Source: Patescibacteria group bacterium (GTDB lineage Bacteria; Patescibacteriota; Microgenomatia; Levybacterales; UBA12049). From it: a DNA stretch of 64,000 nucleotides. Of this stretch, positions 1 to 64,000 are shown piece after piece. Position 1 is the stretch's first letter; the number at the start of each line of letters is the position of its first letter. The translations under genes were made by a program, and so were the position numbers. The notes under the pieces were generated by a model. That model ran no database searches, was not told where the DNA came from, and worked only from the letters and a program-made list of their open reading frames with translations. The stretch lies in the NCBI GenBank assembly GCA_038063415.1, contig JBBTVD010000006.1, forward strand, positions 137,948 through 201,947, written 5' to 3'.

Positions 1-687
1 ATTGGTTAACTTACGTTTTTGCCCTACTTCCCACAGCTTTGTCGTATTGGAGTACATGGTGTGTTCTGTCGCAACCTGCCTTCCGAGTCGTCCTTCATCT
101 CGCCAAAAGGTAGGATAGCCAACAGAAAACTGATTAATATCATTATGCTGAGCCCATCCATAATCAACGATCTGCCCTAGTGCATTGGCTGGCCCTGGGG
201 TATTGGCTCCACCAACATGAGCATACAAGGGATAATTGCCATAGCCTGAAATGAGATCAAGAAAATACGTACGAGCAGAACGTACAGGCCCGACAATACC
301 TGCATCGTTACAATAATAGATATTGAGAGTTCGAGTAATTCCCCCCTCGGCAACTGCTTCAAATGTCACGTCGGAAGCATTAATTCCTGACTGAGGACGA
401 GCATCAAGATGGTTTTCAACCATGACACCAAGCGGCCGATGTTTTTCCCACCAATTACGTTGGGTCTTTGAATACTTCTCACCCGTAAGAGGACACACTT
501 CCGTTTTTGGTTCATTGGGATTAAAAAGAATTGCTTGATAGTCATTTTCAAGGTTTGTTTTCAGAGGCATATCAGATGCTACAGGTGTTGTTTGCGTAGA
601 CTTCTGCTCTAAGAAAACATTATAGGAAAGAAACGCCGCAACTGCGTAAATTATCAGGCTTAAAATGCCAATGACGAGTTTATTCAT
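1..687 (-). CDS. DUF3048 domain lipoprotein-like protein (YerB-like); its C-terminal part is cut off by the window start
   Basis: Hand translation of the minus strand from the ATG at 687: MNKLVIGILSLIIYAVAAFLSYNVFLEQKSTQTTP...NPNEPKTEVCPLTGEKYSKTQRNWWEKHRPLGVMVENHLDARPQSGINASDVTFEAVAEGGITR. The N-terminal signal/TM segment, CPLTG motif and ENHxDARPQSG...AEGGITR block are typical of DUF3048. The ORF runs off the window edge, so it is absent from the ORF track. Confidence 0.6.
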   Translation of the reverse strand, partial: MNKLVIGILSLIIYAVAAFLSYNVFLEQKSTQTTPVASDMPLKTNLENDYQAILFNPNEPKTEVCPLTGEKYSKTQRNWWEKHRPLGVMVENHLDARPQSGINASDVTFEAVAEGGITRTLNIYYCNDAGIVGPVRSARTYFLDLISGYGNYPLYAHVGGANTPGPANALGQIVDYGWAQHNDINQFSVGYPTFWRDEGRLGRQVATEHTMYSNTTKLWEVGQKRKLTN

Positions 688-707
688 AAGGCAGAACCAA
701 AAAAATG

Positions 708-1193
708 CTATTTGGTATGCTCAGCTAGACTTAAGGCTCTCTTCTCTTCATCAGAGAGTTCATGTTCGATACCCTTACCTTTTACTACCCTCTTTGCGTA
801 CCATCGCATCCCTGTTCGAGCGTAGAGCGCAGTAATGACGACACCGGTATCGTACGAATCTGCCAGTGTCAGAATGAAACTATGATCACCTCCAGTATCT
901 TTAAAAGGGTTAAATCGAAGGAGGCCTATCTTCTGAATGTGCAATCGCTCTTCTTTTTCTATTGTAGCACAGCGACTCATCAGTTCAGCAATGGCTTGTT
1001 GTGACTTAGTATTTTCCTTGATAATTTTGGTCAGCACGGTATCAAGTGTATTGCGGCTTACTCCTCCGGTAAAGAGCATATATCGAGCATGTAATCGACG
1101 GAAAGAAAACGTCAACCATCCAACCCAAACAAGCAAAATAAGTAATAGTATAAAAATAGGCGTATCCATATGAATCAAACTGTCTCCTGCCAT
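708..1193 (-). CDS. DUF4446 family protein
   Basis: 161-aa ORF with an N-terminal TM segment and an LLRFNPFKDTGGDHSFILTLAD block resembling the DUF4446 family. Confidence 0.5.
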   Translation of the reverse strand: MAGDSLIHMDTPIFILLLILLVWVGWLTFSFRRLHARYMLFTGGVSRNTLDTVLTKIIKENTKSQQAIAELMSRCATIEKEERLHIQKIGLLRFNPFKDTGGDHSFILTLADSYDTGVVITALYARTGMRWYAKRVVKGKGIEHELSDEEKRALSLAEHTK

Positions 1194-1242
1194 ATTAGCC
1201 TCTTGACAGCCTGAGTGTCAATAGTGTAATCTAGGCTCATTC

Positions 1243-1539
1243 ATGCCTAAAAAGAGAAAAACTCGCCAGCAAAAGATGCAAAGCGTTGATCGGCAAAAAA
1301 GTCCCGTTGCTCAAGCCAAACAGGATCTTTCTCCTGAGCCATATACTTACTCTCTCCCTCAAACAACGGTATCGGCAATTGGTCTAAAGACACCTTCTGT
1401 TGCCCAAAAGACTGCATCGATAACCGTTAGTGAATATGCATATCTTGGAGGTGACCTCCGCAAAACACTCCTTCTGACATTAGCAATTGTTATCTGTCAG
1501 CTATTACTGTTTTTCTTTTTACCAGGCGTTTATAAATAA
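1243..1539 (+). CDS. hypothetical protein with C-terminal hydrophobic segment
   Basis: 98-aa ORF with a Lys/Gln-rich N-terminus and a C-terminal TM-like stretch. No recognisable family. Confidence 0.3.
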   Translation: MPKKRKTRQQKMQSVDRQKSPVAQAKQDLSPEPYTYSLPQTTVSAIGLKTPSVAQKTASITVSEYAYLGGDLRKTLLLTLAIVICQLLLFFFLPGVYK

Positions 1540-1566
1540 GTAAACGTGAAGGGGGGTGATTATACT

Positions 1567-1710
1567 ATGGCATCAATGTATTGTGTAAAATGTCGCGACA
1601 AGCGAGATGTTGAAGACCCAGAACAAGTAACCATGAAAAATGGTAAACCAGCTTTGAAGGCAAAATGTCCAGTTTGTGGTACAGGAATGTACAAAATCGG
1701 ATCAAAGTAA
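1567..1710 (+). CDS. small zinc-ribbon protein (DUF5679-like), 47 aa
   Basis: Hand-found ORF MASMYCVKCRDKRDVEDPEQVTMKNGKPALKAKCPVCGTGMYKIGSK with a CxxC...CxxC arrangement. A strong RBS (GAAGGGGGGTG) lies 8 nt upstream and a rho-independent terminator follows. It falls below the ORF-track length cutoff. Confidence 0.55.
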   Translation: MASMYCVKCRDKRDVEDPEQVTMKNGKPALKAKCPVCGTGMYKIGSK

Positions 1711-1730
1711 TTTGTTTCCTAAGAAACAAT

Positions 1731-1758
1731 AAAACCCCGCATTATTGCGGGGTTTTTG
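1731..1758. terminator. rho-independent terminator hairpin (AAAACCCCGC-ATTATT-GCGGGGTTTTT), potentially bidirectional
   Basis: Perfect 6-bp GC-rich stem (1735-1740 and 1747-1752), flanked by an A-run upstream and a T-run downstream. Confidence 0.6.
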
Positions 1759-1781
1759 GTATGATGAAATAGTAGCCACGT

Positions 1782-3383
1782 ATGTTTACTTCGATCAAAC
1801 ACTTTTTTGCAGCAATTGATAAAGCACTCGCTGTCTCAGAAAAATATATTGACAAACGAATCCTTACGGGAAAATTTGTTGAGGATCTTGTAACACTTAC
1901 TGTGTTAGGCAAAAAGTATCTCAAAAAGCATTGGCCTGATTGGTGCAAAAAGATTCTGGCCGCACCTATCACCAAACTACTCATTAAGATCGCTCTTTTC
2001 AGTATAGGAATCATGAGAAAAATCCCCATCTTCGGAGAGATTGTACCGCTCAGTGCAGATGGTTTTAATCTGTGGGGAAAGTTTTTTAACCAACTTTCTT
2101 TACTTTTTCTGAGTACCTTGCTTCTCTTTTTTGGACAAGTTTTACTCCTCAATAATTCTCTTTTACTCTTTTTTATTACCCTCCCCCTTTCGCTGCTTCT
2201 GCTTCTTTTAACCATCATAACAACCTATGCTCTCTTGCAAAAAAGGGATGAAAAAAAGCCCACAAAGTCATTGGCTGAAATAAAAGAAATACTCAAACAG
2301 TCTTTTTTCTCTTTTTCATTTTTATTTTTCTATCACCTTTTTATTTTATTGAATATCTTGATACTTTTCTTTTTGTTTGCTTTCTTTTTACAAACAAGCT
2401 TTAACGAGTTTACAAGTACATGGACTTCTTCGTTTATTTTCTGGTTAAGTATTCTTTTTGTTGGCTCACTGCTTCTTTTCTGCGCAACTCTTTTTAGCTT
2501 GATAGCCTGGCAGGCATATTTTGGCGTTATTTTTGCGCAACAAAAAACTTTTTCTTCGCTTGTTCTTAGTTGGCAATTGCTCAAGAGGCATGCTTCAGTT
2601 CTTTGTTTTTTCCCTTTATGTATCGTTTTTCTTTCCATTCCTGCCGTAGAATGGGCAGGACTCCAACATACTATCTCGGGCAGCAGTTTAGGTCTTTTTC
2701 TCCTCTTTCATATTCTTCTCTTTCTGGGGTGGCTGATGCGAAGAAGATTTCTAGATACCCAGCAACCAGAAGGAATCAAGCGGCCAGCAAATATGCGAGT
2801 TTTTCATATACTTTTTGGCATTGGAGTACTCAACTATATACTGCTCACTACCACGATGGTTCAGTTTAACCCGCAGATTTCTGTTTACATTCAAGAGCTA
2901 CGAAATCAACTCCTTCTCTTACGAGTTTTTGAGACCTATACCAACAAGCAATTTGGCTATACGATCCAATATCCTACCTCATGGAGCGTCTATGAATGGG
3001 ATCAACGGAAACAATCAGTAACTCTTTATACCAACGAAACCAAAACAGAAAACGGAGGTATCTGGGTAACAATTACCGTACTGCCTGTGAAGGAAACAGA
3101 GTTTGAAAACTTGCTGTCTGAAAAACCAGGACTTATTAGCTATGATACAGGAACTAGAGACCTTGTTAGCAAAATTACTAATTTTTCTCTGCAAGAATAT
3201 CAAGGACTTGAGTATACCTACATAAAAGAGGCCAAACCTTATGCAGAATACCAAAAACACTACCTTATCAGACGTGGTGACAATGTCTATGATATCTCCC
3301 TCCGAACAAATAGCAGAGAAGTTGAGGCACAGAATAGTATGCTTTTTAGAAAGATTATCGATTCATTCAGACTCACTAACTGA
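1782..3383 (+). CDS. polytopic membrane protein with a C-terminal soluble domain (PsbP-like/DUF-type fold suspected)
   Basis: 533 aa. About 10 hydrophobic helices fill the first 380 aa. The C-terminal ~150 aa (YTNKQFGYTIQYPTSWSVYEWDQ...) is non-membrane and resembles PsbP-like beta domains. No catalytic motif recognised. Confidence 0.35.
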   Translation: MFTSIKHFFAAIDKALAVSEKYIDKRILTGKFVEDLVTLTVLGKKYLKKHWPDWCKKILAAPITKLLIKIALFSIGIMRKIPIFGEIVPLSADGFNLWGKFFNQLSLLFLSTLLLFFGQVLLLNNSLLLFFITLPLSLLLLLLTIITTYALLQKRDEKKPTKSLAEIKEILKQSFFSFSFLFFYHLFILLNILILFFLFAFFLQTSFNEFTSTWTSSFIFWLSILFVGSLLLFCATLFSLIAWQAYFGVIFAQQKTFSSLVLSWQLLKRHASVLCFFPLCIVFLSIPAVEWAGLQHTISGSSLGLFLLFHILLFLGWLMRRRFLDTQQPEGIKRPANMRVFHILFGIGVLNYILLTTTMVQFNPQISVYIQELRNQLLLLRVFETYTNKQFGYTIQYPTSWSVYEWDQRKQSVTLYTNETKTENGGIWVTITVLPVKETEFENLLSEKPGLISYDTGTRDLVSKITNFSLQEYQGLEYTYIKEAKPYAEYQKHYLIRRGDNVYDISLRTNSREVEAQNSMLFRKIIDSFRLTN

Positions 3384-4928
3384 TGGATTGTAGGGAACAA
3401 GCTTGTAGAGTGTACCTACTGCTACTGGCCACTCAGCAACGATCTCTGCACGACCAAAGCCGGCAATCTCCCATAATGAATTTCCAAGTGGCTCACAGGG
3501 TCCCTCACAGAGGACAAACAGCTGTGCTGTTGTCGTATCCCTTTTAGGATCGATAGCATCACTCTCAATGAGAACTGGGTCTTGCTTGTAATAAGAAAAA
3601 TAATAACGATAAGCATGATCAGAATTTCCACCGGAAAGCAATGCAAAGTTGAACGGTTTTCCTCCTGTTTTAGATAAAATAAACTGAGAAAGTTTTTGTA
3701 CCTGAATTTTCTGTTTGTGAGAGGGGTAGCGGAAAGGAGCATCAATAAGATTAAAAAGGAATAAGGAGAAAAACAGTACTATACTCAAAACCAAGCATAC
3801 TTTCTTTGTCCCTTTCTTTTTTCCCCAAGAAGAAAAAACAGAAAGTGCATTACCAACAAGAAGAAAAGGTAGTGGAAAAAGGATTACCATATGATAGTCC
3901 AAAATTTCTTTTTTATTAATACCAAAAAGGATAAGACTCATACTAAGCCAAAGGGATAAAAGCAAAGTAACGAGTTTATTTTTGATAAAAAGCATACCGA
4001 TGAGTGCAGCTAACCCCAGAAGAACAGCAGCCGTTAACCAAAGAAACAATGTCGTTTGTGGAAACATTGCTGAGATATCGGGCAATGGGTAATGGAAAAG
4101 TAGCCGACCAAATAAACGGAAGAATGCGTCGTATATGTGTCCAAAAAATGAACCATTGCCTTCATATGTTCCTCCTTGCAGCGTATCTCCAAAGATAAAA
4201 AGAAAGATTGCTTGCGTATTGGGGAATCCATGACGAACTTCAAAGGCAATAAAGGCGATAAATCCAATAAGAAAACCAAGAAATAACTGTGCATATTTTT
4301 TAAGATAGATTAGCAGTTGTATTTTTCGCTGTTGATACCAGAGACCGAGAGGAAGATAGACCACAACTATAGCAAAAAGAAATAACGAGAGATAATGCAG
4401 TTGGATTGCAATACCAAGCAAGAAGCCGGTTAGGATAACGTATCGATAAGATTTTACTGCCGTAATACTTTTATAGGTTGTATAGATAAGCAGCAAAGCA
4501 ACAAAGGGAAGCACATTGGGATTCCAGGAAGAGCGTGAATAATGAATTATTAAGGGAGAAACAGCATATAATGCTGCTGCCATAATCCCCGCTCTTTCAC
4601 TAAAAAAGCGTTTACCGACAAAATAGATAAGAAAAACGGTTGCTACACCGACAAGCGCAACCATCACAGCCGGCCCCACAGGATCGTACTGAAAAAGCCA
4701 AAGGAAGGGGGTAATCATATAATAATACGCTGGCCCCATGAAAAAATCTCCAGCAGAGGATCGTGGGCCAAGTAACGTGAGGTTACCTTCAAGTATTCCT
4801 TTGGCAATCAAAACATCTCGTCCTTCGTCGCCTAGAAAGGTCATATAATCCGAGATATTGTACAGCCGGAGAAAAGTTGCTAGCAGCAAAATACCAATAA
4901 GTAGGGCAAGCGATATTTTGTTTTTCAT
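3363..4928 (-). CDS. GT-C family glycosyltransferase (GT39/GT83, PMT/ArnT-like dolichyl- or polyprenyl-phosphate-sugar:protein/lipid glycosyltransferase)
   Basis: 521 aa and polytopic. It has a DE motif in the first extracytoplasmic loop (FLGDEGRDVLIAKG) and the YYYMITP...HYSRSSWNPN pattern typical of ArnT/PMT GT-C enzymes. Confidence 0.7.
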   Translation of the reverse strand: MKNKISLALLIGILLLATFLRLYNISDYMTFLGDEGRDVLIAKGILEGNLTLLGPRSSAGDFFMGPAYYYMITPFLWLFQYDPVGPAVMVALVGVATVFLIYFVGKRFFSERAGIMAAALYAVSPLIIHYSRSSWNPNVLPFVALLLIYTTYKSITAVKSYRYVILTGFLLGIAIQLHYLSLFLFAIVVVYLPLGLWYQQRKIQLLIYLKKYAQLFLGFLIGFIAFIAFEVRHGFPNTQAIFLFIFGDTLQGGTYEGNGSFFGHIYDAFFRLFGRLLFHYPLPDISAMFPQTTLFLWLTAAVLLGLAALIGMLFIKNKLVTLLLSLWLSMSLILFGINKKEILDYHMVILFPLPFLLVGNALSVFSSWGKKKGTKKVCLVLSIVLFFSLFLFNLIDAPFRYPSHKQKIQVQKLSQFILSKTGGKPFNFALLSGGNSDHAYRYYFSYYKQDPVLIESDAIDPKRDTTTAQLFVLCEGPCEPLGNSLWEIAGFGRAEIVAEWPVAVGTLYKLVPYNPSVSESE

Positions 4929-4932
4929 AATA

Positions 4933-6090
4933 CTAATTATTTTTCAAATGTTGTGTTTTCCAAATAATATAATTATAGATAAAGTAATTCATAGGAATAA
5001 TGATAAGAATAATAGTAGGCACAAGGATGATAAGTGAGGTTGGAACGTCATAGCCAAAAAGATATTGATGAGAACCTAAGAAATTTACGGCGAGATAGAC
5101 AACTCCACCTTGAGTGAAAATAGAAGCAAGAGAAGCAACATTAAACTTGATCAGACGATTAAAGAAATGGCCTTGCTCTTTGATATGTTTGGTATCACCA
5201 AATGTCCATGTGTTATTAATTAAGAAGTTAGAGAGGATAGCAACTTCCCCACCAATCATTGCTGCGATAAACTGTTCGGCACCTAGCTGGATGCTTACGG
5301 CTGTGGTAACCATTTGTAGAAAAAATCCCGTTCCTCCCGTAACAAGGAACTTAAAGAATCTCTTGTGGTCATAAATTCCAAGTCTCAGAACAACATAGAG
5401 CGATTCAAATTGATCACTCGTACTGATCTTACTTTTACCCTCTCCTCGTTCTTTAAAGACAATCGGCACTTCAACTACTTTTGCTTTTAGTTGTAAGATA
5501 TCATGGAGAATCTGCATTTTATAAGCAAAGGTATGAGACAGTAGATTATCGAGATCTATCTTACGCAGATAGCTAGACTTCGTTAATTTAAAGCCAGATG
5601 TGACATCATGAACAGTAAAATTAAACCAGACAACACGAGCCACCCAGTTTCCGACAACACTGAGAAACTTCCGATCAAATCCCCACTCTTTTGGAATGCT
5701 CCCTCCAGCGATGTATCTACTACCAATGACACAATCTGCTCCTTTATCCATTGCTGAAATAAGTCGAGGGATATCATAAGGATCGTGCTGAAAATCAGCA
5801 TCAAATTCCATAACGGCATCTGCTTGCATTTCTTTCATGGCATATTGCATACCACGGACATACGCTGCTCCCAAACCTTGTTTGGTTCCCGAAAGTAACT
5901 TAATCGTATGCCATTTGTGCATAAAAGCTTTTACCTCATCAGCCGTTCCATCAGGAGAAGTATCATCCACAATAAGCAGTGACACCTGATGGTTTTTAAT
6001 TGTTGGGAGAATTTCTTGTTGCAGAAGCGGAATCATCTTTCTGATGTTTTCCCGTTCGTTATAGGTAGGTAAAATAATAACAATCTTCAT
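4933..6090 (-). CDS. GT2 polyprenyl-phosphate glycosyltransferase (DPM1/Ppm-like) fused to a C-terminal GtrA-like membrane domain
   Basis: IILPTYNEREN...LIVDDTSPDGT...EFDADFQHDP is the DPM synthase-type GT2 signature. The C-terminal 120 aa has four TM helices of GtrA type. Confidence 0.75.
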   Translation of the reverse strand: MKIVIILPTYNERENIRKMIPLLQQEILPTIKNHQVSLLIVDDTSPDGTADEVKAFMHKWHTIKLLSGTKQGLGAAYVRGMQYAMKEMQADAVMEFDADFQHDPYDIPRLISAMDKGADCVIGSRYIAGGSIPKEWGFDRKFLSVVGNWVARVVWFNFTVHDVTSGFKLTKSSYLRKIDLDNLLSHTFAYKMQILHDILQLKAKVVEVPIVFKERGEGKSKISTSDQFESLYVVLRLGIYDHKRFFKFLVTGGTGFFLQMVTTAVSIQLGAEQFIAAMIGGEVAILSNFLINNTWTFGDTKHIKEQGHFFNRLIKFNVASLASIFTQGGVVYLAVNFLGSHQYLFGYDVPTSLIILVPTIILIIIPMNYFIYNYIIWKTQHLKNN

Positions 6091-7049
6091 GCGTTTCTAA
6101 AATAGTCTATCGTCCTTTTCAACCCTTCATCCAGACCAATCGTTGGCTCCCAATTTAAAAGCTTCTTTGCCTTTGTTATGTCCGGCTTCCGCTGTAATGG
6201 ATCATCAGCAGGCAGTTCATCAAAAAATAATTGAGAGGTTGATCCGGTCATTTTTTTAATTATTTCGGCAATTTCGACGATGGATCGTTCGTCAGGATTG
6301 CCAAGGTTCATTACCTCGCCATCGGTGCCTTCCGTCATCATTGCCCGAATAATACCTTCAATCAGATCGTCAACAAAACAGAAGCTTCTTGTTTGTTTAC
6401 CGTCACCAAATACGGTTATTGCAGCTCCAGTTAATGCCTGATTAATAAAAGATGAAACAACTCTTCCATCGTCCTTTTGCATATTTGGGCCATAGGTATT
6501 AAAGATGCGGATAATTCTTGTATCAACTCCGTATCTTCTTCTATGCCCAAAGGTCATTGCTTCACCAAATCGTTTTGCTTCATCATAGACAGATCGTGCG
6601 CCATTCGGGTTTACATTGCCAAAATAGGTCTCTGGCTGTGGGGAGATACTCGGATTGCCATACACTTCGGAAGTAGAAGCAAAAAGAAATTTAGCTTTCT
6701 TTTCCCGTGCCAGATTGAGTAAGTTATGCGTACCCACAGAACCAACTAAGAGTGTTGCAATTGGATGAGCAATGTAACTTCGGGTGCTGTATTTGTTGGG
6801 AGAAGCTGGTGAAGCAAGATGGTAAATATAGTTCACATCTTCAAATCGATCAGCAATAGCATCAAGTGGCTTAGTCACATCATGTCCAAAAAAAGCAAAT
6901 TGTGGGTTATCAAGAAAAGGAACAATGTTGTTTTTGTCCCCAGTAAGCAGATTATCAATACAAAAAACTTTTTGTCCCTCATCTAAGAGACGTTTACACA
7001 AATGTGAGCCAAGGAATCCTGCCCCACCGGTAATTAAGGATGTCACCAT
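6087..7049 (-). CDS. uxs: UDP-glucuronate decarboxylase (UDP-xylose synthase, UXS/ArnA-decarboxylase type SDR)
   Basis: TGGAGFLGSHLCKRLL Rossmann motif, YDEAKR catalytic YxxxK, and an overall UXS-like sequence (FNTYGPNM). Confidence 0.75.
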   Translation of the reverse strand: MVTSLITGGAGFLGSHLCKRLLDEGQKVFCIDNLLTGDKNNIVPFLDNPQFAFFGHDVTKPLDAIADRFEDVNYIYHLASPASPNKYSTRSYIAHPIATLLVGSVGTHNLLNLAREKKAKFLFASTSEVYGNPSISPQPETYFGNVNPNGARSVYDEAKRFGEAMTFGHRRRYGVDTRIIRIFNTYGPNMQKDDGRVVSSFINQALTGAAITVFGDGKQTRSFCFVDDLIEGIIRAMMTEGTDGEVMNLGNPDERSIVEIAEIIKKMTGSTSQLFFDELPADDPLQRKPDITKAKKLLNWEPTIGLDEGLKRTIDYFRNA

Positions 7050-7146
7050 AGCCTCTATCTTACTAAATTTGGAAGCTTTTTGGAAGAGAGAGTATTTTTG
7101 GGGATTGCAACTACTTGGTAAAATTAGTATTATAATTTCATTCTGT

Positions 7147-8151
7147 ATGGCAAAGAAAGCATTAATTATCGGCGTTTCTTCACAAGATGGATCATACCTT
7201 GCTGACCTGCTGCTGGAAAAAGGCTATGATGTCACAGGAACGATTAGAAGAACAACAAACTACTACCATCCGAATATTACTCACCTCTACGGAAAAATAG
7301 CTATTGAAGCAGCAGATCTTATCGATAGTGAAAGTATCATTAACGCAATTAAAAAAAGTACACCTGATGAAGTCTACAATATTGCAGCACAATCCGTTCC
7401 TGGTGATTGCTGGACACATCCTTTTTATACCGGTGAAGTAACTGGTCTTGGACCTGTACGAGTTGCCGAGGCAATAAGACATTTCGCTCCCAATGCGAAA
7501 TTTTATCAAGCTACTTCTCGTGAAATTTTTGGCAATATTGCATCTGAATCTGCAAATGAATCAACACTCTTTGATGCCAACAATCCCTACGGCATCGCAA
7601 AAGCGTATGCACATATGATGATACGCTCTTACCGTGAGTCTTATGGTATGTTTGCCTGTGGAGGTATTTTATTTAACCACGAAAGCCCACGTCGAGGATT
7701 ACATTTTGTTACCCGAAAAATTACTGCCGGGGTTGCTTGTATCAAAAATAAAGTTAAAAATCTGCCAATGAATGAATTAGGAGAACCTCTCATCAGTAAC
7801 GATGGCAAACTACATATGGGCGATATAACGATGAAGCGAGATTGGGGATATGCCAAAGAATATGTTGAAGCAATGTGGCTGATGCTGCAACAAGATAAAC
7901 CAAATGACTATGTTATTGGGACAAACACCACCTACTCCATTGAGGATGCCTGTCGTATTGCATTTGCACACGTAGGGCTTGATTGGAAAGACTATGTCGT
8001 CAGTAACAAAAAACTCTTCAGACCTACCGAAATCAAAGAACTCAAGGGAGATTATGCGCGTGCAAAGAAAGATTTAGGCTGGGAACCAAAAACATCATTT
8101 GAGGAGCTTATTACCATGATGGTTGATGCGGATCTTAAGCACTTTAGTTAA
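7147..8151 (+). CDS. gmd: GDP-mannose 4,6-dehydratase
   Basis: MAKKALIIGVSSQDGSYLADLLLEKGYDVTG...ATSREIFG...NPYGIAKAYAHMMIRSY...GILFNHESPRRG are classic Gmd blocks. The track ORF 6925-8151 carries an N-terminal extension across the divergent promoter region, so the ATG at 7147 was chosen. Confidence 0.85.
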   Translation: MAKKALIIGVSSQDGSYLADLLLEKGYDVTGTIRRTTNYYHPNITHLYGKIAIEAADLIDSESIINAIKKSTPDEVYNIAAQSVPGDCWTHPFYTGEVTGLGPVRVAEAIRHFAPNAKFYQATSREIFGNIASESANESTLFDANNPYGIAKAYAHMMIRSYRESYGMFACGGILFNHESPRRGLHFVTRKITAGVACIKNKVKNLPMNELGEPLISNDGKLHMGDITMKRDWGYAKEYVEAMWLMLQQDKPNDYVIGTNTTYSIEDACRIAFAHVGLDWKDYVVSNKKLFRPTEIKELKGDYARAKKDLGWEPKTSFEELITMMVDADLKHFS

Positions 8152-8170
8152 ATTAAGACGAACTCTCCAG

Positions 8171-9127
8171 TTACACTTCTTTTCTCCAGTAATCAAGAAT
8201 TGCTTTAAGGCTCTCTTCAAGTGAAATTTCAGGCTTCCAACCAGTCAGATTATGCATCTTACTTGTATCTGCACGGATTTCAGGGACATCACTTGGTCGC
8301 AATTTTGTTGCATCTACTTCAGGATGAATAGCGACCGATGATAAAGAAAGTAAGATATCAAGCACTTCTTGTATTGAATGAGAGACACCTGAACCAATAT
8401 TGTAGACCTCTCCCTCTTTACCTCTTTCGAGGAGTAGGACATATGCTCGTACCATATCGCGAACATCAGTAAAGTCTCGACGAGCCTCTAGGTTGCCAAT
8501 ATGGATGATTGGTTTTTGTTTACCTTTTTCTATATGTGCAATTTGTCTAGCGAAGTCTGAGGTGACAAATCCTGTTTTTTGACGAGGGCCAATATGGTTA
8601 AATGGCCGTACACGGATAAGTGGTAATTGATATGAAAGGTAATACTGTAGTGCTATATAATCCTGGGTTATCTTTGATACAGCATAAGGATTTACTGGAC
8701 GAAATGGCGTTGTTTCTTTTATAGGAATATCTTGCGGATCAAGTCTTCCGTACGTCTCAGCTGAACCGACAATCAGTACTCGTGTCGATACGAACGATTG
8801 CTCACGAAGGACATCAAGAAGATATATTTGTGAATCAATATTTGCATGAAGGGTTTTAATTGGATCCTCAAAACTCTGTGGGACATTTGATTGGGCAGCT
8901 AAGTGATAGACATAATCAGGATGACTCTGTGCAATGGCAACTCGAACTGCTTGTTTATCGGTAAAATCTGCTTTAATGAAATGAATGTTGTCTTTGACTG
9001 GTGAACGATCAAGACTTCCCTCAGAAGAATAGGTTCCGTAGATTTCTGCTTCACCTTTTTGCAACAAGTATTCACACAGATATCCACCAACAAAGCCAGA
9101 GGCCCCAGTAATTAATATGCTTTTCAT
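8171..9127 (-). CDS. rmd: GDP-4-dehydro-6-deoxy-D-mannose reductase (GDP-D-rhamnose synthase, Rmd-type SDR)
   Basis: ITGASGFVGGYL...SAETYG...NPYAVSK...RPFNHIGPRQKTGFVTSDFARQIA...DFTDVRD closely parallels Pseudomonas Rmd. It sits next to gmd. Confidence 0.7.
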   Translation of the reverse strand: MKSILITGASGFVGGYLCEYLLQKGEAEIYGTYSSEGSLDRSPVKDNIHFIKADFTDKQAVRVAIAQSHPDYVYHLAAQSNVPQSFEDPIKTLHANIDSQIYLLDVLREQSFVSTRVLIVGSAETYGRLDPQDIPIKETTPFRPVNPYAVSKITQDYIALQYYLSYQLPLIRVRPFNHIGPRQKTGFVTSDFARQIAHIEKGKQKPIIHIGNLEARRDFTDVRDMVRAYVLLLERGKEGEVYNIGSGVSHSIQEVLDILLSLSSVAIHPEVDATKLRPSDVPEIRADTSKMHNLTGWKPEISLEESLKAILDYWRKEV

Positions 9128-10410
9128 CGTCCAACACCAACGTAGGTAAATCCTAATCCTTTGACTGTTTCAGGATCGTAGATATTTCGTCCATCAATAA
9201 TGGTTGGTTTCTTAATTAGTTTTTTTACCTTTTGCAGATCAATCTGCTTAAATTCATTCCATTCGGTGACTATTACCAGAATATCTGCCCCCTCGACACA
9301 GGTATAAGGATCATCAACAAAAGTGACCTTATCTTTAAAGACTGCTCGTGTCTTTGGAATACCTTCAGGATCATACGCTGTTACCTTAAATCCTTTTTGC
9401 AGGAGGTCTTGAATTAAATATGTTGCAGGTGCTTCTCGGATATCATCAGTATTTGGCTTGAAGCTCAACCCCCAAACTGCAACATTCTTCCCTTTTGTAT
9501 TGTCCAAAATTTTCTGTAACACATTTTCTCGAGCTTGAGTGTTTACACTATCAACGCCATCAAGAAGTGTCGTATCAATCCCAAGCGAATGACCTATTTG
9601 AATGAGGGCTTTCACATCCTTTGGAAAGCATGAGCCACCATACCCAATACCTGGGTTCATAAAAACACGCCCAATCCGTTTATCAAGGCCAACAGCATCA
9701 AGAACCTCCTCAATGTTGGCACCTGTTTTTTCACTATAAAATGAAATTAAATTCGCAAAAGAAATTTTTGTGGAAAGAATTGCATTTGCCGTATATTTAA
9801 TCAATTCTGCTGATGCCAAATTGGTAATAACACGAGGCGCATCAATTCCTTCGTGAAGTGTCACCATACTATCAATTGCTCTTTTTGAGTCTGAACCAAT
9901 AACTACTCTATCAGGGTGGAGTGTATTGGCAAGGGCAGTTCCCTGGCTTAAGAATTCAGGACAGGAAGCAATCGCAAATGCAGCGTCTTTTGGCTTTACG
10001 GAATTAAGAATTTCTGCTACCTTTTCATTTGTACCGATCGTTACGGTACTCTTACAAGAAACAACAGTAAAGCCTTTTTTCAAATGTTTACCAATTTTTT
10101 CGGCGACAGTAAATACAGCAGAGAGATCAGCAGCACCTGATGTCTGGGGTGGAGTACCGACAGCAATAAAGACCACATCAGATTCACTAACTGCTTTCTC
10201 ATATTCTGTGGTAAAGTTCATTCGCTTTGCCTTAAGATTCTTTTTGAGTAGCTCTTCAAGCCCTGGCTCAAAGATTATTGGATCACCCTTTTTGAGGCGT
10301 TCAATTTTTTCTGGAGTATGTCCGATGACATGTACCGTATTGCCCAAATCAGCAAAGACGCTTGCAGTAACCAGTCCTACGTATCCATGGCCGACAAAAG
10401 TAATCGTCAT
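9124..10410 (-). CDS. ugd: UDP-glucose 6-dehydrogenase
   Basis: MTITFVGHGYVGLVTA N-terminal NAD motif, catalytic Cys region GGSCFPKDV, and a UDP-Glc/GDP-Man dehydrogenase family architecture. It is adjacent to uxs. Confidence 0.8.
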   Translation of the reverse strand: MTITFVGHGYVGLVTASVFADLGNTVHVIGHTPEKIERLKKGDPIIFEPGLEELLKKNLKAKRMNFTTEYEKAVSESDVVFIAVGTPPQTSGAADLSAVFTVAEKIGKHLKKGFTVVSCKSTVTIGTNEKVAEILNSVKPKDAAFAIASCPEFLSQGTALANTLHPDRVVIGSDSKRAIDSMVTLHEGIDAPRVITNLASAELIKYTANAILSTKISFANLISFYSEKTGANIEEVLDAVGLDKRIGRVFMNPGIGYGGSCFPKDVKALIQIGHSLGIDTTLLDGVDSVNTQARENVLQKILDNTKGKNVAVWGLSFKPNTDDIREAPATYLIQDLLQKGFKVTAYDPEGIPKTRAVFKDKVTFVDDPYTCVEGADILVIVTEWNEFKQIDLQKVKKLIKKPTIIDGRNIYDPETVKGLGFTYVGVGR

Positions 10411-10463
10411 ATAAGAATAAAACTAAGAATAAACTAATAACCCAGTAAATGCAATAGTTAATT

Positions 10464-11345
10464 TCACTCTATCACCGGGCTAACCTCATGTATTGCATCT
10501 GAAAAAGACCGCATCGTTAGCCCAAGTTCTGTAATCTTGTTATTGTTTAATGCTATATTATACGGACGAGGAGCCTTCCCGGAGAAATATTCTGCGCGGG
10601 TTGTCTCGCTAATCAGTGAACGATCATAGCCAAACCTCTCGGCAATGAGTAAGGAAGCTTCGTACGGAGTAAGACTCTGCCCCCCAACAATATGATAAAT
10701 ACCTTGGGAATCGCTTGTTATAAGCTTATCAAGAGCAAATGCAATATCGTCAATATAAGTTGGACTCATAACATGGTCCGTAACAGCACGGATTTCTTGT
10801 CCTGTTGATAATCGATCCATAATTGCATGAACAAAGTCTTTTTTCACTGCAAAGGCATCCTTACGGAATGGATAAGCAAGCCTTGCAATAATAAATGGCA
10901 AGCTCGACTCACGAACATGTTCTTCTCCTAAATACTTTGTCTGCGCATACCAATTGACTGGGTTACAATCATCCTCTTCAGTGTATCCTCCCTCTGGAGC
11001 GTTTTCTCCGTCAAAAACAAAATCAGTTGAGATATAGATAAATTTTTTATTTGTCGGAAGACAGGCATCAAGGACGTTTTGCGTTCCCAAAACGTTTATT
11101 TTGTAAGCGGAACCATCCTCACCAAGCAAACGATCTGCCTCACACCCATCAACGTCTGCTTTTGCAGCCATGTGGATCAACAACTCATGTTCTTTGTCAT
11201 TGCGTATTGGCCCAAGTGTTGTCGGGTCCGTTATATCTACGCCACTTTCAAGACTAAATTGATCAACAATATAATTCTTAGAAAGAAGCTCTACGACACG
11301 AGAGCCAACAAGGCCAGATCCACCGATCATAAAAATCTTCTTCAT
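10464..11345 (-). CDS. rfbD: dTDP-4-dehydrorhamnose reductase
   Basis: MKKIFMIGGSGLVGSRV...ISTDFVFDG...NWYAQTKYLGE is the RmlD signature (STDxVFDG, YxxxK). Confidence 0.8.
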   Translation of the reverse strand: MKKIFMIGGSGLVGSRVVELLSKNYIVDQFSLESGVDITDPTTLGPIRNDKEHELLIHMAAKADVDGCEADRLLGEDGSAYKINVLGTQNVLDACLPTNKKFIYISTDFVFDGENAPEGGYTEEDDCNPVNWYAQTKYLGEEHVRESSLPFIIARLAYPFRKDAFAVKKDFVHAIMDRLSTGQEIRAVTDHVMSPTYIDDIAFALDKLITSDSQGIYHIVGGQSLTPYEASLLIAERFGYDRSLISETTRAEYFSGKAPRPYNIALNNNKITELGLTMRSFSDAIHEVSPVIE

Positions 11346-11890
11346 AGCTGTACCTTCCCTTCTTTTAATAACGTATTGAGTAATAAAATACCAGCTACAT
11401 GCGAAGCGACAAGTATTTCTCCAGATAATGCTTTTGCAACAGCCTCTGAAAAAGGCATCTTTACCACAGAAATGGCCTCATCAGCATTAGGACTCGCTGT
11501 ACCTTCTTGCACATCAAAAGCAGCAAAGATATAATTCGTTGAACGCATATTTGCTGAGACTTCCCAGGTAGCAATTTTTTCTAATCGACCGGCAGTTAAA
11601 CCCGTTTCTTCCTTTAGCTCTCGCTTTGCTGTTTCAATCGGATCGTCTCCAGACTCAATTGTTCCAGCGCAAATTTCCAATATTTCTTTCTGAAATGAAT
11701 CACGATATTGTTGCAATAAATATATTTCTCCATTTTTGCTTAGAGGAAGGATGAGAGCAGCTGCATTTCTCTCGATAAAATCTTTGGTAAAAGTTCTGCC
11801 ATTTCTCTCTATCTGTTTTTGTACCACACGAAAATACTTAGCCTGATACATTGTTTTTTCTGAGAGAATCCGGGTCGAATTATTTGCCAT
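11342..11890 (-). CDS. NUDIX hydrolase (possibly GDP-sugar/ADP-ribose pyrophosphatase)
   Basis: NUDIX box GTIESGDDPIETAKRELKEETGL. The track ORF extends to 11950 and overlaps rfbB. The ATG at 11888-11890 (MANNS...) overlaps the rfbB stop by 11 nt in ATGGCAAATAA, suggesting translational coupling. The ATG at 11851 is an alternative start. Confidence 0.65.
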   Translation of the reverse strand: MANNSTRILSEKTMYQAKYFRVVQKQIERNGRTFTKDFIERNAAALILPLSKNGEIYLLQQYRDSFQKEILEICAGTIESGDDPIETAKRELKEETGLTAGRLEKIATWEVSANMRSTNYIFAAFDVQEGTASPNADEAISVVKMPFSEAVAKALSGEILVASHVAGILLLNTLLKEGKVQL

Positions 11891-12890
11891 ATTGCTTTGC
11901 GTAATACTCTTGATACTCCCCTGATTTAATACTTTTCCACCACGATTCATGTTCTGTATACCAAGTTACTGTCTTTTCGAGCCACTCCTCGAACGTATGT
12001 TGTGGTTGCCATCCCAGTTCGTTTTTGATCTTTGACCAGTCGACATCATACTTACGATCATGCCCTGGCCTATCTTTGACAAATGCAATAAAGCTTTCGT
12101 CTTTGCCAAGCAATTGAACAATCATTTTGACAATTTCAATATTGGGCTTAAGTTCGGTCATTCCACCGACAAGATAGGTCTCTCCTATTTTGCCTTTCTG
12201 CAACACCAAATCGATAGCACGAGCATGGTCATCAACATATAACCAATCACGAACATACAGCCCATCACCATACACAGGAACCTTTTTGCCTTCCAGTAGG
12301 TTGGTAATAGCCAGTGGAATTAATTTCTCCGGAAACATATAGGGGCCAAAATTGTTTGAACAATTGGTAATCGTAATTGGCAACCCATAGGTTATGTTAT
12401 ATGCCCTGACCAAATGGTCAGATGCTGCTTTACTGGCAGAGTACGGACTACGTGGAGAATAAGGAGTATCTTCAGTAAACTTCTTGTGATCTTCAAGTTC
12501 TAGTGATCCAAATACTTCGTCTGTTGAGACATGATGAAAGTGTTTAATGTTCTTTTTGAGAGCCGCATCCAGAAGCACTTGCGTACCAAGCACATTTGTT
12601 TCTATAAAAACGGCAGGTCCGATAATAGATCTGTCTACATGCGTCTCAGCAGCAAAATGAACGATAGTATCGATTCCTTCCATTGCGGAGGATACAGCCG
12701 CAGGATCACAAATATTTCCATGAACAAACGCGTAGTGAGGGTTATCTTGCACAGAGCGAAGATTTCCCAAATTACCAGCATAAGTTAATTGGTCAAAATT
12801 AACAATGTGATCACCAGGATGTTCACGCATCCAATAAAGGATAAAGTTAGAACCAATAAATCCAGCTCCACCGGTAACAAGCAGTTTCAT
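11880..12890 (-). CDS. rfbB: dTDP-glucose 4,6-dehydratase
   Basis: MKLLVTGGAGFIGSNF...VSTDEVFG...YSASKAASDH is the canonical RmlB. Confidence 0.9.
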   Translation of the reverse strand: MKLLVTGGAGFIGSNFILYWMREHPGDHIVNFDQLTYAGNLGNLRSVQDNPHYAFVHGNICDPAAVSSAMEGIDTIVHFAAETHVDRSIIGPAVFIETNVLGTQVLLDAALKKNIKHFHHVSTDEVFGSLELEDHKKFTEDTPYSPRSPYSASKAASDHLVRAYNITYGLPITITNCSNNFGPYMFPEKLIPLAITNLLEGKKVPVYGDGLYVRDWLYVDDHARAIDLVLQKGKIGETYLVGGMTELKPNIEIVKMIVQLLGKDESFIAFVKDRPGHDRKYDVDWSKIKNELGWQPQHTFEEWLEKTVTWYTEHESWWKSIKSGEYQEYYAKQYGK

Positions 12891-12897
12891 AAATGTA

Positions 12898-13623
12898 TTA
12901 TGCCAATTCGCCTTTCTTTACTTTTTCGGCGATAAAGTTATTTACACGCAGAAGTCCATCAAAAGTTCCAGCATCTTCCCACCAGCCATTGAGGACGCTT
13001 ACCTTCAATTCTTTGGTCTTAAAGTACTGCATATAGAGATCAACAATCTCGATCTCTCCCCGATCTGAAGGCTTGAGATCGAGAGCAAATTCCGAAGCAC
13101 GGTTATCAAAAACGTAAATACCAGGTACAGCAAAGTTGCTCTTTGGCTCTTTTGGTTTCTCAACAACAGAAAGCACATTGCCCTCTGAGTCAAATTCAAC
13201 GACAGCTGACTTCTCAGGATCTGCGACTTTTTTTGCAAAAATATGTCCTCCACTTTTAAAGTTTTTGATAGGATCAGTGAAGTCATCCTCAAAAATATTA
13301 TCTCCAAGAATCATCGTTACATTGTCTCCCTTGATAAAATCCTTCCCGACAATAAACGCGTCGGCCAATCCCCGCGGCTCTTCCTGAATTTCATACGTAA
13401 ACTTTACGCCAAATTCTCTCCCTGAACCGAGTAAATTAAGAAAATGACCAGCATATTGTGGAGCAATAATGATAAGAATTTCCTTAATTCCTGCCTGAAT
13501 AAGCGTATTCAGTGGATAAAAAATCATGGGTTTATTATAGACAGGCAAAAGCTGCTTCGAGGTTATTTTGGTCAATGGTCGAAGGCGTGTAGCACTTCCT
13601 CCAGCAAGAATAATTCCTTTCAT
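12898..13623 (-). CDS. rfbA: glucose-1-phosphate thymidylyltransferase (short form)
   Basis: MKGIILAGGSATRLRPLT...KQLLPVYNKPMI...GDN... 241 aa, short RmlA type. Confidence 0.8.
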   Translation of the reverse strand: MKGIILAGGSATRLRPLTKITSKQLLPVYNKPMIFYPLNTLIQAGIKEILIIIAPQYAGHFLNLLGSGREFGVKFTYEIQEEPRGLADAFIVGKDFIKGDNVTMILGDNIFEDDFTDPIKNFKSGGHIFAKKVADPEKSAVVEFDSEGNVLSVVEKPKEPKSNFAVPGIYVFDNRASEFALDLKPSDRGEIEIVDLYMQYFKTKELKVSVLNGWWEDAGTFDGLLRVNNFIAEKVKKGELA

Positions 13624-13639
13624 AATGTACTGTTCATCC

Positions 13640-13900
13640 TTAGAAATTAAAAAGAAACAAGGACAGGATGAACCCTAAGCTTCCTATTAGGACATATTCT
13701 ATCACAATTTTTAATGGGATGTTATGATGAATTGCATGGTGGAGTAGCCCCCAGGTAATGTAGAAGAGAGTCAAACCTAAAACAATAACAATCTGCATAT
13801 TTTTGTCTCCTTGCACCAAAAAGAGTAACAAAATACACACGCTTGCAACAACGAAAGAGACGCAGTAGTACCAAATATGCTTCATAAAGTCGCTATTCAT
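13640..13900 (-). CDS. small membrane protein (2-3 TM)
   Basis: 86 aa and highly hydrophobic. It is tightly spaced between rfbA and the CAP-domain gene. Confidence 0.3.
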   Translation of the reverse strand: MNSDFMKHIWYYCVSFVVASVCILLLFLVQGDKNMQIVIVLGLTLFYITWGLLHHAIHHNIPLKIVIEYVLIGSLGFILSLFLFNF

Positions 13901-14805
13901 TATAAAATTACTCCTTTCCCAATGAGTATACCAGCAATAAGCAGCGCCGTTAGAAAGATAATATGATCAATGTTGTGCGCCACGATACGCGTTACTTGTT
14001 TACGCCCAATGACAATTGCGTCGATAATAAGTACACCAATAAAGAGAATAAAAATAAATAATGCGATATTTCTTGTGGTTGATTTACTATCAATAAGTGG
14101 TCTGTTTTCCAGAGATGCAACAATCTCTGGAGCGCCTCGTTGTTCGTCATTAAAAGGATTGACTGATGCTTCAAAACTTACTCGAGGGATAGCTGGTGTC
14201 GGGAAAGTCTGTCCAAGCGTTGTGGGTTGTTGTTCCTGAGCAATATATTTTGTGCCAAACATTTCTACCACAAGTACCGTATCTGAACCAGTCAATTCAC
14301 CTGTTTTAATAGCAAAACCAACCTCATTATAATTTGGTGAAAGCATATTTTCTTTGTGAGAAGGACTATGTATCCATGCCGTGACTACCTCAGGAGCGGT
14401 AGTAAATCCACGAGCAAGATTTTCTCCCGCATAAAGATATTCATAGCCGCTATTTCTGATAAATAACCACGGGGTTGTTCCATCGGGAGCAATATGTGCC
14501 CAGTAATTCTTGGTAAACATATGATCAGCTTTTAACGTAGCTGCGGTTGAAAGTTGGTCATTGAGACGCAATGGTGTTAAGCCTTCTTTTTCCCGTTCTT
14601 TGTTGGTTAAGGTGAGAAGCTCTTGCGCTGAGATATCGGCGGTAATACTCAGAACAGCAGGATAGTCACGTCGTACAAGAGTACTGGATACACTGATGAT
14701 GCAGAGAGCAATAACAAGCACAAAGAGACTCTGGTGATGTAATACTTTGGGACGGTGGTTATTGGTATGATGTGGTACAAAAAGATGCCGCAAAAAACTG
14801 AACAT
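13900..14805 (-). CDS. CAP/SCP (cysteine-rich secretory protein family) domain protein, membrane-anchored
   Basis: N-terminal TM, then a CAP domain (GLTPLRLNDQLSTAATLKADHM...WIHSPSHKENMLSPNYNEVGFA), then a two-TM C-terminal anchor. Confidence 0.6.
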   Translation of the reverse strand: MFSFLRHLFVPHHTNNHRPKVLHHQSLFVLVIALCIISVSSTLVRRDYPAVLSITADISAQELLTLTNKEREKEGLTPLRLNDQLSTAATLKADHMFTKNYWAHIAPDGTTPWLFIRNSGYEYLYAGENLARGFTTAPEVVTAWIHSPSHKENMLSPNYNEVGFAIKTGELTGSDTVLVVEMFGTKYIAQEQQPTTLGQTFPTPAIPRVSFEASVNPFNDEQRGAPEIVASLENRPLIDSKSTTRNIALFIFILFIGVLIIDAIVIGRKQVTRIVAHNIDHIIFLTALLIAGILIGKGVIL

Positions 14806-14851
14806 ATAGTAAGGGTAACATAGACTTCACGATAATCTCAATATGGAATTA

Positions 14852-15166
14852 TCACGAATACTGGGGAAGCACACTCTCTCCAATAGGATGATCATTAACG
14901 GGGATCTGCAACAAAAATCCAAGGGTATTCGCAATAGCAACACCCACCCGAAGTCCCGTAAATGACCCTGGACCAGGTGAAACCTGAATCGCCGTAATAT
15001 CTTTTAGTTTATGGCCAGTATCATGCAATAGCTTTTCAAGTAAAGGGAGTACTACTTGAGCCTTTTGCCGATCCAACAGTTGACTGAAATGAATATTTTT
15101 TCCATTAATCCGTAATGCTACCGTTACTTGCTTATTATCTGAGGTATCAATAAAAAGAACCATCAT
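14852..15166 (-). CDS. tsaB: tRNA t6A biosynthesis protein TsaB (short, N-terminal-domain-only form)
   Basis: MMVLFIDTSDNK...QVSPGPGSFTGLRVGVAIAN is the YeaZ/TsaB N-terminal signature at 104 aa. Confidence 0.7.
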   Translation of the reverse strand: MMVLFIDTSDNKQVTVALRINGKNIHFSQLLDRQKAQVVLPLLEKLLHDTGHKLKDITAIQVSPGPGSFTGLRVGVAIANTLGFLLQIPVNDHPIGESVLPQYS

Positions 15167-15194
15167 GGGAATATTATAGCATGCATAAGCTTCC

Positions 15195-15776
15195 TTACTC
15201 TTTCAGGGAAACTGCCCCTTGTCGAAGAATCTCCCACGGCTCAACAGCACAGTTAATAACGGTTGACGCTTCTTTGACAGTACATTCCCCCGGTAGAACA
15301 AAATCGACAAGTTTCATAAGTTCACGATCTAATCCCTCGATGCTATAGGGAGTTTGTTCTCCATGAAAATTTGCTGAAGGTCCAAGAAGAGGCACTCCTA
15401 CCCCCGCAATAAGTGATTGGGCTACCTGATGATTTGGCTGTCGGACACCCAAATTATTTCCTTCCCCCCGTACAAACTCCGACACTTTTTCTTTTTTGCA
15501 AGGAAGAACAATAGTCAGAGCACCTGGCCAATATTTTTCTAGCAAATCTCTTTTTACTTGTTCAGGAATTGGCAACAGATATGCCTGTGCCATAGCAATC
15601 CCACTGACAAGCACGGGTGTTGCTTGTGTTTTCGGACGTCGTCGCAGTCGAAAGAGACGTGTGATAGCCACTTCATTATCCATTCGACAGCCAATGCCAA
15701 AGGCCGTATCCGTGGGAAAAATACCCACACCACCCTGATTAAGAATAGTAATTGCCTGTTGTATTGTAATAACCAT
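15195..15776 (-). CDS. tsaC: L-threonylcarbamoyladenylate synthase (YrdC/Sua5 domain)
   Basis: ILNQGGVGIFPTDTAFGIGC...LRRRPKTQATPVLV...GALTIVLP...SANFHGEQTP are YrdC motifs. The start was moved to the ATG at 15776 (MVITIQQ), because the longer track ORF overlaps the GIY-YIG gene. Confidence 0.75.
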   Translation of the reverse strand: MVITIQQAITILNQGGVGIFPTDTAFGIGCRMDNEVAITRLFRLRRRPKTQATPVLVSGIAMAQAYLLPIPEQVKRDLLEKYWPGALTIVLPCKKEKVSEFVRGEGNNLGVRQPNHQVAQSLIAGVGVPLLGPSANFHGEQTPYSIEGLDRELMKLVDFVLPGECTVKEASTVINCAVEPWEILRQGAVSLKE

Positions 15777-15784
15777 AGTTATAT

Positions 15785-15849
15785 TGTCATCCTGAGCGAG
15801 CGAAGGATCTTGGCTAAAAAAGATTCTTCGGCAACGCCTCAGAATGACA
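15785..15849. repeat. 65-bp palindromic MITE-like element (TGTCATCCTGAG ... CTCAGAATGACA termini) between tsaC and the GIY-YIG gene
   Basis: 12-bp terminal inverted repeats with one mismatch, plus an internal GAAGGATCTT...AAGATTCTTC sub-palindrome. The right terminus encodes the last codons and stop of the GIY-YIG gene. Confidence 0.6.
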
Positions 15850-16123
15850 AAGAGAGATCCTTCCATTCAGAATTTCTAGATTCGATTAGAGAAACTTTTT
15901 TTATTCTTATCCACCCTTTCATTTTCTTTTCACTTGCTATTGCTTCATCTATTAATTGAAATTCTTCAAAGTATACTAACTTAGATACATTATATTTCTT
16001 TGTAAATCCTTCCACCAACTTATTTTTATGCTCATAAACTCTCCTTCTTAAATCATTCGTTACTCCAATATACAGAATCTTATTATTCCAGTTAGTAAGA
16101 ATATAAACCCAATATGATCTCAT
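15839..16123 (-). CDS. GIY-YIG nuclease family protein (UPF0213/YhbQ-like, stand-alone 94 aa)
   Basis: YWVYILTNWNNKILYIGVTNDLRRRVYEHK is the GIY-YIG motif (GIY...YIG...R...E). Confidence 0.75.
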   Translation of the reverse strand: MRSYWVYILTNWNNKILYIGVTNDLRRRVYEHKNKLVEGFTKKYNVSKLVYFEEFQLIDEAIASEKKMKGWIRIKKVSLIESRNSEWKDLSLSF

Positions 16124-16521
16124 CTTTCAACTTCTATAAGATGTACTCGCTCCACATCATGCTGTTTGGCATCAGCCCATTCATACATGATTGCTGGAAT
16201 CTTTCCTCTATTCACAACAGCATGAGGAATATAAGGAGGAAGAGAAAAAAGTGTGAGACCATGGCCTTCTGTTGGTCCCATTTTTTCTTCACGCTTACCT
16301 GTTTCATCTTTCCAGACAAGCACCAAGCCATCAGTTACGGCAAGAAATATTTCACGTCTTGGATGCTTGTGGTTCCCCCCAACCTCACTTGGAGGAATCG
16401 AGACAAGACTGTGGGTAACAGGAGTAAATCCTTCAGGCAGCGACACCTGTTCTATAAAGAGATTCCATAACCCTTGCTTTGTTTTCTTTGTTGGTGTTAT
16501 CCCAATTTTTTCAACGTTCAT
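16120..16521 (-). CDS. cupin domain protein
   Basis: 133 aa with a GNHKHPRREIFLAVTDG...HAVVN two-motif cupin pattern. Confidence 0.5.
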   Translation of the reverse strand: MNVEKIGITPTKKTKQGLWNLFIEQVSLPEGFTPVTHSLVSIPPSEVGGNHKHPRREIFLAVTDGLVLVWKDETGKREEKMGPTEGHGLTLFSLPPYIPHAVVNRGKIPAIMYEWADAKQHDVERVHLIEVER

Positions 16522-16961
16522 AACTTTTCTTCAACAATAATTTCTCGTGTAGATTCATCAATTGGGTGAAACGATAACGCAAGATGTTTCTCGGGAAGTA
16601 AGTCTCCAAGTTTTTCCGGCCATTCGATGACGACAATATTTTGGGTATCCTGCATAATGTCAAAGAGCCCAATCTCTTCAATCTCATCGGTATGTTCAAT
16701 CCGGTACAGATCTACATGGTACAAGAATTTCTTTCTGCTTTTACTAGCATCTGGAAGCATGTACGTTCGTATAATAATAAACGTCGGAGAAATAATAGCC
16801 TGGGTGATACCAAGTCCTTGAGCAAAGCCTTGTGTAAAGGTTGTCTTCCCACTACCCAAATCTCCTTGTAAAGTAATTACTTGGAACTGTTCTTTTTGCT
16901 TAGCAATAGTGCGGGCAAGCTCTTGTGTTTCTTGAACATGTTTTGTCGTATAGGTTTTCAT
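16518..16961 (-). CDS. tsaE: tRNA t6A biosynthesis ATPase TsaE (YjeE)
   Basis: ITLQGDLGSGKTTFTQGFAQGLG...SPTFIII...HVDLYRI. Confidence 0.8.
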   Translation of the reverse strand: MKTYTTKHVQETQELARTIAKQKEQFQVITLQGDLGSGKTTFTQGFAQGLGITQAIISPTFIIIRTYMLPDASKSRKKFLYHVDLYRIEHTDEIEEIGLFDIMQDTQNIVVIEWPEKLGDLLPEKHLALSFHPIDESTREIIVEEKL

Positions 16962-16962
16962 C

Positions 16963-17826
16963 TTAGTTCCCTCTTCTTATTTTATTGTATAGCAGTATAC
17001 CACAACTTACTAGTAATACCGAGCCTGCTAAAAGAAATGGAGCTGCTTTTGGTACAGCACTTTGTATATCTTTAACCAATACTGCAGTTTTTTTCTTGGC
17101 ACTTTGTGATGCTTCCTTTTTCTTGGCAGAGCTTGTACTTACCCCAAGTATGGGTGAAGGATAAAATCTTTTGGAGGTAGCACTCGGTGAAGCTTTTGCT
17201 CCTGGACTGAGTTTTATAAACAATTCATCTGTTGTTTGCGACATATCCTCCTCTTTTATCGTTGGATTTTTTGTCGCATTGAGTTCATTTTCAAGTTTTT
17301 CAGTGGGTGCTGGTTTCTGTGTCGGAATAGGAGTAGGAGTGATGGTAGGTGCTGGCGGATTATTACTTTCTCCTTTTGATGGAGAGGAGAGTATCTGGAA
17401 CTGACCAGTTGCATTAGGATATCTTCCAATGGTTACCTCCACTCCAGAGTCTTGGGTATAGCTATACTGATCAACAATCGTCCCTTCAGCAGTAAAGAGT
17501 ACTACCGTGTCGCTATTGTTGTTAAATAATGAACTTACTTCCATGATAAAGTAATCAGAAGCATAGCCTGCGACACTATTTTCTAAACTTCTTTTTGATC
17601 CATTACCGGCATCATCCATAAAACTCGTATCATCATCGATCCAATAGGTCGTAAGTTGTATATCTGATGGAGCAACTATTTCTACCCATTCTTTATTCTC
17701 GCTACTTGGATGAGTAGAAAACTCATTAATAACGGGAGTAGACAGAGCAAATACCCTAGGTGGAATAAAGAAAACAAATGCAAAAAAGACCCAAATTAAT
17801 CTTTTTAAATTAGCTATATATCTCAT
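16963..17826 (-). CDS. secreted lamin-tail-domain (LTD) protein with Pro/Thr-rich linker and C-terminal membrane anchor
   Basis: Signal peptide, LTD signature (PVINEF...EWVEIV...N), PAPTITPTPIPTQKPAPT linker, and a C-terminal TM plus basic tail. Confidence 0.55.
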   Translation of the reverse strand: MRYIANLKRLIWVFFAFVFFIPPRVFALSTPVINEFSTHPSSENKEWVEIVAPSDIQLTTYWIDDDTSFMDDAGNGSKRSLENSVAGYASDYFIMEVSSLFNNNSDTVVLFTAEGTIVDQYSYTQDSGVEVTIGRYPNATGQFQILSSPSKGESNNPPAPTITPTPIPTQKPAPTEKLENELNATKNPTIKEEDMSQTTDELFIKLSPGAKASPSATSKRFYPSPILGVSTSSAKKKEASQSAKKKTAVLVKDIQSAVPKAAPFLLAGSVLLVSCGILLYNKIRRGN

Positions 17827-17896
17827 ATGATTTAAGTTTAGTATATTTTACTTGGGAGAGTAAAGAGGCTTATTTACTCATATTACACAATGCTCC

Positions 17897-17966
17897 GTCA
17901 TTCTGGCTTGTCCAGAATCCGTCATATGATCCTGGATGCGCTCGTACCTTGCTTACCAGGATGACG
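17897..17966. repeat. palindromic element copy (GTCATTCTGG-CTTGT-CCAGAATC hairpin plus CGTCATATGATCCTGG...CCAGGATGACG inverted repeat)
   Basis: Same TGTCATyC termini family as at 15785. The 23-nt hairpin is identical to 23917-23939. Confidence 0.55.
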
Positions 17967-18032
17967 TTGGCGTAACGTGAATTATTTAGTTTAGCTACAA
18001 AAAGAACGGTGAGGAGTTATACTCGTAGATTA

Positions 18033-19274
18033 TTAGTTATACCAACCGTACTGAAAGATTTGCCCGGTGGAGTAATATTGGTTAAACGAAAGATCAGTAC
18101 CATTCCATGGGTCGTTCATTACATAGCTCCCTCCAGAGCCACTCTTAAGAACGATAAAGTGGGTTCCAAAGGGACCTGCTTTCACCCCTACAATCACTGG
18201 TTCTCCACCCGAAAGCTTGTCATCAATTGCACTTTGGCTAAAGCCCCAGGATGATGAAATTTTGCCACCTGCCCACGGGATTAACATATAAGCAGTATTG
18301 GAGAAGAAGTAGCCACCATTGCTGGTAATATCAGCTGGCGTTACACCTTGACCATGTTTCTTCATAACCATCGCGATTGAGGTAGCAAGACAACCAACTT
18401 CCCATACCTTTTCGCCAGATGAACCCATATTGCCATTCCCCCATCGTTCATCTCGTTGGTTGTAATACCAACCATCTGGACTTGCCTGCGCAGGAAGGAT
18501 TGAAGCACCTGATCCTACACGAGATGTGGCAAACGATTTAAATGAGTTAATCTGTGCTCGCGCTTCTGAAAGCATCCGTTGGTATCTCGCCTCATCGTTT
18601 TTGGTCACAGAGAGTAACTCCTGTTTGGTTGCTTTGTCTTTATCAAGTTGTGCGGTATATCCCTGAAGCTCAGTCTTGAGATCTTCCACTTTTTTCTTCT
18701 TACCTTCTAGCAGTGATTTTTGATTGGCATAATCATTGCGTGCTTGTTGCGTATTATAGAGAAGTTCCTTATCATGAGCTTGCACAATACGAAGATAATT
18801 TGCTTTGGTAATTAAATCTTCTGCATCTCCTGAAGCAAGCAGCATCTGCATTGGACCACCACCGCCATTTTGGTAGGTAGCAACAATCCTATTGAGTAAA
18901 GTCTCAGATACCTTTTCAAGAGAGTCTTCCAGATTTTCCATACGCTTCCCGGCAGAATCAATATCAAGCGTTAGATCCATAATCTGTTGTTCATTGGACT
19001 GTATTTTATATTCGGTCAGTTTAATTTGATTATCCATGGCGTCTATCTGAGAAGAAAGCGAGTTGCCTTGAGAACGCAGGTCAGAGACTTTTCCTTCCAG
19101 TTCCACAATACGATCATTGAGTTCTTTAATTCTTGAGGAATTATCTGTCGTTGCAGGTGTAGTACTTGGAGTTTGTGCGTGAACCGTACCCTGCCACACA
19201 AATGATACGCTGAGTAACAAAAGAAAAATACTTGTAAAGAGAATGTTGTTCTTAGACATAGATAGGTAAAGCAC
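18033..19274 (-). CDS. secreted coiled-coil protein with C-terminal C39-like (papain-fold) cysteine peptidase domain; candidate FtsEX-controlled peptidoglycan hydrolase (PcsB/EnvC analog)
   Basis: Signal peptide and ~250 aa of heptad-rich coiled coil. The C-terminal domain has a catalytic Cys context (WEVGCLATSIAMVMKKHG) and His (GTHFIVL), like the Peptidase_C39_2 family. The gene lies immediately downstream of ftsE-ftsX. Confidence 0.6.
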   Translation of the reverse strand: MLYLSMSKNNILFTSIFLLLLSVSFVWQGTVHAQTPSTTPATTDNSSRIKELNDRIVELEGKVSDLRSQGNSLSSQIDAMDNQIKLTEYKIQSNEQQIMDLTLDIDSAGKRMENLEDSLEKVSETLLNRIVATYQNGGGGPMQMLLASGDAEDLITKANYLRIVQAHDKELLYNTQQARNDYANQKSLLEGKKKKVEDLKTELQGYTAQLDKDKATKQELLSVTKNDEARYQRMLSEARAQINSFKSFATSRVGSGASILPAQASPDGWYYNQRDERWGNGNMGSSGEKVWEVGCLATSIAMVMKKHGQGVTPADITSNGGYFFSNTAYMLIPWAGGKISSSWGFSQSAIDDKLSGGEPVIVGVKAGPFGTHFIVLKSGSGGSYVMNDPWNGTDLSFNQYYSTGQIFQYGWYN

Positions 19275-19289
19275 TGGGATTAGCCCATT

Positions 19290-20156
19290 TTACTTCAAAT
19301 AGCGGAGAACTGCAAGTGAGCTGGCAATGATACCCAAGACAACCGCAATCAGAAGTTCAATTCCGAGCAAGATAAAGAGGAATAAAGGCGATGCGGGAAG
19401 TACTGGTACGCCTTGAAGGAAGGTCTCAAGATATGGAGTCGCGTACAAAAGTCCTGCGGAAGCAAACAGCCAGCCAAAGACAGTCCCAACAACGCCATAG
19501 AAGATCCCTTCAATGACAAAAGGCCAACGGATATACCAATTGGTAGCGCTGAGTAGCTTCATAATCTCAATCTCATCTTTCTTTTGGGCAACCTTAAATC
19601 CAATGACCGTCATCATGATAAAGATAGAAACGAGTGCAAGGGTAGCAATAAGCGTAACACCAATAATACGAATAGCATTCGTCCAAGCCGTTAAGGTTGA
19701 AACGATATCTTTTTGATAGACTACTTCTGAAATTGACGGATTCTGCTTGAGGGTCTCTGAAATTTCATCCAAATCATCAAGTTGTGTGGTCGAAATTTCA
19801 ATCGAAGCTGGTAAGATATCTTCGGTTACTAAATCCAAAAGCAATGGATCTTCTTTATTTTGTTCTTTATAAATTTCAAGTGCTTCTTCTTTGGAAACAT
19901 ATTTCATCGTGGCAACTTTACCAGTTTGATCAAGTGAACTACGAAGCGTATCGACATCTACTTGGGTTGCTTCATCTTTAAAGAAAGCAGTTACCTGAGG
20001 TTTTGATTCAAAGTAACTAATGATCATGGAAGACCCGACAACAATAAAAGCAAAGACTGAAATAGAGAGAAAGGTCAACAGCATAATAAAAATAGCAGCT
20101 ATTGCCTGATAGGGACTTCTTCTGATATGTTTCCAACTGGTTTTTGCGTGTCGCAT
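19290..20156 (-). CDS. ftsX: cell division permease FtsX
   Basis: 288 aa with TM1, a large extracytoplasmic loop and three C-terminal TMs. The N-terminus reads MRHAKTSWKHIRRSPYQAIAAI. Confidence 0.8.
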   Translation of the reverse strand: MRHAKTSWKHIRRSPYQAIAAIFIMLLTFLSISVFAFIVVGSSMIISYFESKPQVTAFFKDEATQVDVDTLRSSLDQTGKVATMKYVSKEEALEIYKEQNKEDPLLLDLVTEDILPASIEISTTQLDDLDEISETLKQNPSISEVVYQKDIVSTLTAWTNAIRIIGVTLIATLALVSIFIMMTVIGFKVAQKKDEIEIMKLLSATNWYIRWPFVIEGIFYGVVGTVFGWLFASAGLLYATPYLETFLQGVPVLPASPLFLFILLGIELLIAVVLGIIASSLAVLRYLK

Positions 20157-20157
20157 A

Positions 20158-20835
20158 TTATCCTTTCTTTTCTCTTTTATCGTCTCGTGTTAAGACGCCT
20201 TTTTCAAGTACCAATACTCGCTTCATCAGACTGTTTACAATATCAGCGTTGTGTGTAGCCATGATAATTGTGGTCCCTGCAGCGTTGATATCCTGTAGCA
20301 GCTTTACAATTTCCCATGATGTTGCATTATCAAGATTGCCGGTTGGCTCGTCAGCAAGTAAGATTTCTGGCGAGAAGGCAAGCGCGCGGGCTATGGCTGC
20401 TCGCTGTAGTTCACCTCCAGAGAGCTGTACGGGAAATTTGTCACTGTGTTCGGATATCCCTACCTGAGCAAGAATCTCATCAACTCGTCTCCGAGCAGCA
20501 TTGTCTTCCATATCTGCTACCTCCAAAGGAAAAAGAACATTTTCAAAAATTGTTCGATCACGAAGTAACTTGAGATCTTGAAAGACTACGCCAACACGCT
20601 TACGGAGATGAGGAATTTTCTTCCGTGAAAGCTTCACCAGATCCCAATCGCCAATCATAACTGAACCAGTCGAGGGAACCATATCCCGGATAAGGAGACG
20701 GAAAAGCGTTGTCTTACCGGAACCAGAAGGCCCTACGAGAAAAACGAATTCACCAGGCTCAATAGCAAAGGAAACATCTTCCAAAGCAGTATTGCCGGTA
20801 GGATATTTTTTGGTTACATTTTCAAATTTAATCAT
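20158..20835 (-). CDS. ftsE: cell division ATP-binding protein FtsE
   Basis: MIKFENVTKKY...GPSGSGKTT...LSGGELQRAAIARAL...LLADEPTGNLD. The start was set at MIKFENV; the longer track ORF overlaps the upstream gene. Confidence 0.85.
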   Translation of the reverse strand: MIKFENVTKKYPTGNTALEDVSFAIEPGEFVFLVGPSGSGKTTLFRLLIRDMVPSTGSVMIGDWDLVKLSRKKIPHLRKRVGVVFQDLKLLRDRTIFENVLFPLEVADMEDNAARRRVDEILAQVGISEHSDKFPVQLSGGELQRAAIARALAFSPEILLADEPTGNLDNATSWEIVKLLQDINAAGTTIIMATHNADIVNSLMKRVLVLEKGVLTRDDKREKKG

Positions 20836-20837
20836 AC

Positions 20838-21299
20838 TTACTCCACTACTTCTACTTTGCCTACATCCATAAGCCAACCAGCTTTTTGCGCTTGCTGTGT
20901 CTCGCCCCACACTTTGATCTTTCTTCCAACGAACAACGATAGGTCAATGACCGAGGAGGTCAGATAGACATTTTGACTTTCTCCGCCTTTGCGTACGAGA
21001 TGATATTGTCCTTCTCCCTCAATACCACCTTCTTGCAAATCTCCCTCAGCCGTGTCGGTAAACGTTGCCCGATCATCTGAGCCATATGTTTGTCCGACAG
21101 CAACCTCTTGCTTGGTTACAGGAGCCTTCTGAACTCCTCCACCAGGCTCTGACATGACGGTAACAAGTGCCCATCCAGAACCGATACCAAGAACTGCCGA
21201 AAGAGCAAGTACTGTCAGAGCCTTTCCGACAGAAACACCTTCTTTTTGTTCTGCAAAGCTATGCATTACCGGCGCTGGTGTTCTTTCTTGCTGTTCCAT
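20838..21299 (-). CDS. hypothetical membrane-anchored protein upstream of ftsE
   Basis: 153 aa, one TM (ALTVLALSAVLGIGSGWALVTV) and a soluble C-terminal domain. No family recognised. Confidence 0.4.
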   Translation of the reverse strand: MEQQERTPAPVMHSFAEQKEGVSVGKALTVLALSAVLGIGSGWALVTVMSEPGGGVQKAPVTKQEVAVGQTYGSDDRATFTDTAEGDLQEGGIEGEGQYHLVRKGGESQNVYLTSSVIDLSLFVGRKIKVWGETQQAQKAGWLMDVGKVEVVE

Positions 21300-21404
21300 G
21301 TGTCATTTCAGTAAGTTATCCCTATGCTTAGTAAAACACATTTTCTTTTTTTTGGCAACCCGACACCTATTGACAGAGGCATGTTCTTCATATAGAGTGA
21401 CTGC

Positions 21405-22250
21405 ATGAATCTCCCAACACTTCTCAGACAAAAACGTACCATTATTATGGGTATTATAAATAGTACCCCTGATTCATTCTCGGATGGTGGAGACTACTAT
21501 AATAATACAGACAAAACACTTAATCGAATCAAAAACATGCTTACACAAGGAGCAGATATTATTGATATTGGGGGCGAATCAACCAGACCAGGCTCTGAAC
21601 TCATCAATAGCGACGAAGAATTACGAAGAGTGCTTCCCCTTATTACCGCTATGAGACAAGCTTTAGGAGAAGAAATTATTATTAGTATTGATACCTGGAA
21701 ACATACCGTGGCACAGGAAGCACTCAGAGCTGGAGCAACGATGATTAATAGTCTGGGTGGATTGCAACTCGATCATAAGCTGGCAGATGTGGTAGCCCAC
21801 TATCACTGCCCTATCGTCATCTATCATATTAAAGGTGAACCCAAAACCATGCAGCAAGGGGAAATAACCTATACTGACGTCATGCAAGCAATTGCAGACT
21901 TTTTTACTGAGCAATTAAGGCTAGGAGAAAAAGCAGGTATCACAAGAAAGAATTTTATTCTTGATCCTGGTATTGGATTTGGCAAGACAGTTGAACAGAA
22001 TCTCGAAGTTATCAAACGATTAAAAGAATTACAGCAGTTTGATCTGCCGGTACTTATTGGTGTTTCACGAAAGAGTCATCTGGCAATGATTTTGCAAGAA
22101 GAGCTTGGAGAAGAAATTCTTCCAAAGGACAGACTTGAAGCATCACTTGCTGAGACTGCTATTGCGATCCAGAACGGAGCACAGATCGTCAGAACACATG
22201 ACGTCTGGGAAACCAAAAAGTTTGTAACAGTCCTTGAGAAATTTTTATAA
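21405..22250 (+). CDS. folP: dihydropteroate synthase
   Basis: IMGIINSTPDSFSDGG...IIDIGGESTRPG...DTWK...DPGIGFGK. Confidence 0.85.
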   Translation: MNLPTLLRQKRTIIMGIINSTPDSFSDGGDYYNNTDKTLNRIKNMLTQGADIIDIGGESTRPGSELINSDEELRRVLPLITAMRQALGEEIIISIDTWKHTVAQEALRAGATMINSLGGLQLDHKLADVVAHYHCPIVIYHIKGEPKTMQQGEITYTDVMQAIADFFTEQLRLGEKAGITRKNFILDPGIGFGKTVEQNLEVIKRLKELQQFDLPVLIGVSRKSHLAMILQEELGEEILPKDRLEASLAETAIAIQNGAQIVRTHDVWETKKFVTVLEKFL

Positions 22251-22252
22251 TT

Positions 22253-22606
22253 ATGGATACTCTTTTTATCAACGATATTACGCTTCCTTGTACCATCGGT
22301 GTTACGGAGTTGGAAAGAAAAGAGAAACAAACCCTTATTATTACTGTGGCACTTTCCGTTGACCTACAAAAGGCAGGAGAAACAGATAATGTAAACGATA
22401 CGGTAAATTATAGTACTCTTTATCAACACATCGTTAAAGTCACAACAGGCTCAAAATTTTTCCTTATGGAGGCTCTCGCTCAACAAATTGCAACCGTTTG
22501 TCTTGAGGATAAACGAGTAAAACAAGCAAAAATTCGTATTGAAAAACCGAAGACGGTACGACTGGCCCGTTCTGCTGCCGTAGAAATAATAAGAACCAAT
22601 GAGTAA
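22253..22606 (+). CDS. folB: dihydroneopterin aldolase
   Basis: 117 aa. [34 protein letters not shown] is the FolB pattern. Confidence 0.75.
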
Positions 22607-23162
22607 TAAAAAAATTGAATTACTAATCACACAACTATTGCAAGAATTGGGAGAAGACCCCTCTCGTGAGGGACTTAAAAAAACACCCAGAAGAGTGAGT
22701 CACATGTTTACCGATCTGACCAAAGGATACACTACTACTCGGGCAACAACCATCAATAAAGCACTTTTTACTGAACAAGTGCACAATATGATTATCCTTC
22801 GAGATATCGAGCTCTATAGTCTGTGCGAACATCACCTCTTACCTTTTTTTGGCAAGTGTCATATCGGCTACATTACCAAAGGCAAAGTAATTGGCGTCAG
22901 TAAAATTGCCAGAATTGTCGATCGATTCGCAAGGCGACTACAAATCCAGGAACGATTAACACAAGAAATAGCCAACGAGCTACAAGAAGTATTACAACCT
23001 TTGGGAGTTGGTGTAGTTATTGAAGCACAGCATCTTTGCATGATGATGCGAGGTGTAGAAAAGCAAAACTCCGTTATGGTGACAGCAGCAGTCCTTGGCA
23101 ATTTCCGAAGCGAACTGGCTACCAGACAAGAATTTATGACGATTATTCACAAAAATATATGA
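22599..23162 (+). CDS. folE: GTP cyclohydrolase I
   Basis: GLKKTPRRV...[20 protein letters not shown]...QERLT...HLCMMMRGV. Confidence 0.85.
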
Positions 23163-23860
23163 AGATTCCAGGCGTTTTTACGACAATTAAGATTACTCAT
23201 GGACAACCGATCTTTCTTGAGAAACATCAAGCAAGACTTATCGCTCATGCCAAACAAGCAGGTTTCCAAATCCATACGACTGCTATAACACAAAAAATAG
23301 TAACATGGTTGCAAGATCATCCGCTAAAAGATTGTGTACTCAAAATAAGTATTTTAGGAGAGTATAAGGAACCAGAAATTCTTTTTGCTACCCGAGAGTT
23401 ACCACAAACCTCAGGTTCAATTCGCCTCATTAGTGTTCCTGATAATCGCGATGTGTCAAAAGTTATCAAAAGTATTGATCGGACAATGTATGAGCAAGCA
23501 AAGCAAATGGCGCAAGCAAAAGGAGCTGATGATGCGATCTTTGAAGAAGATGGATACCTGATCGAATCAACGATCTGTAATCTTTTTTCTCTCAATAAGA
23601 AAGGTGAAATTATTACTCCACCAATTGCTGGTAAAGGGTTAGCAGGAGTTATGCGGGCAAGCATTATGGAAAATTTTCCGGTTCGTGAAGAACCTATCCC
23701 AAAGACAACAAACGGACCATTGGTTTTGACAAATAGTTTACGGGTACAAAAAGCAAGTTCGCTTGATGGAAGAATACTCGCTGACGGAGAAGTATTGTTA
23801 GAAAAACTAAAAATAACAATAAATAAAGCCGAATTTAAATATCTGTCATCCCGTACTTGA
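23159..23860 (+). CDS. pabC: aminodeoxychorismate lyase (class IV PLP aminotransferase fold)
   Basis: MKIPGVFTT...[12 protein letters not shown]...GVMR is a PabC-like pattern. The ATG at 23159 overlaps the folE stop. The track ORF extension 23036-23158 was rejected. The stop codon lies within the terminal repeat of a palindromic element. Confidence 0.6.
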
Positions 23861-23939
23861 TACGGAATCCATGGATTCCCGCTTTTGCTGGAATGACAAT
23901 TCTAAGTTTTTTATTCGTCATTCTGGCTTGTCCAGAATC
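23844..23939. repeat. composite palindromic element (TGTCATCCCG...GGAATGACA with internal 16-bp perfect palindrome GGAATCCATGGATTCC, followed by GTCATTCTGGCTTGTCCAGAATC hairpin)
   Basis: Termini are inverted repeats with one mismatch. The second hairpin is identical to 17897-17919. The element occupies the entire pabC-pabB intergenic region. Confidence 0.55.
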
Positions 23940-23950
23940 TTTTATTTAAA

Positions 23951-25375
23951 ATGCACAATAAAAAATTACCAATCTGGGTCGATCCCAAAGCAGTCTTTAC
24001 TGATCTTTTTGCCGCGGCTCCGGCAGCCTTTTGGCTTGATACAAGTCTGCCCAACGATGAAAAGAGATTCTCCTATATGGGCCTACCCAAAGAAATTATC
24101 TCCTACGACCTTCAAACTAATACAATAACCATACAGAAAGATTCTCACATCACAAAAATAACCCAAGATATCTTTACTTATCTCAATAGGAAGCTACAAC
24201 AACAGGCTTTTGAAGACAAAACACTTCCTTTTCCCTTTATCGGAGGATACGTCGGTTACTTCGGTTATGAATTAAAAGCACTCTGCGGAGTGAAAAACAC
24301 CTACCAGTCTCCTTATCCTGATAGTGTATGGTTCAAGGTTGAGCAATATATTGTCTTTGACCATCAAGAAAAAGAGGTTTACCTTGCTTGTCTAACAAAA
24401 AAAAAGCAACTTGCAGACAAATGGTTCCAGGACATACAAAAAAATTTATTGTCATCCCGAGTACCCCATAGAAAGTCGAGGAATCTCACACCGCAGAGAA
24501 ACTTGTTTGCAACAGACCCCTCCACTCGTTCCTCGGTCGGGATGACATTTTCCCGTGAACAACAACAATATCTTAAGGACATACAAACAGCTAAAAAATA
24601 TCTTAACAAAGGAGAAAGCTATCAAATTTGTCTTACCAATACCCTTACCAAAAAAGTAACAATTGACCCCCTTCTTCTTTATCAAACGCTGAGAAAAAGT
24701 AACCCTGCTCCGTATGCTGCGTATCTTCGCTATAATGATCTCACCGTTCTCTGCTCTTCTCCCGAACAGTTTCTCAAAATTGATGCAGGTGGAACAGTCA
24801 CAACCAAACCAATCAAAGGAACAATAGCTCGTGGTAATACCTTGCAAGAAGATATCTTGCTTAAAAAACAACTCGCAGAAAGCAAAAAGGACTGGTCAGA
24901 GAACGCTATGATTATTGACTTACTACGAAATGATCTGGGGAAAGTATGTACGTTCGGTTCGGTAAAAGTAACAAAACCAATGGCAATAGAGACGTATCAA
25001 ACAGTACATCAACTTGTTTCAACGGTACAGGGCAAATTACATAAGGATACTTCAGTTATTGATTGCATCAAAGCCTGCTTTCCCGGCGGATCAATGACCG
25101 GAGCGCCAAAAACACGAACAATGGAAATTATTGAAAAATTAGAAAAGCAAGCACGAGGCATCTATTCTGGAGCACTTGGATTTCTTAGCTACAATAAAAC
25201 AGCGTCACTGAACATCGTTATCAGGACGATGGTCATGCAAAAAGATGCGGTAAGTATTGGCGCTGGTGGAGCCATTTTGATTGATTCAGATCCAGAGAAA
25301 GAATATGAAGAAATGCTACTCAAAACAACAGCTTTACAAAACGCGATTCAAAATTCTTTAGAGAGTGAGGAATAA
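23951..25375 (+). CDS. pabB: aminodeoxychorismate synthase component I
   Basis: Chorismate-binding domain blocks SYQICLTN, PEQFLKI, TKPIKGT, DLLRNDLG and FPGGSMTGAPK. It carries an in-frame ~33-aa insert at residues ~167-200, encoded by a palindromic element. Confidence 0.8.
   Translation: MHNKKLPIWVDPKAVFTDLFAAAPAAFWLDTSLPNDEKRFSYMGLPKEIISYDLQTNTITIQKDSHITKITQDIFTYLNRKLQQQAFEDKTLPFPFIGGYVGYFGYELKALCGVKNTYQSPYPDSVWFKVEQYIVFDHQEKEVYLACLTKKKQLADKWFQDIQKNLLSSRVPHRKSRNLTPQRNLFATDPSTRSSVGMTFSREQQQYLKDIQTAKKYLNKGESYQICLTNTLTKKVTIDPLLLYQTLRKSNPAPYAAYLRYNDLTVLCSSPEQFLKIDAGGTVTTKPIKGTIARGNTLQEDILLKKQLAESKKDWSENAMIIDLLRNDLGKVCTFGSVKVTKPMAIETYQTVHQLVSTVQGKLHKDTSVIDCIKACFPGGSMTGAPKTRTMEIIEKLEKQARGIYSGALGFLSYNKTASLNIVIRTMVMQKDAVSIGAGGAILIDSDPEKEYEEMLLKTTALQNAIQNSLESEE
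24450..24547. repeat. 98-bp palindromic MITE-like element inserted in-frame inside pabB (perfect 11-bp terminal inverted repeats TGTCATCCCGA / TCGGGATGACA)
   Basis: The termini are exact reverse complements. It belongs to the same terminus family as the elements at 15785 and 23844. The pabB reading frame stays open through it. Confidence 0.6.
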
Positions 25376-25469
25376 ATTTTTTCGCAGTGATCAATAGTGA
25401 AAAAATGATTCGGTAAAGATCTATAAAAGTTACTGCACGTGGAGCACAAGAAAAAATTTCATTCCGAAC
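25365..25469 (+). repeat. copy 1 of a ~100-bp direct repeat (GTGAGGAATAAATTTTTCGCAnTGATCAATAGnGAAAA ... CGTGGAnCAnAAGAAAAAATTTCATTCCGAAC), spanning the pabB stop and the folK upstream region
   Basis: The 5' ~40 nt and 3' ~35 nt are near-identical to copy 2 at 25969-26069, and the centre is divergent. It contains the pabB stop codon. Confidence 0.6.
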
Positions 25470-25514
25470 GACAACGCTAATGACAAAAAGCATCTAAGTC
25501 CCTATAATACCACC

Positions 25515-25979
25515 ATGCACACAATCTATCTCGCTCTTGGATCCAATGTCGGAAAAAAAGCAACATTTCTTACCCAAGCAATTGACAAGCTAAAAAAACA
25601 ACTGCAAAACGTGACGCTAGCAGATTTCTATACAACCCAACCAATGTATGTGGAAGATCAAGAAGAATTTTTAAATACAGTGATGCGGGCGGAGACATCT
25701 CTCTCTCCTGAATCACTCCTTACCTTTGTTAAAGGTCTGGAAAAAGAAATCGGAAGAAAAGAACGATTTCGGAATGGTCCCCGTGAGATTGACATCGACA
25801 TTCTTTTTTATAATGATGTGATTATGCACACAAACTTATTGCAAATTCCTCACCCTCGGATACAGGAACGAAACTTTGTTCTTCGACCTTTTATGGATAT
25901 TGCTCCAGAGTTTATGCATCCAGTGCTAAAAAAAACAATAAAAGAGATTTACAAAAAATTAAATATGCGTGAGGAATAA
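25515..25979 (+). CDS. folK: 2-amino-4-hydroxy-6-hydroxymethyldihydropteridine pyrophosphokinase
   Basis: IYLALGSNVG...REIDIDILFY...RPF is the HPPK pattern. Confidence 0.8.
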   Translation: MHTIYLALGSNVGKKATFLTQAIDKLKKQLQNVTLADFYTTQPMYVEDQEEFLNTVMRAETSLSPESLLTFVKGLEKEIGRKERFRNGPREIDIDILFYNDVIMHTNLLQIPHPRIQERNFVLRPFMDIAPEFMHPVLKKTIKEIYKKLNMREE

Positions 25980-26069
25980 ATTTTTCGCAATGATCAATAG
26001 CGAAAAGAATGGTAGTATGAGTAGTAAAGCATCTACGCGTGGATCATAAGAAAAAATTTCATTCCGAAC
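25969..26069 (+). repeat. copy 2 of the ~100-bp direct repeat, spanning the folK stop and the upstream region of the CofE-like gene
   Basis: See copy 1. It contains the folK stop codon (MREE* versus pabB ESEE*). Confidence 0.6.
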
Positions 26070-26084
26070 AGAATCCTAACGACG

Positions 26085-26825
26085 ATGATTGTAAAACCAT
26101 ACAAAACACATAAAATAACACCAAACGAAAATTTGTTTGAGATTCTCGATCGCTATTTGCCAAAAATTGAGGAAGGCAGTATCGTCGCAATTGCCTCAAA
26201 AATTGTCGGTATTTGTGAAGGGAGAGTGAGCAAAAAAGAATCACAAGAACAAAAGGACGAATTTATCAAACAAGAAGCGGAGTACTACTTACCAGAAAAA
26301 CATATGGAACTCCTACTGACGATTAATCACAATACCCTCGTCGTAAATGCAGGTATCGACGAATCAAATAGCAATGGCTTGCTTTCTCTCTGGCCTAACG
26401 ATCCACAACAAAGTGCCAACGTTATTCGCGAATATCTTAGCAAAAAATATAACATACAACGGATTGGCGTTATCCTAACTGACAGCAAAATAACACCACT
26501 TCGTTGGGGAGTTACCGGCTACATGCTAACACATAGTGGCTTTTTAGCATTAAAAAATTATATTGGCAAACAAGATATCTTTGGACAAACTATGCACGTC
26601 GAGCAAGCAAGCATTGCCGATTCTTTGGCAACGGCTGCAGTAGCTGTTACCGGTGAAGGTGATGAACAACAACCATTGGCAGTAATAACTGATGTTCCTT
26701 TTGTGGAGTTCCAACAACGAAATCCTACACACGAAGAATTGGAAGCACTCAAGATAACTCTTGAAGATGATGTCTATGCACCACTCCTCAAAGCAGTCAT
26801 CTGGCAAAAAGGGAAACAAAAATAG
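26085..26825 (+). CDS. CofE-like (F420-0:gamma-glutamyl ligase family, COG1478) protein; candidate FolC2-type dihydrofolate synthase/folylpolyglutamate ligase
   Basis: 246 aa with the CofE-like layout (IASKIVGICEGR, NAGIDESN, GVILTDSK) in a folate operon. Established knowledge: CofE homologs (FolC2) substitute for FolC in some bacteria. The functional assignment here is inference. Confidence 0.45.
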   Translation: MIVKPYKTHKITPNENLFEILDRYLPKIEEGSIVAIASKIVGICEGRVSKKESQEQKDEFIKQEAEYYLPEKHMELLLTINHNTLVVNAGIDESNSNGLLSLWPNDPQQSANVIREYLSKKYNIQRIGVILTDSKITPLRWGVTGYMLTHSGFLALKNYIGKQDIFGQTMHVEQASIADSLATAAVAVTGEGDEQQPLAVITDVPFVEFQQRNPTHEELEALKITLEDDVYAPLLKAVIWQKGKQK

Positions 26826-26826
26826 G

Positions 26827-27831
26827 TTATAATGCTCGTAGCTCTTCTTCGATAAACGAATCCAGGTCTCCGTCAAGAATCTTGTCAGGATTACCACTCT
26901 CCACATTAGTTCGCAAATCTTTCACCATTTTATACGGATGGAGGACATATGAGCGGATCTGATTCCCCCAACCAGGCGTTTTGTACCCACCTTTAAGGGC
27001 TGCTTCTTGCTTCTTGCGTTCTTCTTCACGAATTACCCATAACTTGGCCCGAAGCAATTTCATGGCAAACTCACGATTTTGGCTTTGAGAACGTTCTACT
27101 TGAGCTGTCACCACAAGACCCGTTGGTTTATGCTTTAGCCGCACTGCGGTTGATACTTTATTGACGTTTTGCCCACCATGCCCACCACTACGAAAAGCAT
27201 CAAATTCGATATCGTCTTCTTTGAGAAGTTCCGTATCATCATCAGGAACCTCAGGCATTATCTCAACAAGTGCAAATGATGTTTGGCGCAAACTGTCCGA
27301 ATTAAAAGGAGACAATCTCACTAGTCGATGTGTCCCCGCTTCATGTTTTAAGTGTCCATACGCATACATACCCGTGATCGCGATCGTAATACTTTTGAGA
27401 CCTGCCTCCTCTCCTGGTGTTTGATCAAGAATTTCATACGACCATCCTTTTCGTTCGCAATACCTGGTATACATACGAAAAAGCATCTCTGTCCAATCCA
27501 TAGCTTCCGTTCCTCCTTGACCGGAGTGAATACCAAGAATAGCATTGGATTTATCGTATGATCCCGAAAAGAAGAGAAGCGCTTCTAGCTTTTTAAGTAA
27601 TTTTTCTGCTTCAGCAGTCTCACCTTCTTCCTGCCACATTTGCAGGAGTTCTATTTCTTCAATCTCTTTCTGGAGCGTCGTTAACTCTTTCATTTTCTTC
27701 CCAGCAGTCTGATGATCCTGCCAGAAGTCGGCATGCATACTTTCTTTTTCCAGCTCAAGAATTCGTTTTTGCTTCTCCGGGATGTTTACCGTCGTTACCA
27801 ATTTATTAATACGTTCTTTAAGATTTTCCAT
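26827..27831 (-). CDS. prfB: peptide chain release factor 2 (no programmed frameshift)
   Basis: RLSPFNS (the SPF motif of RF2) and GGQ in [18 protein letters not shown] single continuous 334-aa ORF. Confidence 0.85.
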
Positions 27832-27834
27832 AGA

Positions 27835-28206
27835 TTATTTTGTCGTTTCTAGTACTCCATTCACCTGATCTGTCACAAATTCCTTTCCTACTTCTATATC
27901 CTGAGGAACTTTTTGCAGCCGCATAATTGCTCCAAGTATATCAGAAATCTTTGTATCAAGAATGTCTTCTTTGACAACTTCTGCATTTTTGCCAAGATCT
28001 TTGACAATTTGTTCATTGATCTTTTCTGCACGCTTTGTTTCTGCACCTTTTACTACTTTTTCCTCTTCTTCTTCAGTTTCTTCAGCAGCAGGAAGCAAGG
28101 ATGCAAGATCAACCGTAGGAATTGAAGGAATACCTGAAGAAAAGACAAAAAAGCCAATGCCGCCAAGGAAAACGGTTATCAAAAATATTTTGAGAAAAAA
28201 GAACAT
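27835..28206 (-). CDS. hypothetical membrane protein with acidic stretch
   Basis: One TM, an EETEEEEEK stretch and a Lys-rich C-terminus. The start is ambiguous between 28251 and 28206; the longer form overlaps the ldhA-like gene. Confidence 0.3.
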   Translation of the reverse strand: MFFFLKIFLITVFLGGIGFFVFSSGIPSIPTVDLASLLPAAEETEEEEEKVVKGAETKRAEKINEQIVKDLGKNAEVVKEDILDTKISDILGAIMRLQKVPQDIEVGKEFVTDQVNGVLETTK

Positions 28207-28216
28207 ATAAAACTGA

Positions 28217-29218
28217 TCAGGCAACCATATTCTGTGGCTTTTGCTCGGCAAAGTCGAGGATATTTTGAACCGTCACATCAAGAATCATCTGGAGTGCTTC
28301 ACGACTATTAAAAGCATTATGTGGCGTCACAATGACATTCTCATTGTTCATCAAGAGATGATTATAGTACAAGGTTTCAAAATCAGGACGTTTTTGGAAA
28401 CGCTCTGTCAAAATCTCGCGTTCTTCTTCAATAATCCCTTCTTGTTCAAGCACATCAAGTCCAGCTCCTCCCAGGATCCCTTTTTCAAGACCAAACAAAA
28501 TAGCTTCTGTCTCAACAATTCCTCCGCGTGCCGTATTGATCAACAAGCTTCCCTTTTTGAATCGTTTAATATTTCGTTTATTAATGAGATGTTGGGTTTG
28601 TTTGGTATACGGTAGGTGGATACTTACGATATCTGATGCACCAAGAAGTTGGTTAACGGTAAGAAAGGTAATGCCATATTTTCTTGCCAATTTTTCATCC
28701 GGGTGACGCGCATAGGCAACGACCTTCATCCCAAACCCTTTGGCAATCTTTGAAACTGCTATACCGATATCTCCAAGTCCTAAAATACCGAGTGTCTTCC
28801 CGGAGATATCCATTCCCGTTAATTCGTGATGATCAAATTGGCCTTGTTTGGTTCGTTGCAACGAAGCATAAATCTTGCGAGTAAGACCCAGAATAAGTGC
28901 AAAGGTATGTTCGGCAACGGTATGGGTGCCATAGTGTGGAACATAACAGACAACTACTCGTTTCTTCCGACAAAAAGGGACATCGATATGATCATATCCT
29001 GTTGAACGGGTCGAAATAAGTTTGAGATTGGGCATTTTATCAAGTACTTCTTTGGTGGGATGGGAAGTAATAAAGATAGAAACGATGTCTACATCCGCAA
29101 ATTGAGAAGCATTTTCTTTGGTAAGAGGCTCTGGATGAAAGATAAGGGTATGGTCAGCCAACTTTTTCTGAAGGTATATTTGTTCCCATGTTTCTACTTC
29201 AAAAAAGGCTATTTTCAT
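28217..29218 (-). CDS. D-isomer-specific 2-hydroxyacid dehydrogenase (D-lactate dehydrogenase-like)
   Basis: GILGLGDIGIAVSKIAKGFGMKV NAD motif with catalytic R/E/H context (NTARGGIV...E...HNAF). Confidence 0.75.
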   Translation of the reverse strand: MKIAFFEVETWEQIYLQKKLADHTLIFHPEPLTKENASQFADVDIVSIFITSHPTKEVLDKMPNLKLISTRSTGYDHIDVPFCRKKRVVVCYVPHYGTHTVAEHTFALILGLTRKIYASLQRTKQGQFDHHELTGMDISGKTLGILGLGDIGIAVSKIAKGFGMKVVAYARHPDEKLARKYGITFLTVNQLLGASDIVSIHLPYTKQTQHLINKRNIKRFKKGSLLINTARGGIVETEAILFGLEKGILGGAGLDVLEQEGIIEEEREILTERFQKRPDFETLYYNHLLMNNENVIVTPHNAFNSREALQMILDVTVQNILDFAEQKPQNMVA

Positions 29219-29356
29219 ACAGCCATCATAGCACAGGCCAGCCTATGACTGTCAAATTACGATAATTTATTTTACCTGAGTATGCGTATCTGAATATGAT
29301 TGAAAAAATTATTGGAGAAATTAAAAATAGGGAGAAATTTAGGCTAGAGTAGGAAC

Positions 29357-31744
29357 TTATCTACTGAATCTCTTTCGTGGAGGGAATTTTGCATCGCGCT
29401 CTTCACGGCTTTCTCGGCGAAGCTGACGTGCAAGTGGATGTTCATTTCCAGCCTCTGCAGGCTGTTGTCTATCTGAAGAAAAGTTCCGTGGTCCTCGGTT
29501 ATTGTCTCGAGAGAAGCGTGATGATCCTCCGCCGGACCTGTTGCCACCACCAAAAGAACGTTGTGGACGATCTGAACGATAGCCGCCGCCTTGTCCTCCT
29601 TGTGGAGCTGAACCACCTTCACCTTGTGGCTGTTCAGGTGCATCACCAAAGAGCATAGAAAGATTAATTCTTCCTTGTTGGTCTTTTTCTTCAACGCGAA
29701 CCTTTACAATATCACCAACAGAGACTACCTCAGATGGATCATTAACAAATCCATGACGCATCTTTGAAACATGAACCATACCTTCACGACCTGGAAGATA
29801 TTCAATAAATGCTCCAAAAGGCAATAATTTCTTTACAGGACCTTCAAATACTTCACCAGGAACAACATCTCGAGTCATGCCACTAATCCAATCAACTGCT
29901 TTTTTGACGGCATCTTCAGAAAGACCTGAGACAGCAACGGTTCCATCATCTTCAACATCAACCTGTGCACCAGTCTGTGCAATGATAAGTCGAATGTTTT
30001 TGCCTCCAGGACCAATAACTTCACCAATTTTGTCGACAGGAACTTGGATAAGTTCAATCTTTGGTGCATATTCTGAAACACTTGTTCGTGGTTGAGGGAT
30101 AATTGCGAGCATCTTCTCAAGAATCTGCATACGTGCACTGCGTGCTCTTGCCAAAATCTCAACAACTTGCTGATCGGTCAGACCAAGAATCTTCACATCA
30201 AGTTGAATTGCAGTAATACCAGTTTCTGTTCCAGCAACTTTGAAGTCCATATCTCCTGAGAAGTCTTCAATACCGATAATATCCGTCAATAATTCATACT
30301 TATCTCCATCAGACATCATACCAACAGAAATACCGGCAACTGGTTTGGTGATTGGGACACCAGCATCCATAAGTGCAAGTGTTGAGCCACACGTTGAAGC
30401 CATAGAGCTAGAACCATTTTGCGAAAGTACTTCAGAAACCAAACGAATCGTGTATGGGAATTCTTTTTGTGATGGGATAACCGCTTTGAGTGCACGTTCT
30501 GCAAGTGCACCGTGACCGATTTCTCGACGTGATGCACCCATAACTCGGCCTGTTTGACCAAAAGAGTATGGAAGTCCTGAGTAATGATGAATAAATCGCT
30601 TTATTTCTTCACCTTCTGCAGATTCAATAACCTGCTCAAGACGAGGTGAACCAAGTGTTGCAATAGTAAGCGCTTGTGTTAAGCCTCTTTGGAAGAGTGC
30701 TGAGCCATGCGTTCTTGGAAGCACACCTGTTTCGATACCGAGTTCTCGAATTTCATCAAGCTTTCGGCCATCCATACGCTGTTGTTTTTCAACCACATTT
30801 CGACGAATAATCTTAAACATGACTGTCTCAAGTGCCTGTAAAATAATTTTCTTATCAAACTCTGCACTTGCATCTTTGGCTTTTTCTTGATCAAAAATCA
30901 TATCAACCAGTTTATCGGTTCCATCGCCGCTGGTTTCTTTTTGTGCTCGCTCTTTTGCGAGTTCAAGGATTTCTTTTTGATACCCTTTATCAATCAGAGC
31001 AACCATAGCTGCCATAGCTGCATTTGGGATGACTTCTGATTTTGGTTGACCTACTTTTGAGACCAATTCTTCTATTGAAGCAATCATCTTGCTAGTCTCT
31101 TCATGAGCAAAAGCAACTGCTTCAGCCATGTGAGCTTCAGATACTTGCAACGCACCAGCTTCAATCATGTGTGTTTTTTCTTTGGTTTGTGAGACAACAA
31201 TATCAAGTTCTGAGGTTTCCTGATCAGTAATCGTAGGGTTAAATAAGTAGTCGTATTTACCTTCTTCGTTCTTGACGAGTCCCATACGGATGGCACCAAT
31301 TGGACCTTTCCAAGGGATACGAGACATACTGAGCGCTGCAGACACTGCATTGAGTGCCAGGATATCAGCATCGTTCTCAGCATCTACTGAAAGCACAGTA
31401 ACAATTACTTGTACTTCTTTTTTGTATTCTTTAGGGAAAAGCGGACGAATAGAACGATCAATTAACCGACCACTGAGAACTGCTTCATCAGAAGGACGGC
31501 CTTCTCTTTTTACCCAACGACTTCCTTTGATCTTTCCACCAGCATAGAGACGTTCTCCGTATTCAACACTGAGTGGGAAATAGTCCATGTCAGGACGGAG
31601 TTTACCTTCAACGACAGTTGCAAGCACAACGGTATCACCAAGGCGAGCTACGATTGCTGCTGTTGCTTGTGGTGCAAGATGGCCTGTCTCGAGTGTGAGT
31701 GTTTTTCCTGCGAATTCTAACGAAACTGAAACTTTTTTATTCAT
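29357..31744 (-). CDS. pnp: polynucleotide phosphorylase with ~100-aa C-terminal Gly/Arg-rich (RGG-like) extension
   Basis: Two RNase PH domains, then KH and S1 domains. The tail reads GGQGGGYRSDRPQRSFGGGNRSGGGSSRFSRDNNRGPRNFSSDRQQ...PPRKRFSR. Confidence 0.85.
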   Translation of the reverse strand: MNKKVSVSLEFAGKTLTLETGHLAPQATAAIVARLGDTVVLATVVEGKLRPDMDYFPLSVEYGERLYAGGKIKGSRWVKREGRPSDEAVLSGRLIDRSIRPLFPKEYKKEVQVIVTVLSVDAENDADILALNAVSAALSMSRIPWKGPIGAIRMGLVKNEEGKYDYLFNPTITDQETSELDIVVSQTKEKTHMIEAGALQVSEAHMAEAVAFAHEETSKMIASIEELVSKVGQPKSEVIPNAAMAAMVALIDKGYQKEILELAKERAQKETSGDGTDKLVDMIFDQEKAKDASAEFDKKIILQALETVMFKIIRRNVVEKQQRMDGRKLDEIRELGIETGVLPRTHGSALFQRGLTQALTIATLGSPRLEQVIESAEGEEIKRFIHHYSGLPYSFGQTGRVMGASRREIGHGALAERALKAVIPSQKEFPYTIRLVSEVLSQNGSSSMASTCGSTLALMDAGVPITKPVAGISVGMMSDGDKYELLTDIIGIEDFSGDMDFKVAGTETGITAIQLDVKILGLTDQQVVEILARARSARMQILEKMLAIIPQPRTSVSEYAPKIELIQVPVDKIGEVIGPGGKNIRLIIAQTGAQVDVEDDGTVAVSGLSEDAVKKAVDWISGMTRDVVPGEVFEGPVKKLLPFGAFIEYLPGREGMVHVSKMRHGFVNDPSEVVSVGDIVKVRVEEKDQQGRINLSMLFGDAPEQPQGEGGSAPQGGQGGGYRSDRPQRSFGGGNRSGGGSSRFSRDNNRGPRNFSSDRQQPAEAGNEHPLARQLRRESREERDAKFPPRKRFSR

Positions 31745-31842
31745 GTAATTCTTTTTTCTTTCTTTTCCTTCTTCTTCAAATGCGTAGATTATCTGTCTTC
31801 AACGATCTCTGAAGTATGCTAACTTTTGTATTATACCTGTTC

Positions 31843-32112
31843 TTAGTCTTTAAGTCCAATCTTTTGTAAAATAGTCTTCGTACGACCTTCGTCAACTTTC
31901 TTTAAGAAGTTAATAAGTCTTCGACGTTTTGCAATCATTGAGAGTAAACCACGTCGGCTGTGTACGTCATGGATATGTTCTTTCAAATGTTCTGCAAGTC
32001 TTGCAATTCTGTTACTCAAAAGAGCAATCTGTACTTCAGGGCTTCCGGTATCACCCTCTGCGGTCTGGTATTGCTTAATAATATCTTGTTTTTGCACTGT
32101 TGATAGCGGCAT
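31843..32112 (-). CDS. rpsO: 30S ribosomal protein S15
   Basis: MPLSTVQKQDIIKQYQTAEGDTGSPEVQIALLSNRIARLAEHLKEH..HDVHSRRGLL. The start was chosen at residue 55 of the longer track ORF. Confidence 0.85.
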   Translation of the reverse strand: MPLSTVQKQDIIKQYQTAEGDTGSPEVQIALLSNRIARLAEHLKEHIHDVHSRRGLLSMIAKRRRLINFLKKVDEGRTKTILQKIGLKD

Positions 32113-32129
32113 AGTGTGTATTATAACAT

Positions 32130-32426
32130 TTATTTTCCTGACGTGCAAGGAATGACATAGCGTATATCTTGAAAAGAGATGGTTCCGCAGCGGAACGTAA
32201 AGATCGCAACAATAATAACTATCAGAACCAACAGCAGTATTATCCACGGAGCATACGATAAACCAATCTGCCAACGGGATTTTGCTTGATTTTCCAAAGC
32301 AAGACGTGCCTTATCAATAACGATGATACTTTGCTTGTAGTCATTTCGTACTTGCTGTAAATCTTTATTCCAAGCACTAAGCGTTTCAAGCAGCTTACGC
32401 AAGAGTTCTTGTTCGGTTGTGTTCAT
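32130..32426 (-). CDS. small coiled-coil protein with one TM helix
   Basis: 98 aa, helical N-terminus and one TM. No family recognised. Confidence 0.3.
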   Translation of the reverse strand: MNTTEQELLRKLLETLSAWNKDLQQVRNDYKQSIIVIDKARLALENQAKSRWQIGLSYAPWIILLLVLIVIIVAIFTFRCGTISFQDIRYVIPCTSGK

Positions 32427-32643
32427 AATAAGTAGGAGCGGGCTAGGCAGAGAACAGTTTTGGATGCTTTTGTCTCATCTGTTTTCTCGTTTTTCTGAGT
32501 AAAAGAAGATTTTTATCAATCTCTTGCAACAAAGAAAAGAGTTGCGGTATGACTTCATTTTTTGATAATTGTTCTTGATTGTTTCCGGCTGATCTCATCT
32601 TCATACTCATTGTAGTACCAAAAACCCAATTTGGCAAGGTTTC

Positions 32644-33588
32644 TTACCCTTCAAAATTTGAAGAGCCTTTGTACACTTTTGGAGACAACCAATCAACTGG
32701 TGGACGATCTTCAGGAGAGGGAACATCGCTACTCGTTAGTGGAGGCTGGGGCATGGGTTGTGTTGGCTGTGGTACTTGCATAGGTACTGGTGGTTGCTGG
32801 GGCAATGTTCCAAAAGGATTTGCTGATGGCTGCATAGTCGATACTGGAGTTGCTATCCGTTTTGCTCCTCTTTTCATAAGGATGGAGACAATTTCAAAAG
32901 CTAGTGCACTCGTTGATGGATCTTGGAAACCCTTTGTCGCAGAACTAATACCATTAAAAAGATTTTGTGCTGAGTCCTGATCAAACTGAAAACCAAGTGA
33001 CAACAGAATATCTGCCATGTGTTCACTAACAGAAGATCTGTTTGTGGCAACCATCACGACGTCTCCAAATCTTTGATTGTGTTGCTTCACATCAATATTG
33101 ACAATCTTAATGTCTTGCAATTTTTGTGCATCGATAACGCTGGAAAGATCAGCAAGCGAAGGCGTGCCAACAACAATGAGCAGATCAATAGATCCACTTC
33201 CTTTAACATATTGCACGTCTTTCTCTTCAAAAGAAAGCCCTAATTCTCCAGCTTTGACAATAATATTCAGAAGTCCTTTTTGTTCATCAAGTGTATAGGA
33301 AACTTTTTCGATTTCGCCATCACGATAAGGGAAAGAAACAACGAGATCACCAGCTTCGCCACCTCCAAGTTTTTCCTGGACATGATTTATACCCACTAAC
33401 CCGGAAACTTCTACTATGGGACTTGTTGCAGAAGCAATAGATACCTGTTTATTTGCATTTTTAAGAAGCAGATAGAAAGAGAGCGCTGCTGCCATATCAT
33501 CCAAAGATGGATGTGGCCCCACTGCAATACCAATACTAGTACTGGTACTAAGTGCTTCTTTTATCTTTTGTAGTACATTACTATCCAT
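32644..33588 (-). CDS. DHH/DHHA1 phosphoesterase-like protein (NrnA-like) with degenerate catalytic motifs
   Basis: NrnA-like layout: motif I reads GPHPSLDDMAAALSFYLLL (expected HxxPDGDAxGS), and motif III reads NIDVKQHN (expected IDHH). A DHHA1-like C-terminal domain (NRSSVSEHMADIL) is present. Position downstream of infB is typical of this family. The Pro/Gln-rich C-terminal tail is unusual. Confidence 0.4.
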   Translation of the reverse strand: MDSNVLQKIKEALSTSTSIGIAVGPHPSLDDMAAALSFYLLLKNANKQVSIASATSPIVEVSGLVGINHVQEKLGGGEAGDLVVSFPYRDGEIEKVSYTLDEQKGLLNIIVKAGELGLSFEEKDVQYVKGSGSIDLLIVVGTPSLADLSSVIDAQKLQDIKIVNIDVKQHNQRFGDVVMVATNRSSVSEHMADILLSLGFQFDQDSAQNLFNGISSATKGFQDPSTSALAFEIVSILMKRGAKRIATPVSTMQPSANPFGTLPQQPPVPMQVPQPTQPMPQPPLTSSDVPSPEDRPPVDWLSPKVYKGSSNFEG

Positions 33589-33609
33589 AGTTTTTATTAG
33601 TAGAGATTA

Positions 33610-35076
33610 CTAACTATGGGATATTAGCATATCGCCTACTAAAATGTCAAGTGGTGCAGTAAAGACAAGACCGGCTTCATGGCCTTTTTCTACTTTTGAC
33701 GTGGGATTTTTATTAATACGCAACGATTGGAGGGTAGTTTCACCGACAACTGTCTCTCCACGCATAATTCGAACCTTGTCACTTCGAGCAATTCTTCCCT
33801 CTATAACTGATATCCCAAAGGCATAGGTCTTTTCAAAGGGAAATTTTGCCAAAATAGTTGCTTTTCCAAAAACCTGTTCCATTTGTGACAATAGCTTTCC
33901 TTCAAGTGCATCAGAAAGCTCATCAAGGAGTTCATAAATAATCTCGTAGTTTCTTAATAAAACTTTCTCTGTGTAGGCAAGCCGTACAACGTCAGGTCTC
34001 AGTTTGGTGTTGAAGCTTAAGATGATGCTTCCGGTTGATTTTGCAAGAAGCACGTCAGCTTCAGTGACCTCTCCTGTTTTTTTGGATATAACGCTAATTT
34101 CTTCTGGAAATGCTTGAATAATAGCTTCAAGAGAACCCTGGGTATCTGCTATTAAAATAACAGAAATCCCTGTCTTTTCTTTTTCTATTTGGCGGTACAC
34201 TAACTCTCGTTGCAATGGAGCAGATGGCGTCTCTTTTTCTTCGCGAGTGGATTGTTTTTGACGAACAACAGCACCAACTTCAGGTACTTTTTGTAAGCCA
34301 ATAACTTCGACTGCTTCTCCAACGGTTGCTTGCTGTACCTGGTTACCAGTTGGCGAGACAAGTGCCCGTACCTTAAAGATATCCGAGGCTACCTGGAATT
34401 CGCTGCGAACGGTAATGGTACCGTTTTTGATAACAATGGTTGCTTTTGGCCCTGCTCGATTATCGAGACGTGATTCAATCACAATAGCCTGAAGAGGAGC
34501 CTCAGAGGATACTTCCTTTGTATATTCTGGAGACTTGTGCATATCAAAATAGAGTAAAATCAAATCTAACAGTTCTTGAATATTTTGGTTGGTCTTTGCT
34601 GAAACAGCAATGGTCGGAATATCGCCTCCATAACCTTCGAGTGATACTTGCTCAGCAAGAAGCGATTGTTTCGCTTTCTCAGGATTAGCAGTTGGTAAAT
34701 CGATCTTGGTAATAACAACAATAAAAGGGGTTTTGGTAGCTCTAAGGACTTCGATACTTTCTCTCGTTTGTGGCTTAACCCCATCAGTAGCAGAAAGAAT
34801 CAGCAGGGCAATATCGGCAACTTGTGCGCCTCGACCACGCATCTTGGTAAAAGCTTCATGACCTGGTGTGTCAATAAAGGTAATATTTCGATGTTTGCCT
34901 TCATGTTCGATTTCGATTGAAGAAGCACCAATAGTCTGCGTAATACCACCTTTCTCACGTGTAGCCAGAGACGTTTGGCGGATGGCATCAAGGAGGGTAG
35001 TTTTACCATGGTCAACATGGCCGAGAACGGCTACGACAGGAGGATAGACTGAGTGTGACGTATTTTTTTCATCCAT
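33610..35076 (-). CDS. infB: translation initiation factor IF-2 (minimal form starting at the G domain)
   Basis: VVAVLGHVDHGKTTLLD...DTPGHEAF...ITKID are the G motifs, beginning at residue 14. The protein is only 488 aa. Confidence 0.85.
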   Translation of the reverse strand: MDEKNTSHSVYPPVVAVLGHVDHGKTTLLDAIRQTSLATREKGGITQTIGASSIEIEHEGKHRNITFIDTPGHEAFTKMRGRGAQVADIALLILSATDGVKPQTRESIEVLRATKTPFIVVITKIDLPTANPEKAKQSLLAEQVSLEGYGGDIPTIAVSAKTNQNIQELLDLILLYFDMHKSPEYTKEVSSEAPLQAIVIESRLDNRAGPKATIVIKNGTITVRSEFQVASDIFKVRALVSPTGNQVQQATVGEAVEVIGLQKVPEVGAVVRQKQSTREEKETPSAPLQRELVYRQIEKEKTGISVILIADTQGSLEAIIQAFPEEISVISKKTGEVTEADVLLAKSTGSIILSFNTKLRPDVVRLAYTEKVLLRNYEIIYELLDELSDALEGKLLSQMEQVFGKATILAKFPFEKTYAFGISVIEGRIARSDKVRIMRGETVVGETTLQSLRINKNPTSKVEKGHEAGLVFTAPLDILVGDMLISHS

Positions 35077-35125
35077 ACTATGCTTTGCATCTGTTTTTCC
35101 ATACCTAATTGAGAATTCAGAAGAT

Positions 35126-36133
35126 TTATGCTTTTTCTTCCTTAACAGGTTCTGAATCTTCTACTGATGCTTGCTCTCCTTCTGCAGCTTTCCCTTCAAT
35201 CTCAATTCGGTATTTCGTTAATTTGTAAGCAAGTCTTACATTTTGTCCATCCTTACCAATAGCCAAAGAAAGCTCTTCTTGAGGGACAAAAACGTGTGCA
35301 ATCTTTTCAGCTTCATCAAGCTCAACACGAACGTTTTTGGCAGGAGAGAGAGCCTGAACGATATAGGTTTTACTATCTTCTGACCATTGAATAATATCAA
35401 TTTTTTCAAGTCCACCCAATTCCTGGATAATTGCCTGTACTCGGACACCCTTCTGGCCGACACAAGAACCAACTGGATCAATACCAGGCTGTGCTGAATA
35501 GACAGCTACCTTTGAACGATTACCTGGTTCACGAACAACATCTTTGATCTCAACACTTCCTTGAGCAACTTCAGGGACTTCTCTTCTAAATAACTCTTCA
35601 AGCAGTCCATTTGCAGCTCGAGAAACGATAATCTCGTCCCCTTTTGTTCCCTGACGGATATCAACAAGGTAAAAAACGAGTCGTTGATTGAGATGATATT
35701 TCTCATTTTGGATTTGCTCAGAGACTGGCATGATTGCCTCAGCTTTGCCTAAATCGACAATAATATTGGGTCCGGCAAACCGAAGCACCATCCCATTGAC
35801 GAGTGTACCGATTTTCACTTTGTAATCTGAGAAAATTGCTTCTTTTTCTTTCTCACGAATTTTCTGAAGAATAACTTGCTTTGCTGTTTGAGCAGCGATT
35901 CTACCAAATCCTGGTGGTGTAACATCTTTATCTTCTTGGAGGATATGTGCTTCACCAGTATTTGGGTCAAGTTCTGCGGTGAAGGTTTCAAGGTCAGCTT
36001 CCGGGTGATCTTTACGGTATGCGGCAAGGATAGCGTTCTTGACTGTTTCAAGAACGACTTTGACGTCAACTCCTCTTTCTGAAGCGACTTGATTTAGAGC
36101 TAATGCAAATTCACTACGTTGTATCGCTGGCAT
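35126..36133 (-). CDS. nusA: transcription termination/antitermination factor NusA
   Basis: N-terminal domain, S1 (GTLVNGMVLRFA) and KH1/KH2 (SCVGQKGVRVQAI...AIGKDGQNVRLA). The start was chosen at M16 of the track ORF. Confidence 0.85.
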   Translation of the reverse strand: MPAIQRSEFALALNQVASERGVDVKVVLETVKNAILAAYRKDHPEADLETFTAELDPNTGEAHILQEDKDVTPPGFGRIAAQTAKQVILQKIREKEKEAIFSDYKVKIGTLVNGMVLRFAGPNIIVDLGKAEAIMPVSEQIQNEKYHLNQRLVFYLVDIRQGTKGDEIIVSRAANGLLEELFRREVPEVAQGSVEIKDVVREPGNRSKVAVYSAQPGIDPVGSCVGQKGVRVQAIIQELGGLEKIDIIQWSEDSKTYIVQALSPAKNVRVELDEAEKIAHVFVPQEELSLAIGKDGQNVRLAYKLTKYRIEIEGKAAEGEQASVEDSEPVKEEKA

Positions 36134-36247
36134 ATGGGTAAGTATACCAGAATGAGGGAAAACCTTCAAGCAGTGCATCTTAAGGGTTTGTTATAAAAGA
36201 TATAGTAAATACTTTCTCTTTTTAGTAGAATAATATAAATTTGTTTT

Positions 36248-36892
36248 ATGAACCGCATTAAGGTCTTTATCAGTTACTCGTCTAAGCAAAAAATTATTGG
36301 AGGAAGGTTTAAATACTACCTTAACAATTATTGTGGCTATGAAACTTTTATTGCACACGACGATATTCCGCCATCGTCTATTTTTGAGGAAGAAATATTA
36401 AAAGCAATTGAGAGTACCGATCTCTTTATTCCGCTACTTTCTGATAAATTCAAAACCTCTGACTTTACTGATCAAGAAACAGGAGTCGCAGTAGGTATGA
36501 AAAAGAAAATTTTTCCCATAAAGCTACAAGATCTCAACCCTTATGGCTTTATTAACAAATATCATGCTTTACAATATAAGGAATATCCATCAAATTATTT
36601 TCCCAAGGACAACAGTAAAGAACTTGTTCTAGCGATCGCTCAGGTGTGTTTAAAAAATGAAGTATATCGAAGTAAGGCAATTGACTCGCTCCTTTATGCC
36701 TTTTGTCGAAGCACTTCTTTCGAAATAACAAACACTATTATAGAGCTCCTTTCTCGTCATGATCAGATGACATCAGAACAGCTTGATAAAATTACTACGG
36801 CAATAAAGACTAATGTACAAATTTCTGGAGCATGGGGCTTAGAAGAATTTAAGAAATTCTTACATACTAAGTACAACTGGAGCATTGACTGA
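36248..36892 (+). CDS. TIR-domain protein (stand-alone, TIR + ~85-aa C-terminal helical domain)
   Basis: KVFISYSSKQK N-terminal TIR strand, an FIPLLSDKF...FTDQETGVAV core with a conserved Glu, and a unique C-terminal extension. It is markedly AT-rich relative to flanking genes, divergent from nusA and convergent with the Clp operon. Confidence 0.65.
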   Translation: MNRIKVFISYSSKQKIIGGRFKYYLNNYCGYETFIAHDDIPPSSIFEEEILKAIESTDLFIPLLSDKFKTSDFTDQETGVAVGMKKKIFPIKLQDLNPYGFINKYHALQYKEYPSNYFPKDNSKELVLAIAQVCLKNEVYRSKAIDSLLYAFCRSTSFEITNTIIELLSRHDQMTSEQLDKITTAIKTNVQISGAWGLEEFKKFLHTKYNWSID

Positions 36893-36922
36893 AGAAAGAG
36901 GTGCTTGTAAGATATAAATAAG

Positions 36923-37063
36923 ATGAAAACTAAAATGCAACAAGATACAAAAGAAAAATATGAGGAAGTTATTAAGCTTGTGAAAAAAGCTGAAAAAACT
37001 GCACAAAAATTTATAGAGGAAAATAAACGTACTGAGTCGAAGCTACGAATAGGGTACTCTTAA
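36923..37063 (+). CDS. possible 46-aa Lys/Glu-rich helical micro-protein downstream of the TIR gene
   Basis: Hand-found ORF MKTKMQQDTKEKYEEVIKLVKKAEKTAQKFIEENKRTESKLRIGYS. Purine-rich stretch upstream. It could be spurious. Confidence 0.2.
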   Translation: MKTKMQQDTKEKYEEVIKLVKKAEKTAQKFIEENKRTESKLRIGYS

Positions 37064-37089
37064 CAGCCTCTTTAGGATTTCTTTATAAT

Positions 37090-39501
37090 CTACTCCACAG
37101 AGATATCCAAAGCACCTGTCCCATTCAAAAAGAAATTAACTTTCTTTCCACGAGTAATATCCTTGGTTAGTGTATGTTGCGCAAGAAGATCCTCGATATT
37201 GTCCTGAATATACCGCCGAAGTGGTCTCGCACCAAAATCCTTATCAAATCCTTCGGAAACTATCTTTTCAATAACCGCCTCATCAAAAGTGACCGCAACA
37301 TCTTGCTCTGCCAAATGCTTTATCAGTTCATTCAGCATCAAATGAACGACTTTTGTTATTTGCTCGGGACCAAGTGGTTTAAAGGTAACCACATCATCAA
37401 ACCGATTGAGAAGCTCAGGTTTGAAAATCCCTTTTGTTTGTAAATACTGTACTAATTTCTGATGAAAAGCCTTATTAAAAGTCGTGCCGTGACTTAACTC
37501 CTCACGGATAAATTCTGAGCCAGCGTTGGAAGTGGCAATAATAATAGCGTTACGAAAAGATACTGTCTCACCTTTGTTGTCAGTCAAACGGCCATCATCA
37601 AGTATCTGTAAAAAGAGGTTATGAATTGCCGGATGTGCTTTCTCAAACTCATCAAGCAAGATAAGTGAGGCGGGATTATCACGTATTTGCTCTGTTAACA
37701 GGCCTCGTTCGCTTCCTTTACCAGGAGGTGAACCGAGAAGCCTTAGCAAGCCTGCTTCATCAGTATACTCACTCATATCAAAACGAATCATGTTTTTCTC
37801 TCCACCAAAGTAGTAACTTGCAAGCGCTTTGGCTGTTTCTGTCTTTCCTACACCAGTTGGCCCCAGAAAAAGGAACGATATTGGCCGCTCTGAGGTCATG
37901 ACACCAGAGCGTATACGACGCATTGCTTCAGCAATAGCGGTTACTGCATACTCTTGATCAATAAGCCGTTCATGAATCTTTTCTTCAAGATGCAGAAGGG
38001 TATTAATTTCTGATTGAGAGGGTGCGGCTATGGCTACATGGACTGTTTGTTCAACTTTTGTAATAACATCTTTCTCAAGTACGATTTTATGGTGCGTTTT
38101 TTCGAAAGTATCTGCATTGTCAGAGAGCGAGACCGTATTTGCCACTGTGCCAAGGAGTGCAATTGCACTTCCCGGAAGCACTTGATCCTGTAGGAATCGA
38201 TCGGCAAGCTCAACCGATGCAACAATTGCCCGATAACTAAGGATTACTTTGTATTTTTTTTCAATGACACTTGCTTCAGCAAGTACCATCTGCATTGTTG
38301 CTTCTTTGTCAGGCTCCTTCATCGGTATAATGGTAAAGGCTTCCTTTAAAGGATTCCTATCCATATAGGCCTTATAGCTACCAGTTGTCATGGTTGCAAT
38401 AATTGGCATATTGCCCGACTGGAGGTAAGGGAGAATAGCCCCTGAAAGATCAAGATTATAGGAAGTTGCGCCGACGATATTTTGAAATTCTGGAATATAA
38501 AGCACCACATCACTGGCATGTGAAAGCTCGCCAATAATAGCCTGTAGACGTACTTCCAAATCACTCCTGGTGGAAGCTCCAGCAGTGAGCGCACCGACAA
38601 GCAGTTGATAAAACTTCTTATAATTGAGGCCACCACCAAGATTACCCTCAAAACTATGATACGCCAAAGCTCGAATCAGATGTTCTTTTCCGACGCCACT
38701 TTCGCCAACAAGCAGTACATTATTACTTTCAAGTCTGAGAATACTCTCAAGCATCGTTTTGAATTCAGCCTCACGCCCTTTGATAAACGGTTCTCCACGA
38801 GTTGCGAGCGAGGTAAAGTCTGCTGTATATTTTTGGGTTTCGGGAGTCCAGCCATCAACTAATGCGTCACCAAACCCTCCCCCTTCAATATGTATTTGTA
38901 TTTTCTTCGGATTTTCTTCTTGAGGGAAAGCTACGCGTGCCCAAGTAACAATACTCACCAAATCCTGGGTTTTTAACTGCTTGGCAAATAATAGCTTGGT
39001 ATCTTTTTCAATCATAAGCAGATACGCAAGGAAAATATCAATCGTTGTTACATAGTTACCACGAAATGTTTTTGCTGTATCAAAAGCACTTTGTGCTAAT
39101 GTCTCACTTTTTAACGGTTCCAAAGGCAGATCTGTATGCGTAATTGTCGTTTTCTGCATAATTGCTTTTATTTGCGGATATTTAATAAGCTTCTGAAGAA
39201 TCTGGGTTGTTGTCTGACCTGTAGCAAAGCCATCAACTGCTTGTAACGTAAATGAATCATAGATTTTTTTACCATCGTTTTTTTCCACAGGAATTGCTGG
39301 TAAAACCCTGCTCACTTTATAATGGAAAAACAGTTCAATCATGACAAAAATATTAAAGAAGAATTGTGGGAGAACAGGAGAGAGACCATTGGTTAGATTA
39401 TAATAAAGAATGTAGACTAACAAGAAAAAGATAAGTAATCGGATACTCCGAAGCAAAGCATTTCTGTACCATTTATATAATTTTGAGTAAAGAACCATCA
39501 T
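37090..39501 (-). CDS. membrane-anchored Clp/Hsp100-family double-AAA+ ATPase (ClpC/ClpA-like)
   Basis: Two N-terminal TM helices, Clp_N-like repeats, NBD1 (LLVGESGVGKEHL) and NBD2 ([17 protein letters not shown]...LLDEFEKAHP...GRLTDNKG...ATSNAGS...GARPLRR). Confidence 0.75.
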   Translation of the reverse strand: MMVLYSKLYKWYRNALLRSIRLLIFFLLVYILYYNLTNGLSPVLPQFFFNIFVMIELFFHYKVSRVLPAIPVEKNDGKKIYDSFTLQAVDGFATGQTTTQILQKLIKYPQIKAIMQKTTITHTDLPLEPLKSETLAQSAFDTAKTFRGNYVTTIDIFLAYLLMIEKDTKLLFAKQLKTQDLVSIVTWARVAFPQEENPKKIQIHIEGGGFGDALVDGWTPETQKYTADFTSLATRGEPFIKGREAEFKTMLESILRLESNNVLLVGESGVGKEHLIRALAYHSFEGNLGGGLNYKKFYQLLVGALTAGASTRSDLEVRLQAIIGELSHASDVVLYIPEFQNIVGATSYNLDLSGAILPYLQSGNMPIIATMTTGSYKAYMDRNPLKEAFTIIPMKEPDKEATMQMVLAEASVIEKKYKVILSYRAIVASVELADRFLQDQVLPGSAIALLGTVANTVSLSDNADTFEKTHHKIVLEKDVITKVEQTVHVAIAAPSQSEINTLLHLEEKIHERLIDQEYAVTAIAEAMRRIRSGVMTSERPISFLFLGPTGVGKTETAKALASYYFGGEKNMIRFDMSEYTDEAGLLRLLGSPPGKGSERGLLTEQIRDNPASLILLDEFEKAHPAIHNLFLQILDDGRLTDNKGETVSFRNAIIIATSNAGSEFIREELSHGTTFNKAFHQKLVQYLQTKGIFKPELLNRFDDVVTFKPLGPEQITKVVHLMLNELIKHLAEQDVAVTFDEAVIEKIVSEGFDKDFGARPLRRYIQDNIEDLLAQHTLTKDITRGKKVNFFLNGTGALDISVE

Positions 39502-39503
39502 TG

Positions 39504-39881
39504 TTATAAAAATAATAACGCTAGTGTCAAAATAGGAAAGGCAAGAAAGCTGACAAAGATAATTGCTTCAAAAGTAAGGAGCATCAAGAACAGAACAACT
39601 TCAATTGGAATAAGCATTGTTTTGAGGGTAATTCCCATGGCTCTTGAGAAACCTACGAGGCCTTCACGATATTCATTTTTCAAAGGTTTGAAAAACGTTT
39701 TAATAAAGAGCGGTAAAGAAAATATTCGTAAAAACGCATCATTCACTGACCGCAAAAAGACAAACAATCCAACAGGAGCTTCTACATACCAAAAATGTAA
39801 AAAATGAAAAGGAAGAAAAGTATATTGTTTCATAGGGCAGCGTGTTGTTCTTAGTATAAAAAGTATGGGTGCAAAATACAA
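39504..39881 (-). CDS. small polytopic membrane protein (125 aa, ~4 TM)
   Basis: Hydrophobic. Its stop overlaps the start of the downstream Clp gene by 4 nt (ATGA), consistent with operon membership. Confidence 0.4.
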   Translation of the reverse strand: MYFAPILFILRTTRCPMKQYTFLPFHFLHFWYVEAPVGLFVFLRSVNDAFLRIFSLPLFIKTFFKPLKNEYREGLVGFSRAMGITLKTMLIPIEVVLFLMLLTFEAIIFVSFLAFPILTLALLFL

Positions 39882-39896
39882 CCTAACGAACCAGTA

Positions 39897-41588
39897 CTAG
39901 TATCCAAGCAGAGAAAATAGCTTCTGTAAAAACGATAGAATAAGCGACAAAAGTTTATAGACTAATCCTTTTTGACTTTCTTGCCCATCTGATTGCATAG
40001 TTTTGTTGGGATGATCAGAAGGAATGACCGTCATAACATCTGAAGGAGATACTGTTTGGAGAGACACGACAGGTGAAAGTGAAGCATCTTCTATTGGAGC
40101 TGTGGGGGTTAAGGATGGAGGATGGGTAGTAAGCGTTAGACATCCCCCAAGGCAATACATAAAACTCGTAGGAGTTGCTGAGGCTTCTGTTGTTGAAGGA
40201 GATGGATCACTGTAGCCTACTGCTTTTGCGGCGTTTATCCGTCCTGCTTGCCAAAACGTTCCTGTTCCTTCAATGTGATCAGCCGTCGCGTATAACCGCT
40301 GCACAACGTGGGTATTGGATCCACCATAAGCGGAATCCCATACCAATGCAGCAATGCCACTTACAAGAGGTGCGGCCATTGATGTCCCGGAAAGATAATC
40401 ATAGTTTGTTTGAAGAGACAAAACATTTTGCATACCAAAGGCGTGCGTGGGGAAAGTCGAATAACTATTTTCTCCAGGTGCGGATATTTGAACCCATGAA
40501 CCATGATTGGAAAAAATTGCTTTTTGATCAAGATTATTGGTTGCAGCAACAGACATAACATTGGTTAATGCTCCCGGATAAAATTTGGTAGTATTTCCCT
40601 GATTACCCACCGCAGCAACAACGAGCGATCCCTTTTCCCAAGCATAGGCTACTGCATCGGACTGTACTTGGGTAAAATCATTACCACCAAGGCTAATGTT
40701 AATAATATGTGCACCATTATCGACAGCCCAAATAATACCTTCCGCAACGACTGCCGTATCACTCATGCCATCGTCTCCGACTGTCTTTGCAATCAGTAAT
40801 TGACAACGAGGACAAGCGCCGGCAATACCTCGCTCGTTATTTGTCTTAGCAGCAATAACCCCTGCGACATGTGTCCCATGACCATATTTATCGTCAACCG
40901 TATTGGTAATAAAATTCTTCTGAGCAATCACTTGTGAGGCAATGTCTGGGTGCGTCAGATCAATGCCCGTATCAAGTACAGCAATCTTAATCCCCTCTCC
41001 TTGACTCACATCCCAAGCAGCAGTAATTTGGACATCGGCATGAGCGAGACCACTTTTCCCCTTTATTGTTTGGGCAGTATTCAGTAACCCCCATTGATTT
41101 CTAAAATAGGTATCATTGGGGATCATCTGAATCTGTTGTCGATAATTTTGCTCTACATAAGCAAGTAATTCCGACGCAAGAAGTGCATCCTCAAGCATTG
41201 TCTCTTGTTCTTCTGGAACGGAAATGACATAGGTGGAGAGGGCTGGAATTTTTTTCTCAATCTTGGCATTGTATCTTGTCAGCAAATCAGTCAATTGCGC
41301 TTCAGTAACACTCTCCTTTACCCGAATGACAAGTTGTCCCGCGATAGCGGTATTTTCTTTAGTTGATGATGGAACAATATTGACTACTGCATTTTGGTCA
41401 GGCATTTCGGAAGGACCAATTGTCGGAGAAGGACTTAAGGGGGAAGTATTGTTTGTAAAATAAGAAAAATAAAAAAATACACCAAGCAGGATAAAAAAGG
41501 TAATAAGTATTATGGGGATATGCAGGTTTGTTTTTTTACGAAGCTGCTCCGGAAGAGCCTCTGGAGGAAGCACTGAATGTTCTGACAT
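39897..41588 (-). CDS. membrane-anchored subtilisin-like serine protease (peptidase S8)
   Basis: N-terminal TM, propeptide-like region, catalytic triad contexts VLDTGID, HGTHVAGVIAA and GTSMAAPLVSG, plus a Ser/Thr/Pro-rich C-terminal tail. Confidence 0.8.
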   Translation of the reverse strand: MSEHSVLPPEALPEQLRKKTNLHIPIILITFFILLGVFFYFSYFTNNTSPLSPSPTIGPSEMPDQNAVVNIVPSSTKENTAIAGQLVIRVKESVTEAQLTDLLTRYNAKIEKKIPALSTYVISVPEEQETMLEDALLASELLAYVEQNYRQQIQMIPNDTYFRNQWGLLNTAQTIKGKSGLAHADVQITAAWDVSQGEGIKIAVLDTGIDLTHPDIASQVIAQKNFITNTVDDKYGHGTHVAGVIAAKTNNERGIAGACPRCQLLIAKTVGDDGMSDTAVVAEGIIWAVDNGAHIINISLGGNDFTQVQSDAVAYAWEKGSLVVAAVGNQGNTTKFYPGALTNVMSVAATNNLDQKAIFSNHGSWVQISAPGENSYSTFPTHAFGMQNVLSLQTNYDYLSGTSMAAPLVSGIAALVWDSAYGGSNTHVVQRLYATADHIEGTGTFWQAGRINAAKAVGYSDPSPSTTEASATPTSFMYCLGGCLTLTTHPPSLTPTAPIEDASLSPVVSLQTVSPSDVMTVIPSDHPNKTMQSDGQESQKGLVYKLLSLILSFLQKLFSLLGY

Positions 41589-41631
41589 ATCTTAAGCCTA
41601 CGAGAACCGTCTGCGTCTGTCAAGCCATAGA

Positions 41632-44600
41632 CTATTGCTGCGGCTGTAATGCTGCTCCGTTGATGTCAACGGGAGTAACAGCAGGAGCTGCTTGCTGTGG
41701 TTGTTGAAATGGAGTAGCAACCGGTGGTTGGAACACTGGCGTTGTTGGCTGCTCTGGCATGGCTGGCATCTGTGGGACTGTCCCAGATGCCGCCAATGAG
41801 TCAACCGTCACAACAGTAGGAATTTGAATAATTGGGTTCACCATTGCTGGTTGCTGAGCAATTTGCTCAAAAGGTGCTGGGTTTACCGAAGCGGGAGCAA
41901 TCGGGGCAGCAACCGCTGGAGCCTCTGTCCTCCCAAATGTACCTGCAACTGCATCAAGGATGAGCAACCCTACCATATCATTCTGTATTTTTGCTTGCTC
42001 CAATTGTTGTTTAAGCTGTGTAAGCTCTTCATTGGTCGTAGCCTCGGTTATAGCAAGCACCATAGCCGCAAGCTTATTGCTATTTTCGGCTTCATGGGAT
42101 ATCTTTGCCTGCAAGTCCGTGTATTGTGTTCTTTCTGCCTCTGATGCTGCTGCTATCGGATTAATCAACAGGTTCAGTGTTTGGCGAAGATCATTGACAT
42201 CAGCATTCTTTAGTTCCTCCGCAACTGCTGTAAGGATTTCTATTGCCAATGGATCTCCGTTTTTCTTTGCCAATTCTAGTTTGTTATATACATCTTGAAT
42301 ATCTGCATCTGAAGTAATATCAGTAATGGCCAATATTGCAGCTGCAAGTTGATGATTTTGTTTGCTGGCTTCCGTAATTTTCTCATTAAGCTGGCTAAAC
42401 TTCGCTTTATTCTCAGGAGAGGCCAGATAGAGTGGATTACTTAGTTGCCTAAAGATTTTTTTGTATTGAGAACCAGGATTGGCTGTTTTTGACTGAGCTG
42501 AGTCCGCTACCATTGCATTGACAGCTGCAAGCACATCTGTCGCGAATTCACTCCCCTGATTTTTTGCTTGCTCCAAATCATGCATCAGTGTCTCAATTAT
42601 CTGTGGTGGAGTGGCATCATTTACCGCCATGATGCTCACTGCAAGTTGATTTTGCTGTTGCTGTTCGGCAAGCAGTCGCTCATGAAGTGCAACAAACTTT
42701 TCTTTTTCTACCGGAGAGGTAACGGTAGCTGGATTAATAATCTGTAACAACACTTTCTTAAAGGTTGTCGCTGTTTGGATTTGCTTTGCAACACTATTTG
42801 CCAAATCCAACAATTCAATCGCAAAAGCATCCCCTTTCTTCTTTGCATCTTCAAGATCTTTACGAATCTTTTGAATCTCAGTGGTTGAAGAGGTTGAATT
42901 TACTGACAAAATTGCTGTAGCTGTCCCGTTGCCTCCAGTACTTGCTTGAACACATTTATCATGGAGTGCACTAAATTTCATTTTTTCTTCTGCATCCGTA
43001 ATACTTTCAGGCTGGGCAACTTTTTGAAGGACTTCTTTGAATTGTTCATCAGTTAGTACAATTGCCGTCTCTGAAGAAGTATCTTTGACGAAAACAAACT
43101 CGTTGGTATCAGTACTGTAATCGATAACGATCGTATCTCCAACAACAAATTTCTTCCCAATAATAGCAAGCGCAATTGGATTCTCTATGGCAGTTTGAAT
43201 CAGACGGCGAAGTGGACGTGCCCCATAGACAGGATCATAGCCATCCTTAGCAAGCTGTGCCACTGCTTTTTCGGTAATCTGGAGAGTATACCCTTCTTCT
43301 TTTAAAAGCTTTGCTGTCTTTGCAATTTCGAGACGGACAATGCCTGCCATATGCTCTGGTCGAAGTGGCTTAAAGATAACTACCTCATCAAAACGATTCA
43401 GCACCTCAGGACGAAGGAACTTCGTCAGCTCTTCTTTTACGATTTTTTGTAGATCCGTAAACTGTTTGTTGAGCTGTTCTGCTGTTGGCTTTGCTTGTGC
43501 ATCAATTGCACTGAGTTGTTGCTGAATGAGTGAACTTCCAATGTTGGAAGTACAAATCACAATGGTATTTTTGAAGGAAATAGTATTCCCTTTGTTATCT
43601 GTCAATCGACCATCCTCAAGAAGTTGCAAGAGGATATTGAAGACATCAGGATGTGCTTTTTCGATTTCGTCCATAAGCACAATTGAATAGGGTTTCTTTC
43701 GGACAGCTTCAGTCAGTACCCCACCTTCTTCATAACCGACATATCCGGGAGGAGCACCAATAAGTTTGGCGACTTCGTGTTTTTCCATGTACTCAGACAT
43801 ATCAAGCCGAGCCATCGCATCATCACGTCCAAAAAGTAATTCAGCTAAGGTCTTGGCAAGTTCTGTTTTACCAACACCAGTAGGTCCAAGGAAGATAAAC
43901 GAAGCAATTGGCCGCTTACCAGAAGCAAGACCAATTCGACCACGTCTGACAGCTTCAGAGACGGCACTTACCGCTTCTTCTTGATCAATCAATCGTTGGT
44001 GAATACGGTCCTCAAGTTTGAGCAATTTTTCACTTTCATCTTCAGTAAGTTTGGTAATCGGGATACCTGTCCATGCACTCACCACTTTTTCGATATCTGA
44101 CTTTTTGATTTGATTATCACCACGTTTCCCTCCATCCATTTGCAATTTGACTTCAGAAGAGGCTTCATCAAGTAAATCGACCGCTTTGTCAGGGAGATAT
44201 CGCTCACCGATATATTTCTTAGAAAGCTTGACACATTCCTTAAGCGCATCGTCAGGGATGGTTACATGATGGAATTTCTCATATTTAGGACGGATAACTT
44301 TGAGCATCTCAACGGCATTTTCTTCACTTGGTTCTTCAGCAGTTACTGGCTGGAAGCGTCGCTCAAAAGCTTTATCTTTTTCAAAATTTTTACGATACTC
44401 AGTCGTCGTGGTCGCTCCAATTAATTGAAAATGTCCACGAGCCAGATGTGGCTTGATGATATTGGCAGCACTCATACCTTCGTCACCACCAGCACCCATC
44501 AAGGTATGAATTTCATCAATGAAGAGAACGATTTTATTATTTGCACCAAGCACTTCGTTAATTACTCCTCGAAGTCTTTCTTCAAACTCTCCCCGGTGAC

Positions 44601-45621
44601 TTGCGCCAGCAACAAGGGAAGCTACATCAAGTTGAAAAATTCGTTTGTCTTGCAAATCTTTTGGTATTTTCCCATTTACAATCATTTGAGCGAGCCCTTC
44701 AACAATAGCAGTCTTTCCAACACCCGTCTCACCAATAATGATTGGGTTATTTTTGGTTCTTCGAAGAAGGATGTGGACAATACGGTCGACTTCCTTTTCG
44801 CGTCCAGCAACAGGATCAAGCCGTCCGGCTCGAGCCTCTTCTGTCAAATCAAGACCATATTTTTCAAGAATGGTCTTGTGACTATAGTTTGCTTTTGGAT
44901 TTTTTGATAGCTTATCAACAATAGCTTCTTTTTTGAGCCCCTTCTTTTGCAAATAAGCTCCTGTCGTATAGGTGGGAGAAGAAAGCACAATCAAAAGATC
45001 TTCAGGAGAAATAAAATTTGACCCACGCATCTTTGCATCGCGATATGCCTGATCAAAAACTTCTTGAGCAGTTTTGCTCAGAACTGGTTGTTCTTTAAAC
45101 GTACCCATTTTTTCGGCAGCTTGTACTTCTTTTGATAATGCCCCCCCATCTTGTTGAAAATCAGCTAGTAACTGGTAAATCTGCTGATCGTAAAGCAATC
45201 CAATAAGCAATTGATCAGGCTCTATAAACTGTTGTTTGATCCTTTTTGTCTCTTCCTGCGCATGTGTCAGTACTTGTGAAGTACGTGGATCTAAGTGACT
45301 AAGCGCTGAGACATCCGACGTAACGGGAGTCCCAGTATCCACATTGGAGGTTGAGACAGGAGTAGTTACTGCCGCAGGATCAGTTGTAGGTACTATGGTA
45401 GGATCGCTCGTTACAGTAGGATCAGTAGCGGACGGAGATGTGGGATCGCTTGCACTTGTTGAGGACGAAACAACTGGGGTTTGCGCCTGTGAAGGTGATG
45501 CCGTAGGTGCAGCAGAAGGCGGTGCTACTGGCTGTTGAGATTGATCCACTGGAGCTGCCGCTGTTGAATCAGCAGATGGATCATCTTTCCCTTTTTTTTG
45601 ATTGAAAATTCCTCCAAACAT
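41632..45621 (-). CDS. giant (1329 aa) Clp/Hsp100-family double-AAA+ ATPase with N-terminal Pro/Ser/Thr-rich region, Clp_N domain, and C-terminal ~370-aa array of ~72-aa repeats plus Pro/Gln-rich tail
   Basis: NBD1 ([18 protein letters not shown]...LFIDEIHTL), a short ClpA/C-type linker, and NBD2 ([17 protein letters not shown]...[14 protein letters not shown]...GRLTDNKG...CTSNIGS...GARPLRR). The C-terminal repeats read [LV]LQ.IxNPAxVTSPxEKEKFxxLHxxL...LAxxIxAxxDxT...IxxLxxxLExAKxxGxxxA. The same repeat family occurs in the adjacent membrane protein. Confidence 0.8.
41930..43040 (-). repeat. array of about five ~72-aa protein repeats (approximate DNA span) within the AAA+ ATPase gene
   Basis: Seen in the translation. 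Example unit: [78 protein letters not shown]. Confidence 0.6.
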
Positions 45622-45673
45622 AGGCAGTACTAGTACTATTAAATACTAATTTCAGAAAAAGGGCAAGGCCTTT

Positions 45674-48600
45674 TTACTCTTCACTTTTCATTTCTTTTTG
45701 CTCTTTTGTGCCTTGCTGAGCAGGAACGCTTATTTTTTGTTCTTCCTCGTTGGTCATTGCTTTGAGTACTGTTTCTGCTGCTTCACGTTTTGTTTGTAAA
45801 TAAGCAATAATTTCATTGAAAGAGAAGCCGCCCAGCAACAGGAATGGTAGAATATCGGTTACTTTTTTCATCCCTTCTTCTTTCTTTTCTTTCTCGGGTG
45901 AAACCAGTAAGTTAACCGTATCAGTCATTTGCTGCATATCGGCTTTTATCCAATCCATTCTTCCCTTATCATCTTCTGTATAACCTTGAGGAACAAGCAG
46001 TTTTTGATAGTTTTCTTCCCACATCTTCTTTACTTCTGTGTATTCTTCATTATTAACTTGTTGTGTTGTGTTTACCGAGGTGAGAAGGGCACTCCCCATA
46101 CTACCAAGAACTTTTGCCGCGATAGGATCATTATTTTTCTTTGCTTCTTGCAGTTGATCAAAAAGCTTTTGTATGTCTTGAGCAGGAGCCGTTTCTTTTA
46201 CCACCAATACTTGGGTGGCCGTAGCATTTCCATCAGTACTTGCCTTTGTTAGTTCATCGTGTAATTTGGTAAAGTATGCTTTGTCGGCATCAGACGAAAG
46301 TTTTTCGGGATGATTGATATGATCCAACACCTTTCGCAACTCTTTAAGAGTAACTACTTGATCAAGGACATTTACCACCTGTGTAGCAATTGGACTTCCT
46401 TGTTGTTTCTCAGAAGCAAGTTTTCCTTTTAATGTTTCAATATCGGCAACGGAGGTCTGATCACTCACTGCAAGAACCTGTGTCGCAAGTTCATTCTTCG
46501 ACTCGCTTTCTTTGACAAGGAATTCGTGTAGCCGTGTATAGAAGTCTCTCTCCGCCTCAACAGGAACTTTTGTAGGATCAGCAATTTGTACGAGTACGTT
46601 TTTTAGTTCTGCGAGTGTTAGTGCAAGCATTTCAACTTCTCCACTCAGATTCTGAGCTGCAGAAAGGATCGCACCAGCGGTGATATCTCCTTTTTGCCCA
46701 GCAAGCACCAAGCGTTCTCGTAATGCTTCATATTTTTCTCGTTCAGGACTCGCTGTTAGTTGCATTGGATTTGCAATATGGGTAAGTATCTCCTTTGCTT
46801 TAGCAACTCCCTCTTGCTGCGTTTTATCTCGTGAGAGTAGACGAGTTTCATACCGCGCAATATCACGCATTTTCGGGATCTTTAAATCAACGATGTTCAT
46901 AATGTCATTTGAAATAGTAGGAGTAACAACGGTTGTTTTGCTTATACCACTTGCTAACAAGCTCTCATCACCTTCCTCGGTACCGCTTGCAACTGAAGCT
47001 GAGTTACTTGCTGAGGGCTCATCCATAGTAGCAGCCATGGTTGCTTGATTTTCAGCTTTCCTCGTCGTGACGGTAACTTTCTCTTCCTCATCTTGCACAA
47101 GTGCAACGGATATCTCTTTGGCAGCATCTTGTTTTGCCTTCAGATATCCGACAACTTCTGTCTGAGAAAATCCTCCGACAAGAAGAAAAGGAAGAATGTC
47201 AGAGACTTCTTGCATTCCTTGATTAACGACATCAGGATCAGCAGCGGTAAGCATACCGACGATTTCATCTATCTTTGCGATATCATCACGAATCCATTCA
47301 CTTCTATTACCAGCCATGCCTTCTGGTACTTCAAGGTTTTGGTAATTCTCTTTCCACATATCCTTAATGGCCTTGTAATCCTGTTGGCTAACGTTCTGCA
47401 CTCGATTAACTGAGGGGAGAGAGACTCGGGCAGCTGTTTCTCCAACCTTAGCAAGCTCGGTCGCAATAGGCTCTCCCTTCTCTTTTGCCTGAAGAATTTT
47501 CTCTTGAAGTTTCTCAATATCTGCAGTTGAAGTTTTTTCTGTCATACCAAGAATTGATCCTGCAAGCTCATTTCCTTCTTTACTTGCTTTAGACAATGAA
47601 TCTTTAAGTTTAGTAAGTCTCTCTTTTTCAACAGGAGAGACTGCCACTGCTGGATTAGCAATTTGCTGAAGGACACTACGCACTTGCTCGGTTGATTGCA
47701 CTTGTTTGACTGACGAATCAATTGTTGACAAAACAGAGGATGCAACACTGTTCTCTTTGGCTTGCATAATCTGATTTTGAATCTTCTCAATCTCTACTGT
47801 TGAGGTTTTATCGGTAACCGAAAGGATAGAGGTTGCAAGCTGATTATTATTCTCTTTACTTTCCTTAGAAAGGGTATCATGAAGCTTAGTCATTTTTTCC
47901 CGATCAGCAACATTGGTAATAGAGGCTGGATTGGCAATTTGTTGTAGGACTGTTTGCATTTGAGCTGTACTTACTTGTTGCTTCTGTCCCCCTGAAATCG
48001 TATTCATAACACTCACCGCAACCTCCTGCTGTTTTGCCTGCATCAATGTATCTCGGATTTTTTCTACCTCTTTTGCCGAAGTGTTTTCATTTACGGACAA
48101 AATGGACGAAGCAAGGGCATTGTTATTCTCCTTACTTTCCTTAGAAAGCATTTGATTAAGCTTTGTCATCCGCTCTCGATCTACAATATTATTTACTGAA
48201 GCTGGATTTGCAATCTGTTGTAGCACATTTTTAATTTGACTATTGGTTGCCATTGATTGCGACATTGTACTTGCAGCATTCAAGATAGATGCTGCCATAT
48301 TATTCCCTTGCTGAGTCTCTTTACGTAATCGATCACGGAGCTGATTATATTGTTGTCTATCTGTTGTTGCTGTCACTGCCATAGGATTGGCAATACGTTC
48401 AAGTTTTTCTCGTACTTGTGTAACTTCTTGACGTTGACTTGCATCCTTTGATAAGAGTGCCGTTTCATATTTAGCAATATCACGCATAGAAGGAAGAGAA
48501 AGATTTGCTACATTTAATATTTGTGCATTTGCTTGCGAAATAGGCATGACACGAGGCTGGCTTGCAGACATTGTCGCAGGGGTAGTTTCATAGACAATCT

Positions 48601-49951
48601 CTTTTGCTTCACCAGCTGGCTGCAAGCCCTTTGGAATATTAAATTTCTTTGCAAAAGGGATACTCATGGCAATTCCGGCATCACCAGGAGGAGTTGGTGC
48701 AGGAGGCTGCCCACCAGGAGTGATAGGAGTTCTATTTGCCGTTGCTAGATTAACAAGGGTTTTCATGACGGCACTATCACCAGGAGCGAAATTAGCAGCA
48801 TAATCAAGAAATATCTGCAAGAGGATCCATGGCAATAAAATAACCACCCATAACATAATAAGCGCAACCACATAGAGCGCGAATGTTTCAGTTAGGTTCA
48901 CACTGTTCGTTGGCGTTACCAACTGCTGTGGACCACCAAGAAGGATATTGACCGCTGTTGGATAAATGATTTGATCAGCCTGATTGATACCTGGATTATT
49001 AAAGATGAGCGGGACACCGCCGCCTCCCTGTCCAGCAGCCCCTGCATTATCACTTTGCCATCGCCACATAGAGACGAGTCCTTTTAAGAATATAGCAAAC
49101 AGTGGTGCATAGAGTAACCATCGGAAGAATTCACCAATCCAGATTTTCCCTGTGTTCCGAGTAGGATAATACAAAAGAAGCAATGGGAAAATTGGTGAAA
49201 CAATAATAAAGAACCAAAGAATAATCTTACGCATGAGTAAAATTCCAACCATGACAAAATAGGTCAGAGCAGTAAGTTTTGTTAATAAAAGAGAGATAAA
49301 AGCGGATTCAGCATTGTAATCGCCTAAGAGCCTAAGGCCAACAAAATTTCGATAATCCCATCCCACATACAATAAATCTGCTTGAGAGATACAGTTGGGT
49401 GGACAAGAGAGGTCGCTTTGGTCATCTGATTTTAGGAAGAAGCCTTGGATAAGATCAGTAAACTGATAAAAGAACTGTAAAATAGAATAGGAAAAGACAA
49501 TAAGCAAAATAACAGCCACAAAACGAGGAATGAACCGCATAATAGTGAGACTCCGCCCCCGAGTAATGATGATGACAAGCGCTGTAGCAAGAATGACAAA
49601 AAAGAGTAAAGGCACAACAATACTAATAACAATGAGTGACCAGAATTGAGCAAGTGGATTATCACTATTATCACAAACACGTGCCTGGTTTTCTGTAGGA
49701 GCTTGCGTTTCAGTCACACAAACCCAGTTATAGTTTTGTAGGGTCCAATCAAGCATGTTTCCAGCTCTCGCAGCATTTTTTCCAATGAAGGTTACCTCTG
49801 GATCAACGACCCAATAAGCCCCTGTTGGCTGAGGATTTACCTCCTCATCGACAGCATAAGCAGGAGAAGAAAAGGATAAAGCTCCAATAAAAAGGACAGC
49901 TATAACTATAAACGGAACAAAAAAACGAAAATTGGGCAGTAATTTTTTCAT
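45674..49951 (-). CDS. giant (1425 aa) signal-peptide + ~6-TM membrane protein (VirB6/TrbL-like topology suspected) with a ~1000-aa C-terminal domain built from the same ~72-aa repeats, arranged as a two-fold tandem super-repeat
   Basis: Signal peptide MKKLLPNFRFFVPFIVIAVLFIGALSFSSPAYA, Cys-containing extracytoplasmic segments, six hydrophobic helices and a Gly-rich loop. The repeats read VLQQIANPASxxNxxDREKMTKLHDTLSKESKENNNxLAxSILSVxxKTSxxEIEKIxxxIMQAKE. Two super-repeats each end in ...MWxENYQxLxVPxG...DILPFLLxGGFSxxExxxYL. Confidence 0.75.
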   Translation of the reverse strand: MKKLLPNFRFFVPFIVIAVLFIGALSFSSPAYAVDEEVNPQPTGAYWVVDPEVTFIGKNAARAGNMLDWTLQNYNWVCVTETQAPTENQARVCDNSDNPLAQFWSLIVISIVVPLLFFVILATALVIIITRGRSLTIMRFIPRFVAVILLIVFSYSILQFFYQFTDLIQGFFLKSDDQSDLSCPPNCISQADLLYVGWDYRNFVGLRLLGDYNAESAFISLLLTKLTALTYFVMVGILLMRKIILWFFIIVSPIFPLLLLYYPTRNTGKIWIGEFFRWLLYAPLFAIFLKGLVSMWRWQSDNAGAAGQGGGGVPLIFNNPGINQADQIIYPTAVNILLGGPQQLVTPTNSVNLTETFALYVVALIMLWVVILLPWILLQIFLDYAANFAPGDSAVMKTLVNLATANRTPITPGGQPPAPTPPGDAGIAMSIPFAKKFNIPKGLQPAGEAKEIVYETTPATMSASQPRVMPISQANAQILNVANLSLPSMRDIAKYETALLSKDASQRQEVTQVREKLERIANPMAVTATTDRQQYNQLRDRLRKETQQGNNMAASILNAASTMSQSMATNSQIKNVLQQIANPASVNNIVDRERMTKLNQMLSKESKENNNALASSILSVNENTSAKEVEKIRDTLMQAKQQEVAVSVMNTISGGQKQQVSTAQMQTVLQQIANPASITNVADREKMTKLHDTLSKESKENNNQLATSILSVTDKTSTVEIEKIQNQIMQAKENSVASSVLSTIDSSVKQVQSTEQVRSVLQQIANPAVAVSPVEKERLTKLKDSLSKASKEGNELAGSILGMTEKTSTADIEKLQEKILQAKEKGEPIATELAKVGETAARVSLPSVNRVQNVSQQDYKAIKDMWKENYQNLEVPEGMAGNRSEWIRDDIAKIDEIVGMLTAADPDVVNQGMQEVSDILPFLLVGGFSQTEVVGYLKAKQDAAKEISVALVQDEEEKVTVTTRKAENQATMAATMDEPSASNSASVASGTEEGDESLLASGISKTTVVTPTISNDIMNIVDLKIPKMRDIARYETRLLSRDKTQQEGVAKAKEILTHIANPMQLTASPEREKYEALRERLVLAGQKGDITAGAILSAAQNLSGEVEMLALTLAELKNVLVQIADPTKVPVEAERDFYTRLHEFLVKESESKNELATQVLAVSDQTSVADIETLKGKLASEKQQGSPIATQVVNVLDQVVTLKELRKVLDHINHPEKLSSDADKAYFTKLHDELTKASTDGNATATQVLVVKETAPAQDIQKLFDQLQEAKKNNDPIAAKVLGSMGSALLTSVNTTQQVNNEEYTEVKKMWEENYQKLLVPQGYTEDDKGRMDWIKADMQQMTDTVNLLVSPEKEKKEEGMKKVTDILPFLLLGGFSFNEIIAYLQTKREAAETVLKAMTNEEEQKISVPAQQGTKEQKEMKSEE
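45720..48540 (-). repeat. two-fold tandem internal duplication (~1.4 kb each, approximate) inside the giant membrane-protein gene, each copy containing four ~72-aa repeats plus a conserved terminal module
   Basis: Protein segments ~470-960 and ~965-1410 align (IAKYETALLSKD / IARYETRLLSRD starts; DILPFLLVGGFS / DILPFLLLGGFS ends). Confidence 0.55.
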
Positions 49952-49958
49952 AGATCGA

Positions 49959-50255
49959 TTAACTAAAACCAGGTACTTTCAAGATATCAATAAGCACGAC
50001 TTCGATAAACACAAAGCCAAAAATAGCAAGCAGGAGACCGCTAATGGCATAAAAAATATAACTTTTCCCAACACTCACCCGAGCAGGGTTTCCTTTCGAG
50101 GTAAGGATAGCGTACCCACCCAAAATAAGCGCTACCAGTGCTGCCATTGCCACAAAACCAAGCCCTATCCCATAAAAACGTTGCGCAAAACCAATAGGGT
50201 CATTGGGTAAGCAACCAAAATCTGTCTGAATTTCATTGGCGGGACAAGGTACCAT
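49959..50255 (-). CDS. small two-TM protein, pilin-like (VirB2/TrbC-like architecture suspected); first gene of the operon
   Basis: 98 aa. A Cys pair (CPANEIQTDFGC) is followed by two hydrophobic helices separated by a short basic loop (TSKGNPARVSVGKS). It lies 8 nt upstream of the giant membrane protein gene. Confidence 0.4.
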   Translation of the reverse strand: MVPCPANEIQTDFGCLPNDPIGFAQRFYGIGLGFVAMAALVALILGGYAILTSKGNPARVSVGKSYIFYAISGLLLAIFGFVFIEVVLIDILKVPGFS

Positions 50256-50334
50256 ATTTCCACACTAGCATACGAAAAAATGAAAAACAATACTCGTGTT
50301 TTGACAAATAATGGATTTAGACTTATAATTATCT

Positions 50335-51363
50335 ATGGATAATTTTCCGACATATCCTCTAGCCGAACTTCATGCACATATTTCTGCGTCTACTAGTCCA
50401 GCGACCTATTGGCAAATTGCCCACGACCAAGGAATAAAATTACCTCGAAAAGACTATTTTGATTTTGTGGACTATATAAGTCTTTCACAGAATAAGAAAA
50501 TGACTCTGGAAGCGTATTTGAAAAAAATCATGCATCCAATATTGGATAAGCTTGGATCAGGGACGTACGCACTGGAAAGATCGATGTATGAAATTATGAG
50601 TAGCGCCTATAGAAGAAATAATATTACACTCATCGAAATTCGTAATAATCCAATGAGGCATAATAATAATGGAGAGCATGACCTAGATTTAATTATTCTA
50701 GCAATGATTAGAGGAATGGAACGAGCATTACTCGAATACCCAAAACTTTCTGCTGGTATCATTTTTTGTCTCGCTCGTGAATTTCCTTTCGAAAAGAATG
50801 CAATTATTATAGAAAAGGCAATAAAATATCATAAACGAGGGATTGTTGGTATTGATTTTTCAGGAGGAACAAATCATAAGAGCTTTCAATTAAAAGAGTA
50901 TAAGGAGCTTATTCAAAAAGCAAGACGCGCAGGATTAAAAATAACAACACATTCAGGAGAACATATTAAGGATGACTTCGATAATGACATGTGGGAAGCC
51001 CTTGAATTTTTACAGCCGCAGAGAATTGGGCATGGTATTCGGGCAGCATATGATCCAGATCTAATGAAAGAGCTTGTAAAACAAAACACAGTACTTGAAG
51101 TATGTCCTGTATCAAATCTTATGACAAAAGCTATTGAAAATAAAGATGAGCTTAAGTTTATCCTAAAAACATTCCTTGAAAACCGAGTAAGATTCACTAT
51201 TAACTCAGATTGGCCAGAGATGCTTGAAGGAGGAAGGCTTCGTGACCAATATAAAATGCTTAGAGATGAGAAGGTACTGACAGCGGATGAGTTGCTCGAA
51301 TGTACACGAACTGCGTTTGCGAGCGCTTTTGCACCAAAGGGTGGACTTGATGCATACCTTTAA
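50335..51363 (+). CDS. add: adenosine deaminase family protein
   Basis: Metal-binding motifs LAELHAHIS, TTHSGEH, IGHGIR and INSDWPE match the ADA HxH...H...H...D pattern. Confidence 0.65.
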   Translation: MDNFPTYPLAELHAHISASTSPATYWQIAHDQGIKLPRKDYFDFVDYISLSQNKKMTLEAYLKKIMHPILDKLGSGTYALERSMYEIMSSAYRRNNITLIEIRNNPMRHNNNGEHDLDLIILAMIRGMERALLEYPKLSAGIIFCLAREFPFEKNAIIIEKAIKYHKRGIVGIDFSGGTNHKSFQLKEYKELIQKARRAGLKITTHSGEHIKDDFDNDMWEALEFLQPQRIGHGIRAAYDPDLMKELVKQNTVLEVCPVSNLMTKAIENKDELKFILKTFLENRVRFTINSDWPEMLEGGRLRDQYKMLRDEKVLTADELLECTRTAFASAFAPKGGLDAYL

Positions 51364-51821
51364 AGATAACTATCAATTGCTTTCTTCGTTATTTCCCAAC
51401 TAAAACCTCTGCGTGAGAGGAAGCTCCCAACCTTCTGATAGATTTCTTGCTTTGAACTCTCCTTCAGTTTTTCCATTTTTCTTTGAATAAGCTGTTTTGC
51501 CTGAGTTAATTCATCAGGGAGATCTTCTTGGTTTTCTGCGAAAATTTTTTCAATGATTTCGGCGGAAATTCCTTTTTGTTTGAGTTCCATCTCAAGAGCA
51601 TATCTCCCTTTTGGCTTTGATCTCGCGCGACTTCTGATCCATGAGCGAGCAAACAGCTCATCATTAAGGAATTTCTGAGCATAGAGTGAGACTATTATTT
51701 TATCAACTATTTCTGAGGTTATATCTTTTTTTGTAAAGTAATCTCTTACTTCCTTTTCTGAACGGTTCCGTATAGTGAGGTAACGATAGGCGAGTGGTAA
51801 ATACTTTCTATAATCCTCCAT
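51360..51821 (-). CDS. recX: recombination regulator RecX
   Basis: 153-aa helical-repeat protein immediately downstream of recA. YLTIRNRSEKEVRDYF matches the RecX pattern. Confidence 0.65.
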   Translation of the reverse strand: MEDYRKYLPLAYRYLTIRNRSEKEVRDYFTKKDITSEIVDKIIVSLYAQKFLNDELFARSWIRSRARSKPKGRYALEMELKQKGISAEIIEKIFAENQEDLPDELTQAKQLIQRKMEKLKESSKQEIYQKVGSFLSRRGFSWEITKKAIDSYL

Positions 51822-51826
51822 GGAGA

Positions 51827-52921
51827 CTATTCTTCTTCAGCATCTTCAGATTCTTCTGTTCCAACGACAAGAGGAGCTCTTCCATCTTTATTTTGTGCCA
51901 TAATTTTTGCGACGATTTCTTTTGCCAACTCAGGCTCTTCCTTTAACTTCTGCACGGTTGCTGCTTTGCCTTGTCCAAGCAGTTGCTCATTGTAGCGATA
52001 AAAAGCACCACTCTTTGCGATGATCCCCATTTCAACCGCAACGTCCACAATGCCTCCTTCACGAGAAATACCATCTTCAAGGATATCAAACTCAGCAAGA
52101 CGAAAAGGTGCTGCAATTTTATTTTTAACAACCTTCACCCGGTGACGTGAACCAAAAACTTTTTCACTATCCTTGAGTGTTTCAATCTTACGAATATCCA
52201 TACGAACAGACGCGTAGAACTTTAAAGCAACTCCTCCGGTGGTCGTCTCCGGGTTACCAAACATGACACCAATTTTTTGACGAAGTTGGTTGGTAAAGAT
52301 CACAATCGTTTTTGACTTAGAAATAACCCCCGTCAATTTACGCAGTGCCTGTGACATCAATCGTGCTTGCAGACCCATCACAGAATCTCCCATCTCCCCT
52401 TCGATCTCAGCTCGTGGGACCAGAGCCGCTACAGAGTCAATAACAAGCACATCAATACCTCCTGAACGAACAAGGCTTTCTGCAATTTCGAGCGCTTGCT
52501 CTCCAGTATCTGGTTGCGAAATAAGCAGTTCGTCGAGCTTAACACCAATTTTTTGCGCTCGAAGAGGATCAAGTGCATGTTCAGCATCAATAAAAGCAGC
52601 AATGCCACCATGTTTTTGTGCTTGCGCTATCGTTGAGAGACAAACAGTTGTCTTTCCAGAAGCTTCAGGACCATAAATTTCAACGATACGACCTCGTGGA
52701 AGCCCACCAACGCCGAGGGCAATATCTAACGGCAAGATCCCTGTTGAAATAACCGAAATATCAAACTTCTGTGCAGAATCACCAAAACGCATGATTGCAC
52801 CACGCCCATATTGTTTTTCGATTTGATCCATCGCAATCTTGATTGAATCAAGCTTCTGTGAGGTTTCATTTTTTTGTTCTACTACGTTTCCCTTCTGTGG
52901 ATTTGCTGCGCTTCTTGCCAT
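51827..52921 (-). CDS. recA: recombinase RecA
   Basis: [16 protein letters not shown]...FIDAEHALD...LVIDSVAAL...[23 protein letters not shown]. Confidence 0.95.
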
Positions 52922-53013
52922 AATTTATATACTAATAATAGCAATTCTATGCTAAAATACAAGATAGCAAAATAGATTTGCGATAGAGATTTATCTATTT
53001 TGATTTTTTTTAA

Positions 53014-53084
53014 CGGGGTGTAGTTTAACGGTAGAATGTGCGGCTGGGGGCCGTATGGCTGGAGTTCGACTCTCCGCACCCCGA
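53014..53084 (+). tRNA. tRNA-Pro (anticodon GGG)
   Basis: Hand-folded cloverleaf. The acceptor stem CGGGGTG/CACCCCG has the C1-G72 pair typical of bacterial tRNA-Pro. The D-stem GUUU/GAAU includes two G-U pairs, and the D-loop AACGGTA is 7 nt. The anticodon stem is TGCGG/CCGTA, and the loop C-U-GGG-G-G has U33 and G37. T-stem TGGAG/CTCCG with T-loop TTCGACT. Discriminator A, no encoded CCA, and a T-run follows. Confidence 0.7.
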
Positions 53085-53092
53085 CACGTTTT

Positions 53093-54271
53093 TTATTGAA
53101 ACATAACCGCCAAAAAAATAATGATCCCGGGAATAATAAATACCCATGGACTTATCTCAGGATAATAGGGTAGAGGGATCGAGGTTGGCGTAGGAGAAGG
53201 TCTAACGGTTCCTCCTCCCCCTCCAGTACCTGCTCCCCAGGTACTATAATCGACTCCTCCGCCAAGTCCATTCGCAGGGCTATTATTTCCAAAGAGTTCA
53301 AGGTATTTTGCTGACGATTGAGGAGCATCAACAGATCCTGCAGCTGGATAAATACCTGAGCCGACATTACCTGGCTCTATAGAGATTGGCGCATTATAGT
53401 AGGCTTCATAAGCAAGAATATCACGATTTTCCATAAATGTTTCAAACATCTTCTCTATATAAAATGGATTATCTCCTCCACCATCAGCACTGCCAACAGC
53501 AACTCCCCATTCTGCGACAGAGAAGAGCTTCCCATGTTCACGGGCAAAATTAATAACATAACATAATCCATTATTGGTATTACACTGGTTATCCCATGCA
53601 GCTTGATCATGACTGGGAGGATAATGATCATAGGAATCAATACCGATGATATCTACATACTCATCTCCAGGGTAGGCATCAAAAGGATTTCCACTTGCTG
53701 GGAAGGGGGAACCGTGTGCATTAAATGTCCAATCAAGAAGCACGTTGGGAGCTGTGGATCTAATTGCCTTTGCCACGTTATTCCAGCAAGTTTTAAAATT
53801 CGTTGGATCAGCATCACTGTGCCAATACATAAAATCTCCATTAAATTCCCAACCAATTCTGATAATAGTACTTGGGGAATTTCGACCAATGCTATCAAGA
53901 TAGCTGCCCGCTTCTTTCCAGTAGTTATCATAAGCGCCACTTGCACACGCAGCATTATTGCCCTGCCCTTGTGGATACATAGCTACGGAGAGTACAAGGA
54001 TACCGTCATAGCTTTTATAATTGAGTCCATCAAAAATATTGGTTGGTTTAGTAAGCGATCCCCATCCAGCATCACGCACATTAAATGAAGCAACAATAAC
54101 ATCCGTGGGATTGCCTCGCCAAGTCCCAAAATCAAGATGGGGCTGGAGTTCATTTGCTGTATGAACACCCGATGCCCACGGTAAATCCGAATTTGGAGCA
54201 GCTTCTATAACTGTCGTTGGGAAAAAAGCAAAGAAAGTAACAAGTAGTAATACAAAAAAGAAGTGTTTCAT
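53093..54271 (-). CDS. secreted glycoside hydrolase, GH26-like (beta-mannanase-type clan GH-A) with Gly-rich linker and C-terminal TM anchor
   Basis: Signal peptide. IIRIGWEFNGDFMYWH is the acid/base motif of GH26 WEFNG type, and SVAEWGVA holds the nucleophile Glu. The C-terminus is GGGGTVRPSPTPTS followed by a TM. Confidence 0.55.
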   Translation of the reverse strand: MKHFFFVLLLVTFFAFFPTTVIEAAPNSDLPWASGVHTANELQPHLDFGTWRGNPTDVIVASFNVRDAGWGSLTKPTNIFDGLNYKSYDGILVLSVAMYPQGQGNNAACASGAYDNYWKEAGSYLDSIGRNSPSTIIRIGWEFNGDFMYWHSDADPTNFKTCWNNVAKAIRSTAPNVLLDWTFNAHGSPFPASGNPFDAYPGDEYVDIIGIDSYDHYPPSHDQAAWDNQCNTNNGLCYVINFAREHGKLFSVAEWGVAVGSADGGGDNPFYIEKMFETFMENRDILAYEAYYNAPISIEPGNVGSGIYPAAGSVDAPQSSAKYLELFGNNSPANGLGGGVDYSTWGAGTGGGGGTVRPSPTPTSIPLPYYPEISPWVFIIPGIIIFLAVMFQ

Positions 54272-54349
54272 ATATCTACTTCTAGACTAAAGGATTTATA
54301 CTGCCCTGTCAAATAAAAATTGAACATAGCATTCCCTTGTTCATCAGTA

Positions 54350-55099
54350 CTATTGCAGACTTTGTGGATTATTAGCAGGTGGATATGTTTGTGTCTGAGA
54401 TTGTCCCCCCTGTTGTTGAATAGTATTATTTACCGCTGGAACTTCAGCGTTTGTTTGCCCTTGCCCTATTATGATTGTTGTACCAGTACTAGATTTTAAG
54501 ACTGATTGTGCCACTCCTCGTGCAGTCACAAGGGTGGTAGGTAACAAGTTAAATTGAGCTTGACTCCCAATTTGCCCCTTTGCGGTAAAAGTAATTGTTG
54601 CAACAGAACCAGTTCCTTTTAATGTAGGTCTATTTGGTGTTATACCGACAGCGTACGTTACTTTACCCTCTTGTGCGTTAACTTTGTTGATTAATACTAC
54701 GGGATTTTCGAATAACGCACCTGGTGTCAATTGCACATTGCTAACAAGTGTAGGATCATACGAAAGCTCCAATTGTACTGCAGTAACATCATTATCCGAA
54801 GTGTCTATTGCAACATCAATTTTCCCTTGTTGTCCTGGTGCAACAGCAAGTGGATTTGGCGAAAGAGAAAGTACCGAATGCGCAGGCACCGACGGTGCTG
54901 GGGTCCCTTGAGCTATTGGGGCAGAAGATGGAACGATTTGAGATTGCTGTTCTTGTTGTTGCCTGTTGGCGTTAAAAGCTACAATAAAAAGAATAATCGT
55001 TACTAATACCAATCCAGAGATAAGGGCAAGCGTTTTCTTCGGCATAATTTTATGATAGACATCTCTTTCGGGTTTTGCAACTAGTACTTTTGATAACAA
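54350..55099 (-). CDS. membrane-anchored cohesin-like domain protein
   Basis: N-terminal signal anchor, then a ~140-aa beta-rich domain (KIDVAIDTSDNDVTAVQLELSYDPTLV...GSVATITFTAKGQ) resembling type-I cohesin modules, then a Gln/Thr-rich tail. Confidence 0.4.
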   Translation of the reverse strand: MLSKVLVAKPERDVYHKIMPKKTLALISGLVLVTIILFIVAFNANRQQQEQQSQIVPSSAPIAQGTPAPSVPAHSVLSLSPNPLAVAPGQQGKIDVAIDTSDNDVTAVQLELSYDPTLVSNVQLTPGALFENPVVLINKVNAQEGKVTYAVGITPNRPTLKGTGSVATITFTAKGQIGSQAQFNLLPTTLVTARGVAQSVLKSSTGTTIIIGQGQTNAEVPAVNNTIQQQGGQSQTQTYPPANNPQSLQ

Positions 55100-55151
55100 A
55101 AAGGATCAGAGCTATTCCCCTTGCTAACGACATTTCTTCGTATTACACTAT

Positions 55152-55871
55152 ATGTCTAAGAGAACTTTTCTATCTATGCTTTTTGCCATACTTTTTTTTA
55201 TTGAGTTGTTTCTTCTTTTTTTTCTTTCAAAACAAGTAACAAAGCGTCTCTCTTTATGGTTATATCATCTCACGAGAAGTAGAACAAAAACAATTTTTAT
55301 TCTTGCATTTCTCTTTCTACCAGGGACATTTCTTCATGAGCTTGCCCATGCTTTTATGGCTATGATACTATTTGTTCCCGTAGGAAAAATGGAACTTATT
55401 CCAAAGATACAAGAAGATGGATATGTAAAACTAGGAAGCGTTGCAATCGGAAGAACCGACTTCTTTCGACGCTTCCTTATTGGGATAGCACCGCTTCTGA
55501 TAGGGACAACCATTCTTTTATTCTTACTTTTTTATGCAGCTACTCATGATCTTTTTACTCATTACACCTACTTACTTATTGTTCTTTACTGTGTTTTTGA
55601 GATAGGAAATACGATGTTCTCAAGTAAGAAAGATATGGAAGGAGCCTTGGAATTGTTGCTAACATGCTGCTTTGCGGCTGTAGTTGCCTTTATTCTCGGG
55701 GCAAGAATTCCGCTAAACTCTTTACAGCAATTTTTTGAACGTGACTCTATTATACAGATGTTTTACTATGGGAATCTTTTCCTTTTAATTCCTATCGTAA
55801 TAAATATTATTTGTATAGGAGTGCTCCATGTTATTACTTCCTACAAAAAAAACTCCCATCCACATGGATAA
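55152..55871 (+). CDS. membrane metalloprotease, M50B/site-2-protease-like (HExxH in TM helix)
   Basis: FLPGTFLHELAHAFMAM is embedded in a TM segment, with 5-6 TM helices overall. Confidence 0.5.
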   Translation: MSKRTFLSMLFAILFFIELFLLFFLSKQVTKRLSLWLYHLTRSRTKTIFILAFLFLPGTFLHELAHAFMAMILFVPVGKMELIPKIQEDGYVKLGSVAIGRTDFFRRFLIGIAPLLIGTTILLFLLFYAATHDLFTHYTYLLIVLYCVFEIGNTMFSSKKDMEGALELLLTCCFAAVVAFILGARIPLNSLQQFFERDSIIQMFYYGNLFLLIPIVINIICIGVLHVITSYKKNSHPHG

Positions 55872-55914
55872 TAAAACAAGAAAAATGACACTACAGGTTC
55901 GAAAAATCTCTGCC

Positions 55915-56118
55915 TTACTTGAGAGTTTTCCCGTAAGTAGTAGCAAGATAAACGGTTGCGACACCAACAACGGTATAAATAACCTCAGCCAACCATGGTA
56001 TGCTCCCAAAAATAACTTGTACTAAGTCAACGTTAAATAATCCAACTAGTCCCCAATTAAGTCCTCCAATAATTACTAAAACGAATGCAATTGTGTAGAG
56101 TGTTTTATTCTTGATCAT
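55915..56118 (-). CDS. DUF378 family small membrane protein
   Basis: IIGGLNWGLVGLF motif. Confidence 0.6.
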   Translation of the reverse strand: MIKNKTLYTIAFVLVIIGGLNWGLVGLFNVDLVQVIFGSIPWLAEVIYTVVGVATVYLATTYGKTLK

Positions 56119-56222
56119 AAAGTATCACCTCCTTTCTTATACTATCTAGATTACTGACAAAAGAGAGCACACGTCAAGTCAGACGTTTTATATGCAACTG
56201 TATCAAAAAATAACGATTCAGA

Positions 56223-56690
<468 letters not shown>

Positions 56691-56773
56691 AGTAACATGT
56701 TATTTGTCAAAGAGAAAGGAACTATTATGATATACTTTTTATCATTTGCAATCCCCATGTTATAATATAATTT

Positions 56774-57340
56774 ATGACACAAAAACAGCCAGAAATAACT
56801 GTAGAACTAGAAGACCAGGCAATTGTCATTGCTGAGGAAGTATTCGAGCTTATTCATGAATATACACATGATAGCGCACTTTCAAAGTTCTTTTTAACTG
56901 ATGAAATTGCAAACGCCTCATATGTCCTTGCTGGTGGATTTGCTGCAGTCATTTATAACCCAGCGTTAGATCCAAAGGAAGTAGAAGATACTGAAATACT
57001 TTCCTTCTTGTATGCAATGATTACCTATGGCTTTAATCTTGCATTGAAAGAAAGATCATTGCTGACAAATTCTTCGCCATATACACTTCCTAATGATAAA
57101 AAAAAGATTAAGGCTGTCCAAAAACATCTCTTGGAAAAGGCAAGCAAAGGGGATCTGGAAGCAACAGGATTAGGCAACAAAATTATTGCGATTATTGTCA
57201 ATAATATAAAAACGAAAATTGCAATTCGCGACTTTAGAATAAAAGATCATCGGATCCAAACAAAAAAATTCCATGAATATGCAAAGCTTTCTCTCTATTG
57301 GGGATATAATTTTGCACATTTGCTCTTAAAAAGTAACTAA
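56774..57340 (+). CDS. hypothetical protein
   Basis: 188-aa soluble helical protein. No family recognised. Confidence 0.35.
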   Translation: MTQKQPEITVELEDQAIVIAEEVFELIHEYTHDSALSKFFLTDEIANASYVLAGGFAAVIYNPALDPKEVEDTEILSFLYAMITYGFNLALKERSLLTNSSPYTLPNDKKKIKAVQKHLLEKASKGDLEATGLGNKIIAIIVNNIKTKIAIRDFRIKDHRIQTKKFHEYAKLSLYWGYNFAHLLLKSN

Positions 57341-58350
57341 TCAAGCACTTCCTTCGTTGGCTCTTTTTGTTTTTCAGCCATCATTGCATAATTGATAATA
57401 AGCAACATAAAGATATTTGCGGATAAGCTTATCAACTCATACCACTGTGATTGCATAAAAGCAAAAAATTCGGTAAGAAAGATGGTAACAAGAATTGCTA
57501 TTCGGAAAAACCGATAGCCTTCTTTGCGAGAAAATCTAAGGGCAAAAATGCCAATCAAAACAAATGTTCCAGAAAGTGTCGAAGAGTAAAGCTTGCCCCA
57601 TTCATCAAGAGGCAACTCAGGTCGAATAAAAAAAAGAACAACAGACTGTAACATTATTCCCACTGTTTGAAAAATTAAAAAAGCAATGACTATATTTAAG
57701 ATTAATCCTGATCGAGCCATACGGTAATACCATAGACGTAGTACATTACGCGCACGCCTATACATGCTTGGAGAACTTACCGGCTCGGCATCAATGCGGT
57801 GCAAAAGCCCTTTTAATGAACGAACAATTGGATCACTTTGATCACAATTTTTTAGATACTCCTTTGCTTGACGCTCATCTTCTTCGTCAAAATCATTTAC
57901 TGCTGACTCTTTAATTTTTTCGATAGTATTTACGAGGTATTCTTTCTCAGTACGTTTTTTATAGCGTGGTATAAAGCGAGAGATAAGATAAAGCAAGACA
58001 AAAATGATATAAATGAGAGCAATTGTCGGCTCAAAAAAATAGTCATTATCCCGAGTGACAAACTTACCTAATTCATCGATAAACGCACCAAAGCCAATAC
58101 CCCCAAGTACAGAAGCTATCCGCATAGCCGACGTATTTAAGAAAGAAAGAAGGATAACAATCGCACCAAGCATAAAAAAACCTCCCCAAAGAATATGTGC
58201 AATGTGGAAATCGCCTCCTCCTAGTTGTGGATAATCAGTAAGTTTAAGAAATATTCTAATACTAAAAATACTAAAAAGAGCTGAAATGAGAAAATGCTCC
58301 CAATAGCTCTCAGCATCAAAATTCCGAATAAGAATATCTTTAGAAAACAT
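57337..58350 (-). CDS. hypothetical polytopic membrane protein
   Basis: 337 aa with ~7 TM helices and a central acidic soluble loop (DFDEEDERQAKEYLKNCD). Confidence 0.4.
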   Translation of the reverse strand: MFSKDILIRNFDAESYWEHFLISALFSIFSIRIFLKLTDYPQLGGGDFHIAHILWGGFFMLGAIVILLSFLNTSAMRIASVLGGIGFGAFIDELGKFVTRDNDYFFEPTIALIYIIFVLLYLISRFIPRYKKRTEKEYLVNTIEKIKESAVNDFDEEDERQAKEYLKNCDQSDPIVRSLKGLLHRIDAEPVSSPSMYRRARNVLRLWYYRMARSGLILNIVIAFLIFQTVGIMLQSVVLFFIRPELPLDEWGKLYSSTLSGTFVLIGIFALRFSRKEGYRFFRIAILVTIFLTEFFAFMQSQWYELISLSANIFMLLIINYAMMAEKQKEPTKEVLD

Positions 58351-58403
58351 AGCTCCTATGCTGTATTATACATTCTTCTCTCAATATTTGTTACAATAGA
58401 TGT

Positions 58404-58886
58404 ATGTTAGAGAATCATCCTCATCACCAAAGAAAAGTGCGTCTGGCGACGATCATTTTACTAACTTGTCTTGTCTTTTTTTCACTCTATCTCATCCTGC
58501 AACCACACCTTCGTTCAGCAGTCACCAAGCCAGCCCCAACACCCTCTCCGGTAAGCTCCCAAAATATTATGATCTTCTCTCCATCAGTTAATGGAAGGGT
58601 TAGTCAAGACTTTAGCATTAGAGGAAAAGCGCGAGGTGAAAAAAATATGGTACTTATTAGAGTTTCACAACCCTTTACAAAGAAAATTTTAGTCTTTGAG
58701 TATGCAACGACTACGGCAACACAAGCTGGAGTATTTGGAGATTTTGCACACAGTGTTCATTTAACAGGAAACCGAACAATAAAACCTGGTGACGATCTTC
58801 TTGTTGAAGTTTTTCAAGAAGATATACGTAATGGGAGAGAGGTTAGTACGGTAAGTATTCCTGTACAATTTACTCCTTCACAATAA
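58404..58886 (+). CDS. hypothetical membrane-anchored extracytoplasmic protein
   Basis: N-terminal TM and a beta-rich domain (big_2/Ig-like folds possible). Confidence 0.35.
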   Translation: MLENHPHHQRKVRLATIILLTCLVFFSLYLILQPHLRSAVTKPAPTPSPVSSQNIMIFSPSVNGRVSQDFSIRGKARGEKNMVLIRVSQPFTKKILVFEYATTTATQAGVFGDFAHSVHLTGNRTIKPGDDLLVEVFQEDIRNGREVSTVSIPVQFTPSQ

Positions 58887-58906
58887 AAGCAGTATACTAT
58901 CAGCAT

Positions 58907-59539
58907 ATGAAAATTACTAAATACCTGCATTCTTGCTTGCTTATTGAAACACAAAATACCAAAATACTTATCGACCCAGGCAATATCACCTATGAAGCAA
59001 AAGTCTTTGATAAGCAGTCGCTTTCGAAACTAGATTATCTACTCATTACCCATGAACATGCAGATCATTGTCATATCCCTTTTATTAAGGATCTCGTTGC
59101 AGCTTTTCCAACCGTGACTATTATGAGCAATCCTTCAGTCGTACAATTATTGGCAAAAGAAAATATTACGGTACAAACTGAAGGGAATAACTTTATAGAA
59201 TTGACCCCCGTACCACATGAACGTGTGTTTGATAACAAGGCTCCTTCGAATGTACAATTTGATATTTTCAACCTGCTTACTCACCCTGGAGACTCTATGA
59301 GTTTTACGAAGACAAAGAAAATATTGGCATTACCACTCCTCGGTCCTTCCTGGATGATCACCCAAGCAGCAGAGAAAGCGCTCGCACTTAAGCCTCAATT
59401 TGTTATACCTATTCACGATTGGCATTGGAAAGAACATGTAAGAAAAACATATTATGAGCGTCTTGATCAGTTTTTTTCTGCACATAACATAACCTTTACA
59501 TCTTTTGAGTCAGGGGAAAGCGTACTGATACAAGAGTGA
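58907..59539 (+). CDS. MBL-fold metallo-hydrolase
   Basis: LLITHEHADHC (HxHxDH motif). Confidence 0.7.
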   Translation: MKITKYLHSCLLIETQNTKILIDPGNITYEAKVFDKQSLSKLDYLLITHEHADHCHIPFIKDLVAAFPTVTIMSNPSVVQLLAKENITVQTEGNNFIELTPVPHERVFDNKAPSNVQFDIFNLLTHPGDSMSFTKTKKILALPLLGPSWMITQAAEKALALKPQFVIPIHDWHWKEHVRKTYYERLDQFFSAHNITFTSFESGESVLIQE

Positions 59540-59578
59540 TGCTTGACAGCTACTAGTCAAGTGATGTAAGGTAAAAAT

Positions 59579-59875
59579 ATGATCGATTCTGTCCAGTTGA
59601 TTCTACTTCTTGTTATCGTTATTTTAACGATTCTTCTTGTTATCCTCGGTGTCCAAGTCTTCTTTATATTACGTGACCTCCGTAAGACAATCAATAAAAC
59701 GAATAAAGTGCTTGATAACGCAAATTCTATTACTGAAAATATTGATGGCCCCCTTGAAGCAATTTCATCTCTCGCTGGTGGATTAAAAGGTGGGTCGTTT
59801 TTTACCGTTGTTAAACTTATCAAAAGTTTTATCGGTAAAGAAAAAGATGATGATGATCGTAGATACAGAGATTAA
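59579..59875 (+). CDS. DUF948 family membrane protein
   Basis: N-terminal TM followed by a helical segment (LRDLRKTINKTNKVLDNANSITENI), typical of DUF948. Confidence 0.5.
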   Translation: MIDSVQLILLLVIVILTILLVILGVQVFFILRDLRKTINKTNKVLDNANSITENIDGPLEAISSLAGGLKGGSFFTVVKLIKSFIGKEKDDDDRRYRD

Positions 59876-59878
59876 GTT

Positions 59879-60238
59879 ATGGAAAATAAACAATCCTCAA
59901 ACAATCTAGGGAGTGGCTTTTTTCTAGGTCTTATCGTTGGCGTTATCGTGACGTTGCTTTTTACCACAAAAAAGGGGAGAAAAATATTGCATAATCTTAC
60001 AGAAAAAAGCATGGATAAGGTATCGACCATCGAAAATAGATTTCATGAAGTAAAAGAAAATGTCAAAGAGGATATTCAATCATTAAAAGCAGATCTGGAA
60101 GAAATTGAAGAGGATATTAGGGATACGATTGTCGATGAGCTTCCTGATAAGAAGATTGTTCACCATAAACCGCACGTTCATGAAGAAGAAGATGCTAAAA
60201 AATCTCCGGTGAAGAAATTCTTCAGTAAAAAGAACTAA
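59879..60238 (+). CDS. YtxH-like protein
   Basis: GSGFFLGLIVGVIVTLLFTTKKGRK N-terminus, then a Glu/Lys-rich helix, as in the YtxH family. Confidence 0.5.
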   Translation: MENKQSSNNLGSGFFLGLIVGVIVTLLFTTKKGRKILHNLTEKSMDKVSTIENRFHEVKENVKEDIQSLKADLEEIEEDIRDTIVDELPDKKIVHHKPHVHEEEDAKKSPVKKFFSKKN

Positions 60239-60301
60239 ACGCACCTACTCTACTACCTTTTGAGGATGAGGCAAGTGACTATCTGATTCACTCATACAGT
60301 A

Positions 60302-61270
60302 TTATAATCCAAATTTCTCAATATTCGCATTATGAGCCTCAAGCGTTGTCGTGTAATGGTTATAACCCTCGGAATCTGAAACATAATACATATAATCTGT
60401 TTCAGGTGCATGCATAACAGCCTTCAAAACATCCACGCCAGGGTTGGCAATTGGTGACGGAGGAAGGCCAATGTTGGTATAGGTATTATAAGGGGATACT
60501 ACTTTAAGGTCATTATAGGTTAAGCCTTTTTTCCACCATGTTTGTTTATTTGGCTCATAGCCAAGAGCATACTGAATAGTTGCATCTATATTAAGTACCG
60601 TTCCGGCGTCAATGCGATTAAAAATAACTGAGGCAACCAATGGACGATCTTCAGGATGCAATGCCTCTCGCTCTACCATAGAAGCAATAGTTACAATTTC
60701 ATCTTGAGAGAAATTGCTGCGTGAACCTGCAGGAATGCTCGCATATTTTTTATCAAAGTTTTCAGTCATTGTCGTAATGACTTGGTCAATCGTTACGTCT
60801 TGTGGGAAGGTATAGGTGTCAGGGAACAAATATCCTTCATGTTCTGCAAGCTGGGGAATCCAACTGTCATCGTAGGTAGAAAGATTCTGAGAAAGAATCG
60901 CGGCAACCTCTTCTGCACGCTTTCCTTCAGGTATTGTCACTTGTACATCAAATGTCCCAACCTGTAAAGCCTTTGCAATTTCTTCTGAAGACATGGCAGG
61001 GGAAAGGTAAAACTGACCTGCCTGAATGTTGTTATCAAGACCTAACTGTTTTACGAGGAGGAAAAAAAGGACTGGATCGCGTATTAACTTAGCTTCCTTT
61101 AATGCGTTAGCAATTTCTCGAATTCCGGCACCCTTTTCAACAGCAAATATTTCTTTTGTGGTAGCTTGCGGATCGACTGGAACGATGTTTGTTTGCCACC
61201 AGGCGATCCCTCCAAAAAGAGCAAGCAATAAAAAAACAACTAATAGAGAAAACCTTTTCATCTTATGCAA
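60302..61270 (-). CDS. mltG: endolytic murein transglycosylase MltG (YceG family)
   Basis: N-terminal TM and the YceG blocks GYLFPDTYTF...SIVEREA...SPYNTYTNIGLPPSPIANPG. Confidence 0.8.
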   Translation of the reverse strand: MHKMKRFSLLVVFLLLALFGGIAWWQTNIVPVDPQATTKEIFAVEKGAGIREIANALKEAKLIRDPVLFFLLVKQLGLDNNIQAGQFYLSPAMSSEEIAKALQVGTFDVQVTIPEGKRAEEVAAILSQNLSTYDDSWIPQLAEHEGYLFPDTYTFPQDVTIDQVITTMTENFDKKYASIPAGSRSNFSQDEIVTIASMVEREALHPEDRPLVASVIFNRIDAGTVLNIDATIQYALGYEPNKQTWWKKGLTYNDLKVVSPYNTYTNIGLPPSPIANPGVDVLKAVMHAPETDYMYYVSDSEGYNHYTTTLEAHNANIEKFGL

Positions 61271-62537
61271 CAGTAACTACTGGGAAATTTTCTAGCGTAT
61301 CTCTCCCTTCTTTTAAGTGATAAGCCGTTTCACTATATAAGGTAAGAATTGGTTCATTACCTCTGACTGACTCACCTATTTTTTTGTGTAAATAAATGCC
61401 GCTTTTCTTTTGCGTTGGTGCACCAAGCACTTTTGCGACCAACGATGCATTACGACTGTTAATCTTCTGAATTCCTCCCCGCTCATTTGCTTCCAGCGTA
61501 TAAAAATACTTTCCAGGAACAAGATCTTTACTTATTATAGCAGAATTTCCTCCTTGTGCCTGGATTATTTCTTTCATTTTTTTGAGAGCAGCACCGCTTT
61601 TGAGGAGGGCTTGTGCCCACTGCTTGCCTGTACCAAATTCGCCAAGAATACGTTTTTGCTCAGCAAAAGAGGTATCTTTTTGACAAAGATCAAGAAGATG
61701 TCCTGCCAGCATAATAGCGTGGTTTTCAAGGTCAACTGGACGGTCTGTTCGTTGCTCAAGGACACAGAGTGCATCTCTCGTCTCAAGAAGTGGCCCAAGG
61801 CCTCTTCCTGCTGGTTCTATTACTCGGTGAACAAGGACATCAATCTTTAGGCCAAACCGACGAGCAAGGAATTCAAATTTACGTTTGACCAATAGAGCAT
61901 CAGGTTCTGTATGCACTTTGACATATTTCCCGTAGGGAAGATCTATCACTACATGCGTTGCACCAAAGGCAACTTTTTTTGCCATAATAGAGACGAGAAT
62001 TTTATCAAAACTTTCAAGCAGTAGTGGTTGTTCAACTTTGATAAGCTCATCATCAGCAGGAGCAATATCAACTCCGCCTCCCCAGACAATACAAGCATGT
62101 ACTTTATTTACAATGTCATAAATCTGCTCTTTAGTAAAAGTAACCGGAGCAAGCACTTCCATATCATCACCTGTCCCTCCAGGAGTGGTAATTGCACGAG
62201 AAGAGCTCTTGGGAATAGTAAATCCTGCGGCAGCAATAATGGGAACAAGAATAAGTGTCGTTCGCGTGCCAGGAACTCCACCAACAGAATGTTTATCAGC
62301 AACAATACCAGGAAACTGTAAACGTTCACCGGTATCGATCATTGCTTTGGTCAAAAAATAGAGTTCTTCATTAGAAAAGCCTTGCGAGTAACCTGCTGCT
62401 GAAAAATAGGTTGTCAAGATATCCCCCAGACGATTGTGTGAGATGTCATCCATAATCGCAAATATTTCTTTGTAGGTTAAACGTTCACCCGTGATTTTCT
62501 TTTGTATTGCTTCAAGCGATTGCGGGATATCAGCCAT
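61263..62537 (-). CDS. thymidine/AMP phosphorylase family protein (DeoA-like; VGGVPG motif suggests archaeal-type AMP phosphorylase)
   Basis: ADKHSVGGVPGTRTTLILVPIIAAAG phosphate-binding loop, a glycosyltransferase family 3 fold, and a C-terminal alpha/beta domain. Confidence 0.65.
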   Translation of the reverse strand: MADIPQSLEAIQKKITGERLTYKEIFAIMDDISHNRLGDILTTYFSAAGYSQGFSNEELYFLTKAMIDTGERLQFPGIVADKHSVGGVPGTRTTLILVPIIAAAGFTIPKSSSRAITTPGGTGDDMEVLAPVTFTKEQIYDIVNKVHACIVWGGGVDIAPADDELIKVEQPLLLESFDKILVSIMAKKVAFGATHVVIDLPYGKYVKVHTEPDALLVKRKFEFLARRFGLKIDVLVHRVIEPAGRGLGPLLETRDALCVLEQRTDRPVDLENHAIMLAGHLLDLCQKDTSFAEQKRILGEFGTGKQWAQALLKSGAALKKMKEIIQAQGGNSAIISKDLVPGKYFYTLEANERGGIQKINSRNASLVAKVLGAPTQKKSGIYLHKKIGESVRGNEPILTLYSETAYHLKEGRDTLENFPVVTVA

Positions 62538-62540
62538 ATT

Positions 62541-62696
62541 AGATCTTACCTTTAAGTTGATCCATCGCGATTTTGACAGCTCCTTTTAAGAAACTGATAA
62601 TAGCGTAGATAATAAGATTGATAACTTTATAGACAGTCGGCCAAATCTTCTCCAAAATAAGTATTACTTTAGATTTTTGTCCGTTTTCTTCCATAG
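62541..62696 (-). CDS. possible 51-aa small membrane protein whose stop overlaps the deoA-like start (TAATATG)
   Basis: Hand-found ORF MEENGQKSKVILILEKIWPTVYKVINLIIYAIISFLKGAVKIAMDQLKGKI. Confidence 0.2.
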
Positions 62697-63428
62697 TTAT
62701 ATATTCTCAAGTTTTGCTTTAACAATCAAGCGCTTCCAGACAGTTCCGGGAGGAGTACAGGTGACAATCGTAAGATAACTACCTTCTTGAGGCTGGGCTA
62801 AAAAGGATGTCTCTTTAGAGTCAACAATCGTAATTTCTTGAATACGATAGGTATAGTCATTATTGTTAACCGTAACTTGCAGTGTGTCTCCGACAATCAA
62901 TGTATGTGCTTTGGCAAAAATAGTTTTATAATCCCTTGGATTAAAGAGCTGCGGGAGTGTCGAATGGCCAAAAATAGCAGTGTTACCCGTACTTGGAGGA
63001 GTAGCTGTCCCTCCATATTGTACGAGATGCTTGCCAATATCAGTATCTATTGTTGAGACAACAGCGTCATGGATTTCAAGTTTAGGAATTGAAAGATAAT
63101 AGTATGATACGTCTGTGGTAATTTCTGTTGCTTCATACGTCTCTGGAAGCCAATTTTGTACATTAGAATAGTCAATGCTACTGAGTGAATCCTGAACGTT
63201 TTGCACAAGACTTGAAAGATCAACTTGCGTCACAATTGTTTGTTTAGGAATAGGAGCAGCAAATGACTGCTCAGCAAAAGCTGGCTTCAAGTAAATTTGC
63301 CAGGAAATAAGAGGAAAAAGCATATAAAGACCCAGAAGAACCCCTGCAAGAGAAAGTACCATCCCACTAAAACGCATGATTTTTCGCACGTTTCTTTTTC
63401 GCCCTTTCGTATAAATAAATGTCTTCAT
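62697..63428 (-). CDS. sortase family transpeptidase
   Basis: N-terminal TM, His context AIFGHST, and the catalytic Cys in the TLxTC-type motif LTIVTCTPPGT. Confidence 0.65.
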   Translation of the reverse strand: MKTFIYTKGRKRNVRKIMRFSGMVLSLAGVLLGLYMLFPLISWQIYLKPAFAEQSFAAPIPKQTIVTQVDLSSLVQNVQDSLSSIDYSNVQNWLPETYEATEITTDVSYYYLSIPKLEIHDAVVSTIDTDIGKHLVQYGGTATPPSTGNTAIFGHSTLPQLFNPRDYKTIFAKAHTLIVGDTLQVTVNNNDYTYRIQEITIVDSKETSFLAQPQEGSYLTIVTCTPPGTVWKRLIVKAKLENI

Positions 63429-63434
63429 AGCAGC

Positions 63435-64000
63435 TTACTCAGATTTCATTTGCACATCAATCATATTGGGTAGTCTGGGGAAAAAATTGGAGATGAAGGG
63501 AATCGCAGGCGAGAAACTTATGTCACTTTTTGCGATCTGTGGTAATGACTGGAGCGTTTCTTTTGCACCACTCACTGATTGATTTTTTATGCTTCGAATA
63601 AGGTCTGCTTCCTCTATCTCTGGCAAAAGTCCAGCCTCTATCGATACGGTTGCCGTAATATCCTCAATATCTTTTGCTGAGACATCGCTAATCGTTGCCT
63701 TAACACTATTATCTGCCAGATTCACCTCTTGTTCTGAAGCAGTTTCTTTCACAACTGTTTTGGCATAGTCGAGTAAATCGTCATTGCTATATACTGCTCC
63801 CGCGAAATTGACGATACCGGTAATCTTTACTTGTTTGGCTTCTTCGTCAATTTTATTATCAAAAGATTCTTTTGCGAGTCCTGCAGGGATAACAGCAGAA
63901 AGTAATGCTTGGTCACTTGAGACTTGTTGTTCAAGCTGTTGTTGGGCTTTTGCCTGCAAACTCTTTGGCAAATCTGCTCGCAACTTTGCAATGTCATCTT
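63435..64000 (-). CDS. hypothetical secreted/acidic protein (likely N-terminally extended beyond the window)
   Basis: Track ORF 63435-63983. It is Ser/Ala/Glu-rich with no family recognised. The true start may lie outside the window. Confidence 0.3.
   Translation of the reverse strand, partial: DDIAKLRADLPKSLQAKAQQQLEQQVSSDQALLSAVIPAGLAKESFDNKIDEEAKQVKITGIVNFAGAVYSNDDLLDYAKTVVKETASEQEVNLADNSVKATISDVSAKDIEDITATVSIEAGLLPEIEEADLIRSIKNQSVSGAKETLQSLPQIAKSDISFSPAIPFISNFFPRLPNMIDVQMKSE

Follow-up and report, generated by a model that had tools for sequence, protein, structure and literature searches.

Can a folate synthesis operon in a CPR bacterium be complete when its last gene encodes a CofE-family ligase instead of FolC, and do the repeats scattered among its genes tell of acquisition or of decay? 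The locus that raises this question lies in a 64-kb stretch of DNA (the window), part of a contig at least 380 kb long. The island (21405-26825) comprises seven co-directional genes, and their ORF coordinates are identical to those given in the first-pass annotation. The proposed gene assignments and gene order were borne out by Pfam and NCBIfam matches:

21405-22250, + strand: folP, dihydropteroate synthase, 281 aa (PF00809 Pterin_bind, E 1.5e-81; TIGR01496, 297 bits, cutoff 162.6)
22253-22606, + strand: folB, dihydroneopterin aldolase, 117 aa (PF02152 FolB, E 4.4e-30; TIGR00525, 86.2 bits, cutoff 72.15)
22599-23162, + strand: folE, GTP cyclohydrolase I, FolE1 type, 187 aa (PF01227 GTP_cyclohydroI, E 3.5e-73; TIGR00063, 246.6 bits, cutoff 181.6)
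23159-23860, + strand: pabC, aminodeoxychorismate lyase candidate with class IV aminotransferase fold, 233 aa (PF01063 Aminotran_4, E 7e-28, for the ORF 23036-23860)
23951-25375, + strand: pabB, aminodeoxychorismate synthase component I, 474 aa (PF00425 Chorismate_bind, E 3.1e-91, and PF04715 Anth_synt_I_N)
25515-25979, + strand: folK, hydroxymethyldihydropterin pyrophosphokinase, 154 aa (PF01288 HPPK, E 2.7e-38; TIGR01498, 134.7 bits, cutoff 54.1)
26085-26825, + strand: FolC2-like CofE-family gamma-glutamyl ligase, 246 aa (PF01996 F420_ligase, E 1.5e-33, 116.6 bits)

All seven genes are strong matches to their own families, and the Pfam domain matches span full-length ORFs from end to end. 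The NCBIfam equivalog cutoffs were exceeded by DHPS, FolB, FolE, FolK and PabB. For PabB, TIGR00553 gave 347.4 bits (cutoff 328.4) while the TrpE models stayed below their own cutoffs; the protein has the PIKGT motif, including the lysine typical of PabB, and lacks a fused amidotransferase. PabC passes the Pfam fold model only, its best NCBIfam matches being PabC models, all below cutoff, and its identity is therefore assigned from the genomic context and from the PabC-PabB fusions found in relatives. The most likely pabC start is the ATG at 23159, which overlaps the folE stop as ATGA and agrees with the N-termini of homologues; folE in turn shares its first 8 nt with folB. The cluster is probably expressed as an operon, and a consensus scan picked out two promoter-like sites:

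21370-21398, + strand: promoter-like TTGACA-17-TAGAGT, a consensus match only (10/12), ending 6 nt before the folP ATG
25480-25508, + strand: promoter-like ATGACA-17-TATAAT, a consensus match only (11/12, the best in the region), ending 6 nt before the folK ATG

The geometry of the folP site suggests a leaderless or near-leaderless transcript, and that of the folK site is equal to it. Promoter-like sites are no more numerous in the region than expected from shuffling.

The first-pass annotation had considered a CPR host, and this is supported: the identical ligase protein is recorded from the MAG of a "Patescibacteria group bacterium", and the CPR-labelled relatives are mostly Levyibacteriota. 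The slot of the ligase, with ftsE, ftsX and a hypothetical gene on one side of the fol genes and prfB and a hypothetical gene on the other, is kept in 15 of the 33 related loci compared, and 10 of these 15 loci have folate synthesis genes. Gene content among the relatives ranges from the full operon through folP plus ligase to a cassette of transporter, DHFR-like reductase and ligase. Such a cassette, with a RibD_C reductase and a Vut_1 transporter and no de novo genes, is found in L006, L012, L023 and L039, and the ligase with the Vut_1 transporter only, again with the de novo genes absent, in L027 and L029. Retention of the ligase with the transporter or reductase where the de novo genes are gone is consistent with a role in folate handling that persists after de novo synthesis is lost. 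The salvage argument is weakened because the Vut_1 family is annotated for queuosine precursors, and in L040, L041 and Cardinium the ligase has no folate gene nearby, which is a point against the folate reading.

That the last gene belongs to the COG1478/CofE family, in its FolC2 type, and is not a canonical FolC had been proposed from the start, and the family searches agree. The suggested PF01996 search of 26085-26825 returned a match (E 1.5e-33). The ligase scored 264.2 bits on TIGR04132 ("putative folate metabolism gamma-glutamate ligase"), missing the curated cutoff of 350, and about half of that, 99-122 bits, on the four CofE equivalog models, all sub-cutoff (for example TIGR01916, 122.5 vs 180.65). 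Homologues from CPR, Cardinium and Holosporales behave alike, with 213-336 bits on TIGR04132 vs 99-132 bits on the CofE models, and a Chlamydiales protein bearing NCBI's TIGR04132 name shares 45% identity with the ligase along its whole length. The fold resembles that of CofE and the FbiB N-terminal domain (A. fulgidus 2PHN, 2G9I, 7ULD): CofE structures from A. fulgidus are matched with E 5e-20 and take the top four places in Foldseek, and the motifs NAGIDxSN, TD(S/T) and GEG are retained. The predicted structure of the ligase was of low quality (pLDDT 60), a point on the other side. Nucleotide-dependent formation of a gamma-glutamyl amide bond is presumably shared as well. By contrast, the CofE residues that hold the F420 chromophore, F92, G153-C155 and R234 (PMC10861534), are replaced or not alignable in the ligase: G153-R154-C155 align with I136-T137-P138, and F92 falls within a CofE-only insertion. 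The C-terminal 44 residues form a distinct tail that has the positions invariant in the ligase's own family and does not align with CofE.

The founder of the family, CT611 (FolC2) of C. trachomatis, complements an E. coli folC mutant (PMC1971073; PMC4161248). We infer that the ligase acts as a dihydrofolate synthase/folylpolyglutamate synthase, the name that JGI gives to close homologues. In NCBI the identical protein is called "coenzyme F420-0:L-glutamate ligase", which would make it a genuine CofE with folate genes as coincidental neighbours. The Pfam family name (F420_ligase) and the solved relatives, all of them CofE, point the same way, but we hold this to be extremely unlikely in view of the sub-cutoff scores on all four CofE models and the lack of conservation at the chromophore-binding residues; moreover, cof/fbi genes are absent from the window, none was noticed in the inspected ligase flanks of related loci, and the adjacency to folate genes is seen again in 10 of the 33 loci. 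A somewhat different proposal is that the ligase only extends glutamate tails, the first glutamate being added by a canonical FolC encoded elsewhere. True CofE enzymes do extend tails (PMC10861534), and in relatives the ligase is kept after the loss of folK, folB, folE and pabBC, where polyglutamylation of salvaged folate would be sufficient reason for it. This is nevertheless unlikely: a Mur-ligase-type protein was neither found in the window nor noticed in the inspected ligase flanks of related loci, the ligase closes the operon precisely where a dihydrofolate synthase is needed, and CT611 alone rescues the E. coli folC mutant (PMC1971073).

The extra repeats that had been reported for this region are real, and they are identical base for base in L001 and L002, which are independent assemblies from other sequencing runs:

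23844-23900, unstranded: E1a, 57-nt palindromic element, TGTCATCCCG...GGAATGACA with internal GGAATCCATGGATTCC (fold -16.3 kcal/mol, z -2.3)
23916-23939, unstranded: small hairpin repeat GTCATTCTGGCTTGTCCAGAATC in the pabC-pabB spacer (identical 24-nt copy at 17896-17919)
24450-24547, unstranded: E1b, 98-nt palindromic element with perfect 11-bp terminal inverted repeats TGTCATCCCGA / TCGGGATGACA (exact terminal matches)
25366-25484, unstranded: E2a, repeat of about 115 nt filling the pabB-folK spacer (77% identical to E2b over 114 nt, E 4e-16)
25970-26084, unstranded: E2b, second E2 copy, filling the folK-ligase spacer (from the alignment with E2a)

The stop codons of pabC, pabB and folK all lie inside repeats. 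E1a provides the final codons and stop of pabC (..L S S R T *), E2a opens with TGAGGAATAA, which is the final codons and stop of pabB, and E2b opens with the same TGAGGAATAA as the end of folK; a third copy of E2 was not found in the window or in the other loci searched for it. At the position of E1a the PabC-PabB reading frame of relatives is uninterrupted (the PabC domain is fused to PabB in L005, L008 and L034), and at that of E2a PabB and FolK are fused or abutting. Fusions of PabC-PabB-FolK, PabC-PabB or PabB-FolK thus make the first two junctions continuous frames in relatives, while the folK/ligase junction is an abutting or overlapping boundary. At the three junctions the repeats, small and either palindromic or duplicated, are probably local insertions, and they provide the three stops. 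The ancestral state could have been fused and later split, or separate and later fused.

E1b, a further palindromic element, appears to be tolerated in frame. It folds at -32.2 kcal/mol (z -3.6), a stability reached in 0 of 200 shuffles, and is translated as PabB residues ~167-199, the linker separating the two Pfam domains. This linker is the sole hypervariable stretch of the PabB alignment, and L003 has a different palindrome, GTCAT...ATGAC, at the same position. Like Rickettsia palindromic elements (RPEs) and bacterial MITEs, E1b is short (~100 nt) and strongly self-complementary with terminal inverted repeats, and like RPEs it is read in frame within a surface or linker region of a metabolic enzyme (PMC10969869). 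It differs from RPEs in its sequence family, which is unrelated as far as tested, and in having about four related copies in 64 kb. A target-site duplication was not identified.

The repeats had been taken as a sign that the island was assembled or acquired, an interpretation that was not supported. A recent horizontal transfer that left the repeats as scars would account for four to five elements packed into 2.3 kb, CPR rarely make folate de novo (PMC6064768), and FolC2-like proteins are shared with unrelated intracellular bacteria. Against this, the flanked ligase position is shared by 15 of 33 loci, 10 of them with folate synthesis genes. Island proteins are 44-82% identical to their orthologues, in parallel with FtsE, FtsX and PrfB (63-80%), the GC content is 0.390 vs 0.402 for the window, and in tetranucleotide usage 77 of 118 segments of the island's size lie farther than the island from the average of the window. 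This native composition and the divergence in step with the flanks indicate that the island was inherited and not recently acquired. Furthermore, the repeats sit at internal gene junctions and leave the island borders free, and E1-type palindromes occur outside the island too (15786-15848 and 17897-17965), so that we regard recent acquisition as very improbable. Decay of the operon deserves similar scrutiny: the repeats would have split a fused PabC-PabB-FolK and interrupted PabB, while PabA and DHFR would be gone and the pathway dead. In its favour, fol/pab genes are lost stepwise at the same locus among relatives, repeats carry the stop codons, one repeat lies inside PabB, and a terminator-like hairpin (+ strand, listed at 23920-23938) separates pabC from pabB. 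We judge it improbable all the same, given that the seven ORFs keep their full length and have domain matches from end to end, that the PabB insertion preserves the frame in a linker variable across every homologue, that each downstream gene keeps the start methionine of relatives, and that a promoter-like site precedes folK. The region is most likely a native, vertically inherited folate operon in a CPR host related to Levyibacteriota (Microgenomates), with a FolC2-type ligase replacing the Mur-ligase FolC.

In this operon, FolE, FolB and FolK would convert GTP to hydroxymethyl-dihydropterin pyrophosphate, with a pyrophosphatase (FolQ) step for which the window has no gene. PabB and PabC would make p-aminobenzoate from chorismate, the nitrogen for PabB coming from ammonia or from an amidotransferase encoded elsewhere. 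FolP would join the two halves to dihydropteroate, and the ligase, with its CofE fold, probably GTP/Mn-dependent and standing in place of a Mur-ligase-type FolC, would add the first glutamate, as a dihydrofolate synthase, and probably further ones, as a folylpolyglutamate synthase.

The Pfam/NCBIfam searches of 52 window ORFs of at least 117 aa found no DHFR, PabA, ThyA/ThyX, Mur-ligase-type FolC or cof gene, and tblastn of the window with the RibD_C, GATase and Vut_1 proteins of relatives found none. The absence of pabA from the cluster, noted in the first-pass annotation, was borne out by both approaches. The 64 kb covered are part of a contig of 380 kb or more, which is a point against concluding that the genome has no canonical folC. 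FolQ was not found in the 64-kb window, and shikimate-pathway genes for chorismate supply were not noticed among the family-search results for window ORFs. FtsE, FtsX, a PcsB-like protein, PrfB, a 2-hydroxyacid dehydrogenase and PNPase, which were identified via precomputed Pfam matches on products or orthologues, stood outside the direct family search, as did the two largest ORFs (1329 and 1425 aa). The missing DHFR, PabA and FolQ, and the lack of any shikimate gene noticed in the window, are a point against a complete pathway. The island earlier called "complete" is so as far as dihydrofolate/folylglutamate, minus FolQ and PabA, but not for tetrahydrofolate, with no DHFR in the 64 kb.

Compared with canonical FolC (Mur-ligase family, COG0285), the ligase would share the reaction and the pathway position (PMC1971073), but its fold is unrelated, making it a non-orthologous displacement. 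Its context is folate, and not F420 as for CofE. The closest parallel is FolC2 (CT611, COG1478/TIGR04132) of C. trachomatis: both have a CofE-family fold with TIGR04132 as best HMM, and both lie in a folate gene cluster of a reduced-genome bacterium with no FolC visible nearby (PMC1971073; PMC4161248). The present ligase falls under the curated TIGR04132 cutoff (264 vs 350 bits), and its equivalent activity is a predicted one. The Chlamydia route uses RibA/TrpF and CT610, whereas the present operon has canonical FolE and PabB/PabC and is without folA, and its host belongs to the CPR, in contrast to the intracellular pathogen Chlamydia. This type of system is already known from Chlamydia; what is new is the lineage, a CPR/Patescibacteria small-genome bacterium.

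The first-pass annotation had read seven genes, folP-folB-folE-pabC-pabB-folK and a closing CofE-like ligase, at window positions 21405-26825. All seven open reading frames were found on the plus strand where it had placed them, and their Pfam and NCBIfam matches bore out each gene reading, including that of the last gene.

Genes of the folate island in order, with Pfam matches and, for some, NCBIfam bit scores against the cutoff of the model
folP, plus strand: Pterin_bind, E 1.5e-81; TIGR01496, 297.2 against 162.6, passes
folB, plus strand: FolB, E 4.4e-30; TIGR00525, 86.2 against 72.15, passes
folE, plus strand: GTP_cyclohydroI, E 3.5e-73; TIGR00063, 246.6 against 181.6, passes
pabC, plus strand: Aminotran_4, E 7e-28; 98.4 bits on PF01063, a fold-level Pfam model
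pabB, plus strand: Chorismate_bind, E 3.1e-91, and Anth_synt_I_N, E 8.1e-20
folK, plus strand: HPPK, E 2.7e-38; TIGR01498, 134.7 against 54.1, passes
26085-26825, plus strand: ligase; F420_ligase (PF01996), E 1.5e-33

PabB also passed its NCBIfam model (TIGR00553, 347.4 bits against 328.4), while the TrpE models stayed below their own cutoffs. Its translation contains TKPIKGT, the PIKGT motif with the catalytic lysine (K274 in E. coli PabB) that separates PabB from TrpE, where the residue is alanine. PabC passed the fold model only and was below every NCBIfam equivalog cutoff (best TIGR03461, 61.3 bits against 176.85); its assignment is supported because PabB carries the orthologous domain as an N-terminal fusion in three of the related loci used for comparison (L005, L008 and L034; handles of this form denote such loci). 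For pabC the likeliest start is the ATG at 23159, which overlaps the stop codon of folE. The first four genes are tightly packed or overlapping; pabB, folK and the ligase gene are preceded by spacers of 90, 139 and 105 nt.

The ligase has 246 residues, and its score of 116.6 bits on the PF01996 profile (cutoff 25) confirmed that it belongs to the CofE family. It did not reach the cutoffs of the CofE equivalog models: 122.5 bits against 180.65 for TIGR01916, 117.7 against 274 for NF009809, and 99.1 against 304 for NF009810. The best NCBIfam model, by more than 140 bits, was TIGR04132, "putative folate metabolism gamma-glutamate ligase", which aligned end to end with 264.2 bits, below its curated cutoff of 350. 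This cutoff leaves out much of the wider clade, since homologues from Cardinium (328 bits), Holosporales (263-287) and other CPR bacteria (213-300) also miss it; homologues from these groups score 213-336 bits on TIGR04132 versus 99-132 on the CofE model TIGR01916. Over its full length the ligase is 45% identical to a Chlamydiales protein to which NCBI gives the TIGR04132 name, and close homologues (65-73% identical) are labelled "dihydrofolate synthase / folylpolyglutamate synthase" by JGI. Among solved structures its only relatives are those of A. fulgidus CofE (E 5e-20), which was also the sole significant fold match in Foldseek, taking the top four places; the query model was built from a 12-sequence alignment, is poor (pLDDT 60.3), and was used solely to confirm the fold match. 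The ligase gene closes the run of folate genes in the window, and 10 of the 33 related loci likewise have the ligase next to a folate gene.

The founding member of this group is Chlamydia CT611 (FolC2, COG1478), which was predicted from gene clustering and complements an E. coli folC mutant (PMC1971073; PMC4161248). The window ligase shares with CofE the motifs NAGIDxSN, TD(S/T) and GEG, all invariant in the family alignment. In A. fulgidus CofE the F420 chromophore is held by F92, G153-C155 and R234 (PMC10861534). These residues are not kept in the ligase, as judged from the HMMER sequence alignment: G153-R154-C155 of CofE lies opposite I136-T137-P138, F92 belongs to an insertion that only CofE has, and the alignment ends before R234. 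The last 44 residues of the ligase form a conserved, family-specific tail that cannot be aligned with CofE. Since the CofE motifs are shared and the chromophore residues are not, the ligase fits CofE-type chemistry on what would be another head group. Complementation of folC has been shown for CT611 only, and the activity of the window ligase is predicted from its sequence. Its preference for TIGR04132 over the CofE models, together with the published complementation by CT611 (PMC1971073), upholds the comparison with FolC2 drawn in the first-pass annotation, and the ligase is probably a further case of the known non-orthologous displacement of FolC by FolC2.

How complete, then, is the pathway? 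A family search (Pfam or NCBIfam) covered 52 of the window ORFs of at least 117 aa. FtsE, FtsX, the PcsB-like protein, PrfB, a 2-hydroxyacid dehydrogenase and PNPase lay outside this direct search and were identified via precomputed Pfam hits on the products or their orthologues; the largest ORFs of the window, with 1329 and 1425 aa, lay outside it as well. Among the 52 ORFs there was no DHFR/RibD_C, ThyA, ThyX, Mur-ligase FolC, class I amidotransferase or cof gene, and tblastn of the window with RibD_C, GATase and Vut_1 proteins of relatives gave no match. Canonical FolC and F420 biosynthesis genes are both absent within the 64-kb window, whose remaining genes have ordinary housekeeping and cell-envelope functions. 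The island had been called complete. This holds for the route to dihydrofolate minus FolQ and PabA, because DHFR, an amidotransferase and the other proteins searched for were not found in the window; reduction to tetrahydrofolate has no gene there. The DHFR may be a RibD_C-type protein, such as adjoins the ligase in relatives, none being present within the window. The absence of pabA from the cluster, already remarked on from the sequence, was borne out and is shared by most relatives. The exception, L007 (2661-4597), carries a bona fide TrpG/PabA (TIGR00566, 186 bits against 121) and a pabB that has diverged further (48% identical), both of them inverted between pabC and folK, which suggests that the pab module was replaced in that genome. 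PabB without a partner can use ammonia in vitro; alternatively, an amidotransferase encoded elsewhere may serve it.

Two further features of the window were observed outside the island. A TIR-domain protein (36248-36892, plus strand; PF13676, E 1.7e-12), possibly a defence-related gene in a CPR genome, adjoins a ClpB-like double-AAA ATPase (37090-39501, minus strand). A conserved multi-pass membrane protein without a Pfam family (57337-58350, minus strand) is 56% identical to the product of L006 1938-2960; in L006 its gene comes directly after the CofE-like gene, and in the window the two are 30 kb apart.

The first-pass annotation had taken the extra repeats of the region as a sign that the island was assembled or acquired. 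We compared 33 related loci, of which 31 came from GTDB genomes and the other two carry one homologue retrieved from metagenomes. A protein identical to the window ligase is recorded from a MAG that NCBI names "Patescibacteria group bacterium", and most of the related GTDB genomes labelled as CPR are Levyibacteriota. Fifteen loci share a common frame: PcsB-like, FtsX, FtsE and a hypothetical gene on the minus strand, the cluster on the plus strand, then PrfB and a hypothetical gene on the minus strand. The content of the slot between ftsE/ftsX and prfB, and of related ligase loci, varies.

Ligase and folate genes in the related loci
L003/L004, L005, L008, L021, and L007 and L034 with one flank off the contig: full set in the slot
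L010: folP-folB-folE-folK and ligase in the slot, without pab genes
L013: ligase, folP and folE in the slot
L009, L011, L015: folP and ligase in the slot
L012 8824-10762, L023 7830-10747: Vut_1 transporter and ligase with a RibD_C/DHFR-like reductase in between
L027 9348-10750: Vut_1 transporter and ligase, no reductase between
L006 28-1972 (reductase between Vut_1 and ligase), L029 3160-4576 (without): flanks outside the contig seen
L039 5815-8321 (added later): Vut_1, RibD_C/DHFR-like reductase, ligase and a class I amidotransferase-like protein, the last also present in the L023 cassette
L040 (added later): ligase without any folate gene nearby

Identity of the window folate proteins to their orthologues (44-82%) keeps pace with that of the flanking FtsE, FtsX and PrfB (63-80%). 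The GC content of the island is 0.390 (window, 0.402), and 77 of 118 same-size windows lie farther from the window average in tetranucleotide usage than the island does. This parallel divergence and typical composition indicate that the cluster was inherited in the lineage and differentially lost, not recently acquired; together with the shared slot in 15 of the 33 loci they speak against the acquisition first proposed. The ligase is the longest-retained gene of the slot, which suggests a role on salvaged folate too, via polyglutamylation. The transporter of the Vut_1 cassette precedes the ligase and belongs to Vut_1/COG1738 (TIGR00697, "queuosine precursor transporter"), its host loci are without de novo folate genes, and it occurs in both Levyibacteriota-like and Saccharimonadales contigs; a folate or pterin salvage cassette is possible.

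The public records of L005, L007, L008, L011, L014, L015, L017, L020, L021, L023 and L027 bear the MAG labels "uncultured Gammaproteobacteria", Methylomirabilota, Sulfotelmatobacter or Acidiferrales. We judged these labels unreliable given the CPR-type synteny and 52-82% protein identity to the window, and the bins are probably mislabelled or contaminated; one of them, OZ246394.1, is a 1.61-Mb chromosome, large for CPR. In some relatives a de novo purine cluster lies right past prfB (L003 12282-20738; L039 10802-14172), where the window has different genes. This folate-dependent set, unusually rich for CPR, includes uncommon fusions, PurF-PurN (699 aa) and, in L003, GARS-FGAR-AT-AIRS (1416 aa); L003 also encodes PurH and an archaeal-type PurP-like ATP-grasp protein. 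In Cardinium (L030 7152-10741; L031 1785-5405) ftsA-ftsZ is immediately followed by the FolC2-like gene, and the neighbourhood has no folate gene; the L031 copy is apparently split into two ORFs and is possibly a pseudogene.

If the island is native to its lineage, what do its repeats record? They are real, as two independent Logan assemblies carry them unchanged, with contigs ending within E1a and E1b; this excludes an assembly artefact. They are of two kinds, a repeat of about 110 nt (E2) and short palindromes with GTCAT...ATGAC termini (E1-type) at four places in the window.

Repeat elements in the window
15786-15848 and 17897-17965: E1-type, outside the island, one in the annotated 5' end of a Sua5/TsaC ORF and one intergenic
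23844-23900: E1a, holding the last codons and stop of pabC
24450-24547: E1b, with perfect 11-bp terminal inverted repeats
25366-25484 and 25970-26084: E2a and E2b, about 110 nt, 77% identical, flanking folK

The E2 copies fill the pabB-folK and folK-ligase spacers, and each opens with TGAGGAATAA, the last codons and stop of the upstream ORF. They show no significant structure (z -0.8 and -1.7). A widespread mobile element was considered and rejected, as no further copy occurred in the window or in the related loci fetched, and three JGI metagenome contigs matching the conserved 22-mer share that short stretch only. Because direct repeats flank folK, an attC-like integron cassette was considered too, and it was set aside since by eye the E2 copies lack the inverse-core/core pattern. 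At the gathering threshold Rfam found only one tRNA in the whole window, and an E-value scan of 21000-27000 gave at best a chance-level FtrB match over E1a (E about 1), so neither a riboswitch nor any other known RNA was kept as an explanation of the spacers.

The matching termini are found in three of the E1-type elements; those of E1a match less well, and the interiors differ. A 24-nt hairpin at 17896-17919 is identical to one at 23916-23939. E1b folds far better than its shuffles (-32.2 kcal/mol, z -3.6). The PabB reading frame runs straight through it, and the element encodes residues ~167-199 in the linker that joins the two Pfam domains, the sole hypervariable stretch among homologues. 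The window has no second full-length copy of E1b, nor could a target-site duplication be recognised. L003 (71% identical; about 8580-8650) has a different GTCAT...ATGAC palindrome at this codon position, read in another frame, and palindromic remnants occur at this spot in L005, L008 and L034. The PabB linker appears to be a hot spot where insertion recurs, and it recalls the palindromic elements of Rickettsia.

Of the junctions held by these repeats, pabC/pabB and pabB/folK are gene fusions in one or more relatives, where folK abuts the ligase gene.

Fusions in related loci
L005 7452-10001, L034 2986-5547: PabC-PabB-FolK, ~850 aa
L008 7435-9501: PabC-PabB, 689 aa
L003 8021-9949, L021 8013-9992: PabB-FolK, about 640-660 aa

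In the triple and PabB-FolK fusions a single polypeptide unites the p-aminobenzoate and pterin branches. In the window the pabC, pabB and folK stops all lie inside repeat sequence, and the first two of these junctions are continuous frames in the fusion-bearing relatives. A once-fused gene may have been split by the repeats, or these may have colonised short spacers that were later closed elsewhere. One set of promoter-like hexamers stops 6 nt short of the ATG of folP (10/12 matches) and another 6 nt short of that of folK (11/12 matches), and this spacing hints at leaderless transcripts and a second transcription entry after the E2a insertion; such sites are consensus matches only, and their total number is not above chance.

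It is tempting to join these observations into one scenario, which we offer as speculation and consider rather improbable as a whole. The slot would record a stepwise shift from de novo synthesis to salvage, with the ligase as the sole folate glutamyl ligase of the lineage; the Vut_1/RibD_C/ligase cassette, with or without the class I amidotransferase-like protein, would form a folate or pterin salvage module not described before, in which a queuosine-precursor transport family was recruited for a pterin-type vitamin; and palindromes would have split a PabC-PabB-FolK fusion, one being co-opted as a protein linker.

Our findings leave the known mechanism unchanged; published work and the annotations of JGI and NCBIfam already cover the enzyme family and what it does. 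What is new is the lineage; the junction repeats, the in-frame PabB palindrome and the salvage-type cassette of the relatives are side features worth recording. NCBI systematically names such proteins F420 ligases, a mis-annotation that could falsely imply F420 metabolism in CPR. The FolC2 solution, a CofE-fold enzyme standing in for FolC, would be extended from Chlamydia-like intracellular bacteria to CPR. In the usual picture of CPR/Patescibacteria most cofactors and nucleotides are not made, and an intact inherited folate operon qualifies it. With the adjacent purine synthesis of the relatives, this operon identifies CPR members that may be less host-dependent, or may even be suppliers of vitamins.

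Follow-up and report, generated by a model that had tools for sequence, protein, structure and literature searches.

A TGTC-tagged palindromic repeat of REP type, probably translated within the interdomain linker of PabB in a Patescibacteria bacterium

REPINs, the elements of the REPIN/RAYT system, are GTAG-tagged REP doublets mobilised by Y1 transposases; for REPs tagged with CGTC, we know of no mobilising activity. Patescibacteria (the Candidate Phyla Radiation, CPR) have tiny genomes with almost no intergenic space. To our knowledge, 'coding palindromes' have been described as unique to Rickettsia. The CGTC-tagged REP superfamily, which includes the Rickettsia elements RPE-4 and RPE-6, was described by Di Nocera, De Gregorio & Rocco (2013, BMC Genomics 14:522; PMC3733652). 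Its members are defined by an unpaired outer CGTC tag (TGTC or CCTC being accepted), an 8–9-bp stem starting with A-T and a 4–5-nt loop, and are found mainly as head-to-head dimers, with spacers of 20–100 bp, that are repeated in the genome (PMC3733652). They produce no target-site duplication and reportedly have no dedicated transposase; most lie at gene 3' ends and some in open reading frames (ORFs), where intragenic dimers code for 20–30 aa (PMC3733652). Rickettsia palindromic elements (RPEs) are ~100–150 bp long and lie in the reading frame of housekeeping genes in a reduced genome, as inserts that the host protein is believed able to accommodate in its fold (Ogata et al. 2000, Science 290:347; 2002, Genome Res 12:808; as cited in PMC10969869).

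In the 64-kb stretch of Patescibacteria DNA that we analysed (the window), a 98-bp palindromic element lies inside pabB, which encodes component I of aminodeoxychorismate synthase (Table 1). Its position and perfect 11-bp inverted termini are as reported by an earlier, sequence-only reading: the termini are 11 nt each and 100% complementary, with 76 nt between them. TGTC tags face outwards at both ends (24450–24453, and 24547–24544 on the minus strand) and each is followed by ATCCCGA, so that two arms of ~35 nt enclose a centre of ~25 nt, with 13–14 nt from terminus to inner module in both arms. GC content is 52% in the element compared with ~38% (32–42%) in its surroundings, and the bases flanking it are T and T. 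Over a 108-nt stretch at the element, the folding energy is −32.2 kcal/mol (z = −3.5), a stability reached by none of 200 shuffles. Folded singly, the arms yielded no clean stem (z = −0.88 and +1.20); as they lack the canonical 8–9-bp stem with a 4–5-nt loop, the pabB copy appears to be degenerate or a variant. The window has 5 occurrences of the terminus motif TGTCATYCYG where 0.49 would be expected, a count that no shuffle out of 100 reached. The inner module GAGGRRYC is present on both arms, while both strands of the whole window contain only 11 occurrences, and the combined chance of finding it on both arms at the right offset is roughly 2e-6.

The same two termini, spaced 66–86 nt apart, were found at no fewer than 120 loci in other genomes, covering at least 7 phyla (Acidobacteriota, Gemmatimonadota, Bacteroidota, Proteobacteria, Chloroflexota, Verrucomicrobiota and Planctomycetota). 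These loci follow a common plan, TGTCATCCCGAGCG..CGAGGGATCT-[centre]-AGATCCCTCG..CGCTCGGGATGACA, with the inner module in 188 of their 238 arms at offsets of 16–30, and their flanks often extend the palindrome. Scanning the window with an arm profile built from them returned only the two pabB arms and the unit at 15785 (E = 1e-3, 1.1e-3 and 0.017, respectively); once the shared 11-mer was removed from this profile, the pabB arms were not significant by nhmmer (E = 30 and 220), the remaining model being diffuse. In its interior, the pabB element does not resemble the high-GC copies found in other phyla. We found no sign of target-site duplication in the family, in which the flanking 1-mers are identical in 21 of 124 copies, the 2-mers in 8 and the 3-mers in 1, values that do not exceed chance; at the pabB site itself the T and T flanks are uninformative. 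The element is therefore not a classical MITE, as the sequence-only reading had called it; the CGTC-REP-type tag followed by AT and the head-to-head dimer point to a REP instead. Using blastn-short, only the self match of the full-length unit was recovered from the window, and in a collection of 5.8 billion proteins no protein shared enough words with the element peptide (43-aa query); no full-length coding sibling was found. Full-text literature searches for the terminal sequences (GTCATCCCGAG and variants) gave unrelated primer matches only, and a search for 'palindromic element' together with Patescibacteria or CPR found nothing relevant.

Besides the pabB element, the window holds 5 further YGTC-tagged units, two of which supply the stop codons of genes. 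Canonical REP stems are seen at 23916 and 17896, and again in the pabB linker of one orthologue (L122). The dimer at 15785 lies directly upstream of the likely true start of a Sua5/TsaC gene.

Table 1 Coordinates of the pabB element, its host gene and the other tagged units in the window.
Feature	Position	Strand	Remarks
98-bp palindromic element, head-to-head dimer of TGTC-tagged REP-type arms	24450..24547	.	In-frame in pabB, codons 167 (2 of 3 nt) to 199
Left terminus, TGTCATCCCGA	24450..24460	+	TGTC tag, then stem starting AT; identical in at least 120 loci in other phyla
Right terminus	24537..24547	-	Reads TGTCATCCCGA on -, TCGGGATGACA on +; + strand codes for V-G-M-T of PabB
Left-arm inner module, GAGGAATC	24478..24485	+	Offset 28 from terminus
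Right-arm inner module, GAGGGGTC	24515..24522	-	Offset 25 from terminus
pabB, aminodeoxychorismate synthase component I, 474 aa	23951..25375	+	Intact ORF hosting the element; annotated intact in NCBI (MEK7571021.1); Pfam; AlphaFold
TGTC-tagged head-to-head heterodimer, TGTC ATCCCGTA CTTGA TACGGAAT .. ATTCCCGC TTTT GCTGGAAT GACA	23844..23898	.	Gives the last codons (LSSRT) and stop of pabC
Canonical CGTC-tagged REP monomer (CGTC ATTCTGG CTTGT CCAGAAT C)	23916..23939	+	Directly upstream of pabB start; z = -6.0; identical 24-mer at 17896
Identical copy of the CGTC monomer	17896..17919	+	Intergenic
CGTC-tagged head-to-head unit adjoining the 17896 monomer (CGTCATATGATCCTGG ... CCAGGATGACG)	17920..17966	.	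Intergenic
TGTC-tagged head-to-head dimer (TGTCATCCTGAG ... CTCAGAATGACA)	15785..15849	.	Gives the stop codon of a GIY-YIG ORF (15839-16123, -)

The pabB ORF continues without interruption through the element, bearing out the claim that it stays open. Pfam assigned Anth_synt_I_N to residues 9–145 (E = 8e-20) and Chorismate_bind to residues 204–458 (E = 3e-91), and the element falls between the two, where it had been placed. It encodes (L)SSRVPHRKSRNLTPQRNLFATDPSTRSSVGMT, beginning at the second base of codon 167 and ending with codon 199; a peptide of ~33 aa had been proposed, and its extent stands except for the final F (codon 200), which belongs to the flanking sequence. Alignment with PabB homologues, a check that the sequence-only reading had put forward, located the element in an interdomain linker that is hypervariable among 65 homologues, and the segment is not conserved PabB sequence. 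The linker measures 52 aa here compared with 37–45 aa in most of these homologues and is ~9–13 aa longer than in those free of the element. About 20 native linker residues are missing from the element-bearing PabB, and the element's last codons, V-G-M-T, sit at the place of native h-x-F-x strand residues.

At the DNA level, other palindromic elements or their remnants occupy the same pabB linker in 7 orthologous loci of related Patescibacteria (L122, L123, L157, L160, L125, L158 and L159). They differ in family, position and frame, with all three frames in use, and the genes that carry them are likewise intact; the element most similar to the one described here is carried by P0002. Different palindromes or remnants in one linker, in all three frames, suggest that it is a recurrent permissive site. 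In L161, an orthologue without an element that served as a control, the linker is free of tags and of inverted repeats of 7 bp or longer, and its GC content is 36%. A metagenome scan for PabB relatives added two close loci only, L124 (the same contig as L123) and L125. A rough neighbour-joining tree of PabB without its linker was star-like, which fits one ancestral insertion followed by later replacement as well as it fits independent insertions.

On the basis of these observations, we propose that the 98-bp unit is a non-autonomous, TGTC/CGTC-tagged palindromic repeat of REP type that lodged in the permissive linker of pabB and is translated as a loop, an explanation to which we assign a probability of about 0.8. 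The variable linker, the jump in GC content, the pan-phylum termini with their spacing and the inner modules in both arms argue that the element is not native PabB sequence. The repeat would have landed in the hypervariable linker in the only plus-strand frame without stops (1 of 3; 2 of all 6 frames are open). Because this frame is stop-free, the gene would be read through as a single 474-aa polypeptide, with no excision or splicing required. The likeliest product of its translation is a flexible loop at the protein surface: codons 167–199 would give a mostly disordered, R/S/T/P-rich segment between the helix at residues 152–169 and the first helix of the chorismate-binding domain (204–219), and V-G-M-T from the element would replace the first half of the native h-x-F-x-L strand. 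Selection would leave copies in the permissive linker, and the present copy may persist because insertions anywhere else in PabB would be lethal to enzyme function. The length of 98 bp is not divisible by 3 and the linker lacks ~20 native residues, so the event was no clean insertion; we infer that the element arrived by insertion or replacement and that the enzyme has retained its function.

An alternative that is compatible with this explanation, although we consider it unlikely, is that the palindrome has been kept as a nucleic-acid signal in the operon (an mRNA stabiliser, a processing hairpin or a protein-binding REP site) and that its translation is incidental. REPs have indeed been proposed as RNA elements, mostly at gene 3' ends (PMC3733652). 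In the window, both pabC and the GIY-YIG ORF have a tagged unit at their 3' end, and the pabB element has kept perfect 11-bp termini despite decayed arms. However, no sequence feature demands such a role and an element-free orthologue exists, while the variation in family, position and frame among the orthologue elements fits neutral tolerance better than a conserved signal.

We also asked whether pabB might be inactivated or decaying, a pseudogene in the making in which the open frame is fortuitous. The element's replacement of ~20 native residues of the linker, half of a conserved strand among them, and the reduced metabolism of Patescibacteria would be in keeping with decay, but we consider it quite improbable. 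The ORF has its full 474 aa, and all 68 columns that are invariant across the 65 homologues are kept, including PIKGT and GGSMTGAPK, together with most near-invariant residues. The AlphaFold model has a pLDDT of 91.8 and a pTM of 0.91, with pLDDT below 50 only at residues 173–179 and 181–188; disorder is thus predicted to be confined to the insert at about residues 173–188, and the remainder of PabB to fold confidently. Moreover, the folP-folB-folE-pabC-pabB-folK cluster is complete and syntenic with that of relatives, and the element-bearing orthologues are intact as well. The view that the linker tolerated a ~33-aa insertion consequently holds as regards tolerance, given the hypervariable linker, the kept invariant residues and the confident fold; as regards size it does not, since the linker gained only ~9–13 aa and native residues were replaced. 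One gene call, P0007, splits pabB, giving a product of 277 aa whose start is the ATG within the right terminus; it was considered as a broken pabB and rejected as an artefact of an N10 scaffold gap in the ENA assembly L001.

The possibility that the segment is a native, lineage-specific PabB linker whose inverted repeat is coincidental is largely refuted. The inverted repeat by itself is not significant: counting perfect inverted repeats with arms of 11 bp or longer and a span of up to 150 nt, the window contains 3, compared with a mean of 4.5 in first-order Markov resamples. In addition, 8hx6, the best solved relative (E = 5e-100), has a linker of similar length, and neither the window nor the protein collection yielded a second full-length copy. 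Set against this are termini identical to those of a pan-phylum repeat family, the inner module of that family on both arms at an offset improbable by chance, the change in GC content at the element, the same tag at five other sites in the window and orthologues with different tagged palindromes at the same place.

The sequence-only reading had raised the alternative of a self-excising or RNA-level element. It is scarcely credible that the element acts as an intron or an intein, or that a translational hop skips it, so that RNA or protein would be freed of it. Inteins have at least ~130 aa and Cys/Ser ... His-Asn junctions. At 98 nt (33 aa), the insert is much too small for an intein or for a group I or group II intron, its junctions (L-S-S ... 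M-T|F) lack the intein pattern, and Rfam gave no match at gathering thresholds over the whole window or at E ≤ 1 over 24250–24750. With the ORF open, no removal is needed. The strong hairpin (−32 kcal/mol) could favour a bypass, as could the in-frame ATG inside the right terminus, which one gene caller took as a start, but on the gapped scaffold only, where the split call reflects the N10 gap. Finally, although the termini are common to many soil and groundwater phyla and the gap in the ENA scaffold lies only 60 nt upstream, an assembly chimaera, in which repeat reads of another organism were joined into the contig, has next to no likelihood, as the sequence is identical in two independent assemblies (a 380-kb NCBI MAG contig and the 22-kb ENA contig L001), the join is exactly in-frame on both sides and the interior of the element differs from the high-GC copies of other phyla.

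Returning to a REP-type repeat translated within the PabB linker, such in-frame coding palindromes would extend beyond Rickettsia to the Candidate Phyla Radiation, another reduced-genome lineage. The sequence-only reading had regarded the locus as an unusual case, yet intragenic CGTC REP dimers coding for 20–30 aa and the RPEs are already documented. Coding palindromes are already known from Rickettsia; what is new here is the host group. Repeats of this kind can lead gene callers astray, so that genes are split, truncated or extended. The repeated targeting of one linker offers a natural experiment on linker turnover and on which enzyme sites tolerate foreign sequence, and the presence of identical 11-nt termini in at least 7 phyla makes it more pressing to ask how CGTC-type REPs are mobilised.

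A broader and more tentative reading, against which we would put the odds, is that in Patescibacteria TGTC/CGTC-tagged REPs and other small palindromes repeatedly colonise and overwrite the PabB interdomain linker (in at least 8 lineages and all three frames), supply stop codons, cause genes of the folate operon to split and fuse, and lend codons as structural residues. If this were true, coding palindromes would be a general way in which reduced genomes renew their linkers, and there would be a pan-phylum repeat family with identical 11-nt ends whose mobilising machinery is yet to be found.

Among known systems, inteins and group I or II introns differ from the pabB insert, which has 33 aa, no junction motifs and no Rfam match. 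MITEs in the strict sense (Correia/NEMIS, Nezha) resemble the element in being short, non-autonomous, bounded by terminal inverted repeats and at times intragenic; in contrast to these, the family of the pabB element has neither a target-site duplication nor a parent IS with matching inverted repeats. Similarly to REPINs, the element consists of two inverted REP-like arms forming one long hairpin, and its family shows no target-site duplication; its tag is TGTC rather than GTAG. As with RPEs, a palindrome lies in-frame in a housekeeping gene of a reduced genome and the protein is intact as judged by its ORF, invariant residues and predicted structure. The host, however, belongs to another phylum, and while RPEs occur in many copies that share a conserved peptide, the pabB copy has no detectable full-length sibling; in sequence, the one link between the two is the CGTC-type tag reported in PMC3733652.

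The closest resemblance is to the CGTC REPs. Patescibacteria are absent from the five phyla of the paper describing them (PMC3733652), the pabB arms lack the canonical 8–9-bp stem and 4–5-nt loop, and their half-stems are 13–14 nt apart, as in the interrupted-stem 'TGTCATCCCGAGCG..CGAGGGATCT' type of many phyla. As for repetition, the 64 kb contain the five further YGTC-tagged units, including an identical 24-mer pair, and no second full-length unit of the pabB type. Shared with the CGTC REPs are the TGTC outer tags, the AT that follows them, the head-to-head dimer with a spacer within 20–100 bp, a family without target-site duplication, units at gene 3' ends and within an ORF, and canonical monomers in the same window (23916 and 17896) and in the L122 linker. 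The description that suits the pabB element best is a dimer of TGTC/CGTC-tagged REP-type palindromes arranged head to head.

As the sequence-only reading had reported, the 98-bp unit at 24450-24547 is palindromic, with 11-nt ends (TGTCATCCCGA and TCGGGATGACA) that pair without a mismatch; 76 nt separate these ends. The unit provides codons 167-199 of a + strand ORF (23951-25375, 474 aa) that runs uninterrupted across it and that we assigned to pabB on the basis of Pfam matches to Anth_synt_I_N (residues 9-145) and Chorismate_bind (204-458). The open frame and the position between the N-terminal domain and the chorismate-binding core are thus also as first described. Two of the three + strand frames are closed within the element; pabB uses the third, which is open. 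Its GC content is 52%, against about 32-42% in the surrounding region, and RNA folding of a 108-nt stretch containing it gave -32.2 kcal/mol (z = -3.5). Selection on the hairpin for an RNA or DNA role would be compatible with the reading of the unit as an in-frame, tolerated insertion. The window holds three perfect 11-bp inverted repeats within 150 nt, where Markov resamples average 4.5; such a repeat alone is not rare, and the reality of the element rests on the non-native linker and the family evidence.

An exact look-up identified the 474-aa protein as NCBI MEK7571021.1, annotated as intact on a 380-kb contig, and the element is identical in an ENA groundwater contig carrying the same locus (L001; ERZ1292660). 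In the latter, an N10 scaffold gap (about 8832-8841; window 24372-24389), about 60 nt upstream of the element, shifts the frame, and pabB is called as two genes of 170 aa and 277 aa; as the gap stands for 18 nt, the split is an artefact. Because the two assemblies agree, a chimeric origin of the element is unlikely. The neighbourhood (folP, folB, folE, pabC, pabB, folK and an F420-ligase-like gene) is syntenic with related metagenomic loci. The gene at 26085-26825, which carries the annotation coenzyme F420-0:L-glutamate ligase (PF01996), is conserved within the folate cluster here and in related Patescibacteria loci; this suggests a folate-related rather than F420-related role. Separately, pabB and folK are each followed by one copy of a direct repeat (about 120 nt, 79% identity, no third copy found in the window), at 25360-25490 and 25963-26090, respectively, which spans the last codons and stop of each gene (..GTGAGGAATAA = ..EE*). 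Since the two genes are fused into one in the orthologous loci L122, L123, L157 and L161, this repeat may have split a pabB-folK fusion.

Alignments of 26 and 65 PabB homologues placed the segment in a hypervariable region bounded by the invariant W158 and Y207, and not in conserved PabB sequence. From W158 to two residues beyond Y207, this linker measures 52 aa in the window protein versus mostly 37-45 aa in homologues. The insertion was not a clean addition: 98 bp is not divisible by three, and element-free homologues have linkers shorter by only 9-13 aa. The last element codons (V196-G-M198-T) align with a native alternating hydrophobic strand, h-x-F-x, preceding L-x-R-x-x-x-Q-Y-L. About 20 native residues would therefore have been lost, with element codons now forming part of the strand. 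The PabB with the most similar element (P0002, from a relative; LSSR...SSVGMT) retains the native strand SITFFIAR after the element.

An AlphaFold2 model built on the 65-sequence alignment was confident (mean pLDDT 91.8, pTM 0.91), with pLDDT below 50 only at residues 173-179 and 181-188, both encoded by the element. A predicted helix (152-169) extends into the first element codons and is followed by a short strand (199-200) and a helix (204-219). This fold, the intact ORF and the retention of all 68 columns invariant among the 65 homologues, including the SPE, PIKGT and GGSMTGAPK motifs, make it unlikely that pabB is a pseudogene. The suggestion of a self-excising or RNA-level element, whether intron, intein or translational bypass, is countered by the open frame, the insert of just 33 aa and the absence of Rfam matches at gathering thresholds (whole window) or at E <= 1 (24250-24750). 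We infer full-length translation across the element into a functional enzyme; the core of the original reading, a palindromic element tolerated in-frame in the linker, is right.

With each species represented by one genome, a scan for TGTCATCCCGA-N66-86-TCGGGATGACA returned at least 120 stretches, against about 1 expected by chance (22 fixed bases). Sources among the listed matches include Acidobacteriota, Gemmatimonadota, Bacteroidota, Alpha- and Gammaproteobacteria, Chloroflexota, Verrucomicrobiota and Planctomycetota. These loci (L002-L121), from at least 7 phyla, hold palindromes 88-108 bp long whose 11-nt ends are identical. The units share one layout, in which a centre that varies and is often palindromic separates TGTCATCCCGAGCG-n-CGAGGGATCT from AGATCCCTCG-n-CGCTCGGGATGACA. 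Unit lengths spread evenly over the three residues modulo 3, and flanks often prolong the palindrome. In several loci additional termini are present, nested or incomplete (L012, L023, L036 and L093 among them), and L022, L064 and L071 contain several copies. A family arm profile matched the window exactly three times, at both pabB-element arms and a unit at 15785, a score partly due to the 11-mer used to select the loci; with that 11-mer left out, the profile becomes so diffuse that it fails to score the pabB-element arms. A cleaner test is the inner module GAGGRRYC with its offset, found in 188 of 238 family arms (offsets 16-30); the window has just 11 occurrences, counting both strands, and two of them lie in the pabB-element arms (offsets 28 and 25). 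No full-length sibling was found by blastn-short against the window or with the peptide against the protein collection; the pabB copy is a degenerate member of the family. Coincidental pairing within native PabB sequence is excluded by the hypervariable linker and the cross-phylum termini and inner modules.

The same linker carries palindromic units in related Patescibacteria, although these loci were mostly picked for long or palindrome-like linkers, which biases element frequency upward. An element-free control (L161; 63% identical outside the linker, linker GC 36%) has neither a YGTCAT tag nor an inverted repeat of at least 7 bp. Counted from the W codon, the GTCAT tags begin at distances of 21-37 nt, and all three frames are represented; these differences argue for separate insertions or overwriting of an older element. 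In a rough, star-like NJ tree, which does not separate these scenarios, the window PabB groups with three element-bearing relatives (P0001, P0002 and P0003).

Tagged and palindromic units in the window and in orthologous PabB linkers
Location	Unit	Detail
23916-23939	CGTC-tagged REP monomer	CGTC ATTCTGG CTTGT CCAGAAT C; z about -6; just upstream of pabB start codon
17896-17919	CGTC-tagged REP monomer	identical to 23916-23939; z about -6; between LTD and PcsB-like genes
23844-23898	tagged heterodimer	gives last five codons and stop of pabC (..KY|LSSRT*)
17920-17966	tagged dimer	
15785-15849	tagged dimer	gives stop codon of 94-aa GIY-YIG ORF (15839-16123, -)
L122 linker	66-nt canonical heterodimer	TGTC ATCCCGAA TTTAT TTCGGGAT CTT .. 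AAG ATGCTGAA ACAAG TTCAGCAT GACA
L123 linker	81-nt unit	GTCATTGCGAG...CTCGCAATGAC
L157 linker	same type as L123 unit	one mismatch
L160 linker	right half only	
L125 linker (40 aa)	solitary terminus	GTCATCCTGAG; chance about 3e-5
L158, L159 linkers	two other palindromic families	

The repeated monomer is a 24-mer, CGTCATTCTGGCTTGTCCAGAATC, with a 7-bp stem and 5-nt loop. The dimer at 15785-15849 falls in the first 30 codons of a Sua5/TsaC gene as read by the ORF finder; M31 is probably the real start. The L158 family (GGAAGGGCTCCCG.C.GCGCGCA ...), distinct from the tagged palindromes, occurs twice in that orthologue (1703-1825 and 2288-2467), one joining pabC to pabB as a single ORF and the other in the PabB linker; this PabB is seemingly broken before its C-terminus, and the next gene encodes Chorismate_bind plus HPPK. 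The fused PabB-FolK of L123 (P0003; C-terminus at 9840-9878) ends in ..QLVFVIPAKAGI, a peptide typical of another palindromic repeat (GTCATTCC.GC type), and its stop is thus probably element-derived too.

The initial label of MITE was not kept, as the family units show no target-site duplication and the architecture is that of a TGTC-tagged REP-type head-to-head dimer, the better name. CGTC-tagged REPs, defined by Di Nocera et al. 2013 (PMC3733652), are mostly head-to-head dimers with 20-100 bp spacers, lack a dedicated transposase and include Rickettsia RPE-4 and RPE-6; some lie within ORFs, with dimers there coding for 20-30 aa. They have a canonical 8-9 bp stem with a 4-5 nt loop, whereas single arms of the pabB element showed no such fold. 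The finding is real, and the phenomenon is already known from Rickettsia palindromic elements and intragenic CGTC REPs; what is new is that the hosts are Patescibacteria, that one enzyme linker is used repeatedly in different orthologues and that element codons have apparently been recruited into a strand.

Follow-up and report, generated by a model that had tools for sequence, protein, structure and literature searches.

Palindromic repeats at two gene junctions of a Patescibacteria folate operon: a candidate low-copy family of fold-back repeats

The 64-kb window, i.e. the whole stretch of DNA that was analyzed, comes from a Patescibacteria genome and carries, within a folate operon, pabB, encoding aminodeoxychorismate synthase component I (23951..25375; Pfam PF00425 and PF04715), folK, encoding HPPK (25515..25979; PF01288), and a CofE-like gene of the F420_ligase family (26085..26825; PF01996), all on the plus strand. 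Relatives of the CofE-like gene are named DHFS/FPGS in some JGI annotations. Two direct repeats of ~100 bp flank folK. Copy A (25365..25469, +; 105 nt; 135 bits with covariance model R1) lies in the pabB-folK spacer and copy B (25969..26069, +; 101 nt; 126 bits with R1) in the spacer between folK and the CofE-like gene, with 604 bp between their starts. Each copy provides the last codons and the stop of the gene upstream; the pabB stop, TAA at 25373-75, lies within copy A, and the folK stop, TAA at 25977-79, within copy B. The folK start (25515) follows the palindrome of copy A by 45 nt, and the CofE-like start (26085) follows that of copy B by 15 nt. The earlier note on this DNA had placed the copies at these coordinates, beginning in the last codons of a gene and ending 15-45 nt before the next start, and was accurate in each respect.

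The sequences GTGAGGAATAAATTTTT, TTTCGCARTGATCAATAGYGAAAA and AAGAAAAAATTTCATTCCGAAC are each present at exactly two places within the 64 kb, compared with an expectation of 0.00-0.01 from shuffles. A and B have a mean column identity of 87% across 111 columns, which falls to 78% when flanks are included, and the differences are unevenly spread, affecting 8 of 78 basal but 17 of 27 central columns (Fisher p = 2e-7), in line with the conserved ends and diverged center that had been reported. Past the palindromes, the copies have a non-palindromic tail in common (+ strand; A 25470..25484, GACAACGCTAATGAC; B 26070-26083, AGAATCCTAACGAC), identical at 10 of 15 positions. An assembly artefact is excluded because four other assemblies from the same groundwater population show zero differences over the repeat sequence. 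No conserved ORF was found in the copies, antisense and mini-ORFs varying from copy to copy.

The conserved 5' and 3' blocks of each copy are mutual reverse complements, a relationship that had been missed in the earlier note. Copies A and B are each an imperfect palindrome of 101-105 nt. Terminal inverted repeats of 19-20 nt, as are expected of MITEs (GTGAGGAATAAATTTTTTC on the left; the right end, when reverse-complemented, reads GTTCGGAATGAAATTTTTTC), pair to give P1, a closing stem of 16 bp that contains the upstream stop codon, and inward from P1 follow a conserved 3x2 internal loop (GCA/AA), two short helices and a variable apex. The arms of P1 in copy A are the left terminal inverted repeat (25365..25383, +), holding the last pabB codons and stop, and the right one, GAAAAAATTTCATTCCGAAC (25450..25469, +); those in copy B are 25969..25986 (+), holding the last folK codons and stop, and 26050..26069 (+). 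All 16 P1 pairs are standard in both copies. Helix P2 joins GTGATC (25387..25392, +) to GAGCAC (25442-25447) in copy A and ATGATC (25990-95) to GATCAT (26042-47) in copy B; from A to B, G-C becomes A-U at 25387/25447, a compensatory change, and A.G becomes A-U at 25390/25444. Helix P3 joins GTG (25397..25399, +) to CAC (25436-25438) in copy A and GCG (26000-02) to CGC (26036-38) in copy B, with a compensatory change from U-A to C-G at 25398/25437. The four substitutions that separate A from B in paired columns make up two compensatory pairs. As RNA, copy A has a predicted folding energy of -24.9 kcal/mol (z = -3.4) and copy B one of -23.2 kcal/mol (z = -3.2). Because the base of the hairpin has diverged little and has undergone compensatory changes, it is probably under constraint.

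A search for further copies had been proposed as a check, and it yielded a diverged third copy of the same genome, C, ~42 kb distant and flanked by the divergent genes alaS and rmuC. A model made solely from A and B gives copy C a score of 27.5 bits (E about 6e-4). Copy C is identical at ~65-70% of positions and aligns globally with z = 7.0 in an orientation-specific manner, a value reached by 0 of 2000 shuffles. Its ends form a matching pair of their own (GTGCTGAATGTAC.../...GTACATTCAGCAC), its arms are fully covarying, and it lies upstream of rmuC, ahead of the predicted rmuC promoter and outside any folate context. The three copies, found in about 84 kb, are 96-105 nt in length, small and non-coding like MITEs, which stay below ~500 bp. 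Covariance modeling, also recommended earlier, revealed a conserved structure with compensatory pairs: across A, B and C both sides have changed in 8 pairs, and 92% of cells are paired compared with at most 53% when partners are slid, with 0 of 500 shuffles reaching 92%, the counts that include copy C resting on an alignment fitted to the model.

Scans with covariance models R1 and R2 (filters off) of the window, two 10-kb extensions and six related loci gave zero further copies. Weak matches to these models (9-15 bits) fall within coding sequence; those at 16064-16115 and 62550-62638 were inspected and rejected. The end sequences of the element occur nowhere else in the 84 kb. An exact scan for the core motif in the GTDB genome collection, in which the window's own genome is absent, gave 5 matches in unrelated phyla, none of which scores with the covariance model, and these were dismissed as chance. 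Neither JGI metagenomes nor IMG/VR contained the terminal-repeat pattern (0 matches), plasmid and phage sequences had zero BLASTN matches, and a protein-guided search for the locus in metagenomes returned one distant, uninformative locus. No homologue of the element was found in the other genomes searched (relatives, GTDB, JGI metagenomes, phages and plasmids) or in Rfam.

The conserved fold and its compensatory changes agree with an earlier suggestion that the repeats represent a small structured RNA. It is improbable, however, that this is a cis-regulatory RNA, either a riboswitch or protein-binding, through which a folate-pathway signal controls folK and the CofE-like gene. In favor of such an RNA are the stable fold (z about -3.3), the conserved internal loops, the covarying helices and the presence of two copies within one folate operon. 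The THF-II riboswitch (folE motif) is a rod-like hairpin with internal loops, and THF-I, THF-II and ZTP riboswitches are, like the element, structured RNAs tied to folate genes. The element differs from these in that it has no covariance-model match, is intercistronic rather than in a 5' leader, is not conserved in relatives and has one copy outside a folate context. Rfam reported nothing relevant, THF-I, THF-II and ZTP included, over the whole window at the gathering score, and zero matches, with the same three models included, at 25200-26300 with E values up to 10, consistent with an earlier judgement by eye that the repeats are unlike THF or ZTP riboswitches. The relatives' loci likewise gave nothing relevant in Rfam. 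A counterpart of the element is absent from the folate loci of seven related lineages, where the genes are fused, overlapping or separated by other spacers, so that the cross-lineage conservation before related genes that is expected of a riboswitch is lacking. Neither a terminator nor a start-site-sequestering expression platform was found; no terminator-like site was reported in 25300-26100, at A or at B, and the AU-rich stem is followed by CGAAC instead of the U-tract of an intrinsic terminator. The position of copy C and the confinement of known copies to one genome also argue against folate-specific regulation. Sequestration of a Shine-Dalgarno site by the hairpin was rejected, as this genome hardly uses such sites (motifs at 8 of 57 genes).

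Most close relatives have pabB and folK either joined in a single ORF or abutting. Of the 21 PabB homologues that are closest, about 17 are PabB-HPPK fusions, and pabB-folK junctions in relatives have gaps of 0-7 nt or overlaps. Set against L001, L003 and L020, relatives with fused ORFs, and L011, in which the genes abut, a 142-nt segment of the window (25361..25502, +), between the ...NSL codons of pabB and a conserved TATAAT, is missing from the relatives. Copy A is, by this comparison, part of a 142-nt insertion. Since most of the closest relatives keep folK at exactly the same position, the repeat rather than folK would be what was inserted. The earlier note had raised the possibility that folK was inserted cassette-style between its two neighbors, leaving the repeats as footprints, and had advised checking the position of folK in relatives. 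Such an event has the repeat-gene-repeat layout in its favor but is very improbable, because the pabB-carrying relatives examined have folK here, abutting or mostly fused in frame to pabB, and conserve the folK -10/start region. Comparison with these relatives indicates that the insertion of copy A ended pabB with an element-encoded ...EE-UAA, the UAA lying inside the 5' arm, and parted folK from pabB.

Relative L001 has, in its folK-cofE spacer, sequence that aligns with the right end of copy A and the adjoining tail (p = 0.002), and because part of the spacer that holds copy B is in common with this relative, that spacer appears to be partly old. A less probable explanation is local segmental duplication only: illegitimate recombination or template switching would have placed a single duplicate of this spacer (copy B and tail) at the pabB-folK junction, the product being immobile and functionless. 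The two copies share an orientation at a distance of 604 bp, and their 15-nt similarity past the palindrome is explained by a segmental spacer copy no less well than by transposition. Target-site duplications, a hallmark of MITEs, were not seen when the borders of A, B and C were inspected; instead, the flanks of A and B have the one-sided 15-nt tail in common. A single local copying event does not account for a third homologous copy in an unrelated intergenic region about 42 kb off, and neutral decay predicts neither the strongly non-uniform divergence of A and B nor compensatory stem substitutions. Tandem duplication of folK and its spacer followed by deletion was also considered and rejected, as it requires two events and the similarity of the supposed linker duplicate is unconvincing.

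The insertion is also predicted to have remodeled the folK promoter. An ancestral -10 hexamer, TATAAT (25503..25508, +), lies 6 nt before the folK ATG in a leaderless geometry. TATAAT or TATACT followed by 6 nt and ATG is conserved in the window and in relatives L001, L003, L004, L011 and L020, and a 6-nt offset before the start is the genome-wide mode (10 of 57 genes). The residues 'YNTT' before folK had been a candidate relic of a fusion linker, which was rejected in favor of this conserved -10 box, which relatives have whether or not the two genes are fused. The comparison indicates that the ancestral -35 of the conserved leaderless promoter was displaced by 142 nt by the insertion. A -35-like hexamer from the insert, ATGACA (25480..25485, +), spanning the end of the shared tail of copy A (25470-25484) and unique insert sequence, now lies at the correct spacing of 17 nt from the ancestral TATAAT, forming a predicted hybrid promoter. 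ATGACA-17-TATAAT matches at 11 of 12 positions and is the top promoter-like site in 6.2 kb, although across this AT-rich region promoter-like sites are overall no more frequent than chance predicts (14 found, 14.2 expected). The promoter role suggested in the earlier note thus survives in part: the insert of copy A would give folK its -35, but in a hybrid with an ancestral -10 and not as a shared cassette. A promoter/UTR cassette co-regulating both genes is contradicted by copy B, after which no promoter-like site was found, nor was a CofE-like gene promoter found inside it or a conserved internal promoter common to A and B. A literature search on leaderless mRNAs or MITEs in Patescibacteria gave nothing directly relevant.

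Other hairpin repeats occupy neighboring junctions. An Ssn-type ssDNA nuclease with hairpin repeats, the Ssn-related motifs (SRM/NTS), has been described (PMC11893778). The window has an Ssn-like ORF (15839-16123) for a single-domain GIY-YIG protein of 94 aa, and SRM/NTS-type hairpins are found at the 3' end of this ORF (SRM-type hairpins: 4 seen, 0.13 expected). The pabC-pabB junction holds SRM/NTS hairpins both in the window and in relative L020, which has them at folK-cofE too; at these junctions they likewise provide stop codons. The published SRM pattern, HGTCWYN(0-2)YYVSBRHN(0-5)WNVSBRGN(0-2)RNCYNB, searched as a regular expression, matches at 23871-23898 in the window, at 6900-6927 in relative L019 and three times in L020, with zero matches in A, B and C. 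SRM/NTS/dRS3 repeats and neisserial NIME arrays resemble the element in being hairpins around particular genes in a repeat-gene-repeat layout (PMC11893778). We regard it as unlikely that A, B and C are long-form or derivative targets of an Ssn-type system, even though genuine SRMs and an Ssn-like gene are present in the same genome, SRM hairpins hold the equivalent operon junctions in the window and L020, and the termini of all three copies (GGAAT...CATTCC) resemble SRM arms. The 5-7-mers in common may be coincidental, the GGAAT/ATTCC duplex has inverted polarity compared with SRM hairpins, and the GTC upstream motif is absent. In addition, A, B and C are at least 9 kb from the GIY-YIG ORF and about 100 nt long, unlike ssn-flanking hairpins of 20-50 nt.

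The interpretation that we favor, with moderate confidence, is that this Patescibacteria genome has a low-copy family of fold-back repeats of ~100 nt, with A and B among its members, similar in kind to MITEs, ERIC and Correia elements. Copy B would have been resident in the folK-cofE spacer, in partly old sequence, and copy A, with the same 15-nt tail, would have been copied later into the pabB-folK junction, presumably via hairpin DNA intermediates. The family, known from three copies in about 84 kb, two of which are 604 bp apart, is putatively mobile, and neither an autonomous element nor a transposase whose ends match was found within the 84 kb. Transcribed copies would fold into long interrupted hairpins between cistrons, and the intercistronic stem-loop would most likely bound, stabilize or mark the mRNA for processing, a role demonstrated for ERIC and Correia elements. 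Both an RNA-level role of the hairpin and the folK promoter are candidate functions. There is a slim chance that the hairpin base is a functional intercistronic module of Shine-Dalgarno-poor, leaderless-rich translation, or that the element is a new, long type of substrate for this genome's Ssn-like ssDNA nuclease. Folding of such a module could bring the upstream stop (5' arm) beside the following start codon, which for copy B lies 15 nt beyond the 3' arm, and this closeness could allow re-initiation, or a processing site could free a near-leaderless downstream mRNA.

As a family of fold-back repeats, A and B would offer a clear, datable case of a small palindromic repeat remodeling an operon of a reduced Patescibacteria genome. 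The repeat's own stop ends one gene, two enzymes that are a single protein in most of the closest relatives are separated, and the repeat is placed so that a promoter would be rebuilt from insert and old sequence. The gene junctions of the folate operon have been repeatedly colonized by hairpin repeats from different families, and for annotation, gene ends in such genomes (...EE-stop, ...AKAGI-stop) can derive from repeats. If the hairpin has an RNA role, it bears on the expression of internal cistrons where Shine-Dalgarno sites are few.

Correia elements (CREE, Neisseria) and ERIC (enterobacteria) can contribute outward promoter elements and RNase III/E sites in mRNAs, and fold-back repeats are known for 3'-end and in-frame insertions (PMC10969869, PMC2649163). 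They resemble the element in length (about 100-150 nt), in being non-coding, in having terminal inverted repeats through which each copy can form a single long imperfect hairpin, and in their location at gene boundaries and in transcribed spacers (PMC10969869, PMC2649163). The element has no sequence similarity to any of them and occurs as 3 copies in 84 kb rather than tens to hundreds per genome; Correia elements duplicate TA, whereas no target-site duplication is visible here. RNase cleavage and promoter activity are candidate properties of the element. Rickettsia palindromic elements (RPE) are likewise palindromic, reside in a small reduced genome at or in the ends of coding genes, and join the reading frame (PMC10969869). 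RPEs are usually read through in frame, whereas the element has a stop in the frame entered, by which the gene is truncated and split.

A direct repeat pair flanking folK, with each copy overlapping the stop codon of the gene upstream, had been described in the earlier note and was found to be real. Copy A (25365-25469) lies between pabB and folK, and copy B (25969-26069) lies 604 bp away, between folK and the cofE-like gene, giving the gene order folP-folB-folE-pabC-pabB-[A]-folK-[B]-cofE-like in this Microgenomates-like Patescibacteria MAG. The copies have three long blocks in common, each occurring exactly twice in the 64-kb window (about 0 expected), and a mean column identity of 87%. Four further assemblies from this groundwater population have the identical sequence, so the pair is not an assembly artefact. 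Both copies open with GTGAGGAATAA, and their starts supply the last codons and TAA stop of the upstream gene, namely pabB (...ESEE*) for copy A and folK (...MREE*) for copy B. The ends are conserved and the center has diverged, as noted by eye, with differences in 17/27 central versus 8/78 basal columns (Fisher p = 2e-7).

The earlier note overlooked that the conserved 5' and 3' ends of each copy are mutually complementary. Copies A and B each fold into one long interrupted hairpin, as RNA or single-stranded DNA, with energies of -24.9 and -23.2 kcal/mol, respectively (z about -3.3). The two-sequence RNAalifold consensus has three helices: a closing stem (P1) of 16 pairs, two of them outer to the pairing of GGAAUAAAUUUUUC with GAAAAAUUUCAUUCC, and inner helices of 5-6 pairs (P2) and 3 pairs (P3). 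The 5' arm of P1 contains the upstream stop codon. The four substitutions between A and B in paired columns make exactly two compensatory pairs, G-C to A-U at 25387/25447 and U-A to C-G at 25398/25437. By our own combinatorial estimate, substitutions placed at random in four of 48 paired columns would form two pairs with a probability of about 0.001. A fifth change replaces the A.G mismatch of one copy by A-U in the other. The covariance model proposed earlier was built, and the fold-back structure is conserved and covaries between the copies. No Rfam family matched. Neither copy is a terminator: no such site was reported at A or B, and the stem is AU-rich and has no U-tract.

A model of A and B only detected nothing beyond them in the window and relatives. 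When the search space was widened by 10 kb past each window end in the same population (84 kb total), it recovered a full-length copy C (27.5 bits, E about 6e-4) at 5561-5662 of L019, the genome's continuation beyond the right end, about 3.8 kb past the window and oriented as A and B. Global alignment of C with A gave 68 identical positions (z = 7.0, reached by 0/2000 shuffles), and the similarity is orientation-specific. The arms of C differ in sequence from those of A and B, yet they pair perfectly (GUGCUGAAUGUA...UACAUUCAGCAC). Across the three homologous copies, both partners have changed in 8 pairs, and 92% of cells are paired, versus at most 53% with partners slid (0/500 shuffles as high), with the caveat that the alignment was model-fitted. 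The suggested search for further copies thus added one, and a model of all three, run with filters off on the 84 kb and six related loci, found no more. Copy C is in the intergenic region that separates the divergent genes alaS and rmuC, with the rmuC ATG 22 nt downstream. As C precedes a promoter-like rmuC site (TGnTACAAT-6 nt-ATG), it is probably not part of an mRNA.

About 17 of some 21 closest homologues of PabB are PabB-HPPK fusions (576-643 aa), and a fused pabB-folK ORF was seen directly in the related loci L001/L002, L003 and L020. In L011, pabB and folK abut (gap 7 nt), and in L004 cofE starts 5 nt after folK. The ~100-nt spacer of A/B sequence was absent from every relative examined. 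In the junction alignment, the window has 142 extra nt (25361-25502) absent from relatives, bounded by the pabB ...NSL codons on one side and a universally conserved hexamer on the other; so aligned, copy A is shown to be inserted relative to the relatives' junctions. It had been proposed that the repeats mark a cassette-style insertion of folK and that relatives be checked for the gene. The pabB-carrying relatives examined have folK at the same place, mostly fused to pabB; synteny and fusions rule out a cassette scar, and we give this origin almost no credence. A regulatory RNA is quite improbable, and a folate riboswitch unlikely, because the element is missing from relatives' operons, has one copy outside the folate context, and lacks an expression platform. 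The right end and tail of A match the L001 folK-cofE spacer in alignment (p = 0.002), and 15 nt past the palindrome are common to A and B, which suggests that the B position is older and that A would be a copy of that folK-cofE spacer unit. Pure local duplication is an unlikely account of the repeats.

In L015, an assembly of the same population, pabB is in two ORFs of 170 and 277 aa (L015 875-2291 vs window 23951-25375, with 10 mismatches and 1 gap), representing either strain variation or assembly error. In L012 and L013, de novo folate genes are missing beside the CofE-like gene, where Vut_1 transporter-family and DHFR/RibD_C genes suggest folate salvage rather than synthesis. The L003 folK-cofE spacer (1145-1261) is an unrelated GC-rich 117 nt with a possible GUGGGU...ACCCAC closing stem, no Rfam match, and a fold that beats shuffled sequence by just a small margin (z = -1.9).

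The conserved hexamer (TATAAT or TATACT) stands 6 nt before the HPPK ATG in the window (25503-25517), L001 (5476-5490), L003 (674-688), L004 (5519-5533), L011 (4807-4821) and L020 (4387-4401). It is kept in fused and unfused genes alike; fusions translate it as Tyr-Asn or Tyr-Thr, and in L011 the stop codon of pabB falls within it. Shine-Dalgarno-like motifs were found at 8/57 gene starts in the window. Hexamers resembling a -10 element peak exactly 6 nt before starts (10/57 genes, including folP and rmuC, vs a background of about 2.7 per offset), and 20 genes have one at offsets 5-7. These counts suggest that leaderless mRNAs are widespread in this genome and mark TATAAT-6 nt-ATG as the predicted local signature of a leaderless promoter. 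As the hexamer is conserved with or without fusion, PabB-HPPK fusion ORFs appear to hold an internal leaderless promoter, which, if real, could also yield free HPPK. By our reading of the alignments, L001 and L003 have a matching -35 (TTGATG, 18-nt spacing) inside pabB codons. The window alignment shows this putative ancestral -35 displaced by the insert, with a replacement hexamer, ATGACA (25480-85), at the right spacing (17 nt); it scores highest (11/12) of the promoter-like matches across 6.2 kb, a region in which promoter-like sites overall occur at chance frequency. Judged from sequence, a putative hybrid promoter of insert -35 and old -10 would be expected to fire.

Short GC-rich SRM/NTS/dRS3 hairpins have been described with Ssn ssDNA nucleases (PMC11893778), and hairpins of this type occur in the window's genome. 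GTCATTC...GAATC occurs four times in the window (0.13 expected), at 15822-15848 (-), 17897-17919 (+), 23874-23897 (-) and 23917-23939 (+), two copies being identical (GTCATTCTGGCTTGTCCAGAATC). Two of the four take up the 90 nt between pabC and pabB; L001 and L003 lack this spacer (overlap or fusion). The published SRM pattern matches 23871-23898, one alaS site and three sites in L020, the closest PabB relative. There, SRM hairpins at the pabC-pabB and folK-cofE junctions (2895-2922, 4851-4936; TGTCAT..GGGGATCTAG / ..GGGAATCTAG) supply the TAG stops of pabC and the pabB-folK fusion, and the folK-cofE spacer forms an 84-nt composite hairpin (z = -4.7). Judged from both genomes, the junctions of this folate operon are repeatedly colonized by hairpin repeats. 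An inverted SRM pair also lies in frame within alaS (L019 6900-6964, about 2.5 kb past the window end), translated as VIPAKAGIHEETGSPIKLGMT, an RPE-like insertion, here in an essential gene. A 94-aa single-domain GIY-YIG ORF (15839-16123 (-), Pfam E = 2e-16) has SRM-type hairpins at its 3' end (15822-15848 (-) and about 15790-15815). It equals SsnA of N. meningitidis (94 aa) in size and conserves Tyr/Tyr/Glu, one position offset; together, this Patescibacteria ORF and its hairpins are likely an Ssn-type system of ssDNA nuclease and repeats. Downstream, a Sua5/YrdC-like gene (15195-15866) has an annotated N-terminus that is probably repeat sequence read as protein. That A, B and C are themselves SRM-related is a minority hypothesis that we consider improbable: the GGAAT/CATTCC arm motif is all they have in common with SRMs, the SRM pattern is not matched, and length and polarity differ.

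We lean, by a modest measure, toward reading the repeats as a family of palindromic elements that has these structural consequences and may spread via hairpin DNA intermediates. The locus would neatly illustrate how a gene apparently came to be split and a promoter rebuilt. Elements of this kind are well known; the sequence family itself had no match in GTDB genomes, JGI metagenomes, IMG/VR, plasmids or phages. Like ERIC and Correia elements (PMC10969869, PMC2649163), the transcribed hairpins may act as intercistronic stabilizer or processing structures.
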